Below, one piece after another: positions 1 to 64,000 of a stretch of DNA of 64,000 bases (positions are counted from its first letter, which is position 1; each line of letters begins with the position of its first letter). A program made the position numbers and the translations under genes. The stretch lies in assembly GCA_964016885.1 (NCBI GenBank), contig OZ024749.1, positions 33,852,001-33,916,000 of the forward strand. The letters are read 5' to 3'. This DNA comes from Eledone cirrhosa. Lineage: Eukaryota. The notes beneath the pieces were generated by a model. That model worked only from the letters and a program-made list of their open reading frames with translations. It did not search any database and was not told the origin of the DNA.

Positions 1-382
1 CTGTAAGTAAAACTCTGTGAAGCATGATTGCCTCCCGGCCACTGTTTGTACTACGATATATATGTGACACATCTTTAATTGATATTAACCTAAAAAAAAA
101 GATATAATTTCTTCTGTGAATGTTTAATTTACTCTTTTAATGGAAGTTAACAACGTTAAAGACATAGTGAGATTCTTTAAACAAAAAACCTACTTACAAT
201 ACATTATTATATAATGATTTGTATCTGTTTGTTCATTTATTTATCGTTTAGTTATTGATTTCATTACTTTATTTTGGAGACATTTTGTTTACTAATTGGC
301 AATATATATTCATTTGTTACCATTACCTACATTGATTTTCCAATACTTTCTCTTTACATACATACACACATATACATTCACA

Positions 383-428
<46 letters not shown>

Positions 429-521
429 TTTATATATATATACACACATATATATATACATATATATATAAACATATATATATACATATATATATAAATA
501 TATATATATACACATTGTGTT

Positions 522-552
<31 letters not shown>

Positions 553-611
553 GTATATGTATATATATTTATATATATATGTATATATATATATGTGTGT
601 ATATATATATG

Positions 612-685
<74 letters not shown>

Positions 686-822
686 TGTGAATGTGTATGT
701 ATGTATGTATGTATATAGACAGAAAGTATTGAAAATCAATGTAGGTAATGGTAATATATATATATCTATATGTATATATAGATATCTCTCTTTCTCTCTC
801 TCTCTCTATATATATATATATA

Positions 823-864
<42 letters not shown>

Positions 865-910
865 TATATATATACATATATATATGTATATACATATATA
901 TATATATGTG

Positions 911-987
<77 letters not shown>

Positions 988-1212
988 ATGTATATTGGGA
1001 TTTTAGTCTTCAAATTTATTATTATTACTATAAATATATACCTGCCTCTTTGAGGTAAAATACCAACCCTACTACCATCTACAAACTGACCAATGAGAAT
1101 CAAGACTATTCCTGCTGACAACATTACATCATTCCTAACAAGCTCATATGTCCCAAGGCTCTGATACCATCAACACTATAAACACAGAGCTAGCATATCT
1201 AAGAACTGACTA

Positions 1213-1268
1213 ACTGCCTGATGAGGTCATAGCCATTCAATGGCTATCATCGAAATATATATAGCAGT
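1213..1268 (+). ncRNA. Type I hammerhead ribozyme motif (PLE pLTR-like)
   Basis: actgc-CTGATGA-ggtcatagcc(attcaa)tggctatcatc-GAAA-tatata-TA-gcagt: stem I actgc/gcagt, hairpin stem II, palindromic minimal stem III. Confidence 0.85.
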
Positions 1269-1311
1269 AAATAAAGGATTATGAGTTCATGCAATTGACT
1301 TGTTTCGTCAC

Positions 1312-1365
<54 letters not shown>

Positions 1366-1366
<1 letters not shown>

Positions 1367-1768
1367 CTTTCTCTCCGGCCAACAACTGATTCTTTTTTTC
1401 AAATACCACTTTGGAAGAAGAATCAGGATGGAGAGAGAGGTGCTGTACCCCAGCAAGTTTTATGAAAGGTGGGTGAAAGTGGCGAGAATGGCCCGAGTGA
1501 ATGGGCCTTCTCTCTATATCAGCCTGTAGATTGAGGAAAAGGAGGAGGAGAGGAAAGGAGTACAAGCTCTTCGTACTCCTGGAGATGAGGGTTGCACATT
1601 TTTTTCGGGGGTATGTGTTACCCATATAAACTGTCTCCCTCTATTGGGGAAAATCGACTAACTTTTAAATTCCATCTGTGATAACATTTTACACGTTTTT
1701 ATTGTATGTAAACTTCCCCCTTTGCATTTGTCCCCTTCTTTTGTGCCCCTGTGGCTAATAAAGAAATA
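1366..1768 (+). mobile_element. Tx1/L1-like LINE 3' fragment in (TATC)n
   Basis: Encodes ...REVLYPSKFYERWVKVARMARVNGPSLYISL*, homologous to the C-terminus of ORF 38698-39633; 3' end cccctgtggctaataaagaaata; (TATC)n on both sides. Confidence 0.85.
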
Positions 1769-1819
<51 letters not shown>

Positions 1820-1823
1820 ATAT

Positions 1824-1877
1824 CAGAATTAGCCGTCGAAACGGCTTGAGCTCAGCTGTCGGGGTCTTACTGGTTCC
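1824..1877 (+). mobile_element. Family A element fragment with 3' half of an HHR
   Basis: ttagccgtc-GAAA-cggct-tgagctc-agctg-TC-ggggtc followed by (TA)n; same family at 4961, 11327, 12625, 51350, 58879. Confidence 0.65.
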
Positions 1878-2012
1878 TATATATATATATATATATATGT
1901 GTATGTATATATGTATATCTGTATGTTTCTATCTATATACCTGTCTATTATCAATGTATGAATATATGTCTATATGTTTATATGTATGTATGTATGTATG
2001 TTTTCTGGCTAT

Positions 2013-2200
2013 AGTTGGATTGGCAGTATCGGTAGAGGGTCGGACGCTATGCTTTGCAGCACAGAGTTACGCCCCTTTGTGATCTGAGTTCAAATCCCGC
2101 CAAGGTTAACTTTGCCTTTCATCCTTACGGGGTCGATAAAATAAAGTACCAGTAATGCACTGGGTATTTGCTGGCCTTGTGCCAAAAGTAGAAACAATTA
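2013..2200 (+). mobile_element. tRNA-derived SINE (major family)
   Basis: A-box-like tggcagtatcgg, B box gagttcaaatccc, core gcctttcatccttacggggtcgataaaataaagtaccag, tail ggccttgtgccaaaagtagaaacaatta. Confidence 0.85.
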
Positions 2201-2347
2201 TTTTATAGCATTTCACCAATAGAGAATGAGTTGGTTTCCAACATAGAAATAAAACTCTTTATTTAGAATTTAGACATCAACTTGGTAAGTAAATAATTAG
2301 ATATTTGTGCATATATAGGCGTTATTAACTACACAGCCATATCTATA

Positions 2348-2572
2348 CTATGCTATGCTATGCTATGCTATGCTATGCTATGCTATGCTATGCTATGCTA
2401 TGCTATGCTATGCTATGCTATGCTATGCTATGCTATGCTATGCTATGCTATGCTATGCTATGCTATGCTATGCTATGCTATGCTATGCTATGCTATGCTA
2501 TGCTATGCTATGCTATGCTATGCTATGCTATGCTATGCTATGCTATGCTATGCTATGCTATGCTATGCTATA
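2348..2572. repeat. (ATGCT)n pentanucleotide microsatellite within a degenerate ~50-bp tandem repeat (2327-3165)
   Basis: Direct reading; flanking units tatacaaaatgaactccttaaccacacagc. Confidence 0.95.
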
Positions 2573-2682
2573 CTATACAATACTATACTATACTATACAA
2601 AATGAACTCCTTAACCACACAGCCATAGCTATACTATTCTATACAAAATGAACTCCTTAACCACACAGCTATATTCATACTA

Positions 2683-2969
2683 AAAAAAGTCTTAAGTCTG
2701 TGTTAAGCCAGAAGGCTCATTTGGCCGGTGCTTATCCCGGTTTCATGGCGTGAAGCGACTGAGAGTACAAGACTTCCCCCTGGACAAGACGCCAGTCCAT
2801 CGCAGGGTTAAACCTCCAGCTATTGCTGGTACTCATTTTCAGCTGAGTATACTGGAGCAACGTGGAATGAAGTGTTTTGCTCAAGAACACAACACGCAGA
2901 CCAGGAATCGAACCCACGACATTACGATCGTAAGTCCAACACCCTTACCACTAGGCCACGTGCCTCCAC
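2683..2969 (-). mobile_element. tRNA-derived CORE-like SINE with 12-bp TSD
   Basis: Minus strand: A box tggcctagtgg, B box ggttcgattcc, tgtgttcttgagcaaaacactt core, ccctgcgatggactggc 3' block; TSD atattcatacta at 2671-2682 and 2970-2981. Confidence 0.8.
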
Positions 2970-3967
2970 ATATTCATACTATACTGTACAAAATGAATTC
3001 TTTAACCACACAGCCATACCTATATTATACTATACAAAGTGATCTCCTTTACCACACAGCTATACCGATATTAAACTATACTGTTCAACGTGAACTCCTT
3101 TACCACACAGCTATTCCTATATTAAACTATACAAAATGAAGTCCTTAACCACACAACCATAATATGCCAATTCTATTGAGTAGTTAGCATTCCTATCTTA
3201 TAATCGTTCAATTTGAAGATTTGGCGACTACGTCAAGATGTATTATCTCGAGAGACAAAGTTTATTTTGATTAATTAGTGGGTCTTGCTAATTAAATTTT
3301 GTTCATTAGTGTTCAGCTTTTATATTTAATTAATTGATACATCAACTACATGTTTGTGAGTGGTTGTTGACCGAGTCCGTAAAATTTTAGTCATATTCGG
3401 CGTCTTCAAACAGTTCCGCTAACCTCTGAACACTTTAACAATGTTAACAATGCTTTAACAATGTCCGGTGTTGGAGTCATGATGATAATGTCAAGGGTTC
3501 GATTCCAGGACCGGACAGAGCGTTGTTTTCTTGAGCAATTATCTATTTTGCCACGCACACATATATACACACACACATATACATACATGCATACATACAT
3601 ACCTATATATATATATTTTTTTTTTTTAGTATATATATTTTAGTATATTTTTTTTTAGTATATGCTGGTTGTTTACCGACACTTCAGTATGCAGATTGGA
3701 GCACTCGACGAAGTACGCAGGTTGGTTTTGTTACTCCGGAGTAATGTAAAATAAAATAATTGAGTCAAATATTTAAAATTTGGCTTCGTTTATTAAAGAT
3801 GTACTGCTATATATATTTCGGTGACAGCCATCATGATGCCGAAATTCGTTTGTTCGAATTCATATGATTCCAGTTCCTCAGAGAAATAACAACCCAACCA
3901 GGAGCTGGACATATCGGAGTAAAACACTTTAACAACATGTGTACCTGTCTCTACCACACCAATTGGG

Positions 3968-4022
3968 ACTGCCTGAAGAGGTCACAGCCAAAGATAGTTG
4001 TCACCGAAATATATATAGCAGT
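3968..4022 (+). ncRNA. Type I hammerhead ribozyme motif
   Basis: actgc-CTGAAGA-ggtcacagc...gttgtcacc-GAAA-tatata-TA-gcagt; inverted partial copy at ~3747-3831. Confidence 0.85.
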
Positions 4023-4071
4023 ACATCTTTAATATACGAAGCCAAATTTTAAATATTTGACTTAATTACTT

Positions 4072-4119
<48 letters not shown>

Positions 4120-4499
4120 TATATAATATTTTGAGAATAAGCTCTCAGTCCTTTACAATAATTAAGCTCCAGGAAAGGGTCATTTCCGAGCAGTTAAATA
4201 TACATTAAAATACATGATAAACACAAAACGTGTTTGCATTGCAACAGACAGTCAGCTATTAATGAAATAAACTAATTAAAGTGAATACAATTTGCCTGTC
4301 TCGATATAAGTCAATAAAGACAATTTTATATTGGCAACTGCCAATATATATATATATTAGGTATAGGATTATCCTGGATGCAGTAATGGTGAATGACTAC
4401 ACTGGATAGAGTTGACGTACGGTGAGAGGTTACTCAACGAGTTATGGAAGAATAGTTGAGGAAACTCACTTCCTGATCCTTCTGTATTCCGGAGTGTAG

Positions 4500-4832
4500 A
4501 TAAAGAATGAATAATAACAAGTAGACATCATAAAAAGGTAATTTATTCTGTGCGCTTACAAATGTATCCACGGTGGTTATACAACCTAGTTATGCCATGT
4601 GCAAATTTATAACTATTTGCAAAACTCAATTATCAAATGCTGTGACCACTGTATCCTCAGAGCAGAATGATTCTGCTCTGAGGATACAGTGGTCACAGCA
4701 TTTGATAATTGAGTTTTGCAAATAGTTATAAATTTGCACATGGCATAACTAGGCTGTATAACCACCGTGGATACATTTGTAAGCACACAGAATAAATTAC
4801 CTGTTTATGATGTCTACCTGTTATTATTCATT

Positions 4833-4838
<6 letters not shown>
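4500..4838. repeat. ~170-bp-arm palindrome carrying two head-to-head HHR-like motifs
   Basis: Apex at 4669; + copy 4674-4785 tgct-CTGAGGA-tacagtggt...accaccgtg-GATA-catttg-TA-agca (GAAA replaced by GATA in both arms); mirror at 4553-4664. Confidence 0.8.
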
Positions 4839-4888
<50 letters not shown>

Positions 4889-4960
4889 ATTACGTGTTCC
4901 AATCAACAGACTGCGACCATGCTGGGGCACTGCCATTCATATATGTATATATATATATAT

Positions 4961-5069
4961 AACGAAGGAAATGTGGTAAGGAACCAGGTGGACCATAACG
5001 CACCAAAGTACTCAATACTTGAGGTAGTAGAGTGGGTAAAAGGAACCAGTAAGGGGTCTTACTGGTTCC
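4961..5069. mobile_element. Family A element, inverted pair between (TA)n
   Basis: Minus copy ends gtaa; plus copy starts at ggggtc (5053). Confidence 0.75.
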
Positions 5070-5329
5070 TATATATATATATATCTGTGTGTGCGTACGT
5101 AAATATTTTGGGACCAAATAAATCTGTTTAAACTTGGCTGTCGAGAAGAATTAAATTTTGTCACTGTTGCCAGGAGTTGCGACTGACTGATAGTATCAGC
5201 AACAGAAAACGGTCAACAGGGACTTAGATTCCTTGGTCTGATCTCATGATCAACTACTTTTCTTTCCAGCTATCCATCTCAGAGATCTTTGTAGATGCTC
5301 TTTTTATGGTGACTAAACTATCAACTAAT

Positions 5330-5718
5330 TGTTTCTACTTTTTGGCACAAGGCCAGCAATTATCCTTGTGCATTACTGGTCCTTTATTTTATCGACCCCG
5401 TAAGGATGAAGGGCAAAGTTAACCTCGGCGGATTTGAACTCAGAACGTAAAGGGACGTAACTATGCTGGAAAGCATGGAGTCCGATTCTCTACCGATACT
5501 GCCAATCCACCGCCATCGACTATCAAATAATTATTTCTATTTTTGGCACAAGGCCAGCAATTACCCAGTATATTACTGGTACTTTATTTTATCGACCCCG
5601 TAAGGATGAAAGACAAAGTTAACCTCGGCGGGATTTGAACTCAGATCATAAAGGGACGTAACTCTATGCTTCAAAGCATGGCGTCCGACTCTCTACCGAT
5701 ACTGCCAATCCACCGCCA
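5330..5718 (-). mobile_element. Two tandem major-family SINEs
   Basis: Reverse complement of the SINE consensus twice. Confidence 0.85.
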
Positions 5719-7019
5719 TCAACTATCAAATAATGTCGAACTATGTGGAGTGTGTAATCACAAATTATTTACACACAAGTTAATAATTTTAATTACAAAT
5801 TAGTGGCAAACAGACTAGAACAAACAGTCGGCTCTTCAACATTGCCAAATGGTTGAAAGTACTTCATTTTACAGTGAATGTGATAAGCTTTGCTACCGTC
5901 GAAAATGTGGAGGAGGTTAAACAAAAATATAGATACTGTATAACCTCAATTCGATCTTTACAAATTTAAACCTTTCGTTACCATATTTCGACTGAAATAC
6001 ATTGCTCATGAGATTTAACTAATTATGGAAATATTCATGAAATAGGTTAGATTTAGTAACATAACTAACTTTAATTAATTATTTAATTACAGAAATATTC
6101 AAGAATTAGGTTAGATTTAGTAACATGACTAACTGTCTTATTATCAAGCTGTTTAGGACATGACTAACGAAGGATCTTCTCTTCACATTCATCCAACGCC
6201 AGGTATGCCCAGGTATACCCAGGTATGCCCAGAAGTTCTTCTAAAAAAATTACTTCTCCGTTTTTTTTTTTGCTTTTTTTTAACAGGTTTATTTTCTATC
6301 GTCCGCTTGCTAGTCCTGTCGTGACTAATCCCATCGATGTTATCCAAAGGAAAGGTAAAGGCCGATGCTGCTTAACACCAGTGCCGGTAACAATTCATTT
6401 CTACGGCTGAGTGAACAGGGACAACATGGAATAACGAAGGATCTTACATGATATTATGATGGAAACATTTTAGATAACATAAACACTTTAATAAATAGTT
6501 TGATATCATAAAATCATGTGCAGTTTCAGGCAGTTGGTATCAAAAGGGTTAAAGAGAAATTAAGATTGATGGGATATTTAGCGAATCAGTATTCGGCCAG
6601 ATAAAACATTCTTGACACAATATCAATAGTTCAGTAACTTTGGAGGAGATTAGAGAAGGAAAGAGGAAAATCCTAGGTCGGATCAACAAAATTATGTCTA
6701 TATTGATCATTCCACTGTTAATGTTATCTGTTGGTCATAATTTCTGGCCGAATCGTCACTACCTTTCCTGTGAAAGGAAGCAGTATTTGAACACAGAAAG
6801 CACAGATCCGGGTTGGAACAGATATCACATAGTATCTTGTTCGACACTTTTAATAACTTCACCAATCCAACGGCTCTGGGTTGCTATTTAATTCATCAAC
6901 ATCTGAATAGTGAAAACCAAAGTTGAACTCAGACATTGAGGAGTGGTAGGCAACAAATACCACAAAGCATTTTCTACAATACTCTTACGAGTCCACCAAT
7001 TTGTGGACATTATCTAAAT

Positions 7020-7385
7020 CTATTTGGCCGCAAGGAGTTATGACCCTTTACGTTCTGAGTTCAAAACCTGACGAGATTACCTTTTCTTTTCATCCTTACG
7101 GGGTCGATAAAATAAAGCACCGGTAATGCACTGGGGTGCACCAGTAAAGCACCAGTAATTGCTGGCCATGTGCCAAAAGTAGTAGAAATATTGTTGGCGG
7201 TGGATTGGCAGTATCAGTAGAGGGTCGGACGCCATGCTTTCCAGCATAGAGTTACGGCCCTTTATGATCTGAGTTCAAATCCCGCCGAGGTTAACTTTGC
7301 CTTTTATCCTTACGGGGGTCGATAAATAAAGCATCAGTAATATACTGAGATAATTGCTGGCCTTGTGCCAAACGTAGAAACAACT
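7020..7385 (+). mobile_element. Two tandem major-family SINEs (first partial)
   Basis: B box, core and tail repeated. Confidence 0.8.
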
Positions 7386-7987
7386 ATCTATATCTATTTA
7401 ACTTTGAATATCCTGTAATCATTTAGCAGAAGATATCTAAAACTAGTTATAGTATGTTTACTAGTAGACCAATCAGTGAGGAGATTTACAATATTGGAAG
7501 AAAGACATTAATCTTTAATCAGATAAATGTTGCCTAATGAGGTTTCATGTGATACAGAACGTTAACCCTTAACATCCAGTAATTATTTAGCAGAATTTAT
7601 CTAAAAACAGATTTGTCAATTCAAATATTTATAATATACTTACTAATAGGAGATCGTTGTGAAAGCTTTGCAGTATTAGTTTTTTATTGGGATGCAATCA
7701 TAGAACTATTTTGCACAGTTCAAAAAATATTGCAACTGTAATATTATGTTCTACAGAACCCTAACTCTTACAACCTAGAATTATTTAACCGAAAATATCT
7801 AAAACGATTATTTGTGTACAGTTACAGTATTAACCTATTGTGCTGTTTTGTACATTTTATGAATGCCTCGCTAATGTGGTTTCATGTGCAACAGGACGTT
7901 AAGAGTTAAAACTCAATGAAACTATACAGCTTCAAATGGTAAACGTATCATATACGTATGTGTGTTCATTATAAATCATATAGTTAT

Positions 7988-8175
7988 TGTGGTGAATTGG
8001 CAGTATCGGTAGAGGGTTGGACGCCATGCTTTCTAGCATAGTTACGTCCCTTTACAGTCTGAGTTCAAATCCCGCCGAGGTTAACTTTGCCTTTCATCCT
8101 TAAGGGGTCGATAAAATAAAGTACCAGTAATGTACTGCGTAATTGCTGGCCTTGTGCCTAAAGTAGAAACAATTA
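7988..8175 (+). mobile_element. Major-family SINE
   Basis: Full consensus match. Confidence 0.85.
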
Positions 8176-8508
8176 TATATCATATAGTTAATATTTTTCT
8201 ACCAAAATCTTCTATTAGTTCTTCTCCGAAATGTATTGATATATAATACGCTGAGTGTATAGGGGTATGTGTTGTGTGCGTATGTAATGGATCTGTGTAC
8301 TATGTTTCTACGTGTATATGTATGCGTGTATGGTGTGTATTTTGTGCGTATATGAGTTTATGTTTGCATGTGTTTGTGTGCGTGTATGTGTGTGTCTGTG
8401 CGTGTGGTGAGTGATTTGCGTGTGTGTATGTATGTAGGTTTGCTAAGAGTGTGAAGTGTGTGTGTTGTGTGTATTTTCTGTGGCTGTTTGTATCTATGTG
8501 TATGTGCT

Positions 8509-8539
<31 letters not shown>

Positions 8540-8655
8540 GTGTGTGTGTGTGTGTGGAGTAAGTGTTCTGCGTGAGTGTATGTTTGTAGGTTTGTTGAGA
8601 GTGTAAAGTGTGTAAGTTTTATGTTTTTTCTCTCTCTCTCCCCCTCTCTCTCCCC

Positions 8656-8719
<64 letters not shown>

Positions 8720-8809
8720 ATGTGTGTGTGTACGTGTGTGTGGAGTAAGTGTTCTGCGTGAGTGTATGTTTGTAGGTTTGTTGAGAGTGTAAAGTGTGTA
8801 AGTTTTATG

Positions 8810-8850
<41 letters not shown>

Positions 8851-8960
8851 TCCCTCTCTCTCTCTCTCTCCCTCTCTCTCTCTCTCCCTCTCTCTCTCTC
8901 TCTGTCTCTCTCTCCCTCTCACTCTCTCTCTGTGTCTCTCCCTCCCTATCTCTCTCTGAC

Positions 8961-9037
<77 letters not shown>

Positions 9038-9411
9038 GTATATGTGTGTGTGTGTGTGTACGTGTGTGTGTATTTGTGTATATGATGTCACGATGATTTC
9101 GTTCAACTGTGATTTATAATTTCACGTTAGACCGGAGGCAAAAGGTGAAAATAATTGGGATTCTATAGAATCTCATGGATAAAAGATGAACTGAAGCAGA
9201 CACACACACACATATACATATACACACGGCTATATATATACATACGCATACACACATACACACACACATATATATGTATACCACACACACTCTAACTCAC
9301 AATAACTCGCACGCACGCACACACACACATATATACACACATACACATACGTATATATATATTTATGTATGCGTATACATGCGCATGTGGGTATATATAT
9401 ATATATGTATG

Positions 9412-9514
<103 letters not shown>

Positions 9515-9515
9515 G

Positions 9516-9587
<72 letters not shown>

Positions 9588-10133
9588 GAGGGAGAGGGAG
9601 AGAGAGAGATAGTGGGAGAGAGAAAGAAAGTGATGTGGGGGTGTGGGCGGAGCTAAAGTCGAAAAGAAAAGTGACCAAAATGGCGTATTGAAATGCATCA
9701 ATCTTCCTTGTTAGTGTTGACTATTTCAAATTTCTTGGCATCGTTAGGGAAGTGAAGAAAGGTATTGTTATTAGTTAATGTATATATTTACAGCACCATT
9801 AGTTCAAATTGTTGTCCTATGAAAGCATTTTTCTGCTGTTATGGTGAGTTATTCATTTGGTAAACTTCGCTAAGAGGCCACTTTTGCGCATTAACGGTAG
9901 AAATTATCGTCCTTGTTGATTCAATTTTTTTTGCTTCAAGGCATAATTGTGAAAAGTATTTGTTTGCAAATTTCCTTTCCATCTGTGTACGTATATATAT
10001 ATATATATATATATGTGTGCGTGTGTGTGTGTATGTATATATATATAGAAATGTGTGTGTGAGTGAATGTGCACACATATATATATATACATCTGTATGT
10101 ATGTTATATATTTACATATACACACACATATGC

Positions 10134-10263
<130 letters not shown>

Positions 10264-10387
10264 ATGTGTACTCACACACAAATAATATAACATTAAATTT
10301 TAAGTATCATATAAAATTAATATTTCATAACATGTCTATTCGTCTGTTGTAAAATTAGATGAAGCTGAAGAAATACATACGAAAATA

Positions 10388-10574
10388 ATTGTTTCTACTT
10401 TAGGCACAAGGCCAGCAATTACCCAGTGCATTACTGGTACTTTATTTTATCGACCCCGTAAGGATGAAAGGCAAAGTCAACCTCGGCGGGATTTGAACTC
10501 AGATCGTAAAGGGACGTAACTATGCTGGAAAGCATGGCGTCCGACACTCCACCGATACTGCCAATCCACCGCCC
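10388..10574 (-). mobile_element. Major-family SINE
   Basis: Full consensus match on minus strand. Confidence 0.85.
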
Positions 10575-10759
10575 TCATACGAAAATAATGAATACTGTTG
10601 GTGGCGGTGGTGGTGGCGGTGGTGGTGGCGGTGGTGGTGGCGGTGGTGGTGGTGATGGTAATGGTGATCATGCTAATGATGATGATCGTTATTCGTGTCT
10701 TTGTACTGTCCCCTACATGTCGGCCCTTGTGGCCAATAAATGAAATATTATTATTATAG

Positions 10760-11160
10760 ATTGAAGGTGTCGGTAGAGCGTCAGACACCCTTTTTTGCAG
10801 CACAGAGTTATGGCTCATTACGTTCTGAGTTCAAATCCCGCCAAGGTTACCTTTGCCTTTCATCCATACGGGGGTCGATAATATAAAGTACCAGTAATGC
10901 ACTGAGGTCGATTTAATCAACTTTCCCCTCTCTCCAAATTGATGGCCTTGTGTCTAGTCTGAATCAGAAACCATTGTGGATTGGCAGTATCAGTAGAAGG
11001 TCGGACGCCATGCTGCCCAGCATAGTTACATCCCTTTACGGTCTGAGTTCAAATCCCGTCGAGGTTAACTTTGCCTTTCATCCTTACGGGGTAGATAAAA
11101 TAAAGTACCAGTAATACACTGGGTAATTGCTGGCCTTGTGCCAAAAAGTAGAAACAATTA
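10760..11160 (+). mobile_element. Two tandem major-family SINEs
   Basis: Consensus match twice. Confidence 0.8.
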
Positions 11161-11189
11161 TTAAACATTATTTGAAATAAGACATATAC

Positions 11190-11235
<46 letters not shown>

Positions 11236-11326
11236 GTATATGTCTTATTTCAAATAATGTTTAATAATTGTTTCTACTTTTTGGCACAAGGCCAGCAATT
11301 ACCCAGTGTATTACTGGTACTTTACT

Positions 11327-11422
11327 GGGGTCTTACTGGTTCCTATTACCCACTCTACTACCTCAAGTATTGAGTACTTTGGTGCGTTATGGTCCACCTG
11401 GTTCCTTACCACATTTCCTTCG

Positions 11423-11473
<51 letters not shown>

Positions 11474-11665
11474 AACAAGTAAGACCCCGACGGCTGAGCT
11501 CAAGCCGTTTCGACGGCTAATTCTGGACGTCCAGAATTAGCCGTCGAAACGGCTTGAGCTCAGCCGTCGGGGTCTTACTTGTTCCTATTACCCACTCTAC
11601 TACCCTAAGTATTGAGTACTTTGGTGCGTTATGGTCCACCTGGTTCCTTACCACTTTTCCTTCGT

Positions 11666-11667
<2 letters not shown>
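11327..11667. mobile_element. Family A composite: + copy, (TA)n, perfect palindrome centred 11528/11529, + copy
   Basis: Arms 11472-11528 and 11529-11585 are exact reverse complements; contain GAAA-cggct-tgagctc-agccg-TC. Confidence 0.85.
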
Positions 11668-11753
<86 letters not shown>

Positions 11754-11950
11754 GATAAATCTACCAAGAGTTTACGGTAGTGTCCAATCCGTATGAAGAA
11801 CTCAATGTATTCCGGATATCATGGAAAGAAGAGATGTAATGAAAAATCACTTTCGGTGAAAGATAAACGGTATACAGAGTCAAGATAAAATATTAAACAA
11901 ATAATGAATAAAACAATGAAACAGTTCCTTATATTAAACAAAAAAAGTTC

Positions 11951-12092
11951 ATTATTTAACGATCGTTTCTAGGATATATATGTGTTAGAATTGGCATGCA
12001 TATTCAACAGATCTATGTACAAAATTATACAAAATTATACAAACTATCAAGATTAAATATACATACCAACACATATATACGCCGTCTTCAGA

Positions 12093-12098
<6 letters not shown>
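11951..12098 (-). ncRNA. Type I hammerhead ribozyme motif with extended stem II
   Basis: Minus strand: attattt-CTGAAGA-cggcgtatatatgtgtt...aacacatatatatccta-GAAA-cgatcg-TT-aaataat; 7-bp stem I, palindromic CGATCG. Confidence 0.8.
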
Positions 12099-12123
<25 letters not shown>

Positions 12124-12317
12124 CATGTGTGTGTGTGTGTGTGCGTGCATGTATGTCTGGATATATATATATATATTGCACTTCTCTGGTGCAATGATGT
12201 TACAAAACTGTCAATGAAACTATATATGTTTGTAATGTATGTAATGTATGTATGTATATATATAAGTTTACCCGGGTTCAATCGGGCGTAACCACAGTAA
12301 GTAAGGTACTCAATACA

Positions 12318-12469
12318 AAGCAGAGTATAAATATTTAATATAGAAAGGCTTCAACAAGACTAGAACTGTTTCATTCCGGAGAAATCATCAGGCTTCCTGG
12401 TGATTTCTCCGCAATGAAACAGTTCTATTCCTGTAGAAGCGTTTCTATATTAAATGTTTATACTCTGCT

Positions 12470-12470
<1 letters not shown>
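12318..12470. repeat. Head-to-head inverted pair of HHR-like elements
   Basis: Minus CTGATGA-tttctccggaat-GAAAC (tcatcag at 12385-12391); plus CTGGTGA...GAAAC from 12397. Confidence 0.7.
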
Positions 12471-12538
<68 letters not shown>

Positions 12539-12624
12539 AGCAAAGAGATATTTAATTTGTTGAAATATATATAAATATGGTTTTATAAATATAGTTTCCA
12601 TTTATTGATATCATTGATATATAT

Positions 12625-12762
12625 AACAAAGGAATTGTGGTAAGGAACCAGATGGACCATAACGCACCAGAGTACTCAATACTTAGAGTAGTAGAGTGGG
12701 TAATTTCCAGAAATAGCCGTCGAAACGGCTTGAGCTCTGCCCTCGGGGTCATACTCTTTCCT
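12625..12762. mobile_element. Family A inverted pair
   Basis: Minus copy joined to ccagaaatagccgtcgaaacggcttgagctc...ggggtc, then (TA)n. Confidence 0.75.
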
Positions 12763-13219
12763 ATATATATATATATATATATCCAGCCATGTATGTATGT
12801 ATGTATGAATTTATGAATTTATGTATGTATGTATCTGAATACAACGGGTGGTGTTGTAGGAAATAGGTTCAATAGAAACTGCTTGATATAAAACAAAACG
12901 AAATCTAACTATATGGACTGACCTATTTCATTCTTTACCACTCCCACCATCACCTTACTTTCAACGTACAATATCACTATTTAGATTTAACACAAATCAG
13001 CGTCATGAACATTATTTTTATTTCATCTATTGTTTTAACCTAATTACAATTTTTTAATTAAAAGTATATTGACTGAAGTGCCAATCAACTGATTAATTAT
13101 ATTTCATGAATAGTATTTCCAAGGTAAAAAAAAATATATATATAGAAAAATGAAATATTGTGATTTATTTTCTTATTACTTTCGTGTATTAGATTCCATT
13201 CCCGATGGAGCAACTACAT

Positions 13220-13620
13220 TTCTTCTTCTTCTTCTTCTTCTTCTTCTTCTTCTTCTTCTTCTTCTTCTTCTTCGTCTTCTTCTTCTTCTTCACCCACTTA
13301 TTCCTGAGAGTGCCGCTGTGGCCGAGTTTCTCCAAAGACTCTTTCCAGCGAGACATGTCAGAAGCAACCTTCTCCAACTGATCCGACTGAATCTCCAAGC
13401 GTGATCAGCCAAGCTCATGGATGTTATCCAACCATCTTGCTCGAGGTCTATCCTTGGGTCTCCAGCCAGTTGGTTTCGCCAGTAAAATAAGTGCAGCTAT
13501 TCTTTCGTGAGACATTCTAACCACATGCCCATAGTGTCGGAGCTGTGTTCTCTCAATTCGGAGAAGTGGCGGCTCTACCTCGAGTGACTCTCTGATCTCC
13601 GAGTTACGCACTTTATCCAT
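13220..13620 (-). mobile_element. RTE-clade LINE 3' fragment with (GAA)n tail
   Basis: Translation DKVRNSEIRE...QLRHYGHVVRM...RPKDRPRARWLDNI...SRWK, typical of the RTE ORF C-terminus; one in-frame stop. Confidence 0.85.
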
Positions 13621-13639
13621 TCCTGAAGGAGCAAATATA

Positions 13640-13800
13640 TCTATGCTTTGCGGCATAGAGCCACGTCCCTTTTCGTTCTGTGTTCAAATCCCTCTGAGGT
13701 TAGCATTGCCTTTCATCCTTACGGAGCCGATAAAATAAAGTACCAGTAATGCACTGGGGTCAAAAATTGTTGGCCTGGTGTCGAAATCAGAAACCGTTAT
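13640..13800 (+). mobile_element. Major-family SINE (5'-truncated, diverged)
   Basis: B box, core and tail. Confidence 0.7.
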
Positions 13801-14016
13801 TATAACGATGGGTAACGGGTCGATGAAACAACATACCAGCCATGTACTGGGATTAACATAATAGACTTTCCTCCTCGTTGAGCTTAAATTAGAAAAATAA
13901 AAGTCATTAGAGCAATACATAGCAAAAACTCGTTGGAGAAAATACTCTTGAGATGTTTCGGTAAGTCTTTTATGTTCTGAGTTTGAATTTCACCAGGGTT
14001 GGGGTGATTTTGTATT

Positions 14017-14068
<52 letters not shown>

Positions 14069-14209
14069 ACCTCTCCCTCTCTCTCTATCTATCTATCTCT
14101 CTATCTATGTATCTATCTATGTATCTATCTATCTATGCCCATCTCTCTCTATCAATCTATCCTCTTTCTCTGTATCTATTTATCTATCTATCCTCCATTC
14201 TCTGTCTTC

Positions 14210-14253
<44 letters not shown>

Positions 14254-14936
14254 TTCTCCACCCCTCTTTCTCTCTCTGTGATTATATGTGTGTGGGTTGA
14301 GATTATGTAACAAATAATACCAATCATATATCTCGGGATTGAATAAATCAATTACATCCACCAAAACACACACACACACTGTCTCTTTCTCTCCCTCCCT
14401 CACTCTCTCGCTTTCTCCCCTTCTCTCTCCTCCTCTCTCTCTCATTCTCTCTCTCACTCACCTTCTCCCCCCGAGATATTTATGGCCCTATGCCAAAGCG
14501 AGAAATCATTATAATTTCACATACTGCTTTAGCGGTATTTCCTCTCAGCATCAGTCATTTTGGTTTATCTTTCAGTTTGTTAACGGCGGCCATGTTATTT
14601 TGAAAAGCAGATATTATTTAGCAGAACTAGATGATGTTGATGGCGAATAATCTTATTCTTTGTTTGTTCTTGCCACAGTGACTGTTGATTTAAGATATCC
14701 CGGGAAGGTTTGTGCTATAGGAAAAAATCAACATAACAAATATTACGTAATCAAATAGTGAAAAGTGATATCTGCTAAATCATCCATTTTGGTATTAATG
14801 CGTAGTTCCGTCCTTCAACTCACTAGTAAAATCTTGAGTCTTTGCTTTCCTTGTTTCTTTTTTTCTTTTCTTTTTCTCTCAAAACTTGAAATGATTTCGT
14901 AATGTAAAATAATATCCTTACGCTCTGCCGCTGCCG

Positions 14937-16057
14937 ACACCACCCCTACCGCAGCTACTGTAGACACCACCACCACCACAGCCACTGTAGGCACACCATC
15001 ACCACAGGCTACTGTCGCCACCACCACCACCACCACCACCACCACCACTAGTACCACTGTTGTCGACACCATCACCATCGTCACCACGGCCACTATCACC
15101 AACACTACCGCTACCACCATCACCACTACTACCGCCGCCGCCGCCACCACTACTGCCATCACCATCGTCAGCACCACCACGGCCACTATCACCAACACTA
15201 CCGCTACCACCATCACCACTACTACCGCCGCCGCCGCCACCACTACTGCCATCACCATCGTCAGCACCACCACGGCCACTATCACCAACACTACCGCTAC
15301 CACCACCATCACCACTACTACTACCGCCGCCGCCGCCACCACTACTGCCATCACCATCGTCAGCACCACCACGGCCACTATCACCAACACTACCGCTACC
15401 ACCATCAACACTACCACCATCAACACAGCAGCCGTCACCACAGCTGCCGTTGTCACATCACCATCGTCATCACCACCACCACTGCCGCTATCACCGACAC
15501 CACCACCACCACCACCACCACCACCACCACCACCACAGTCGCCATTACCAACCACTACCACTGCTATAACCACCAGCAACAGCACAACCTGACGCCACCA
15601 CCACCACTACAATCACCACCACAACTACCACTGTTATCACCACCAGCAACAACACCATCCGACACCACCACCACCACCACCAATGCTATCACAATCAGCA
15701 ACAGCATCACCCGAGGCCACCACCACCACGACAGTCGCCACCACCACAACTACCACTGCTACCACCACTAGCAACAGCACCACCAGCAACACTACCACTA
15801 CCACCACCACCACCATCACAACCACCACAGTCGCCGCCGCCACCACAATTACCACCACTACCACCACTACCACCACTAGCAACAGCACCACCAGCAACAC
15901 CACCACTACCTCCACCACCATCACCACCACCACCATCACCACCACCACAATTACCACCACTACCACCACCAGACGCCTCGCCCGCCGCCACTAGCACCAC
16001 CACCACCACCACCACCACTACCACCACCGCCAGACCCCCCCCCCCCCGCCGCCACCA
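14937..16057. repeat. (CAC/ACC)-rich low-complexity tract with internal ~90-bp tandem duplications
   Basis: Direct reading; three near-identical units 15085-15415. Confidence 0.9.
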
Positions 16058-16266
16058 TCTCTGCCAGAAAAGGTAGCCGGCGGCAATCCGACGATGCTGA
16101 TGTTAATGCAGTATCCATTGCTATAACACAACTTGTAAGGTAGATAAGGCTTTACACTATAAAAAGGATTTCTTTCGACAACGTTACTCAATTTCACTGA
16201 AGGGGAATAGATAACATTTATTGATGATTTACGTCACATCATGTCAGTCAAAGATTGAAACTATTT

Positions 16267-16299
<33 letters not shown>

Positions 16300-16304
16300 A
16301 CTAG

Positions 16305-17487
16305 ACATTCGGTAGAGAGTCGGACGCCATGCTTTCTAGCATAGTTACGTCCCTTTACAGTCTAAGTTCAAATCCAGCCGAGGTTAACTTTGCCTTTCAT
16401 CCTTAAGGGGTCGATAAAATAAAGTACCAGTAATGTACTGGGTAATTTGCTGGCCTTGTGCCTAAAGTAGAAACAATTATTATCAGAGTGTTGGATTGAC
16501 AGAATCGGTAGAGAGTCGGACACCATGCTTTGCCGCATAGAGTTACGGCCGTTTAATATCTGAGTTCAAATCCCGCCGAGGTTAACTTTGCCTTTCATCC
16601 TTAAGGGGTCGATAAAATAAAGTACCAGTAATGTACTGGGTAATTGCTGGCCTTGTGCCTAAAGTAGAAACAATTATTATCAGAGTGTTGGATTGACAGA
16701 ATCGGTAGAGAGTCGGACACCATGCTTTGCCGCATAGAGTTACGGCCGTTTAATATCTGAGTTCAAATCCCGCCGAGGTTAACTTTGCCTTTCATCCTTA
16801 AGGGGTCGATAAAATAAAGTACCAGTAATGTACTGGGTAATTGCTGGCCTTGTGCCTAAAGTAGAAACAATTATTATCAGAGTGTTGGATTGACAGAATC
16901 GGTAGAGAGTCGGACACCATGCTTTGCCGCATAGAGTTACGGCCGTTTATGATCTGAGTTCAAATCCCGCCGAGGTTAACTTTGCCTTTCATCCTTATGG
17001 GGTCGATAAAATAAAGTACCAGTAATGTACTGAATGATTGCTGGACTTGTGCCAAAAATAGAAACATTATTCAGGGCGGTGGATTAGCAGTATCGGTAGA
17101 GTGTCTGTCTGACACCATGCTTTGCAGCATAGAGTCATGGCCTTTTACGTTCTGAGTTCAAATTCCGTCGGGGTTAGCTTTGCCTTTCATCTTTACGTGG
17201 TCAATAAAATAAAGCACCGGAGATCGATATACTCAACTTTTCTCCATCCCCTGAATCGCTGGCCTTCTGTCGATGTGTTGTGGCAGTATAGATAGAGCGT
17301 CTGACACCATGTTTTGCAGTATAGAGTTACGGCCCTTTACGTTCTGGGTTCCAATCCCGCCGAGTTTAGCTTTGCCTTTCGTCCTTACGAGGATCGATAA
17401 AATAAAATAGACACTGGTGTCGATATGATAGAATTTCCCCACCCCTTCAAATGGCAGGTCTTGTGCCTAAAGTCGAAACAATTATTA
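16305..17487 (+). mobile_element. Head-to-tail array of about six major-family SINEs
   Basis: Units starting cagagtgttgg at 16484, 16681 and 16878 (197-bp period, near-identical) plus diverged neighbours. Confidence 0.9.
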
Positions 17488-18149
17488 TCCGGATTACTCC
17501 ATTAACCCATTGCATGTTTCAGCCGACAGGCTGCGACCATGCTGGGGCACCTCCATTTATTATATATACATATAGATTATTTCATTGTTACTTGGACTAT
17601 ATATAATACAGCGAAACAAAATAACTTGTAAACTACATTCATTATTGGCGGTCATTCTATTTTTACAAGGAATAATTTGTTTATTGTATTGAAAATACAA
17701 GTGTTTCCATAATATTTTTAACAGACTTGCTTGTGGGTGTGTGTGTGTATGTGTATGTGTGTGTGTGTGTATGTGTGTGTGTGGATGGATGAGTGTGTGA
17801 GTGTAGATGGGTGAGTGCGTGAGAGAAAGAGAGCGCGTGCACGTGTGCGTATGTATGTATGTATGTATGTATGTATGTATGTATGTATGTATGTATGTAT
17901 GTGCGAGAGTTTGTGTAATATGATTGTATATATATATATGGGTGTATGTGTGATGACTATGTGAATGTGTGTGTATGTCTGTGTGACAGTGTGTGTAATA
18001 TAATTGTATATATATGTGTGTCTGTGTGATGACTATGTGTGTGTGTATGCGTGTGTGAGTATATATGTGTGAGAGTGTGTGTTTGTGTCATGACTATGTA
18101 AGAGTGTGTGTGTGTGTATGTATGTGTGAGAGTGTGTGTAATATGATTG

Positions 18150-18187
<38 letters not shown>

Positions 18188-18699
18188 CATGTGTGATGAC
18201 TATGTGAATGTAAGTGTGTGCATGTATGTGTAACAGTGTGTAATATAATTGTATATATGTATGTCTGTGTGATGACTATGTCAGAGTATGCGTGTGTATA
18301 TATGTGTGAGAACATGTGTAATGTGTGTGTGTGTATATGTGCCTGTGTGATGACTATGTCTGAGTACATGTGTATATGTATGTATGTATGTAATATAATT
18401 GTATATATGTGTGTGCGTGATGTCTGTCACGATATATTTGTAATTTTGTTCGAAATTCTGTGGATGTGTGTATGTGTTTAATATAAGTATATGTGTGAAT
18501 GTTTGAATGTGTATATGTGTGTGTATATGTGTGAGCCAATGTGTGTATTAGATATACGTGACTGTGTAATTGTGTTTATATTTGTACGTTGTTTCTGTTT
18601 CTGTGTGTGTGTATGTGTGTGTATGTGGATATGTGTATTTATAATATTAGTGTGAGTGAGCAGATGTACTGTAGATATGTGTGTGAGTGGACAGATGTA

Positions 18700-18730
<31 letters not shown>

Positions 18731-18903
18731 AGTGGGCAGATGTAGTGTATATCTGTGTGTGTGTGTGTGTGTGAGTGGGCAGATGTAGTGAATGTATGAG
18801 TGTGTGAGTAGGCATATGTAGTGTATATATGTGTGTGTGTGTGTGTGTGTGAGTGGGCAGATGTAGTGAATGTATGAGTGTGTGAGTGGATAGATGTAGT
18901 ATA

Positions 18904-19420
18904 TACTAGCCGAATGGCCCGGCGTTGCTCTGGATTCTAAACATAGATTGGCATGTTTATCCCTTCTTTCTGAAACAGTACAGAGAAGTACGGAATACCT
19001 CGGCCTGGGGATGGTGTCTACATTGTGTGCTTATAAAAAAAATTCGTTGTAGATTACCAGGGGTTTAACTTAGTTGGGTACCTGAGAGTAAAATGTTCAA
19101 CCCAGGAAAGCCAAGACGATAGGGTTAAGTAAAAAGGCATTCGACAAACCAAACATGCATTTGTTGTGCTATGGTACAATGAAAGCAATAGTTACAGAGC
19201 TGTAAACATGTGGGACTGCAGTGGTGGAGAGTGGTGTTGTCTTACTCCTTTCAATGGTTCGTCGTATGTTCACCAATTGATGCAGAAGTCCTAATGAAAA
19301 TTGAAGTCACCTTGGGTGAATAGGCAAATAATTTTCCATTACGATTTTTCAAAAGCATGTAATTGCGTTCCCTCTCTTTTTTGTTGCTGTTTTTGCTGCT
19401 TAATTGTTATTAATGCATAT
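18904..19420 (+). mobile_element. Possible non-autonomous Helentron/DINE-like element
   Basis: Start tactagccgaatggcccggcgttgctc resembles the termini of such elements (recalled motif only); right boundary uncertain. Confidence 0.35.
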
Positions 19421-19609
19421 ATTCTTATATATTCTTATATATATGTGGTGGGGAAGAAGGTATCTGCCGATATGTATTAATATAGACATATATGGATATA
19501 GATATATGTATATGTGATTTTATCTGAAGATATATGTATATATATATATGATTTTATATAAAGATATATGTATGTATATACATATAGAAATATATGTATA
19601 TATATATGC

Positions 19610-19646
<37 letters not shown>

Positions 19647-19666
19647 ATACATACACACACACACAC

Positions 19667-19733
<67 letters not shown>

Positions 19734-19799
19734 TATATATATATGTGTGTGTGTATGTATATATGGAGAGAGGAAGATGGGGGGAGGGGCAGCACAATA

Positions 19800-19914
<115 letters not shown>

Positions 19915-20314
19915 ATATATATGTTTTAAAATTCCCTTTTCGGCATATTAAATCTGTGAGAATCCTGGTTATCGAGTTGAGCTCTGCTGAGGATTGAATT
20001 CCAACCGTGACCATCTCCACTGAAAGTTTTCATGAAATAGTCTTTAAGACTATACAGAGCATTTGAAGTTTTTCCAAATTGAAGGATGAGTATTTTAAAC
20101 TTTATTTTATCATGAGTTAAGGCTCTATTGATTTTTCCCTGGATTTCACTAAATTAAATTCTGTGGATGAATTTATATCCTGATTCTCTTTGAGATGAGT
20201 TTGAATTATTTTTCCCACATCTTACGTCAACTATTTTTCCCATCTTGACGCTATAGTCACATATATATTATGGAGTGCTGTTGGCTTTTCGCTGCAATGT
20301 TTTCTATACCTTTC

Positions 20315-20399
<85 letters not shown>

Positions 20400-20888
20400 T
20401 CAGTAAATGTACATAGATATTATGTGTTATATAACACATTGCAATCATACACATTCATACACATACATGAACCAACCAAAAGTATTTTCATTCACACACA
20501 CATACACACACACACTCTCTCTCACAGACACACACATACACATACACACATACACGCACCTACACACATAAAAGAATGATTACATGTATATGAAACAAAC
20601 AGAGGCATATATATACCACAAGTTATTATATAGAAGATTTGAAAAATGAAAATTGTAAAGAAAAAAATAATAAAATAACAGATCGAAATAACAACAACAA
20701 CAACAACAACAACAACAATAATAACAACAATAGTAATAACAATAGTAATAATAACAACAACAACAATAGTAATAACAATAGTAATAATAATAACAACAAC
20801 AACAACAATAATAATAACAATAGTAAACAAACAACAATAACAACAATAGTAATAACAACAATAGTAATAACAACAATAGTAATACTAA

Positions 20889-21080
20889 TAATTGTTTCTA
20901 CTTTTGGCACAAGACCAGCAATTATCCCAGTGCATTACTGGTACTTTATTTTATCAACTCCGTAAGGATGAAAGGCAAAGTTAACCTCGGCGGGATTTGA
21001 ACTCAGAATGGAAAGGGCCGTAACTCTATGCTGCAAAGCATGACGTCCGACCCTATACCGATACTGCCAATCCACCGCCC
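20889..21080 (-). mobile_element. Major-family SINE within an (AAC/AAT)n tract
   Basis: Full consensus match. Confidence 0.85.
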
Positions 21081-21549
21081 TCACCCTAACAACGACAATA
21101 ATAATAACAATAGAAACAATAACAACAACAACAACAATAATAATGATAATAATGTTTCCTATATAAAAAATAAAGACTAATAAAAATGTATATAAAATAT
21201 AAGTGAAAGTTGAAAAAATAAGTGCAAAACCTTTGATGAAAACCAATCAATTTAATTAGCAAATTGATTTCGAAAGAGATATCAACTATCTCAACTGAAA
21301 GATGTACATGAATAGAACAGTTCTATATTATACATTTCATGAAATGTATGCAACACAAATCATTCTTTTCCATTGGATGTGTTGAGGTTGTTTTGCTGTT
21401 TTTTTCTACTTTCTCGATTTTTGTATTTTAATAAAACTAATGGTATTTTAAGTAGAGCCAGATTTAATGAATAGTCTTAAGTGGGATTGTGTATATTGAA
21501 TAGAAGATCTGTATGTATATATATATATATATGTGTGTGTGTGGGGGGG

Positions 21550-21630
<81 letters not shown>

Positions 21631-21656
21631 CGTGTGTGTGTGTAAGTGTGACTCGC

Positions 21657-21701
<45 letters not shown>

Positions 21702-21741
21702 TTATATATTTGATCAATTACATTTTGATCAATTACATTTT

Positions 21742-21785
21742 ATTATACATATTTCGGATGTACAACAGTACGTCCTCATCAATCT
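21742..21785 (-). ncRNA. Degenerate HHR motif
   Basis: Minus strand: TTGATGA-ggacgtac(tgtt)gtacatcc-GAAA-tatgta-TA; C3 changed to U, weak stem I. Confidence 0.55.
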
Positions 21786-21862
21786 TTGACATAATCATCG
21801 AATATTGTTTAACAACTTAATACTTATATATATATATATATATATATATTAACAGCTTAATA

Positions 21863-21908
<46 letters not shown>

Positions 21909-22018
21909 TCCAGTTCCTCAGTGAAATAACAACCCAACCAGGAACTGGGCATATCAGAGTATTGACAAAATTATACACCTCAACAACATATGTACTTGTC
22001 TATACCACACTAATTCGG

Positions 22019-22073
22019 ACTGCCTGAAGAGGTCGCAGCTAAAGATGGCTGTCACCGAAATATATATAGCAGT
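22019..22073 (+). ncRNA. Type I hammerhead ribozyme motif
   Basis: actgc-CTGAAGA-ggtcgcagct...ggctgtcacc-GAAA-tatata-TA-gcagt; host element 21903-22125 matches 3862-4080. Confidence 0.85.
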
Positions 22074-22283
22074 AATAAACGAAGCTAAATTTTAAACATT
22101 TGACTTTTTATTTTACTTTATTTTATATATAAATATATATATATATATATATACAGAGCGAGTCACACTTACACACACACACACACATATACATATACAT
22201 ACATATATATATATATATATAAATATTTATATATATATATATATGTATGTATATGTATATGTGTGTGTGTAAGTGTGACTCGC

Positions 22284-22320
<37 letters not shown>

Positions 22321-22341
22321 GTGTGTGTGTGTGTGACTCGC

Positions 22342-22416
<75 letters not shown>

Positions 22417-22636
22417 TCTTCATTTATCTCTGTTTCTCTTGCTCTGTATATATATATTTATATATATGTTGATTTAAAACTGCACTATCCACAAGTGTTT
22501 TTTAATCTTCATATCTTGTCTTCCTGTTTTATCTGATGAAAACACAAATATTATTGCATGATGATATTTGTTTTTGAAATGCGCATAATAAAATACATGG
22601 AACTCTTTTAACCATCTTTTGTTCTTACATATTATT

Positions 22637-22687
<51 letters not shown>

Positions 22688-22786
22688 GTGTATATATACA
22701 TATATGTATATATTATATATATGCATATGTATATATATATATATTGTATATATGTATATATAATATATATGTATATATTATATATA

Positions 22787-22850
<64 letters not shown>

Positions 22851-22970
22851 AAATACATGTATACACACAGGTACACAAACAGTGTGTGAGAGAGAAAATG
22901 AAATAGTAAATTTGTGTGTACTACCATGAATTTTTGCACATCTATTCATATAAGGGAACAATAATGATAA

Positions 22971-23535
22971 TAATTGTTTCTACTTTGAGCACAAGGCCAG
23001 CAATTATCCCAGTGTATTACTGGTACTTTATTTTATCAACCTCGTAAGGATCAAAGGCAAAGTTAACCTCGGCGGGATTTGAACTCAGATCATACAGGGA
23101 GGTAACTCTATGCTTCAAAGCATGGCGTCAGACCCTCTACCGATACTGCCAAATGGCTTCTACTTTAGGCACAAGGCCAACAGTGCGTTACTGATACTTT
23201 ATTTTATCGACCTCTGTAAAGATGAAAGGCAAAGCTAACCATGGCGTGATTTGACCAGAGAGTGTAAAGGGCCGTAACTCTCTGCCACAAAGCATATAGC
23301 ACTAATCCACTAAGGGTTTCTTTATTAGCCACAAGGGCTTACATTAAGAGCACAATAAAGATGGTACAGGACGGTACGGTGTGGGTTTTTGTGTGAGAGA
23401 AAGGTTTATAATTGTTTCTACTTTTAGGCACAAGGCCAGCAATTACCCAGTGCATTACTGGTACTTTATTTTATCGACCCCGTAAGGATAAAAGGCAAAG
23501 TCAACCTCGGCGGTATTTGAACTCAGATCGTAAAG
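22971..23535 (-). mobile_element. Cluster of major-family SINE copies and fragments
   Basis: Three tail/core matches plus a LINE-like 3' end at ~23315-23340. Confidence 0.75.
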
Positions 23536-23539
23536 GTAC

Positions 23540-24060
23540 AATGAAGACTAAAAAACTAAACATAACAAATTCCCCAAAAGTGGAGACACTTCTGAGGGTC
23601 ACTCGTGGAGAAAGCTCACAAAATTCCACAGTAACCCTGACCGCTAGGACAAGTGCTCTCTCTCAGATGTCCTCCTCCAATTTACAAGTGCATACACAGA
23701 GCAAACCAAATCACGCGGACCATACTCGCCTCGCCAACCCACCTTTCAATAAAATGGTTGGAAACAGCATTTTCTTCTTCACCTTGGTTTTCCTCTTCAG
23801 GTGAAACATGAAAAAGTTAATTAGGGCTTTGCCGAAGAGGAAAGTACTTGTCTTCAGCCCTTTCAAGTGCAACCACCACATGACTTATTTTACTAAGGCC
23901 ACCAGGCAGATAAAAACTGCCTGTCCTTCCTCTCTAAAAGCAGACGGTGGTGTGATTTTCACCTGGTTTCAGTTGATAGCTGAATCGGTCTCACACGTGA
24001 CAGCAGGTGTTCGACATAAACCGACTGACCCATCTGCATTATCAGGAAATGGACTTAACA
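23540..24060 (-). mobile_element. Older diverged Tx1/L1 3' fragment
   Basis: Frameshifted translation FHLKRK...FIERWVGEASMVRV aligns with YHFGRR...FYERWVKVARMARV of the 38.7-kb copy. Confidence 0.65.
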
Positions 24061-25083
24061 TATTTTACTTTTTTGGAAATAGTAATAAATTCCGTTCCGT
24101 GGTTATTTAAGGAAAGAATGTTGTCCAGCGGATATATCACTACCTTATATAACCAATTATAGCAATTGTCGACAAAGTAAACACAATTTCAAAACCTCGC
24201 TAGCGGCGAAAACAGCGCACGTGGTCCCACATGTGCGAAAAAAATTGCTTTCTTTCTTGATATGAGACAAGAGTGAGGAAAAATTATGAGGACAAATACA
24301 CCATTAAATTTTTTGTTTATTTTTGCACTCTATGAAAAATGGAAAGAATTAACATGAAGCCTCCGAGTAATGGTCCTACTACAGCTGTAGTGGTGGCTCA
24401 GATATTATTATTGTTGTTATTGTTACCATTTCCGCGTGATATATTTATGACGAAGGTGGCAATGGCGGGTTGGGTGTTGATTGCACTGTTACTACCTAAC
24501 AGTGAAGAAGGAAGCTTAATAGGGGAAGCTCTTCTTCATATTTAAAACAATATACATTCTTTCTTTTCCTCTTCTCAGACAATACACTGCGGCCATGCTG
24601 CATTACCACTTCCTTTTTGAAAATGGAGAACGTCTTTCTCTCTAAATCCTCCAAAACCCGCTTTCCATCGTCCCCTATCACTACCACCCTCATTGTACTG
24701 TCAATGGAGGCCATTCGCAATAATTAATTTGTTTTTTCGAAATTAAATTTTAAAGAGATATCTGAAATCTGTGACGTCCCTCAAGGCCACATCCGAAACA
24801 AAATACACAACAGAAATGTACGTCAATAAATCTGTAAACGTGAAAACAAACAGCATTTGTTTTACAAATCGCACGCAATTTAGTGAAAGGCGACATTTTT
24901 TGACTGAAGGGGAAATATTAACAACAGAAAAATAAAAAGACACCAACACCACCACCAACACCACTACTACTACTACTACTGCTGCTGCTGCTGATGATGA
25001 TGATGATGATAATGATGATGATCATGATGATGATGATTATGCTACTACTACTACTATCATCATCTTTATCGTTGTTATAATAA

Positions 25084-25293
25084 TGGTTTCTTATATAGGC
25101 ACAAGGCCAGCAATTTTGAGGGAGGAGAAAGTTGATTAAATCGACCCCAGTGCGTGACTGGTACTTTATTTATCGACTCCGTAAGGATGAAAGGCAAAGT
25201 TAACCTCGGCGAGATTTGAACTCAGAACGTAAAGGACCATAACTCTATGCTGCAAAGCATGGCGTCCGACTCTCTACCTATACTGCCAATCCA
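25084..25293 (-). mobile_element. Major-family SINE (long-tail variant)
   Basis: Consensus match. Confidence 0.8.
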
Positions 25294-25371
25294 CAATAAT
25301 AATAATTATAGTTATTATTGTAGTTGTTGACGTTTCTGGACTATACTCCACCCTGTTTACGCTCTGTAAGT

Positions 25372-25452
25372 TTTGTTGTTCCCAAAACATCTATACACAC
25401 CTTTTATTAGATTGGTGTTGAAATGTGTATACATTTTGGGGGGACACCTTTT
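25372..25452. mobile_element. Tc1/mariner-like MITE remnant
   Basis: Inverted ends gttcccaaaacatctatacac / gtgtatacattttggggggacacc; related to 56585-56695. Confidence 0.5.
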
Positions 25453-25672
25453 ATATATACGCATTATATATATGAATTAATGTACGAGTAAAAATTGTTT
25501 GTGTAGATAAGCGTACAAACAAAAATAAAACAAGTAAGATTGCTTACCAAAGTGTTTTTCTCAACATGGTCCTTGTATGTTACAGTAATTGTTTCTACTT
25601 TAGGCACATGTATGTTACAGTAATGGTCCAATAAGAGGGATCAAATTACAACATCCAGATCATGGAGTAATC

Positions 25673-25858
25673 ATTGTTTCTACTTTAGGCACAAGGCCAG
25701 CAATTGCCCAGTGCATCACTGGTACTTTATTTTATCGACCCCGTAAGGATGAAAGGCAAAGTCAACCTCGGCAGGATTTGAACTCAGATCGTAAAGGGAC
25801 GTAACTATGCTGGAAAGCATGGCGTCCGACCCTCTACCGATACTGCCAATCCACCACC
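25673..25858 (-). mobile_element. Major-family SINE with TSD
   Basis: Consensus match; ccagatcatggagtaat repeated on both sides (~25656 and ~25858). Confidence 0.85.
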
Positions 25859-26039
25859 CAGATCATGGAGTAATAATATTTTTTAATATATAGGAAAAGT
25901 AGGTGCGAGGTGTAGAAAAATGAAGAATTTTATCAAAAGAATTTTATATATTTATATAGGTACGCTGAGATGGAACCGGTACTAGCAGGGAAACCATATG
26001 TTAGTCCCATCAACTTTTATATATATATATACATACACA

Positions 26040-26245
26040 TAGCTAATTTGATGTAGAAATGGGTTCTACAACTCCTGAACTGTTTCATTCGAAGGAAAGC
26101 GTCAGGAAAGTCCTGATCATTTCCTTCAAATGAAACAAACAGTTCTAGACCCGTAGAAGCCGCTTCTATATTAAATTTGTTGTTTACACTCTACTAATGC
26201 ATTGAGTACATTACTTACCGTAGTTACCCCGACAGAACCCGGGAC
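26040..26245. repeat. Diverged head-to-head HHR-like pair (same family as 12318, 28545, 57069)
   Basis: aactgtttcattcgaaggaaagcgtcagg / cctgatcatttccttcaaatgaaac. Confidence 0.6.
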
Positions 26246-26262
26246 TCAGACAGACACAGACT

Positions 26263-26334
<72 letters not shown>

Positions 26335-26408
26335 AATATATATATATTTATACTTATATATGTTTAATATACAATTATAAATATGGAGGGTAGTACTAAG
26401 TACTTTAT

Positions 26409-26677
26409 TCGTTCAGAAACCCTAGACTTAGCAATGTAACCTCACTATCCACATACATACACTCATTAAAATCAAGTAATATACCATACACATAAAATGG
26501 GAAGTGATAGCTAAGGCCCCTTCATATAGACCACCTAACAAATTTTGTAACCTTTGCATCCTCGAGTCTAGAACTATTATTCATTCTAATCTTAGCCTGC
26601 TAAATCGGAAATCAGAGATCTTTTCCACGTGTCCACATTACCATAGATTCTCTTTCCACTACTTCAAACCTAGTAAC

Positions 26678-26680
<3 letters not shown>
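26409..26680 (+). pseudogene. Penelope-like element GIY-YIG endonuclease C-terminal remnant
   Basis: SFRNPRLSNVTSLSTYIHSLKSSNIPY/frameshift/KWEVIAKAPSYRPPNKFCNLCILESRTII...LLNRKSEIFSTCPH; recalled PLE C-terminal pattern LSxYIxxLK...W...CxLC..E...LNxxSE...CxH. Confidence 0.75.
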
Positions 26681-26713
<33 letters not shown>

Positions 26714-28132
26714 TAAAAACCAATGTCGGAGATAATACTAGACCACCACCTTTAAATTTATCCAATTAGATGTTCACAAATTTAGAACTACACCTTAATT
26801 AAAAAACCACACCAACCTATATTCTGTTCGATATTTCTCCTTAGTTAATAAACCCCTTCTTTGATCTCTTACCAAATACAATTCTAAAAACCAAATAAAT
26901 AAATAATATAGACACCCTAATATACTCTCAATATATAATACTAACTAAATAGCAGACAACTGTGTATATAACACCAATATACCAGTATATATTATACAAT
27001 TACCTATCTTGTCATAAAAAACTTCAACTCTCTCTGCACAATCTGTATATATATATATACATTCTCACACACATATATATATATATTATATTATATATAC
27101 ATATATAAACTATATAAAACCCTATCTAGTTATAATAAAAATTTGTTAACTCTCTCCACATAAGTTGAAAAGATAAGAATAACAAATAATTTTATATATA
27201 ATTAATAACCAAGATATTTTATATTTTATAAATATTAATTTATAACACTACTACAATAATAAAACAACCCTGAATTTATCAACAACCTTAATTACTCCCT
27301 TTGTTATTAATCCCCTTCACTACTTCCTGCGTAAATTCATAAAATTAAGCAGCCTAACGGTTTAGTAGAAACTTAATAACGATTAATGCAAACCCTAATA
27401 ATCCTTAACAGATAATTTGAAGATAGGAATGCATAGTATAACATACTTACTATAACAACATGGCCTGTAATTCGGTGGAATTTACCTTTACCAAACTCAT
27501 GCCCATTAACTATAAAAAAAAATAAAAAAAATTACATCTCAAACTAAAAGAATTCTATGGTTAATAAATGTGAGTTACAACCAACATATACATCTACATA
27601 CGAATTACAATATATAAACACTTGAGTGAAAATTACCTACCCAATTCAATCACGTGCTTTGGATTACACCTCACATAACATATACCTATTTTATCACCAC
27701 ATGCCTCCCTACCATATAGCACGCCATTTTAAACATCTCTAACACTTATAACATGCTTTAACATTCTACACAAAATATGCTTATTTCATCTGTAATATAA
27801 CTCTTTCCTCATACATGCCTTATTGATTGTATTGACTCCTAAATTGTATACCCCTAACATTACCTGATCTCCAAATCTAAGATATCTTATATCTTATATT
27901 TTATGTCTATCCTATCTTTCATTTTTCGTTGCTTGTAACTTTTTTTGCCTGTATTTTTTGCTTATACCTCTTACACTTTCAACCAGTGCTCCTTGTTATT
28001 GTGTTCTCTCAAGCATAACAGCTTTTTAACTCCTGATTCTATACATGATGTCTATGATAGTAACAACACTTATGTATCTACCTAAATGTTCTGAATGACT
28101 AGGATTTTAATCGCCTATTTAGACATTCCCTA

Positions 28133-28179
28133 TGTTCCGATGATTCCAGACATCCCTCTAGAAGAAACAATTGTCAGCA
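28133..28179 (+). ncRNA. HHR motif at 3' end of the PLE remnant
   Basis: tgtt-CCGATGA-ttccaga(catccc)tctagaa-GAAA-caattg-TC-agca; GUC triplet, palindromic CAATTG, U4 changed to C. Confidence 0.75.
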
Positions 28180-28248
28180 AATAAATGTATTAAACTAAGA
28201 TTTGATTGTTTTAACACTTTGTATATATATATATATATATATACATAC

Positions 28249-28336
<88 letters not shown>

Positions 28337-28404
28337 TTATGCATATATATAATTATACATCCATTCACATTTAAATGCACACACACACATATTTATATAT
28401 ATAA

Positions 28405-28466
<62 letters not shown>

Positions 28467-28544
28467 TATATAATATATATAAAATATATATATAATATAT
28501 ATATACATATAATATATATATATATTATATATATATATATAATA

Positions 28545-28689
28545 TAGATGAGATTCTACAGGACTAGAACTGTTAAAGAATGAAACAGTTCTAGTCCTGT
28601 AGAATCTCATCTATATTAAAACTGTTATACTCTGCAATGTATTGAGTACCTTACTTACTGTGGTTACCTCCAATTCAACCCGGAATAAC

Positions 28690-28690
<1 letters not shown>
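28545..28690. repeat. Fold-back element between (TA)n, apex inside HHR
   Basis: atagatgagattctacaggactagaactgtt-aaagaatga-aacagttctagtcctgtagaatctcatctat. Confidence 0.75.
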
Positions 28691-28756
<66 letters not shown>

Positions 28757-29019
28757 CATATATACACAACGCACACATACATATATATATATACGCACAT
28801 ACACATAAAGTACAACTATTTTCTCTTTGTGTTTACTTTTCATATTTCTCTTCTTCTTTCCTTCGTTAATCGCTGCCCACCCTGGTCGTAAAATCATGTT
28901 TTGGCAAACATAACCAGCTTGCCAGGCCGGGAGGTCTTTCATTCTCTCTATATGTATTACAACATTCGTTCCCACGTAGGAAGAATTTTCCGGTAGTATT
29001 TTTCTACTTCTTCTTCTTC

Positions 29020-29059
<40 letters not shown>

Positions 29060-29141
29060 CATCATTATGAATGAAATTTTGTAATGGAATAGGAAATTTA
29101 TATTAACCCATTATTGAACGAGTAGATGGGAATGATATATA

Positions 29142-29225
<84 letters not shown>

Positions 29226-29429
29226 TAGAAAGTGAGGTTTTTTTTACAAAATGAAAAAACGAGGTGTCTTACACGAGTGAAAGTAAAAAGAAAAAAAGAT
29301 CAAATCGAAAATGCAACTGGAGCCTTATTTTAAAAATATATATATATTTATTTGGTTCCTTTACCGGTTTCGCAGTTCTTCTGCTTTTCAAAAGTAGAGT
29401 TGAGATGGAGGGTCTGTGGTTTTTCTCAC

Positions 29430-29509
<80 letters not shown>

Positions 29510-29691
29510 ATATATATATACATATAAAGGATAACAAAATATCGTTATAGTTAATCCAATTAGAGGTTGTGAATACTTCTTAATATGGATAGTGTTCAGC
29601 AATTTTTAGACAACTCTATCAGTGAAACAATTGTTAGACTGCAAATAAATCCCCTTTTTGTACTATTGACCATGTTATTCTCCACTTTTTC

Positions 29692-29780
<89 letters not shown>

Positions 29781-30156
29781 TGTATATATACATATATATT
29801 ATTCCCATGTATTAGTTCAATAATGGGTTAATATAAATTTCCTATTCCATTACAAAATTTCATGGTGAAATATATTTCTTTAATGAAATATATACAAGGA
29901 AGATTAATCATTTTAAAAGGTATCTATATTTGAAGTTCTAATTAAACTTTAATTAGTTACCTACCTAGTTGTGTGTGCTTACACACTTTACAAATTATCC
30001 CCTGTGATTGTTTCATGTGTTTATTTTATATATATATATGCCAATCAAATATAAAATGCTCGGATCTATTCATTGGAATCTTTGAGCCTATTCTACGGAA
30101 TGACTCCCTTATTTTAATTTGGGATATGACTCCCTTATTTTAATTTGGGATATATA

Positions 30157-30221
<65 letters not shown>

Positions 30222-30226
<5 letters not shown>

Positions 30227-30606
30227 GATAAATCTACCAAGATATACGGTAGTGTCCAATCCGTATGAAGAACTCAATGTAATCCAAATATCATGAAAAG
30301 AGAAGATGTATTCAAACATTTTTCGATGAAAATCACAGGAAAACAGAGTCAAGATAAATTAATAAAAACAATGAATAAAAACAAAGAAACAGTTCCTTAT
30401 ATTAAAAAATTCATCATTTTACGATCGTTTCTAGGATATATATGTGTGTGTTGGTATGTATATCATATAGATCTATGTAAAATATTTTTACATAGATCTA
30501 AATGATGTACATACCAACACACATATATATCCTAGAAACGATCGTAATATAATGAATTTTTTAATATAAGGAACTGTTTCTTTGTTTTTATTCATTGTTT
30601 TTATTA

Positions 30607-30612
<6 letters not shown>
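30222..30612. repeat. Fold-back element (family of 11751 and 34125), apex ~30483
   Basis: Arms ~30354-30481 and 30485-30612 are reverse complements; each carries GAAA-cgatcg-TA. Confidence 0.8.
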
Positions 30613-30652
<40 letters not shown>

Positions 30653-30714
30653 AAATACCTGTAGCTATGCAGGTATTTCTGAATTGGCGAAAACGAAATT
30701 TGGAAGATGCAGTT

Positions 30715-31450
30715 GAATGAAAATACGAGTGCGTGTAGATGAAAATGCGAGTTTATGTAGATGAAAATACGACGGTGTGTAGATGAAAATACGGGTGGAT
30801 ATAGTTAAAAATACGGGTGGATGTAGGGGAAAATACGGGTGCATGTAGGTGAAAATACGAGTGCTTGTAGATGAAAATACGGGTGTGGGTAGATGAATAT
30901 ATGAATGGGTGTAGATGAATATATGAGTGAATGTAGTTGAAAATACGGCTGTGTGTGTAGATGAAAATACGAGTTTATGTAGATGAAAATACGAGTATAT
31001 TTAGATGAAAATACGAGTTTATGTAGATGAAAATACGAGTTTATGTAGATGAAAATACGAGTTTATGTAGATGAAAATACGAGTATATTTAGATGAAAAT
31101 ACGAGTTTATGTAGATGAAAATACGAGTATATTTAGATGAAAATACGAGTTTATGTAGATGAAAATACGAGTTTATGTAGATGAAAATACGAGTTTATGT
31201 AGATGAAAATACGAGTTTATGTAGATGAAAATACGAGTTTATGTAGATGAAAATACGAGTTTATGTAGATGAAAATACGAGTTTATGTAGATGAAAATAC
31301 GAGTATATGTAGATGAAAATACGAGTGCGTGTAGATGGAAATACGGCTGTGTGTAAATGAAAATACAGCTGTGTGTAAATGAAAATACGACTATAAATAG
31401 AGGAAAATTCGAGTGCGTGTAGATCAAAATACGAGTGAGTGTAAATGAAA
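30715..31450. repeat. 22-bp minisatellite
   Basis: Unit tagatgaaaatacgagtttatg; homogeneous centre, diverged edges. Confidence 0.95.
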
Positions 31451-31977
31451 CGTTAGATTGGTAATTAACCCGTCTTCTTGAACATGGGAATTAAAGGAAA
31501 AAAAACAGTTGAAATGTTATGAAGTACTGGCATAAATGGATAATGAATAATTAAGTTTTCATTGAAGAAAAACCACATAGCGGAAGTTATTAATAGTTAG
31601 TAGGGATGTTTATAAAAAACTTGTTTATAGTTTGAAGGGGTATCAGGAAGAAGGGGCTTATTGCTGAAATGTTAGAAATGAAATAGGAATCTTGAGAATA
31701 ATTAGTTGATATATAATGTAAAGAATAAATATACAATGGTACAAGTATGTACACACACAGACGCACGCACGCACGCACACACACACACACACTCACATAT
31801 ATATTTCGTCAACGTTGTTGGCGCATCATACGCATATGTATGTGTAGATGTACACATGTATGTATTTGTATGCATGTATGTTATGCATATATGTATGTGT
31901 GTATAGATGTATGTATGTATAATTGTATGTATGTACGTATTAACTCATGTATGTATGCATATATATATATACATATA

Positions 31978-32040
<63 letters not shown>

Positions 32041-32193
32041 ATAATAATACATTTGAAGACTAAAATCCAAAGAGGGCTCGATAAGGCTAAATATATATCA
32101 CATATATAAGAACCGTAGAGCAAATAGTTTCAGAAGATCCCGTTAAGGGTGAAAGCAGCGATTCTTTGCTTAAACTTTAATTTGTTATTTTAA

Positions 32194-32286
<93 letters not shown>

Positions 32287-32859
32287 TGTGTGCATGTGTC
32301 ATATACAAGTTTCTGTGCGTATTCTTTCAAAAGAAAATTACATCTATCTCACTTCCTTTCAATGAGACATGATTATATGATACCAATGTTATTATTTTGT
32401 GTAAGACAGACTAACAGCACTCCCATCGACGCCATCTTACAAGATAAACATTCAAATTAAACTTGTATGTAAACTATTAAGACTGTCAGCAAATTTCCAT
32501 TCAAACTGATAAAGCAAGTTTTTCATAAAATTTCACGTGAATGGATCTGAATATAATGCCATTAGAGAGAAGTAATAATGGAAGTTTCCATAATATAATG
32601 AACTGAAAATCTACTTTCAAGCATCTAAATCTAATTTACTTGGAAATAAACAGAAGAGTTTGAGGAAAAATCTTTCAGTAATCTTCCGTTGTTTATTGTT
32701 ATATAAACACCGACCCCATTTTTGTAATTTACTTTCTTAACGTGTCATTGCTTTATAAATTATGTGTATATATACACATGCACAAACTCACACAGGGGCA
32801 CAGATAATCAGAAATACATGCGCACGCACACACACACATATATATGAGCAAGTTGTACA

Positions 32860-32925
<66 letters not shown>

Positions 32926-32985
32926 TTACACATACATATAACAAGATAGAGAGATAGATTTATTTATTTATCTATCTACCTTTAG

Positions 32986-33071
<86 letters not shown>

Positions 33072-33072
33072 G

Positions 33073-33114
<42 letters not shown>

Positions 33115-33142
33115 GATTGATAAATAGACGGATAGCTCGGCA

Positions 33143-33218
<76 letters not shown>

Positions 33219-33369
33219 TACATTCAGTATACAAGGATGCAGTTCAATTCAAGCACTCGACGTCATATTACTTCTTTAAAACAAGGATGACGGAGTATAT
33301 TTATAAACAGGAAGATGTGAAGTTGTAGATGTTAGAGTATTTTATTAATTGTGCCGTTATACATATTTC

Positions 33370-33900
33370 CATGACGACAGATATCATGTATGACGATAGA
33401 TATCATGTATGACGAGAGATATTATGTATGAGGATAGATATCATGTATGACGATAGATATCATGTATGACGATAGCTATCATGTATGACGACAGATATCA
33501 TGTATGACGACAGATATCATGTATGACGATAGATATCATGTATGACGACAGATATCATGTATGACGACAGATATCCTGTATGACGACAGATATCATGTAT
33601 GAGGATAGATATCATGTATGACGATAGATATCATGTATGACGATAGATATCATGTATGACGACAGATATGTATGACGACAGATATCCTGTATGACGATAG
33701 ATATCATGTATGACGATAGATATCATGTATGACGACAGATATCCTGTATGACGATAGATATCATGTATGACGATAGATATCATGTATGACGACAGATATC
33801 CTGTATGACGATAGATATCATGTATGACGACAGATATCATGTATGACGAGAGATATCATGTATGACGATAGATATCATGTATGACGAGAGATATCATGTA
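33370..33900. repeat. 19-bp minisatellite
   Basis: Unit atgacgatagatatcatgt. Confidence 0.95.
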
Positions 33901-34063
33901 TGTATGTTTTTGCTTTGGATGTCTGCTCTTTTCCACCCGTAATTGTCTCGGAAACCTTTTACTCAATTTTGCTGTCTGAAGAAGTCACGATATCTATCGC
34001 CATGGAAATATGTATAACAGCTCAATTAATAATATACTCTAACATCTCCAACTTCACATTTTC

Positions 34064-34124
<61 letters not shown>

Positions 34125-34128
<4 letters not shown>

Positions 34129-34252
34129 CTGAAGACAGCATATATATGTGTAGGTATGTATATTCCCTCTGATAGTTTGTAAAACTTTTACATAGATCTA
34201 TATGATATACATACCAACACACACATATATATGCTAGAAACGATCGTAAAAT
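34125..34252 (+). ncRNA. Type I HHR motif with extended stem II
   Basis: attt-CTGAAGA-cagcatatatatgtgt...acacatatatatgcta-GAAA-cgatcg-TA-aaat. Confidence 0.8.
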
Positions 34253-34433
34253 GATGAATTTTTTAATATAAGGAACTGTCTCTTTGTTTTTATTCATTGT
34301 TTTTATTAATTTATATATATATATATTTATATATATATATATATGTGTGTGTGTAGAGAGAGAGAGAGATAGGGTAGAGAGATAGGGGAGAGATAGATAC
34401 ATAGATATAGTAGATAAATGGATAGATAAATGC

Positions 34434-34502
<69 letters not shown>

Positions 34503-34504
<2 letters not shown>

Positions 34505-34660
34505 TGTTTCTTTTATTTGCCACCAGGGCATCAAAAGTGGGACAAGTACAATGGGGGGAGTTTACAAAACAAGGCGTCCTCAATAGGGAAGAGGCAATAA
34601 CAATATATAAAAATAAAATAAAATATAACAAAAAATAAAATTTATAACAAAGTCCTCAAT
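34503..34660 (-). mobile_element. Tx1/L1 3' UTR fragment in (GATA)n
   Basis: Matches 38433-38590; GATA repeats on both sides. Confidence 0.8.
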
Positions 34661-35093
34661 AGATAGATAGATAGATAGATAGATCAATTTTATTTCATAA
34701 TAAATCGATGAGTTTTTGTTTTCTTTGCTACACCACTTTCATTCCATTAACTACCGACCAACAAGTAAGTCTGGGTTTTGGGAAGGTAGTTCTGCATACA
34801 AATATATGGAAAATTCTATTATATTCTACAGTCTAACAAAGTATAATTGAATCTATGAAACTATAAGAATATATATGAACATGTGAACTTTTAAATAAAC
34901 ACACAGAACTAGATATAAACTTGTAACGGATTGTTTGCTTTCATTCTCTCACTTACTCTCTCACTCACTCACTCACTCTCAACTTTCCTATCGTTATGCC
35001 AATACGGGAAACTTAATTTTTTTTCCTGTCAACGTATTTTATGTTTATATATATATATCTATATATATTTACTTATTTATTTTTTCATATGTA

Positions 35094-35149
<56 letters not shown>

Positions 35150-35315
35150 CTTATTAAATATATATATATACTTATTATATATATATATATATATATACTT
35201 ATTTATTTTCTTGTTACAATTTATTTCTTGGTCAGCCATAATTCGCGGTCTGTCTCTATTGTAGAGTATTTTGTTCGGAACATGAAAGTGAACAAGCGTT
35301 CGTTCACTGTATGTA

Positions 35316-35355
<40 letters not shown>

Positions 35356-35370
35356 TATACAGATATGTTT

Positions 35371-35477
<107 letters not shown>

Positions 35478-36298
35478 CAGATATGTTTGTATGTGTGTGT
35501 ATATTTTATATATATATATATATAAGAATATTTTTTAAATGTGTAGGTTACATGTGTAGGTTACGTCGAGTGCTCCAATCTGTATACTGAGGTGTCGGTA
35601 AACAACCAACATATACTCAAAATGTATATATATACCCCTTCTTCCTCCCGTTAGACCTGTGCGAAATTTCTTCCTTGCTCACATTTCAACCAGGTTTGAT
35701 GGTCTTTATTCTCTCGTTCACGATTCCACCGAATTTATATTCATAGAAATCTGGGACTTGTTTCTTTCTTCTTCATCACTTTCTGTTGCTTAAACCATTT
35801 TGTTTGTTTACCCTAGCGTTCCCTTTATTTACGTGTCCCAACGACTTTTTTTAGCCGTTGCTCGCACCAACCTGAGGTATATGGCCTTTAATGCGACGAA
35901 ATGCCTACGACGGTTGGAAGGCCACTGATGAGGACAAACTTTTTCATATGTAACCCATTTGCAGCGCCGCAGCTCCATTATTATATATGGTTGCTATTTT
36001 CTTAATCTTAATTGTAATATACTCAGTATTGTACCTGGAGACAATAATGGTGTGCAAAATACGGATTTTACGCTGTATAAAGCATATTTGAGTTGATTTA
36101 TGGAATAATATGATTAAAATAAGTTATATTTTAATCAGTTTTATAATATGCATATCTTTATGTATATATGTATATATATGTGTGTGTGTGTGTGTACGTG
36201 TGTATATCTTTTGTTATTTAGATATACACATGCATGTATATGTATGTATGTTTTGGCTCTCTCTTTGTGTGTGTATATATATATATATATATATGATG

Positions 36299-36364
<66 letters not shown>

Positions 36365-36502
36365 CATATATGTGTATGTTTCTATGTATACTTGTCTATG
36401 TGCGTATGTGTGCGCGCGCATATTTTCATTTATAGATTGTGTGAAGCCATTTCGTGAGAGCTAAATAGAATATTGGTGTAAAGAGATTTTCTCTCTCTCT
36501 TG

Positions 36503-36553
<51 letters not shown>

Positions 36554-37189
36554 ACGCTCTCTCTCTCTCACGCTCTCTCAATCTTTCTTTCTTCGTCACT
36601 TTCTCTCCTACTCACTTTACCTCTCACTCTCCTTCTCTCACGCCCCTTCTGTCACATACATATATACTGACACGGTCAAAATACAAAACAATCGTATATT
36701 GTAAAAAGAGAAACAGATTTCTATAAACATATATCCATGTGTTAGTTAAATGAACTTGATAGTTAATATTTTACAATGTTTATGCTTTAGCACGCGCTGT
36801 TTCATTGCGTTTCCTCATTCATTGTGAACCTTATGATAAATCTATATATCTATATATATCTATCTCTTTACAACTGGATATATATGTAAATATATATCCA
36901 GCGTATAGATAAATCTACTTACAACTGAGTATATGTGTAAATATATATCCAATTGAGTAAATGTCGTGAGCTATGGTGTACCTTACCTCGTATGATAAAT
37001 CTGTATATAGATCTATCTATATATGCAAATATACTATACACCCTGTTGTGTAAATGTCCATAGCTGTTGTGTACCTTAAGATAAATCTGTTTATAAATCT
37101 ACCTCTTTACAACTGGACATATCTATCTATCTATCTATCTATATATATATTTATATATATATATATAGAGAGAGAGGGAGAGAGAGAGG

Positions 37190-37239
<50 letters not shown>

Positions 37240-37257
37240 TCTTTCTTTATGTATAAT

Positions 37258-37740
37258 ATAGATAAGTTTCTTTATTAGCCACAGGGGTACAAAAGAAGGG
37301 GACAAATACAAAGGGAGAAGTTTACATACAATAAAAGAGTGTAAAATATTATCACAAATGCAATTTAAAAATTAATCGATTTTCCCCAATAGGGGGAGAC
37401 ATTACATATGGGTAACAGATAACCCCGAAAAAAATGTGCAGCCCTCATCTCCAGGAGTACGAAGAGTGAGTACCCCTTTCCTCTCTTCCTCTTTTTCCTC
37501 AACCTACAGGCTGATATAGAGAGAAGGCCCATTCACTCGGGCCATTCTCGCCACTTTCACCCACCTTTCATAAAACTTGCTGGGGTACAGCACCTCTCTC
37601 TTCTTCCAAAGTGGTATTTGAAAAAAAGAATCAGTTGTTGGTCGGAGAGAAAGGTGTCTGACCTCAGCCCTTTTAACCTCGTCCACCATACAACCTCTTT
37701 CGCCATAGGTATCACACAAAGGAAAACCGCCTCGTATAAT

Positions 37741-37804
<64 letters not shown>

Positions 37805-38143
37805 ATTTCTTTATTAGCCACAGGGGCACAAAAGAAGGGGAGAAATACAAAGGGGGATGTTTACATACAATAAAAACGTGTAAAATGTTATCACAGATGG
37901 AATTTAAAAGTTAGTCGATTTTCCCCAATAGAGGGAGACAGTTTATATGGGTAACACATACCCCCGAAAAAAATGTGCAACCCTCATCTCCAGGAGTACG
38001 AAGAGCTTGTACGCCTTTCCTCTCCTCCTCCTTTTCCTCAACCTACAGGCTGATATAGAGAGAAGGCCCATTCACTCGGGCCATTCTCGCCACTTTCACC
38101 CACCTTTCATAAAACTTGCTGGGGTACACCACCTCTCTCTCCT

Positions 38144-38230
<87 letters not shown>

Positions 38231-38382
38231 TTCTTTATTAGCCACAGGGGCACAAAAGAAGGGGACAAATACAAAGGGGGAAGTTTACATACAATAAAAA
38301 CGTGTAAAATGTTATCACAAATGGAATTTAAAAAGTTAGTCGATTTTCCCCAATAGAGGGAAACAGTTTATATGGGTAACAC

Positions 38383-38383
<1 letters not shown>
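37258..38383 (-). mobile_element. Three successive 5'-truncated Tx1/L1 copies separated by (GATA)n
   Basis: Each begins tttctttattagccacagggg on + (about 37267, 37806, 38230). Confidence 0.85.
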
Positions 38384-38432
<49 letters not shown>

Positions 38433-38433
<1 letters not shown>

Positions 38434-39646
38434 TATTTCTTTTATTTGCCACTAGGGCATCAAAAGTGGGACAAGTACAAAGGGGGGAGTTTACACAAAA
38501 AGGCGTCCTCAATAAGGAGGAGGCAATAACAAAATATAAAAATAAAATAAGATATCACAAAAAATAAAATTTTTAACAAAATCCTCAATAGAGAGGAGGC
38601 GCCTTGGGGGGTCGCACACACCCCCGAAAAAAGTGTGCAACCCTTCTCCTCAGGAGCACAGAGAAGGGGTGCTCCCTTGGTCTTTCATCTTCCTCACCTA
38701 TAGTCTGATGTAGAGTGAAGGCCCATTCACACGGGCCATTCTCGCCACTTTCACCCATCTTTCATAGAAACGGCTGGGGTGCAGCACCTCTCTCTCCATC
38801 CTGATCCTTCTTCCGAAATGATATCGGAAGAAACGGACCAGTTGTTGGCCAGAGAGAAAGGTGCCTGACCTCAGTCCTTTCAGACGCGTCCACCATAAAA
38901 CCTCTTTCGCCATGGCTATTACGCACAGAAACACCGCCTCTGCTTCATCTTTGAAGGGGGGAGGCGGCTTGATCATTACAATAGACTCGGTGGTCAACCG
39001 GATCGGTTCCACCCTTGACAGCAGTTGTTCGACATAGCCCCACAGATCGGCTACGCCCGAGCAGTGTACCAATGCGTGTGCAACGGTTTCCTCGTCGCAC
39101 ACGCATCTGGGACAGATCTTTTTGGCGGGGTCCCTACCCGGGCGCCCGTGTCTGTAGAGCCTTTCTCGAACGGGTAAAGCCCCTCGGTAGCACTGCCAGG
39201 CCAGGGACTTCTGGAAGTTGTCCATAGGTCTCGGGCTGAATGTCCTACCGAACAGGCTGGCCAGTTCGTCCTCCTCCATGTCTAGGGCTTCTCCGAGGGC
39301 GTCGTCGCACCTGCTGCGTACCAGCCCTCTATAGAATGTTGCGGTGGAGTCTCCACTGATAACCGGATCCGCCTGCCAGAGGGCGGTGAGCGCCTGGGCA
39401 CACTCAGTGTGCCAGGCGCCCAGTTTTCTCGGTCTTTGCTTGACCCAGGATTGCAGCTCGGTGAGTGAGACGAGTCTGGGAAAGGTTCGCCTCACAAACG
39501 AGGCCCACACCGGTTGTCCGGTGAGGAATACGTAGAGGTGCCGTAGCCTTAATGCGTGTTTACGCATCATTAGCCACGGCATCCCCAGCCCTCCTTTCGA
39601 AGGGTGTTGACAGCAGATGGATCTCCTCACCATAGGAGCCCGCCTC
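38433..39646 (-). mobile_element. 5'-truncated Tx1/L1-clade LINE in (GATA)n
   Basis: Open ORF2 C-terminus plus 3' UTR ending in aaataaaagaaata. Confidence 0.9.
38698..39633 (-). CDS. Tx1/L1 ORF2 C-terminal part with zf-RVT zinc-binding domain (truncated; the Met is internal)
   Basis: GGLGMP post-RT motif; WQCYRGALPVRERL...CPRC...ETVAHALVHC...W. Confidence 0.85.
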   Translation of the reverse strand: MVRRSICCQHPSKGGLGMPWLMMRKHALRLRHLYVFLTGQPVWASFVRRTFPRLVSLTELQSWVKQRPRKLGAWHTECAQALTALWQADPVISGDSTATFYRGLVRSRCDDALGEALDMEEDELASLFGRTFSPRPMDNFQKSLAWQCYRGALPVRERLYRHGRPGRDPAKKICPRCVCDEETVAHALVHCSGVADLWGYVEQLLSRVEPIRLTTESIVMIKPPPPFKDEAEAVFLCVIAMAKEVLWWTRLKGLRSGTFLSGQQLVRFFRYHFGRRIRMEREVLHPSRFYERWVKVARMARVNGPSLYIRL

Positions 39647-40032
39647 TATAGATAGATAGATAGATAGATAACCATTTGTACATATATGAAAATAGATATC
39701 CAGTGTGCGGATGTTCATAGATATCTTAACATGAATAATGTTATACATTAAGTTGTTTTGCTTTTTGGGGGTTTTTTTTGTTGTTATTTCTGATATGTTG
39801 TTGGTTCGTTGAGAACTAAAGCATTATACATCTACACGAATAAACACATATATATCTCCACTCGTAGGCACAAACAGGTACACATACAGTCTACACACAC
39901 ACATACACACCCACACACTCGCACACATACACTCACACACATACACACACACACATATATATATATATACATGTGTATGTTTATATATATATATATACAT
40001 GTGTGTATATATCTATCTATATACATGTGTGT

Positions 40033-40130
<98 letters not shown>

Positions 40131-41160
40131 TGGGTCATCAAGTATGAAATTTGTAGAAATTCGTTTTTCTTCTACAAATTTCTAGAAATTTCATACTTGA
40201 CGACTCAATATATGTGCGTGTGTGTGTGTGTGTGTGCGTGTGTGTGCGTGTGTCTGTGTGCGTGTGCGTATGTGTGTGTGTGTATGTGTCCATGTCTGTA
40301 AATCCATTTCATGACAATTATATTAGAATATATGTCTAAACATCGAGTTTTTACTTGTTATTATTATTTTTTATATATCCAATATATTCAGACTGCAAAA
40401 TATTCGAAGGTTTATTAAAAAGCAAAAAGATATTTACGTAAACATATATTGTGTGTAATCCATTTTAAAATTTCGTAATGAGATTTTATATATATATATT
40501 CTTTGTATATAAACAGGGAGACACAAAGCAGGCTTTGTTTGCAAACGGCTAGCGAATCTGGAAATTAGGGAGTAACATGTGCTTACGCCGTATTTGACTA
40601 CATAGCATTAGTATGTAAGATTTTTCAAAACACTCTCTGAATGGAAAAAAGGATGAGTATTGACACGAACCCATATTTTTTTGTTTTCCGGACCAATGTG
40701 TAACCGTTACATCAACACTACCGCTTTTCATTCAATTAGCAATTGTATTTTCACTCTCATTCTGTCCCCTCGTCCAAATCATTATCTATATCCATTTCTC
40801 CCCTTCCAATCACGAGGCACTGGTCGACACAGGCTCAAGGTTCCACTCAGTGAGTTTGAACCACTAAAACACATGATTGTGAAGAGAACAATTTAACCAC
40901 ACATCCGTGCCAGCTTCTATCCTTCTCTAACCGAAATAGTGCATTCCAAACATGAAATACAATCTAATATATATTTCAATGTTGTGCTATAAAGGGGTTA
41001 ATTAATCATAGAATCTTTCACGTAATGGCCTCTATGGATTATCTATGATGTGTTTCATCTGATATCTATATTCTAGGACGGTGTACCGTTCGCTGCAGTT
41101 CCTCAGACACCTCCTTTGATGTGTCCCATTAATTTACGTTTACTAAAACTAAAAAAACTA

Positions 41161-41205
41161 AAAGATGAACCCAATGAATAAACACACACATACACACACA
41201 CGCAC

Positions 41206-41255
<50 letters not shown>

Positions 41256-41333
41256 TCGTGTGTGTGTATGTGTGTGTTTATTCATTGGGTTCATAAAGAT
41301 GAACCCAATGAATAAACACACACATACACACAC

Positions 41334-41376
<43 letters not shown>

Positions 41377-41465
41377 CGTGTGTGTGTATGTGTGTGTTTA
41401 TTCATTGGGTTCATAAAGATGAACCCAATGAATAAACACACACATACACACACACGCACATGTAT
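41161..41465. repeat. Alternating inverted concatemer A-(TA)n-A'-A-(TA)n-A'-A
   Basis: atgaacccaatgaataaacacac three times and its reverse complement twice. Confidence 0.9.
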
Positions 41466-41831
41466 ATATATATATAGATATAGATATACATACACACACA
41501 AAAGCGTGAACCTAATAAACTACCATTTGTACTGCCTCTCTGTTTTTTGTTCCTGTCTAATATTTAACTATATATATATATTATATATATATATATACTT
41601 ACATACATATATAAATGTGGGTGTATATATGTGTGTGGGTGTCTGTGTGGCAGAGAATTGGCAAAGTCGTTGGAAGGACAGATAGAATGATTTAGGATAT
41701 TCCTTCCAGTTCTCTGCATTCTGAGTTCAAATCCCGTCGAGATGAACTCGGCCTTTATTCTTTCCGAGCTGGATAAAAACGAACTAGTTCAATACATTTG
41801 CCCATTCTTTCTCACCCTCTCTTTCCTCGCC

Positions 41832-41886
<55 letters not shown>

Positions 41887-41893
41887 ACACACA

Positions 41894-41933
<40 letters not shown>

Positions 41934-42635
41934 GCACACACACACATACACCAACACATAAAGTATGTTAATATAGTAAATGTTTATACAAATCTGTCAG
42001 TTCGTAAAGATGCAATAAATATTTCAATTAACAAAGCTGTCTTTAGATATTCTCTGCTAAATCATTACATGATATTAGCAGTTAAGCCTTGTGTAGCCAG
42101 GCTATAGTTCAGCAAGCTCGCCTCCCTTAATCCTTTAACATTTACATTACTCTATATTTACTATTATATTTTCATGGTAAAGTCTTTATCTCACATAATA
42201 TCGAGCCTATGAGATTTTGATATTACTTATTTTGAGAACAATACCTTAACATCAGTATAAGTGGCCAGTCACAGTCAGTTTAAACAGAAAGAGGTGAGAG
42301 AATTATGGCTGGATACGACCGGTTTAAATGCTAAAGGGTTAATCCCCCAATACTCGCATCGTTCAAGATTGTATTCTGTCTACCTCCTATACAAACATTT
42401 CCAAATATTGCCTTAACTGGTGGCTTTCCTTTCTCAAAGCATCTAGATGGAATTTTGTAGGCTTATTATCTTTGTTAATATTACTCGAATTTCATCTTTT
42501 TCTGGTTTGAACTTAATCCAAATATCATGTATAAATATTTTTATTTATTTATTAAATTTAACCGTCCGTATAGAGCTGATAAACCATACTGGGTAAGGTA
42601 TCTAATACTTCTTATAATTAAGACGAATAAACAAG

Positions 42636-42691
<56 letters not shown>

Positions 42692-43027
42692 AGGAAAATA
42701 GGAGGAAAAATAAAATTAAATTAAAAAGAAATAAAATGCTATAATTCTCTCTGGTTGTATTATATACATATATGTGTGTGTGTATGTGTGTGTGTGTGTG
42801 TGTGTTTATATAGAAGAAGAAGAAGAAGAAGAAGAAGAAGAAGAAGAAGAAGAAGAAGAAGAAGAAGAAGAAGAAGAAGAAGAAGAAAACAACAACAACT
42901 ATTCATTGAAGAGGTCACAGAATGTGTGACGAACTAACCAATGACCAATAACTATTAATAAAGTCAAATAGTGTGTGTGCTTTATTGGCAACATTGACAA
43001 CATAACCATCCCAAATATAATAATAAT

Positions 43028-43208
43028 AATTGTTTCTAGTTTTGGCACAAGGCCAGCAATTACCCAGTGTATTACTGGTACATTATTTTATCGAATCCGT
43101 AAGGATGAAAGGCAAAGTTAACCTCGGCGGGATTTGAACTCAGATCATAAAGGGCCGTAACTCCTTGCTGCAAAGCATGGCGTCCGACCTTCTACCGATA
43201 CTGCCAAT
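43028..43208 (-). mobile_element. Major-family SINE
   Basis: Consensus match. Confidence 0.85.
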
Positions 43209-43887
43209 CATTGTAGCTCCTTGTAGCTCCCTCACACCTTTGAAGAAGAAAAAACCCGCTTTATTTATATATCGACTAATTCTTACATTTCCCCACCTTC
43301 TCCCTTTCCTTTTCACTCATGCCAATAAAGTCTTATTCTATACAATATCTACCCCTTAAATGTTGCCCTTATTCCTTTTTTTTCTAGTTTCCTTTCCCTT
43401 TTTTCCTTTTTCATCTGCATTTTCATTAAATTCCTTTATTGTTTCTTTATTCTTTGTCCCACCCAAGGGCCTTGTTTCAGGGGGGTATAAGGGGACAAGT
43501 CCCCCCCCCCCCACACACACTTTTTCAAACGTCTATATTTTATTTTTTGTTTATTTGATATAATAAATTCATAAATTCTTTAAAAGCTTATTTTGTTATA
43601 TCTGAACTTCATTTGAATATATAAAATTTAATTACCGTAAAATTTTAGTTATGTGATAGGGTCCGGGAAAGGAACCATAAGCAATTTATGTTCCTTTAAG
43701 AATCAACAAATGTTGGTTTGTCCCCTCACATTTTTAAGGCAAACGAGGCCCCTGGCCCCACTCATTTTTCTCTCGTGTTTTCCCCTCCATCAATTCACAA
43801 GCAATAAATATCGTGATTCATACATCGTAACGTGATATTAAATTCCTACTCCAGCTTTTATCTAGTTCATTGTATACATACATGTCT

Positions 43888-44085
43888 CTATTAACGGTGA
43901 CAAAGTCCAACAACTGATGCCGTTTGTTATGTTCTTTAACTTAGCGGTTCGACAAATATAATTTGATAAAGTAAGTACTAGACCATAATACAAGTAATTG
44001 TTTCGATATGACAAAACGAAAACCTTTCAATGCGATGCTCCAGCATGACTTTAGTCCAAAGACTAAAACCTGAAACCAGTAACAA
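43888..44085 (+). mobile_element. Diverged second SINE-like repeat
   Basis: gataaagtaagtactag core and gctccagcatg 3' block; the latter also appears inverted at 4911-4935 and 17530-17555. Confidence 0.45.
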
Positions 44086-44118
44086 AACTAAATGATATAT
44101 ATGATATCTATATACATA

Positions 44119-44172
<54 letters not shown>

Positions 44173-44391
44173 GTATATATAGTTTAATAAATGAACAGAG
44201 AACAAAAAACAGTGAGGCAGTACAACTGATATTGTTTTTAGTTTCACGCTTGAGAGTGGGGGTGGGGGAATATATATATATATATATATATATGGACTGG
44301 ACTTGATTTTTGCTCTTTAAACTCTTCTACTGGTGATCGAACTTTGTGAAGAGAAATATCTCATGTTGATGCGCAATCTAGCGTCAAAGTA

Positions 44392-44440
<49 letters not shown>

Positions 44441-44969
44441 CATTTCGCTAATATAGGGGTTCCCTCCCTTGCTGAATACCATGTGCGTTTTGGCTGTGGG
44501 TCCGTCCGTATTTTTGAACGGAAACTCGTTGAAAAAGCTTTTCCTCGTTCATCTCCTCACTAGAAGTCATATATATTTTTTATGTGGGCTGATAGTGATT
44601 TGATTAAGTAATTGCAGAAACCCCAAAAGCTAGAATTTAACATCCTTCTAGCGGGTCCGGGTGAGTTTTTTTACATTCATTTAATTTATTAATTTATTGA
44701 TATTTTATTTGGGTGACCCGAATCTTCCTGGTCGTTCTTTTTCGGCTGCACGGGTGATTTTAGGCATGATCTCTGTGTGTTGGTATTTTAACGATAGTTA
44801 TAGCTCTGGTTTATCCAAACTATTGAGCCCTCTGCCACACATGTCGGATATTGTTTATCGTGATTTCGTGGGCCGATATTCCGATTCTCGATCATTCTAC
44901 TATATATATATATAAATATATATATATATAAATACATATATATATAAATACATATATATATATATATAA

Positions 44970-45026
<57 letters not shown>

Positions 45027-45075
45027 TATATATATATAAATACATATATATATAAATACATATATATATATATAA

Positions 45076-45146
<71 letters not shown>

Positions 45147-45159
45147 GGGATACTATTTA

Positions 45160-45590
45160 TGGTTATGTATATATTATAACTTTTTATAGTTATGTATATT
45201 TTAAACCCTAAACAGTGAAGGTCAGTAATTTATTACTACCTTATTACCAGTAAGATAAATAGCTCAATGTAATAGCATCAATTGTTCTACAGAGCAATTA
45301 TATAGAATTCACAAGAATCAAAGCTATGTTCAAAGCATTTATTCACTTACAATTGTTTCATCCAAACCTAGGCTTGGAGTCTTCGGACCCTTTTTCAATG
45401 TTTGTACACATAATTAACCTCCTTTCCAACGTAAGAGACATACAGATACATATATATATATTGATGTACAGTGGAGTGGCATATACTATACTATACTATT
45501 TTTGTACAGCAATTCAAATTCAAAATCAAAATAAATTTGAATTGCTGTACAAAAATAGTATAGTATAATATATGCCACTCCACTGTACAT

Positions 45591-45632
<42 letters not shown>

Positions 45633-45885
45633 CTCTTGCGTTGGAAAGGAGGTCAATTATGTGTACAAACATTGAAAAAGGCTCCGAAGACTCCAAGCCT
45701 AGGTTTGGATGAAACAATTGTAAGTGAATAAATGTTTTGAACATAGCTTTGATTCTTGTGAATTCTATATAACTGCTCTGTAGAACAATTGATGCTATTA
45801 CATTGAGCTATTTATCTTACTGGTAATAAGGTAGTAATAAATTACTGACCTTCACTGTTTAGGGTTTAAAATATACATAACTATA
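45160..45885. repeat. Large palindrome (~350-bp arms) with two head-to-head HHR motifs
   Basis: + 45681-45725 gct-CCGAAGA-ctccaagc(ctag)gtttggat-GAAA-caattg-TA-agt; mirror 45345-45389; (TA)n on both flanks. Confidence 0.85.
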
Positions 45886-45894
45886 TTATATGTA

Positions 45895-46011
<117 letters not shown>

Positions 46012-46015
46012 ATAT

Positions 46016-46093
<78 letters not shown>

Positions 46094-46099
46094 ATATAT

Positions 46100-46191
<92 letters not shown>

Positions 46192-46564
46192 CCTTTCGCA
46201 GTAACAATACTCAATACATAAGTAGATAACATTTTAAAAGTACGACATTGTTTAAAAGTGTTCTAGTAATAACATTTTTTAAAAATATATGCATAAAGCA
46301 TATATACTGGCATGAGGTGCAAAAATGTGCAATGCATGTGCATTTAAATAACTAATTCAAATCAGTGAGGTGATTATTATTTTTTTATTTTTTTTGCACT
46401 TGCACAAAAATTGATATTTTATATATATACATATATACACCGTGAGAGTGTGTGCACATCTTATATATATATATATATGTTTGATAACATTGAGCTACCT
46501 CTTGTACTGTCATTTCTCTAATGCGATGAGTGTGTTTGACTCTAATGCACTCAAGTGTTTTTAT

Positions 46565-46659
<95 letters not shown>

Positions 46660-47139
46660 GTGTGTGTGTATATATGTGTGTTTGTGTTCGTGTGTGTTTC
46701 TGTGTGTTTCCGTGTGTGCGTATTATATAATGCCACAATGAAGGAGACAGTTCAGCTAAAAGTCAGGAGATATGGTTTCACAAAATAAAAGTAACTTTTA
46801 AAAATTCATTATCAGCCGGCTTTGTAATACTATTCATTCAAAAATTTCTTTTCTATAATTTCATTATCTCCCTGTTTTTTATAATATGTTTTATAATTTT
46901 ATTTACCAATTCCTTTATCATATGTATTCACATATTTTAATCTATGTTAGCTTTCTTTATATTCGAATTATTTTATTCTATTATAAATGGCGACGTGTTC
47001 TTTACTTCATTTTCCCGTTAACTATTTGCTTCGAATTATTAAAAAAATATATATATTTTAATCATTTTTCTTTCGAACATTCGAATTAAATTTTTCATTC
47101 TTTATTTCACGTTGTTGTTCTCTATCACTGTGAGAGTTT

Positions 47140-48380
47140 GTTAAGGTTTGTTAAGGTGCGGTTTCAATCCTCAGTTAGGGTGTGTTTTTACTGTTCAACT
47201 AAGGTGTCGTTTCATTATTCAGTTAAGGTATGGCTTCATTATTCAGATTAGCAGTATCGGTAGAACGGCGGACAACATGCTTTACAGCGTAGAGTTACGG
47301 CCCTTTATGGTCTGAGTTCAAATCCCGCTGAGATTAACTTTGTCTTTCATCCTTTCAGGGTCGATAAAATAAAGTACCAGTAATACACTAGGGTAATTGC
47401 TAGCCTTGTGCCAAAAGTAGAAACAATTATTCAGCTATGGCATGGCTTCATTGCTCAGTTAAGGTCTGGCTTCATTATTCAGTAATGGTGTGGTTTCACT
47501 GCTCAGTTAAGGGGGGACTTCATTGCTCAGTTAAGTTGTGGTTTAACTGCTCAGTTAAGGGGAGACTTCATTGCTCAGTTAAGTTGTGGTTTAACTGCTC
47601 AGTTAAGGGGCGACTTCATTGCTCGGTTAAGTTGTGGTTTAACTGCTCAGTTAAGGGGCGATTTCATTGCTCAGTTAAGTTGTGGTTTAACTGCTCAGTT
47701 AAGGGGGGACTTCATTGCTCAGTTAAGTTGTGGTTTAACTGCTCAGTTAAGGGGCGACTTCATTGCTCAGTTAAGTTGTGGTTTAACTGCTCAGTTAAGG
47801 GGCGACTTCATTGCTCAGTTAAGTTGTGGTTTAACTGCTCAGTTAAGGAGGGACTTCATTGCTCAGTTAAGTTGTGGTTTAACTGCTCAGTTAAGGGGGG
47901 ACTTCATTGCTCAGTTAAGGTGTGGTTTCATTGCTCAGTTAAGGGGCGACTTCATTGCTCAGTTAAGTTGTGGTTTAACTGCTCAGTTAAGGGGCGACTT
48001 CATTGCTCAGTTAAGTTGTGGTTTAACTGCTCAGTTAAGGGGCGACTTCATTGCTCAGTTAAGTTGTGGTTTAACTGCTCAGTTAAGGGGCGACTTCATT
48101 GTTCAGTTAAGTTGTGGTTTAACTGCTCAGTTAAGGGGCGACTTCATTGCTCAGTTAAGTTGTGGTTTAACTGCTCAGTTAAGGGGCGACTTCATTGCTC
48201 AGTTAAGTTGTGGTTTAACTGCTCAGTTAAGGAGCGACTTCATTGCTCAGTTAAGGTGCTGCTTCATTGCTCAGTTAAGGTGTGGTTCCATTGCTCTGTT
48301 AAGGCTTGGTTTCAATACTTAGTTATCGTGTGGCTTTATTGTTCAACTAATGTGTCGTTTCACTGCTCAATTAATGTGCT
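47140..48380. repeat. 24-bp minisatellite (48-bp higher-order dimer) with internal palindrome
   Basis: cttcattgctcagttaagttgtgg-tttaactgctcagttaaggggcga; ttaactg-ct-cagttaa hairpin. Confidence 0.95.
47247..47428 (+). mobile_element. Major-family SINE inserted in the minisatellite
   Basis: Consensus match; probable TSD attattcag. Confidence 0.8.
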
Positions 48381-48755
48381 TTCCATTTTCATTTCAATAT
48401 TGACGTAGCTGGTATGACATTATATCAACCCAATCCAGCGGAACACTGGTCGTTAACCAACTAACCCTGTAACCAGTCAATGTTTTGGCTCTGAGATCGA
48501 TCCTAGTACGTGGCAGTTTGTGCAATTATTTTTTTATAATAGCCTCGGATTTATCAAAGTCTTATGAGTAAAATTGGGTAGATGGTAGTCTGTAGAATGA
48601 ATTGTACCCGTAATTACATAGATCCCGCCTTGTTACATATTCTGTCCCACTGAGTCGGCTTGCGAATTATGTAAAGCGTACATGTGTGTGTGTGTGCGTA
48701 TATATATATATATATATATAATGTGTGTGTGTGTGTGTATGTGTATATAAATATA

Positions 48756-48842
48756 TATCTGAGGAGCTTGCGAATCCAGAGTCAGGTTCGATCCGCAAAC
48801 AGATCGCACCTCGAGCTGTTCGCCGGAGAAACAATTGTAATA
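48756..48842 (+). ncRNA. Type I HHR motif
   Basis: tat-CTGAGGA-gcttgcgaat...gttcgccgga-GAAA-caattg-TA-ata, starting at the edge of (TA)n. Confidence 0.7.
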
Positions 48843-48898
48843 CGTAATAAATTGTGTTCCGATGCATCACTGATTCTTCGTTTTCCATATTAGTCCAA

Positions 48899-49035
48899 TC
48901 GTTTCTACTTTTGGCACAAGGCCAGCAATTACCCAGTGCATTACCTGTACTCTATGTTATCGACCCCCGTAAGGATGAAAGGCAAAGTTAACATCGGCGG
49001 GATTTGAACTCAGAATGGCAAGGCCCGTAACTCTA
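48899..49035 (-). mobile_element. Major-family SINE, 5'-truncated
   Basis: Tail, core and B box. Confidence 0.8.
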
Positions 49036-49060
49036 TATATAATGTGTGTGTGGTTCACCA

Positions 49061-49200
49061 TTTCTTCTTCGCCCACTTATTCCTGAGGGGTCGGAGAGAC
49101 AGAGTCCTAAAACACTCCTTCCAGCGGGTTCTGTCAGAAGCAACCGTCCCCAACTGATCCGGCTAGATCTCCAAGCGTGACCAGCCAAGCTCATGGATGT
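49061..49200 (-). mobile_element. RTE 3' fragment
   Basis: NIHELGWSRLEI...; homologous to 13288-13425. Confidence 0.8.
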
Positions 49201-49338
49201 TGTGGATGTTGCTATAGTTGTTGTTGTGGTTGTTGTTTCTGTTGTCCCTGTTGTCTTCGTTACAACTGTTGTTGTTACTGTTTTTATTGTTGTTATTGTT
49301 GCTGTTGTTGTTGTTGCTGTTGCCGTTGTTGCTGTTGC

Positions 49339-49371
<33 letters not shown>

Positions 49372-50359
49372 AGTTGCTGTTGCTGTTGTTGTTGTAGTTG
49401 TTGCTGTTGTTGTTGTTGTTGTTGTTGCTGTTGCTGCTGTTGCTGTTGTTGTTGTTGTTGTAGTTGTTGCTGTTGTTGTTGTTGCTGTTGTTGTTGCTGT
49501 TGTTGTTGCTATTGTTGTTGTTGTTGTTGTTGTAGTTGCTGTTGCTGTTGTTGTTGCTGTAGTTGTTGCTGTTGTTGTTGTTATTGTTATTGTTGTTGTT
49601 GTTGTTGCTGTTGTTGTTGTTGCTGTTGTTGTTGCTGTTGCTGCTGTTGCTATTGTTGTTGTTGTTGTTGTTGTTGTTGTAGTTGTTGCTGTTGTTGTTG
49701 CTGTTTTTGTAGTTGCTGTTGCTATTGCTGTTGCTGCAGTTGTTGCTGTTGTTGTTGTTGCTGTTGTTGTTGCTGTTGCTGTTGTTACTGTTGTTGTTGT
49801 ATTGTTGTAGTTGTTGCTGTTGTTGTTGTTGTTGCTGTTGTTGTATTGTTGTAGTTGTTGCTGTTGTTGTTGTTGCTGTTGCTGTTGCTGTTGTTGCTGT
49901 TGTTGCTGTTGTTGTTGCTGTTGCTGTTATTGTTGTTGCTGTTATTGTTGTTGCTGTTATTGTTGTTATTGTTGTTGCTGTTGTTGCTGTTGCTGTTTTT
50001 GTTGTTGTAGTTGTTGCTGTTGTAGTTGTTGCTGTTGTTGTCGCTGTTGCTGTTGTTGCTATTGTTGTAGTTGTTGCTGTTGTTGTTGTTGCTGTTGTTG
50101 TTGCTGTTGCTGTTGCTGTTGTTGCTGCTGTTGTTGTTGTTGTTGTAGTTGTTGCTGTTGTTGTTGTTGTTGTTGCCGTTGCTGTTGTTGTTGCTGTTGC
50201 TGTTGTTGTTGTTGCTGTTGCTGTTGTAGTTGCTGTTGCTGTTGTTGTTGCTGCTGTTGTTGTTGTAGTTGTTGTTGCTGATGTTGTAGTTGTTGCTGTT
50301 ATTGTTGTTGCTGTTATTGTTGTTGTTGCTGCTGTTGTTGTTGTGGCTGTTGCTGTTGC

Positions 50360-50392
<33 letters not shown>

Positions 50393-50416
50393 TGCTGTTG
50401 TTGTTGCTGTTGCTGT

Positions 50417-50448
<32 letters not shown>

Positions 50449-51265
50449 TTGCTGTTGTTGTTGCTGTTTTACTCGTTTCACCTGTTTCCACAATTCATAA
50501 ACTCCATTATCCGAATAGCATCTCATTTCCTTTCGATAATTTCATTTAATTAATGTTGTCAGGATATCGCTGCTGCTGATGCTGCTGCAGTTGTTGTTGT
50601 TGTTGTTTATGATGCTGGTGAGGTGGTGGTGGTGGTGGTGGTGGTAGTCATTATGATGTAGTCGTCGACAACGTTGTTGCTGTTGTTGATGTTGCTGCTG
50701 TTGGTACTGTTGTTGTTGTTGTTGTTGTTGTTGTTGTCGTTGTTACTCTAGTTGTTGCTGATCTTGGTGATGGTGATGGTGGTGATGTTGGTGGTGGTGA
50801 TGGTGGTGCTGGTGGTGAAGGGAGTGTGAGAGTGGTGATGGTGGTGGCGGTGAGGCTGGTGTGGTGGTGGTGGTGGCGGCGGCGGTAGTGAGGGTGGTGA
50901 TGGGGCTGGCGGTGGTGGTGGTGGTGATGATGGTGGTGGTGATGGTGGTGAAGGGAGTGTGACGGTGGTGATGGTGGTGGTGATGGTGGTGAAGGGAGTG
51001 TGAGAGTGGTGATGGTGGTGGTCGTGGTAGTGAGGGTGGTGATGGGGCTGGCGGTGCTGGTGGTGATGGTGGTGATGCGTGTGGTGGTGATGGTGGTGAA
51101 GGGAGTGTGATGGTGGTGATGGTGGTGGTGATGGTGGTGAAGAAGTGTGATGGTGGTGAAGGAGTGTGATGGTGATGGTGGTGGTGGTGGTGATGGTGAA
51201 GCTGATGTGGTGATGGTGGTGTGGTAGTGAGGGTGGTCATGGAGCTGGTGGTTAGGGTGGTGCTG
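49200..51265. repeat. (GTT/GCT)n and (GGT/GAT)n compound trinucleotide tracts
   Basis: Direct reading. Confidence 0.95.
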
Positions 51266-51349
51266 TTAATTTTAGCAAAGATATATATATATGTATGTGT
51301 GTTTGTGTGTGTGTATTTTGAAAATCTGTGTGTGTGTGTGTAACAAAGA

Positions 51350-51538
51350 GGGTGTGGTACCAGGTGGACCATAAAGCACCAGAGTACTCAATACTTATGG
51401 TAGTAGAGTGGGTAATAGGAAAAGAATCAGGACCCCGACGGCTGAGCTCCGGCCGTTTCGACAGCTAGATCCGAATAGTTCGGATCTAGCTGTCGAAACG
51501 GCCGGAGCTCAGCCGTCGGGGTCCTCACTCTTTTCCTA
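51350..51538. mobile_element. Family A variant palindrome, apex ~51477
   Basis: gtttcgacagctagatccgaa-tag-ttcggatctagctgtcgaaac. Confidence 0.8.
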
Positions 51539-51543
51539 TATAT

Positions 51544-51592
<49 letters not shown>

Positions 51593-51593
51593 A

Positions 51594-51624
<31 letters not shown>

Positions 51625-51731
51625 AATATATATTCTTTTCTTTGTTTTTGTGCCTCTCCTTTGTTCTGTCCTACGCCATTTTCATAGGACAGAACAAAGG
51701 AGAGGCACAAAAACAAAGAAAAGAATCCCCA

Positions 51732-51774
51732 GTCACTGAAGAGGTGACAGAATGTGTGACGAAAGAACTTTGAC
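51732..51774 (+). ncRNA. HHR-like motif
   Basis: gtca-CTGAAGA-ggtgaca(gaatg)tgtgac-GAAA-gaac-TT-tgac; relatives at 59790 and ~42905. Confidence 0.65.
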
Positions 51775-51990
51775 AATATATAAACAACTATCGGGTTGTG
51801 GAACCAACCAACCAACCAGAAATTTATAAATTCCTAAATTTATAAATTTATTATAATAAATTGAAGTGAAAGCAACTGGTGCGTGTGTTTCTTATTGGCA
51901 ACATGACCCTCCCAAAGTATAACAATATCGGTTTCAACACACGTTTTCAGATAAAGAATCTTGCTAAACAAATTCAGATGCGAAATATAA

Positions 51991-52073
<83 letters not shown>

Positions 52074-52411
52074 TATAAATATATATATATATATACAAAT
52101 GAATATATGATAGGGATAAACACTGATGTATACATGTGTTTGCATTGCAAATGACCAAGTTAGCTAGATTGAAAAATACTAATTAAAATAATACGGTTTG
52201 CCTGTCTCGATTTAAAATAATAAATCAATAAAAACAAACCTATATTGGCAATAGCCGTGATACCTGGACAAATTTTTAATTTGTTTCGCAACAATTAAGT
52301 GAAATTTCCTATTCCTGTGCTCTTCTGCAGGTATCCAGAAATTGGTAAGTTTCACTTCAAAATACTTAAGAAGACTATTTAATTGTAAAAGACTATTTGA
52401 GTTTATAACTC

Positions 52412-52578
<167 letters not shown>

Positions 52579-53529
52579 CGTGTGTGTGTGTATGTATGTA
52601 TGCATGTATAAATAAATATATATGTAGATTGCAATAAAACCTGGTCAGAAATAATATTAAGCATTTGTAGCAACTTTTATATATAGAGAGAGAAAGAGAG
52701 ACAGAGAAAGACAGAGAGAGACAGAGAGTGTGGGAGAGAGAGAGAGAGAGAGTAACATTATAGATCTCGTGTCATCATGTGTCATACACAGTCAAATGAT
52801 TGACATAGTACTATATAATAACACTATAGTACAACTAATTTACTAGTTTCCCCAATAGCAAATGTATTGATTAAATTTTACTTCATGGATAGTAAATGAA
52901 TGTTTGACCTTCTCATTATATGTGGTTTGTGTGTGTGTGTGAGAGTGAGAGAGTGTGTGGTAGTATGTGTGTGTGTGTGAGAGAGACCGAGAGTATGTGG
53001 CAGTATGTGTGTGTGTGAGAGAGTGTGTGGTAGTATATGTGTGTGTGAGACAGAGAGGGAGAGAGAGTGTGTGGTAGTATGTGTGTGTGTGAGAGAGTGT
53101 GTGGTAGTATGTGTGTGTGAGAGAGAGAGGGAGAGAGAGTGTGTGGTAGTATGTGTGTGTGTGAGAGAGTGTGTGGTAGTATGTGTGTAGATGAGAGAGA
53201 GGGGGGAGTATGTGGTAGTACATGTGTGTGTGTGAGAGAGTGTGTGGTAGTATGTGTGTGTGTGTGAGAGAGAGGGGGAGGGATTATTTAGTAGTACGTG
53301 TGTGTGAGAGAGAGTGTGTGGTAGTGTATGTGTGTGTGTGTGTAGTAGTATGTGTGTGTGTGAGAAAGAGTGTGTGAAGGGGGGAGTGTGTGTGGTAGTA
53401 TGTGTACACATGCATGAGTATATGTGTAACTGCGTGTGAGTGTATATTTATATATGCGTGTGTAAGACTAGAAATCAATATTTTTATTTCAAATAAAAAC
53501 GAACTAAAAACGCATTAACACACACACAG

Positions 53530-53545
53530 TAACAACAACAACAAC

Positions 53546-53605
<60 letters not shown>

Positions 53606-54366
53606 TGGATTAGTAGTAGTAGTAGTAGTAGTAGTAGTGATTGAAATCGTAGTGGTGGTGGTGGTGGTGATGATGATGATGGTGGTGACGATGATGATGA
53701 TGATGATGGTGACGATGACGATGATGATGATGGTGGTGACGATGACGATGATGATGGTGGTGATAATGATGACGATGATGATGGTGGTAATAATGATGAC
53801 GATGATGATGGTGGTGATGATGATGAATTAGCAAATAGCAAGGTAAAAAAAAACATAAACCAACACAAAAAAAAACATCAAACGACAAAAAAGAAAGGAA
53901 TATAGTTAACAAATAAAAGATGAAAAACGACTGACAGCAACAACATAACTGTCAACAACAACAACAACAACAACAGCTTCAACAACAACAACAACAACAA
54001 CAGCAACACTAAGAAAAACAACATCGGCAAGAAGAACAACAACCACAGGTTCAACATTATCAACAACACCATCTTCAACAGCTTCAGCAACATCAGCAAC
54101 GACGAGCCCAACAACAACAACAACAACAATAACACCAACAACAACAACGGCAACAACAGCCTCATCTTTAGCATCAACAACAGCAACAACAGCTTCAACA
54201 ACAACATGAACAACAACAAAAACAACAACAAAAACAACAACAACAACAACAACAACAACAGCAACAACAATGCCAACGCCAACAACAGCAACAACAATAA
54301 CGCCAACGCCAACAACAGCAACAACAACAACAACAACAGCAACAACGCCAACGCCAACACCAACGC

Positions 54367-54398
<32 letters not shown>

Positions 54399-55490
54399 AC
54401 AACAAAAACAACAACAACAACAGCAACAACCGCAGCAGCAGCAACAACAACAACAACAGCAACAACAACAACAATGCCAACAGCAACAACAACAGCAGCA
54501 GCAACAGCAACAACAACAAAAACAACAACAACAACCGCCAGCAACAACAACAACGCCAACGCCAACAACAACAACAACAGCAACAGCAATAACGCCAACG
54601 CCAACAACAGCAACAACAACACCGCCAACAACAACAACACCGCCAACAACAACAACAACAACGCCAACAACAACAACAACAATATCAACAACAGAAATCT
54701 ATTAAAGTTAAAATAAAATAAAAGCCGCAGCCAACAACCGCAGTTTCAACTAGGATTAGGAATTATTTAGGAGTTGTTTTCCAAGGAAGATCTTCTTTCC
54801 TAATGGAATTATAAAAAAAAAACCCAATTTCCTGCACTCTAATGACTCACATACAGATAAAGTAACTAATAATAACAACAACAACAATAATAATTATTAT
54901 TATTATTAGTATTATTATGATGATGGTGGTGGTGGTGGTGGTGGTGGTGGTGGTGGTGGTGGTGGTGGTGAGATGGTGATGATGGTGGTGGTGGTGGTGG
55001 TGATGGTGGTGGTGGTGATGATGGTGATGGTGGTGGTGATTGGTGGTGATGATGATGGTGGTGGTGGTGATGGTGGTGATGATGGTGGTGGTGGTGGTGA
55101 TGGTGAGGATGATGGTGATGATGTTGGTAGTGGTGGTGGTGGTGGTGGTGATGATGATGGTGGTGGTGATGATGGTGATGGTGATGATGGTGCTCATGGT
55201 GGTGGTGGTGGTGGTGGTGGTGGTGAGGATGATGGTAATGATGGTGATGGTGATGATGGTGATGGTGATGGTGATTATGGTCATGATGATGGTGATGATG
55301 GTGATGATGATGGTGACGTTGGTGAGGATAGTGATGATGATGATGGTGATGATGATGGTGATGGCGGTGGTGGTGATGATGGTGATGGTGATGGCGGTGG
55401 TGGTGATGATGATGATGGTGATGGTGATGATGGTGATGGTGATGATGATGGTAATGGTGATGGTGATGATGATGATGATGATGATGGTGA
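53530..55490. repeat. Compound trinucleotide tracts (AGT, GAT/GGT, AAC/AGC)
   Basis: Direct reading. Confidence 0.9.
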
Positions 55491-55654
55491 GAGCAATAAT
55501 AAAATAATGATTAATCAAATTTAAAAAATTAGAAGAAATATATGATCATTTCTAATTTAGGCAAAAAGCCAATAATTTTGGAGGAGGAGGGAAGTTTCGA
55601 CCCCAGTATATGGCTGGTATCTTATTTTATCGACCTATTAACCACCGTTCTAAT

Positions 55655-55845
55655 AATTGTTTCTACTTTTAGCACAAGGCCAGCAATTATCCCAGTGTAA
55701 TACTGGTACTTTATTCTATCGACCCCGTAAGGATGAAAGGCAAAGTTAACCTCGGCAGGATTTGAACTCAGACCATAAAGGGCCGTAACTCTTTGCTGAA
55801 AAGCATGGCGTTCGACCCTCTACCGATACTGCCAATCCACCGCCC
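55655..55845 (-). mobile_element. Major-family SINE
   Basis: Consensus match; diverged SINE tails on both sides. Confidence 0.85.
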
Positions 55846-56226
55846 TATCGTTCCAATAATAGTTTCTGATTTAGGCACAAGGCCAACAATTTTTGTGGGG
55901 CGATAAAATTCGACTAAATCGACCCCATTCTTTCTTTCCCATTTCCTTAACATGTTCAACATCACATTATTTTCTCTCCAACATTTTATACCAATACAAA
56001 TTCCCCCCTTAGATAATGCATAACATGCTGAAACCGGTAATAGACAATTATTAAATATATAAATAAATAAATAAATAAATGCCATTGTTAATTAATAAAT
56101 AAATTAACTAATACCTTAACACATCACACAAAGTAAAATATTTTGTTTTAAACATTTTCTAACCCAGAAAAAAGAGAAAAATATATATTTTTCTTCCTAA
56201 TAATTTCTTCCTATTTTCATATCATA

Positions 56227-56278
<52 letters not shown>

Positions 56279-56584
56279 TTTTCCATTTATTACTATTCTT
56301 AATATATATATATATTAACAATAGTAATAAATGGAAAATATCACAATAGCATCATATTTATTTTATTATACATATTTCAAGGATATTAAATTATAGTATG
56401 CTTTCATCACATAAAATACAATATTTGAAGTATAAGATAGTGACATACCCAATGTAAGTTGAGCGTTGAGGTCTATATCTTTTAAACTGTAGAGTGCTTA
56501 ATATCTGTTATGAACATAACTCTGTTGAATACTTATCAACAAAGCATATAACTCATTGTTTATATATATATATATATACACACA

Positions 56585-56695
56585 CAGGATGTCTCCCAAA
56601 ATATATACACATTTCAACAGCATTCTAATAAACATTGCCTGTACAGGTAATCAAATTGAATATACATCTTTTGGGGGGACATCGGGGGACATCTA
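56585..56695. mobile_element. Tc1/mariner-like MITE
   Basis: TIR-like caggatgtctcccaaaa / ttttggggggacatc, next to TA repeats. Confidence 0.5.
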
Positions 56696-56696
56696 G

Positions 56697-56760
<64 letters not shown>

Positions 56761-56878
56761 TATTATGTTTTACACTAATATATAATGTATGTATATATGT
56801 ATATATATATATGTGTGTGTGTGTGTGTATACACACACACATTATGTGTTACACATAATATATAATGTATATATAATG

Positions 56879-56959
<81 letters not shown>

Positions 56960-57068
56960 AACTCTACACCTCATCACAGAAGTGAGCCTAAACATCGAGT
57001 GCTCTCCCGGGTGAACCTGCAGTAACTCCTAGTTACACCCCCTGGATATATATATATATATATATATA

Positions 57069-57245
57069 ATATAGATGAGATTCTACAGGACTAGAACTGT
57101 TTCATTCTTTAGAAATCATCAGGAATTTCTAAAGAATGAAACAGTTCTAGTCCTGTAGAATCTCATCTATATTAAAACTTTTATACTCTGCAATGTATTG
57201 AGTACCTTACTTACTGTGGTTACCTCCGATTCAACCCGGAATAAC

Positions 57246-57247
<2 letters not shown>
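57069..57247. repeat. Fold-back element with minus-strand HHR-like core
   Basis: Minus CTGATGA-tttctaaagaat-GAAAC; arms 57069-57116 and 57125-57172. Confidence 0.75.
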
Positions 57248-57287
<40 letters not shown>

Positions 57288-57319
57288 AGTAAGTATGTTT
57301 TGAAACAATGAGCGAGTTT

Positions 57320-57530
57320 GAAATTAGAAAATATATAGCTTCCACCGTATTTTTGACTAAAGGAATTTTAGCTTGATAACGGGGTTTAGAACCCTCAGAT
57401 AAATGGAAAAAGATGAGTATTGACGTACATGTACGTCAATACTCATCTTTTTCCATTTATCTGAGGGTTCTAAACCCCGTTATCAAGCTAAAATTCCTTT
57501 AGTCAAAAATACGGTGAAAGCTATATATTC

Positions 57531-57536
<6 letters not shown>
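57320..57536. repeat. ~105-bp-arm palindrome next to (TA)n
   Basis: Centre tgacgtacatgtacgtca (~57428). Confidence 0.9.
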
Positions 57537-57575
<39 letters not shown>

Positions 57576-58531
57576 ATACATATGTATATAAGATGAAAGG
57601 CAATGTTCTATTTTAACCTAATTCCGCCATGCTATGCTACTTGTTTTTCATTACAACTGATTGCAGAAAAACACAACAACAGCAACAACAATAATAATAA
57701 AAATAATAACAAAAACAACAACAGCAACAACAATAATAATAAAAAAGTAATGATAAAAACAACAACAGCAACAACAACAACAAATGAAATAATGACAGCA
57801 ACAACAATAACAACAACAACAGCAGCCGCAACAACAATAATAACACAGCAGCAGCAGAAACAACAACAACAACAACAATATAGACAGAAGCGGCAGCAGC
57901 AACAACAACAACAACAACAGCAGTAGCAAACGTATGAAGAGAGGAAAAGAGAGAGGGGGGGGAAGAGTGAGAGAGGGCAAGGGAGAGAGGGGGGGGTAGA
58001 GATGAAGATGAAGATGGAGGTTAGGTAATGTGCGAGAGAGGAAGTGAGAGAGAGAGAGTGAGAGAGAGGAAGAGAGGTGGACGAAAGAGAGTGGAGTGGG
58101 GTTGGGTGTAAGATAATGTGAGAGAGAGAAGGTAGAGAGGGAAATGAGGGCTGGAGGTTAGGTAATATGAGAGAGGCGAAGTGAGTGAGATATGTTGAGT
58201 GAGAGAGAGAAGAGCAGAAAGAGGAAGTGAGATTAATGAACAAAATGAACAAAATGAACAAAAACAAAAGAAAGAAAGAATGAAAAGAAAGAAAGAAAGA
58301 AAGAAAAAAGAAAGAGAGAAAGAAAATAAGAAAGAAAGACAAGAAAGAAAGGAAGGAAAGAAAGAAAGAAAGAAAGAGGAGAAAAAGATGAAACAAACGC
58401 AAAGAATTAATTATGTCTAAAATAAAATATTTGTTATAGTGATATGTCTTACATCTCTATTGATATAAATGGTGTATATATCATACTCTAGGGCAGTTGT
58501 GTGTATGATATGTGGGGGTGCCTGTCATACT

Positions 58532-58614
<83 letters not shown>

Positions 58615-58840
58615 GTATATACATATATATATAAATATATATATATATATATGACGGCGATGAATTTGTTTTGCGAGGTTTTTGATATGAAATCGTGTGT
58701 CGAAACAAATATTTGTTATACTTGGGGAGGGTCATATTGTTGTAATAATATTGCCAGAAATAATAACAGAACACACTCACTGTTTGGTTGGTGTTCGCTT
58801 CTATATCTTTTATATCAGTTATTATGACCCTCCCAAGTAT

Positions 58841-58878
<38 letters not shown>

Positions 58879-58880
<2 letters not shown>

Positions 58881-59025
58881 CGAAGGAAATGTGGTAAGGA
58901 ACCAGGTGGACCATAACGCACCAAAGTACTCAATACTTAGGGTAGTAGAGTGGGTAATAGGAACGAGTAGGACCAGAATTAGCCGTCGAAACGGCTTGAG
59001 CTCAGCCGTCGGGGTCCTACTCGTT

Positions 59026-59027
<2 letters not shown>
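58879..59027. mobile_element. Family A inverted pair
   Basis: Minus copy joined to ccagaattagccgtcGAAA...TCggggtc; both arms share the cctactcgttcc variant. Confidence 0.8.
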
Positions 59028-59086
<59 letters not shown>

Positions 59087-59151
59087 ATTATTATTATTTT
59101 TATATGGGTTCCTAGTGTCCGTGCATTGCCTGGGAACTTAGCTGAGAATAG

Positions 59152-59233
59152 ACTCCCTGATGACGTAAGGTATTCTCTATAGTTATCTTACGTAACTATA
59201 TTTATCCCCTTACAGAAACTAATTAGTTGGAGT
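59152..59233 (+). ncRNA. Type I hammerhead ribozyme motif
   Basis: actcc-CTGATGA-cgtaagg...ccttaca-GAAA-ctaattag-TT-ggagt; perfect stem I, palindromic CTAATTAG. Confidence 0.85.
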
Positions 59234-59289
59234 GAAAATTTTAGTAAGTAAGTTAATTTTTAATTTTTAAAATTTTCTTATTTTACGTC

Positions 59290-59328
<39 letters not shown>

Positions 59329-59433
59329 GAATATTATAGATAATGTAGCTAAAACTAGTCATACAAATATAAAAGATTTCCATGACGCAACAACTTTGGG
59401 CAGGACTGTTTCTGAAACGACTGTAATGCAATG

Positions 59434-59491
<58 letters not shown>

Positions 59492-59789
59492 ATATATATA
59501 TAATTCGTTTTTGAATTTGTTTTGCGAGATTTCTTATCTGAAAATGTGTGTTGAAACAGATATTGTTATACTTGGGGAGGGTCATGTTGCCAATAAAAAC
59601 ACACGCACCCACTGATTTTCACTTCAATTTATTATAATGGACGAAAGGGAGTGAAGTGGATCTGGGTGTAAGGTAATGTAAGAGAGAGGAAGGGAGAGAG
59701 AGAGATGGACGGTAGAGAGGGAAATCAATGCGCAGGTTAGGTAATGGTGTAGGACAGAACAAAGGAGAGACACACAAAATAAAAACCTA

Positions 59790-59832
59790 GTCACTGAGGA
59801 GGTCACAGAATGTGTGACGAAAGAGCTTTGTC
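59790..59832 (+). ncRNA. HHR-like motif
   Basis: gtca-CTGAGGA-ggtcaca(gaatg)tgtgac-GAAA-gagc-TT-tgtc. Confidence 0.6.
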
Positions 59833-61043
59833 AATATATAAACAACCCTCCGGTTATCGAACCAACCAACCAACCAACCAATCAACCAACCAACTGGAAA
59901 CTTATAATAAATTGAAGTGAAAACCAACAGGTGCGTGTGTTTTTATTGACAACATGACCCTCCCAAAGTATAACAATATATATATATATCAACCACAGCT
60001 ACGGACTTGGCCAATCCGTGCAAGCATGGACGAACGGACCTAATACTGTCACTTTAACACATAATTTATGGTGGATACAAACACTGCTCAAATATTTCAG
60101 TTGATTTGAAAAAGTAAAACTTGTTTGTTTTTCTATAATACATTTTCACCAATGTTTTCGCGCAGAATTAATTAACTGAGATATATAGACCGGGTCAGCC
60201 CGTCACTCTTCTTTCTATATCATCTTTTACCTCTCTATCCTCTTCCACCTCCCCCTGCACTTCATCTTCTACCTCCTTCTCGCCATAGGATCGTAATCTA
60301 TCACCGATAGATATTTCCAGCATTTTCTTTTTTTTGTGTGGGAACGGGTAGAATTAAATATTTCTACCCCAAGTTAAAATATAATCCATACAAAGGTAAT
60401 CAAATAAAGGGCTTAAGTGGGGATTTCGTTATCATTTTTTTATCAAAACCTTGAAGATAATTTTAATTCAATTCAGTATACTCCATCGTTCTCTTTCGAA
60501 AGGATCATAGAAGTAGAAGAAAGTTGAAAAAATAAAATGTCTTCGTATTCGGAAGAGTGAGCTGAAAAATCCGTTTGGACAGAAAAATCTACCCTGATTT
60601 ACTCAATTAATACAGAAACCTAAAGACTTTATACGTTCTAATGTGTTATTTTTCTTGCTATGGGTGATACTATATTTTAGTCACGATCTATGTATGAATC
60701 AGATGATAATATTTCACCTGTGTATTTGCCAGGGGAACAATGGAGAACATTCAGTGCATTAATACATATTCAGGGCTAATATTATATTAGCTGATCAATT
60801 CAGTGAATGGTCGATAATGGTGGATCAATTGAAAGAGCAACCAGAATAAATAGCATGCAGCACCCAGGTCAATAGGAAAACAAAACAAAATAAAAATAAA
60901 AAAGAGAAAGTAATGGTTTTCATTCAAGATGGCGACTGGTTGGTGCTCATTTAACTCATTTACATAACATTGTCGTGTATTCCTTCAAACATGGTATTAC
61001 CGCAGCTTATAACAACACGCACATACATATACACATGCACACG

Positions 61044-61084
<41 letters not shown>

Positions 61085-62089
61085 TGCCCCCTCGTTACAC
61101 ACATCCTCTCTTGCTATAGAAAAAATCAGCTATAATCAAACCTGGAGAGAGTGGGGCGCCGCCAGGTTTAAAAAGCCTAAGTAACGCCATAACTCACGAC
61201 GGTGGCTCTACGACTTTACAGAAATTTATGGAAACAGTGACTGTGCCAGTGGCTTTTTATCCTGGAGTTTAATGAGTATATTGTGACAGAAAAGTCAGTG
61301 TAGTGAAAATAAATACCTTACAATATCAAATTGCAAACTCTCTGAACAGTGAGTTCAAATATCACTGGGTATCAACTTTGCAAGAGGTCTAAATAATATT
61401 TTCAACTCAAGTACAGGTATCCAAATAATTGACTACATCTTCGCCTAGAAAATCTGTATCACCGTTCTTTAGTTAGGAATCAATATCTAAAAAAGTGCAT
61501 CTTTTTACATCGTTCTCTAATCAACTTTATCTTCAAATTTTCCGGGGTTATGTTCAGAGCCGAATTTAGGACAAATGAGGCCCTGTTCTAGTTAAGTTGG
61601 GCCCTGAAGGAGGCAAAGGAATTTTTTTGGCAGGAAGATGCCCATCACCGGCCCTGTACTTAAGCACACCTAAGCAAAATGGTAAATCCGGCAATGGTTG
61701 TGTTATAGTCTCCCACATTCACAAGCGTTTTAAAGCTATTTCCAACCGCTAGAGCAGTGGTTAGAGATGAAGCTCCAAGGCAGTAAGTGCTTTTCGAGGC
61801 AATGGTTTACAACCGACGCCCTTTCTGACGCTAAGTCTATAAGATGTGTCTTATGACATAAAGGGATACAATGCGATGAGGCGGTTCTACACCGGGCACA
61901 CACGAGTCTCCATACACCCATACTAAAAACCAATATTAATGTAGCTCTATGTTTAGCGTTCGAATTCCATCAATATCGTCTTTGTTTTTAATCATTCCTG
62001 CTAAAACTCAAACTAACACCGATTTCAGGTTAATAATGGAGAACTCTATCATTCTCGAGAATTATCATAATTGATTATTATTACTAAGG

Positions 62090-63095
62090 CGGGGGTTTGG
62101 CATAGCCATTAGAGCATCGTGCGAAATCTTATAGAGCTATTTGTTCTGGCTCCTTACGTTCTGATTTCAAATCTAACGGATGTCATCTTTACCTTTCCTT
62201 CTTCCAGGGTCAATAAGATATTGTTAACGACCTATCCTCATCCTTCTTCACAATTGCTGATCTTGTGCCAATATTGGTATGGTATGGTATGGAGCCATAA
62301 CTCCTGAGGAGTCTTAGGGGCGCCATATTGACATACAATGTTTCTATGGCATTTTTAAAACCTGGCGGAGCCCATCTCCTCTTCAGATTTCTTCCAGAGA
62401 AGGATAGTGAGAGTGAGAGAAAGGAAGTGAGAAAGAGATTGGTAGAAGGAATCGACCCCAGTACTTGACTGGTACTTTTTTTATAGACCATAAATGGACG
62501 AAATGCAAAGGTGAACTCGACGGTATTATGAACTCAGAGAGCAGAGCACCGAAATGAATACTACAAAGCATTCTATCCCACGTTCTAATGACTCTGGCAA
62601 TTCGCCGCCTAGGTGCCAATATCAGAAATCATTATTAAGATGGTCAATTACTAAAATTGTTAGAGCGTCGAACATAATACATTTATGGTATTTAGTTACA
62701 TCTTATTAAGTTCTCAGTTCAAACGCCATCAAGATTAACTTTGCTTTTCATCCTGCTCAGGTCGATAAAACAGAATATCAATCAAGTACGGTAATCAATT
62801 AATCCACTTCCGACAACCACCCACCCATATTGCTGGCCTTGTGCCAAAATTAGAAATCATTATTATTGTAGCTGTTAGGGCGGTGGATTGGCAGTATCGG
62901 TAGAGGGTCGGACACCATGCTTTGTAACTTAGAGTTACGGTCCTTTATAATTTGGGTTCAAATCCCGCCGAGGTTAACTTTGCCTTTCATCCTTACGGGA
63001 TCGATAAAATAAAGTACCAGTCACGCACTGGGGTCGATTTAATTGACTTTCCCCTCCCCCGAAATTGCTGGCCTTGTGCCTATATAAGAAACCAT
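62090..63095. mobile_element. SINE cluster: three diverged copies (+,-,+) and one young copy at 62878-63095 (+)
   Basis: B box, core and tail matches. Confidence 0.75.
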
Positions 63096-64000
63096 TATTA
63101 TTGTAGCTGTTTGTTTTGTTCTTGTCATTTATTTTGTGGGGGTGGGGTTGCAATCAAGTGTCTTATTATTTCATATTTTCCTTCTCCGTGTTTTTCTTTT
63201 CTTTTAATTCTTTTTAAACTCTATCATCAGCGTTACTATCGTCGTCATCATTATAACTACCATTATCATCATTATCGTCATCATTATCATTATCATTATC
63301 ATTATCATCATCATTATCATCATTATCGTCATCATTATCATTATCATCATCATCCTCATCATCATCATCATCTTCAACATTTTCTGTTAGGAAACATTTC
63401 TGATATTTCCTCAATTTCGTCATAGTCGTTTGTTTCAGTGCCAAAAACAATCTAACATTAAACAAAACGACTCTAAAAACATTGTTTCTGTGCGCAATCT
63501 TATAGCTTCTTCTAGCTTCACTAAACTAATTGCCGACTATTTCTACCACTACTTTTCTTTATTTTTTTATTCAACACAATATTTCTACTTGCTTTACGCA
63601 AGTTCGTTTAAAAATAAAAATAGTTATTTTCATTTCATTTTCCCAAACTAAGATCATGGTTATAAGGTTGATAGGAAAGTAGGTTTTGGCTAATTGTGAA
63701 AATTTAAAAATATCCCATGCAAGCATAGATGTGAAATAAGTAACGAATATATCATCTTACCCAAAAGTAATGCCAAGAGCCTAATTGACAGTGCGAAATA
63801 AGCAGTTATATTTTCAAATAACCTGTTCCATGTCATTTTATCGTAACATAAAAACACGTCAGTTAGCTACGAATTTTCATAACCCCTTCGTTACTATATT
63901 TCTAATGAAGGACACTGTGAATAGTATTCAAATAATTTTGAAAACAAGAATTTTAATGGATTTAGTCAGACGCACTTCCCATTATTAACCATTTCCTTAC

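What the first reader, a model, noticed from the sequence alone, without database searches (positions are those of the whole stretch)
11101..11324. Host flank copied as a perfect inverted repeat across (TA)n, then fused to the element
Seen: 92 bp of flank (SINE tail plus unique DNA, 11101-11192) is mirrored exactly at 11233-11324 around a ~40-bp TA tract and runs straight into the family A 5' end. Inference: a cut in self-complementary (TA)n folds back and primes synthesis on its own strand before joining the cDNA. This would be an inverted target duplication in place of a normal TSD, and it also spreads SINE pieces.
Basis: partly seen in the sequence, partly recalled or inferred. Interest (0 to 1): 0.82.

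Follow-up and report, generated by a model that had tools for sequence, protein, structure and literature searches.

The report
Fold-back flank copy at Penelope insertion
When a Penelope-type jumping gene landed in a TA repeat, 92 bases of the neighbouring DNA were copied backwards and joined to its front end, most likely because the cut TA end folded back on itself; this rare slip is already known from human L1 elements.

Summary
This copy starts at its predicted hammerhead cleavage site. Most copies carry an inverted copy of themselves at the 5' end; here an inverted copy of the host flank takes that place. The same layout recurs at L156 (162 bp), L286 (14 bp) and window 29071-29863 (another family). 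It is rare: 0 of 148 other junctions in one set, 1 of 28 long copies. Mirrored low-copy flanks also occur without a fused element, at 7 of 1,270 TA blocks versus 0 of 1,159 other microsatellites. Best reading (0.7): the second cut TA end folded back, copied its own strand and was end-joined to the cDNA. This outcome is published for human L1 (about 0.4% of insertions); my searches found no report for Penelope elements. It replaces the self-inversion, not a TSD, and does not spread SINEs. Public contigs did not show the junction (inconclusive). The scan noted similar mirrors elsewhere in this genome.

The parts
10976..11162 (+). Host SINE-like repeat (tRNA-type A/B-box-like motifs); its last ~62 bases are part of the copied flank. 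Start coordinate approximate.
11101..11192 (+). Source arm (template): SINE tail 11101-11162 plus ~30 bases not repeated in the window; continues leftwards into the rest of the SINE
11193..11232 (.). (TA)20, self-complementary centre of the mirror; inferred cut and fold-back point
11233..11324 (-). Inverted copy of 11101-11192, 92 of 92 identical; the new DNA
11325..11326 (+). Two-base linker; could be templated by an 11-base slip-back on the same arm (weak: one or two bases are informative)
11327..11423 (+). Family A copy 1: first 97 bases of the Hydra-clade Penelope-like element's monomer, from the predicted hammerhead cleavage site to the family's fixed 3' insertion end; no self-inversion
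11424..11471 (.). (TA)24 at the 3' end of copy 1 (first-strand priming side, inferred)
11472..11665 (+). Family A copy 2, another subfamily (4 of 97 differences from L170), with the family's usual inverted self-copy (60-base-arm palindrome 11469-11588); most likely a separate insertion into the same TA tract
11666..11750 (.). (TA)42 at the 3' end of copy 2
29071..30030 (+). Second, older case in the window: flank 29071-29133, TA tract holding another element, 95%-identical inverted copy 29801-29863, fused directly to a 5'-truncated copy of another TA-targeting repeat family starting at about 29864

Best explanation
This is likely a rare by-product of one insertion of a Hydra-clade Penelope-like retrotransposon into (TA)n, in which the second cut end folded back and copied its own flank before being joined to the element's cDNA. 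Shown: the element's identity, the TA target, the start of this copy at the predicted ribozyme cleavage site, the exact mirror, and that the mirror sits where most copies carry an inverted self-copy. Inferred steps: (1) The element's GIY-YIG endonuclease cuts the TA tract. (2) The right-hand TA end primes reverse transcription at +97 of the RNA and runs off its ribozyme-made 5' end. (3) The left-hand end normally primes a second cDNA at about +19, which gives the usual head-to-head copies. Here its 3' overhang, ending in self-complementary TA, would have hairpinned and been extended for 92 bases on its own strand. (4) The new end was joined to the cDNA end through little or no homology. The polymerase for step 3 is not identified; a host repair polymerase is more likely than the element's reverse transcriptase.
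For: Intact copies encode a 786-791-residue ORF with Hydra-clade motifs. 10,203 exact copies of the 25-base start motif; 9.6% are lost in the 6 bases before the predicted cleavage site versus about 3.9% in the next 6, so this site is a preferred 5' end. Usual 5' junction: self-inversion starting at +16 to +18 in 61 of 77 scored self-inversions; 21 of 28 resolvable long copies. Fused flank mirrors lack the self-inversion in each case seen: this locus; L156 with a 162 of 162 arm on a 2.3-kb copy and a patchwork junction alternating flank and element letters; L286 with 14 bases; window 29071-29863 in another family. Low-copy mirrors are TA-specific: 7 of 1,270 vs 0 of 1,159. The same outcome and model are published for L1: 4 cases, 0.3% + 0.1% of insertions, 52-220 bp (PMC10191854); self-annealing of the resected reciprocal end, one case primed by 2-bp TA/AT (10.1101/2024.12.14.628481). 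Local fold-back duplications also form at yeast breaks (PMC11724301, abstract).
Against: No empty allele and no read crossing the junction was seen: among contigs of four runs laid on the 58-base junction, none listed bridges it, although one run covers the unique flank. Mirrors also arise without a fused element, and elements beside them are not clearly enriched (5 of 9; p=0.04-0.16), so the fold-back does not need an insertion. In three TA-separated cases (L061, L064, L192) the neighbouring element appears to face the mirror with its 3' end, not its 5' end (my reading). The final sequence cannot tell the direction of synthesis. The ORF had no Pfam or significant PDB hit; its identity rests on motifs. 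Ribozyme cleavage was not assayed.
Confidence: 0.7

Rival explanations
1. Same single event, opposite direction: the reverse transcriptase ran off the RNA 5' end, jumped onto the bottom strand of the left flank 92 bases from the cut, copied it back into the TA tract, and the TA ends then annealed.
For: Other copies show foreign sequence joined at this same RNA end: A-rich tails (L289, L291, L293, L295, L302), pieces of other families (L287, L304) and unrelated sequence (L307). Template jumps are proposed for Penelope elements (PMC3846280). The final sequence would be the same.
Against: It needs the bottom strand of the left flank to be open, whereas ordinary 5' resection exposes the top strand (established repair biology; model). 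It does not explain mirrors that end in TA with no element (L206, L226).
Confidence: 0.12
2. Two steps: a host break at a TA cruciform made the mirror first, the element inserted later in the adjoining TA tract, and a deletion removed the TA and any self-inversion between them.
For: Mirrors without a fused element are at least as common as fused ones. TA repeats break and are repaired by polymerase-theta end joining without any transposon (PMC13645644, passages). This TA tract was hit more than once (copy 2).
Against: A chance deletion would have to end within 2 bases of the ribozyme cleavage site. Mirror and element are both unmutated (92 of 92; 97 of 97). L156 has a junction that alternates flank and element letters, so both templates were present at once.
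Confidence: 0.12
3. Assembly or long-read fold-back artefact.
For: Perfect identity of the arms. No listed contig of four public runs bridges the junction.
Against: A fold-back read would be expected to keep mirroring, not stop after 92 bases and enter an element at its ribozyme site. Diverged (93-98% identical) mirrors of the same kind exist. The four runs may be other individuals, and contigs show presence, not absence.
Confidence: 0.06

Closest known systems
L1 insertions with fold-back inverted duplication of the 5' flank (PMC10191854, process C; 10.1101/2024.12.14.628481, Fig. 4A, D, E)
   Same: Retrotransposon cDNA joined to an inverted copy of the DNA upstream of the target; similar length (52-220 bp there; 14, 63, 92 and 162 bp here); rare (about 0.4% there; order of 1% here); explained by self-annealing of the second end.
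   Different: Here the element is Penelope-like with a GIY-YIG nuclease, the primer is a whole self-complementary (TA)n run rather than 2-bp microhomology, the cases sit in a genome assembly rather than somatic clones, and the mirror stands in for the family's usual inverted self-copy.
Hydra clade of C-terminal-endonuclease Penelope-like elements (PMC8557442)
   Same: Protein motifs, (TA)n target, hammerhead in the terminal repeat, 5' truncation, inverted 5'-truncated self-copy, one-sided tail.
   Different: The passages read describe inverted copies of the element, not of the host flank. This family's monomer is 3,558 bases and its tail about 80 bases, against generally under 3 kb and 30-40 bp in the paper.
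Local fold-back templated inverted duplications at double-strand breaks (yeast, PMC11724301) and polymerase-theta repair of TA-repeat breaks (PMC13645644)
   Same: Break end folds back, is extended, then captured by end joining; TA repeats are break sites.
   Different: No retrotransposon is involved there. The yeast duplications are mostly 5-34 bp. The TA-repeat paper has no occurrence of 'foldback' or 'fold-back'.
U3-A8 variant type I hammerheads of Penelope-like elements (PMC4209133)
   Same: Core with U3-A8 in place of C3-G8, G10.1-C11.1 pair, palindromic loop 3, located in the terminal repeat.
   Different: Helix II here is long and helix III is 4-5 pairs. Neither copy at this locus holds a whole ribozyme. 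Activity untested.

Membership tests
Hydra clade of Penelope-like elements | Single ORF with reverse transcriptase and C-terminal GIY-YIG endonuclease | tested here: inconclusive
   ORFs of 776-819 residues in 12 of 12 copies fetched (chosen for long frames), with RT-like and GIY-YIG-like motifs read by eye; no Pfam hit at E<=0.1, no significant PDB hit
Hydra clade of Penelope-like elements | RWK motif and DKG changed to DKT in the N-terminal part | tested here: met
   RWR and DKT in L169 and L173 against section 11 of PMC8557442
Hydra clade of Penelope-like elements | [quoted passage not shown] | tested here: met
   Both present in L169 and L173
Hydra clade of Penelope-like elements | Insertion into (TA)n | tested here: met
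   30 of 30 loci have a TA run at the 3' end (some interrupted); random copies likewise
Hydra clade of Penelope-like elements | Hammerhead ribozyme in the terminal repeat | tested here: met
   Type I fold with U3-A8 core predicted in L170, conserved core among long copies, excess of 5' ends at the site; cleavage itself not assayed; Rfam gathering search of the window gave 0 hits
Hydra clade of Penelope-like elements | Phylogenetic placement of the RT within Hydra | not tested
   No tree built; reference sequences in the paper's supplement were not read
Fold-back inverted duplication at a retrotransposon target (L1 type) | Inverted copy of the genomic DNA next to the second (5'-side) end, joined to the cDNA 5' junction | tested here: met
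   repeated at L156 and L286
Fold-back inverted duplication at a retrotransposon target (L1 type) | Self-annealing homology at the turn of the hairpin | tested here: met
   The turn is (TA)20, itself a palindrome
Fold-back inverted duplication at a retrotransposon target (L1 type) | Mirror and insertion arise in one event (empty allele lacks both) | tested here: inconclusive
   No empty allele or bridging contig seen; the genome has no relatives held
Fold-back inverted duplication at a retrotransposon target (L1 type) | TSD-like overlap between the two breakpoints | not testable with these tools
   Any overlap is hidden inside the TA run; the pre-insertion tract length is unknown

The most novel reading that the evidence does not exclude
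Hydra-clade Penelope endonucleases cut (TA)n far more often than they insert, and the self-complementary ends fold back. The roughly 6,000-30,000 TA-centred mirrors of host DNA in this genome (extrapolated from 7 of 1,270 blocks) are then scars of aborted or deflected insertions. The second cut end has three competing fates (prime on the RNA, fold back on itself, or anneal directly), and the telomerase-like reverse transcriptase may itself make the mirror and add TA. This makes these elements a germline source of short palindromes.
Probability: 0.2. Interest if true: 0.6.

Novelty: new member of a known kind. Interest (0 to 1): 0.3.

Why it matters
How Penelope-like elements make their head-to-head ends is still open (PMC8557442 says an in vitro system is needed). 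Copies in which a flank mirror stands where the self-inversion should be suggest that the inverted piece is made from the second cut DNA end, and that this end is a free 3' overhang. That extends a repair outcome known from somatic L1 insertions to another retroelement class. It also points to a countable genome-wide class of TA-centred mirrors. The single locus has no evident function and the mechanism type is not new.

Tried and rejected
Rfam gathering scan of the window: 0 hits. A canonical CUGANGA hammerhead search missed family A because its core is the U3-A8 variant. Pfam on the C-terminal piece and on the whole ORF: no family. PDB sequence search: nothing significant. Read validation: public runs are held as contigs only; X4 covers the unique flank at depth about 7, but none of the listed pieces of X4, X5, X6 or X9 bridges the junction and the depth steps leave no room for one. 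A 32-base piece reaching 4 bases past the junction is explained by SINE copies with an 11-base internal duplication (L136) and was not counted. The first inverted-repeat scan over-masked and was replaced. Mirrors whose arms are element ends (L044, second L061 hit, L213, L230, L259 inner, L265) were set aside because two facing copies of one family give the same picture: 6 of 13. M1 cases (element between the arms) were left out of the 5-of-9 test because they are found conditional on a middle piece. Rejected: inverted TSD, and SINE dispersal. Paper searches for a Penelope report of flank mirrors gave none; only listings were seen for most hits.

Full report
OBSERVATION. The two arms, 11101-11192 and 11233-11324, are exact reverse complements (92 of 92) around (TA)20, and the match ends at both outer edges. 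The left arm runs on into the rest of a SINE-like repeat, so it is the source; the right arm is the new copy. About 62 bases are SINE tail and about 30 are not repeated in the window. The right arm is followed by two bases and then by family A at 11327. Among the 40 best candidates scored in the 3.0-Gb genome only this place matches the whole junction. Shuffled flank pairs give a mirror in 21 of 25,065 trials, so chance is excluded.

WHAT FAMILY A IS. One locus (L018) led upstream into a coding frame. A protein search of the genome returned 150 scored matches at 96-100% identity. Twelve copies chosen for long frames have ORFs of 776-819 residues. They carry RWR, DKT, a CxCX5C linker, a GIY-YIG-like motif and CxxC...E...N...CxH, the features listed for the Hydra clade in PMC8557442 (section 11 read whole; other passages; supplements not read, and they may list this family). 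Pfam and PDB gave no hit, and I built no tree. The monomer is 3,558 bases. Its terminal repeat folds as a type I hammerhead with a U3-A8 core, a variant described for Penelope elements (PMC4209133, passages). The predicted cut falls exactly before the base at 11327. Of 10,203 exact copies of the 25-base motif that starts there, 9,219 continue 6 bases upstream and about 8,862 continue 12 bases (the last pattern is two bases shorter at its 3' end): losses of 9.6% and 3.9%. So about one young copy in twenty starts at this site, and this copy is one of them. It is identical to an intact copy over 97 bases. The neighbour at 11472-11665 differs at 4 of 97 and has the usual self-inversion, so it is most likely a separate insertion.

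THE USUAL 5' END. I classified 151 family A junctions from all loci then held; 2 lay at an edge. The script scored 77 self-inversions, 24 with more element upstream, 13 plain TA, 8 inverted element without a TA start, 26 other, and 1 flank mirror, which is this locus. Many of the 26 'other' are short self-inversions by eye. Leaving out the locus that prompted the study gives 0 of 148, including 0 of 31 from random stretches. This set is partly selected by my queries. Among 32 loci with long copies, 3 ran off the locus and 2 were one insertion; of the 28 junctions left, 21 were self-inversions, 4 plain TA, 2 unresolved and 1 a flank mirror (this set overlaps the first). That case, L156, has a 162 of 162 mirror across a TA block fused to a 2.3-kb truncated copy, and its junction alternates flank and element letters. 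Two patterns aimed at odd junctions at the ribozyme site listed 38 and 48 places with some overlap. I fetched 40 of them, skipping most that were plainly short self-inversions. One, L286, is a 14-base flank mirror fused at the site, and L275 is a mirror of a CA run only. In the window, 29071-29133 is mirrored at 29801-29863 (95%) and runs straight into a truncated copy of another TA-targeting family. None of these fused cases has a self-inversion.

THE BACKGROUND. I drew 146 stretches of 10 kb at round coordinates. With one strict detector, 13 of 1,270 TA blocks have mirrored flanks; 7 have low-copy arms (6 loci), and 6 have element arms and were set aside. Among 1,159 blocks without TA, 2 have mirrors and 0 have low-copy arms (Fisher p=0.016, or 0.032 by loci). 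A looser detector adds L192 and L226. By eye, nine such loci mirrored across a pure microsatellite (L061, L064, L184, L192, L195, L206, L221, L226, L230) all end in a TA-containing block; none is fused to an element. Five of the nine have an element end beyond that block, against 24% or 35% of TA-block sides depending on the definition: p=0.04 or 0.16. Some show repeated flips (L206, L184, window 41165-41492). So TA-centred mirrors are a recurring feature here, at 0.55% of TA blocks (95% interval 0.22-1.13%), roughly 6,000-30,000 if extrapolated. They do not need a finished insertion.

READS. The run search listed 13 runs, 9 holding part of the stretch. X4 covers the unique flank at depth about 7. 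No listed contig of X4, X5, X6 or X9 crosses the junction. These are contigs of possibly different individuals, so the test is inconclusive.

MECHANISM. Shown: the parts and their order, the TA target, the start at the ribozyme site, and the position of the mirror where the self-inversion normally sits. Inferred: the endonuclease cuts the TA tract; the right end primes cDNA at +97 and runs off the cleaved RNA end; the left end, which normally primes a second cDNA at about +19, instead hairpins through its TA overhang, is extended 92 bases on its own strand, and is end-joined to the cDNA (0.7). A jump of the cDNA onto the flank gives the same sequence (0.12); junctions with A-rich tails and foreign pieces show that this RNA end is joined to other templates. 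A two-step history (0.12) needs a deletion ending within 2 bases of the ribozyme site. An artefact (0.06) fits poorly with diverged mirrors of the same kind.

COMPARISON WITH PRINT. PMC10191854 (passage) reports fold-back inverted duplication upstream of the target in 3 + 1 somatic L1 insertions (0.3% + 0.1%), 52-220 bp. 10.1101/2024.12.14.628481 (passages and Fig. 4 legend) gives the same model, one case primed by TA/AT, and notes that a TSD-like overlap remains. PMC11724301 (abstract and outline) shows fold-back duplications at yeast breaks. PMC13645644 (passages) shows TA repeats breaking and being repaired by polymerase theta with no transposon. For Penelope elements, inverted self-copies and self-priming are in print (PMC8557442; PMC3846280, passages). 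10.64898/2026.07.22.740005 (first fifth read) was not relevant. Searches returned no paper on flank mirrors at Penelope insertions; most subscription journals are not searched. Earlier notes of this scan describe mirrored host flanks at other Penelope insertions in this genome (e1-9532863, e1-9539566); I did not check their loci, and they call the genome octopus-like, which I did not test.

VERDICT. Real as assembled, and well explained: a known repair slip at a retrotransposon target, seen in a further class of elements. It replaces the family's inverted self-copy rather than a TSD, and it duplicates a SINE tail only locally. Interest 0.3. The open part is whether the many element-free TA mirrors are scars of the same endonuclease.

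Noticed in passing
L289, L291, L293, L295, L302 (just upstream of the ribozyme site): Element sequence ending at or before the ribozyme site is followed by A-rich tails, some mixed with G, and then by the RNA's 5' end again. This suggests tailed RNA ends were circularised or jumped across during reverse transcription, and is indirect evidence that the ribozyme cuts in vivo.
   Followed up: partly
L287, L304, L301, L307, L308: Pieces of other TA-targeting families or unrelated sequence sit between the TA tract and the family A 5' end, suggesting template switches between different RNAs.
   Followed up: no
L022: Five or six tandem copies of the first 19 bases of the RNA, each separated by a short TA, precede the element: repeated re-priming at the +19 site.
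   Followed up: no
L039:1703-3800: Palindrome with arms of more than 900 bases, centred on a family-A-like hairpin between two TA runs.
   Followed up: partly
window 45185-45885, 21630-22300, 41165-41492, 318-753: Further mirrored or repeatedly flipped flanks at TA blocks in the window, with and without an element in between.
   Followed up: partly
window 1218-1255, 3973-4009, 22024-22060, 51736-51764, 59794-59822, 12369-12391, 57100-57122: Hammerhead-core motifs of the canonical CUGANGA type in other repeat families next to TA runs.
   Followed up: no
window 4500-4838: Palindrome with 169-base arms, a 1-base spacer and 4 mismatches, ending at (TA)n; arm sequence not found in the random sample.
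   Followed up: no
window 16309-17218: Tandem array of about 4.6 copies of the 197-base SINE-like repeat.
   Followed up: no
L072 (upstream of a family A relative): A short hairpin of apparently host sequence, with no TA run, abuts the element's 5' end: possibly a fold-back primed by microhomology.
   Followed up: no

Follow-up and report, generated by a model that had tools for sequence, protein, structure and literature searches.

The window, which is the whole stretch of 64,000 nucleotides of Eledone cirrhosa DNA analysed here, holds seven insertions of a repeat, family A, comprising twelve arms. We number family A from the first G of GGGGTC (+1), with the predicted cut of a hammerhead ribozyme between -1 and +1. 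The motif behind this prediction, GAAA followed by stem III and then by GTC directly before GGGGTC, had been pointed out in the initial annotation and is present. It lies in a long arm of the major class that starts at -40 (11529..11668, + strand). This arm contains the 3' strand of stem II, then GAAA (11546-11549) and stem III, and the cut is predicted at 11568|11569. An inverted short arm, -40 to +20 (11469..11528, - strand), is joined to it bluntly. Another long arm runs from +1 to +100 (11327..11426, + strand), that is, from the start of the predicted 3' cleavage product to the likely distal internal priming site, with its last 1-2 nt common to the (TA)n; it belongs to the ACTGG/CTCAAG subfamily. 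The window also holds a short arm from +1 (or +2) to +20 (5053..5072, + strand). The long arm of the same insertion (4959..5053, - strand) covers +6/+7 to +100 and does not start at the cut.

The copies at 11327 and 5053 had been described as starting precisely at GGGGTC. At face value both start at +1, but each junction is ambiguous. A CT linker (11325..11326, + strand) precedes the copy at 11327, as had been noted; it is either untemplated or, with the next GG, a possible re-copy of TACTGG 9 nt upstream, giving a start anywhere from +1 to +3. The 'host' DNA to which this linker was said to lead is an inverted duplicate (11232..11324, + strand) of host DNA 11101-11192 around the (TA)n at 11193-11232, and is joined to the element 5' end. 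The usual continuation of the host repeat at this flank is TTTTAT (14 of 17 window copies), and no piece bridging the junction was found among the listed contigs of four sequencing runs. The copy at 5053 is joined to the inverted arm, as proposed, but its first G matches the complement of +6 in that arm as well, giving a start at +1 or +2. With two of the twelve arms at +1, P is 0.06 at an assumed rate of 3.5% and 0.0006 at the flanking rate of 0.3%, for a site picked after the fact. Because their junctions are ambiguous by 1-2 nt, the two window copies at GGGGTC prove little alone.

The other window insertions are a short-type copy from -37 to +20 (1824..1880, + strand) and three two-arm insertions, given without strand: one of an older subfamily, with its short arm from -39 and its long arm from about +19 (12623..12764); one of a diverged subfamily, in which both arms run through the site (51356..51539); and one with a short arm from -38 and a long arm from +3 (58877..59030). 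None of the window copies holds the 5' half of the ribozyme, which is present elsewhere in the genome. Host DNA beside (TA)n was often duplicated in inverted orientation (window 11101-11324 and 4500-4838; also locus L023), and at 11327 and L023 the element 5' end is joined to or lies beside the inverted host arm. The insertion machinery may copy flanking DNA. The SINE-like host repeat flanking 11327 also forms tandem arrays at 5316-5734 and 16309-17218, with units of 203 and 197 nt.

Pattern searches of the 3.0 Gb genome found at least 19,070 copies of family A, the 3' repeat of a Penelope-like retroelement (PLE) that belongs to the Hydra clade. In the copy L142, a 710 aa open frame lies upstream of the repeat. 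A Pfam search of this frame returned no match at E<=0.1, and on motif reading it contains YRDD, IY and YIG, the arrangement of EN+ PLEs, in which a single ORF encodes a reverse transcriptase and then a GIY-YIG endonuclease. The frame also holds RWR at 27, DKT at 109, CxCX5C at 564, CxxC..E at 662 and CxH at 690, matching the set given for the Hydra clade (RWK-like, DKT, CxCX5C linker, CxxC, CxH) in the description in PMC8557442. The insertions have the partial tandem or inverted repeats of EN+ PLEs, with a tail at one end: an inverted short arm accompanies 59 of 90 long arms, and an intact upstream repeat is present in 14 of 30 read-through copies. As in the Hydra clade, they lie in (TA)n, and GTTATATAT ends 107 of 137 long arms, the remainder ending mostly in its variants. 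On these motifs and insertion traits, we assign family A to the Hydra clade of PLEs.

The 3' ends of the arms are fixed at two places in (TA)n, +18..20 and +98..100. In 40 copies the element sequence continues past +100; therefore both ends probably mark sites of internal priming, and the insertions fall short of the complete reverse transcripts that the initial annotation took them for. A non-LTR retrozyme, defined as non-coding tandem monomers with a hammerhead in each (bioRxiv 10.64898/2026.07.22.740005, in the part available), was rejected as the identity of family A, in that long copies carry the reverse transcriptase ORF and short copies are two-arm palindromes lacking the core. The motif scans also took in 200 kb of neighbouring DNA, and the output of repeat finders on the window was dominated by microsatellites. 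Beside a family A tandem, locus L143 (1802-3556 and 4570-5760) holds two ORF fragments of a non-LTR reverse transcriptase that we take to be RTE-like.

The 5' half of the hammerhead was found at 3,941 places in the genome. Among the first 100 of these listed, the core pair was U3-A8 in 83, C3.A8 in 17 and C3-G8 in none, and the canonical CUGANGA core was seen in 0 of 100. G5, A6, A8 and A9 were invariant in these 100 cores, G5 and A6 being fixed by the search pattern itself, and variation was confined to N7 and position 3. The U3-A8 pair is a published variant of PLE hammerheads (PMC4209133, as far as its available text goes). Three stems around the core and a UH cut triplet, as in a type I hammerhead, were present in the predicted folds of L236 and L213. 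For L236, from the subfamily of both window copies named above, the full hammerhead was the lowest-energy fold, with stem probabilities of 0.97/0.73/0.69; in L213 stems I-III formed with probabilities of 0.99/0.95/0.91. The fold was partial in L208, absent in the C3.A8 copy L244 and not formed in L207, also C3.A8 (0.41/0.01/0.01). An Rfam search found no family at gathering score in the window and no hammerhead at E<=10 on one full copy. The more diverged copies L207, L244 and L263 are C3.A8 and others (L220, L236) are U3-A8, a split that might reflect a core pair once lost and later repaired. Several other hammerhead-like families also lie beside (TA)n in the window, the majority having the canonical CUGANGA core (1214-1270, 3969-4025, 22020-22075, 22529-22600, 51732-51800 and 59790-59860). 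More were seen in loci outside it, two families having U3-A8 cores.

The genome-wide histogram of 5' ends proposed in the initial annotation revealed a peak at +1. Among the 19,070 long arms, 18,128 have the C at -1 and 942 do not. A script called 56 of the first 90 of these 942 truncated; checking by eye removed six (point changes, insertions and internal deletions) and left three ambiguous, so that there were 47 clear +1 starts and 40 arms not truncated. Scaling from 47 of 90 gives about 490-520 copies starting at +1 genome-wide, or 2.6-2.7%, a lower bound that misses starts preceded by chance by a C. We then classified arms by hand within subfamilies; counts out of 100 refer to the first 100 matches listed, which come from contig 1 and the beginning of contig 2, and totals are for the whole genome. 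The initial DNA search picks copies reaching -37 and was kept out of the histogram. The flank reference was the mean of bins -2..-6 and +3..+6, with -1, +2, -7 and +7 onward left out.

In ACTGG long arms, +1 held 27 starts against a flank mean of 2.0 (first 100 of 708 matches, P=3e-16), and in ACTGG short arms, which overlap the long-arm insertions and are not independent of them, 23 against 2.6 (first 100 of 600, P=8e-12). ACTTG arms gave 12 against 2.3 (first 100 of 775, P=5e-5). A script run on the first 30 ACTGG long-arm matches placed 7 at +1, the same as the hand count. The peak was weaker in ACTCG arms, with 7 clear and 3 ambiguous starts against a flank mean of 2.4, and there the +1 bin was no higher than +6 (8) or +7 (9) among the 100 listed. 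The excluded bins, per 100 listed in ACTGG long, ACTGG short, ACTTG and ACTCG arms, held 10, 16, 10 and 5 at -1; 9, 2, 5 and 4 at +2; and 7, 3, 2 and 9 at +7. Together, these counts indicate that the +1 peak of 5' ends in family A is real, sharp and local.

Most copies start further upstream. Of the first 92 matches listed for long arms with C at -1, two that had been examined already (starting at -4 and -3) were skipped; among the remaining 90, the start falls in -35..-45 in 59 and in -1..-30 in 22, and the other 9 are long. The upstream edge at -45 is hard, with no start beyond it among 59 short arms. The catalytic core, at -84, lies upstream of the -41 start. In the first 100 of 3,249 arms starting at -41 after a purine, this purine was G in 88 and A in 12, and 47 of the 88 Gs were not explained by the inverted arm. 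At +1, the preceding base was T in 26, A in 15 and G in 6 of the 47 clear starts. In L1 insertions, capped templates are recognisable by an additional G at the 5' end, according to the available text of PMC11702581. The contrast in the extra G between -41 and +1 starts (P=7e-5) therefore suggests that the -41 templates were likely capped and the +1 templates uncapped. From these data, most templates were likely capped RNAs beginning inside the ribozyme, in loop II, and unable to self-cut alone, and a minority were likely self-cut, uncapped RNAs starting at +1. A TATA-like 8-mer, TATTTAAA, is located 29 nt upstream of -41. Long runs of T or A stand directly before -41..-44 starts in L093, L169, L175, C1:18731497 and C1:129391128, which suggests homopolymer addition or slippage at the template end. 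In L250 and L251, a second 5'-truncated unit begins near -38/-40, after 60-90 nt past the tail, as expected from template jumping to a new RNA.

We consider it probable, reading the insertions as a record of their templates, that the +1 copies arose when the reverse transcriptase ran off the end of a self-cut RNA, and that most other copies derive from a likely capped start about 40 bases earlier. The junctions of the +1 class resemble those left by a reverse transcriptase that runs off an RNA end without a cap. In 19 of the 47 clear +1 insertions, both inverted arms stop at +1 with a spacer of 1-6 nt between them, an arrangement not producible by microhomology; microhomology of 1-5 nt with the other arm was seen in about 7 of the 47. 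Several observations weigh against the self-cut reading, among them the absence of a hammerhead match in the Rfam search. Among 30 copies continuing past the tail, the upstream repeat is intact in 14, six begin within -37..-45 and only a single one begins at +1. In addition, ribozyme mutants of an anole PLE showed normal insertion in vitro, and RNA-seq gave no read with its end at the cut, according to PMC11167929 in its available part.

An alternative is that no RNA was cut, and that ends gather at GGGG either because stem III halts the reverse transcriptase at its foot or because trimmed cDNAs survive best when joined at G/C runs. This would account for the high counts in the adjacent -1 bin (10, 16, 5 and 10 per 100 listed). 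However, a stall set by the stem III base pair at -2 predicts ends at -1/-2, and -2 holds 2-4 per 100 listed, while the C at -1 was taken from the inverted arm in nearly all ACTGG rows ending there. As a control we used the foot of stem II, which follows the same 7-mer. Only 6 of 100 listed arms start there, at -23, and 5 of these are microhomology joins; with no unexplained peak at this foot, a generic hairpin stall is therefore not supported. Moreover, the predicted fold of the capped -41 RNA lacks stem III, and the double +1 joins with untemplated spacers fit the end of a template.

The same alternative gains from two comparisons. First, a weak peak persists in a subfamily with some mismatched cores. 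ACTCG, which has some C3.A8 cores, shows the weakest peak relative to its flanks (7:22, against 27:18, P=0.004), yet 14 of the 47 arms with a clear start at +1 belong to it, and in absolute terms its rate was little lower (about 2.1%, against 2.9% and 3.6%). Because its cores are mixed (3 C3.A8 and 3 U3-A8 of 6), ACTCG is not a clean control. A tail base meant to separate its two cores, chosen from two long copies, was the other base in 12 of the 14 +1 starts. Second, the only clean peak occurs in the family with a G run at +1. In an unrelated family with a canonical hammerhead and no G run, the +1/-1 bins held 18 of the first 100 of 652 matches, against 12 over -3..-8 (P=5e-5) and 32 over +2..+5 (P=0.40), which is a step at the cut and not a clean peak. 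In that family (for example L341, L346 and L349), a junction at +3 was seen in 14 of 100 listed, all preceded by G, and was commoner than a join with longer microhomology. Weighing both sides, we regard stalling or G-run joining as an unlikely origin of the peak.

Transcription usually starts at a pyrimidine-purine step. A capped start at +1 itself, which is C-G, was rejected: it would yield a fifth G, and no more than 6 of the 47 starts have one. A minor start at the G of +2 is also improbable: a copied cap would add one G there and mimic a +1 start. The enzyme seems to copy the cap into an additional G, +2 starts do exist (9, 2, 4 and 5 per 100 listed) and the ratio of starts with and without the G is a possible one for a cap; against this, such a start would be G-G, and its base-exact coincidence with the predicted cut would be due to chance. 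Least probable of all is that a protein nuclease cuts at the unpaired base, or that the G run halts a 5'-to-3' exonuclease, with a hammerhead that is decayed or incidental, a proposal favoured by the non-canonical core pair and by the weak cleavage of metazoan PLE hammerheads in vitro (PMC4209133, in the text available) and opposed by the constancy of G5, A6, A8 and A9 and by a predicted fold with no strong structure beginning at +1.

Returning to run-off from a self-cut RNA, we propose the following sequence of events. A promoter inside stem/loop II would start a capped RNA at A(-41), and perhaps also at A(-45). Lying downstream of the core, this start would produce an RNA with half a ribozyme, incapable of self-cutting alone. 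Read-through or tandem transcripts would hold the whole ribozyme and would be cut after GUC, leaving an uncapped 5' end. The element protein would then nick (TA)n on both strands and prime inside the RNA at about +99 and +19; both cDNAs would extend to the 5' end of the RNA and be joined after the addition of a few untemplated bases, giving the two-arm palindromes. We further put forward, as a tentative idea with somewhat less than even chances, that the choice of start site acts as a ribozyme switch. The capped -41 RNA would be immune and the read-through RNA cut, and both would be retrotransposed with distinct genomic signatures, a cap G or an uncapped run-off, making a countable in vivo record. 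The capped RNA, which has the whole 3' half, might also be cut in trans by a core-carrying RNA.

Several parts of this picture are already known, namely PLE hammerheads, the U3-A8 core, the Hydra clade, internal priming, the pseudo-LTR promoter and the reading of R2 junctions. Family A resembles the Hydra-clade EN+ PLEs, as described in the available text of PMC8557442, in its RW[RK], DKT, CxCX5C linker, CxxC before E and CxH motifs and its C-terminal GIY-YIG-like region, and in its (TA)n insertion, inverted 5'-truncated copy, tail and hammerhead within the repeat. It differs from the Hydra PLEs of that description in its core (U3-A8 or C3.A8, not CUGANGA), its tail of about 80 nt rather than 30-40 and its number of copies (at least 19,070); the same text mentions neither 5' ends at the cut nor a start inside the ribozyme. 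With the minimal PLE hammerheads of PMC4209133 (available part), including the Schistosoma Cercyon U3-A8 variant, it shares the type I form, a 5 bp stem I, a long stem II, G10.1-C11.1 and the U3-A8 covariation. In contrast to them, its stem III has 6 bp and a palindromic loop, so that it may fold as a monomer, and the likely promoter start lies within its loop II, of 37-39 nt.

Poseidon PAc of the green anole likewise has two internal priming sites that define the tail, an AT-rich target nicked on both strands and uncut RNA as its main substrate (PMC11167929, same limits). In the anole no read ended at the ribozyme site and cleavage seemed dispensable, whereas family A has a genomic class that starts there. 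R2 retrotransposons with HDV-like ribozymes also have genomic 5' junctions that reflect the ribozyme cut (PMC3774820, in part). They differ in ribozyme and element class, and the cut is the normal 5' end in R2, whereas in family A it would be a minor route beside the likely capped start. The Penelope element of Drosophila virilis has its promoter and start site within the pseudo-LTR, as family A appears to; it is described as TATA-less with an intron, unlike family A with its TATA-like TATTTAAA (PMC2377424, in part). In titles and abstracts of the mostly open-access literature, we found no report of PLE insertions starting at a hammerhead cut, nor of a start site inside a PLE hammerhead.

The initial annotation read the window copies as a fossil record of in vivo cleavage. 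Two copies cannot carry that inference alone, and 18,128 of 19,070 copies have the C at -1, most reaching -35..-45; for the +1 class genome-wide, a minority, a fossil record of cleavage is the best reading of the junctions and likely holds. Of greater use are the two contrasting signatures, a capped start and an uncapped cut. In the available text of PMC4209133, in vivo evidence for PLE hammerheads is stated to be absent, and whether they cut in cells, and for what purpose, is stated to be open there and in the corresponding parts of PMC8557442 and PMC11167929. Thousands of young insertions would here serve as a natural 5' RACE, pointing in about 3% of events to an RNA that begins uncapped at the predicted cut and in most to one that begins with a cap within the ribozyme. 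Exact and cheap predictions for RACE and cleavage assays follow, and the counting can be transferred to any PLE-rich genome. Such a division of templates would also account for the apparent dispensability of the ribozyme in vitro.
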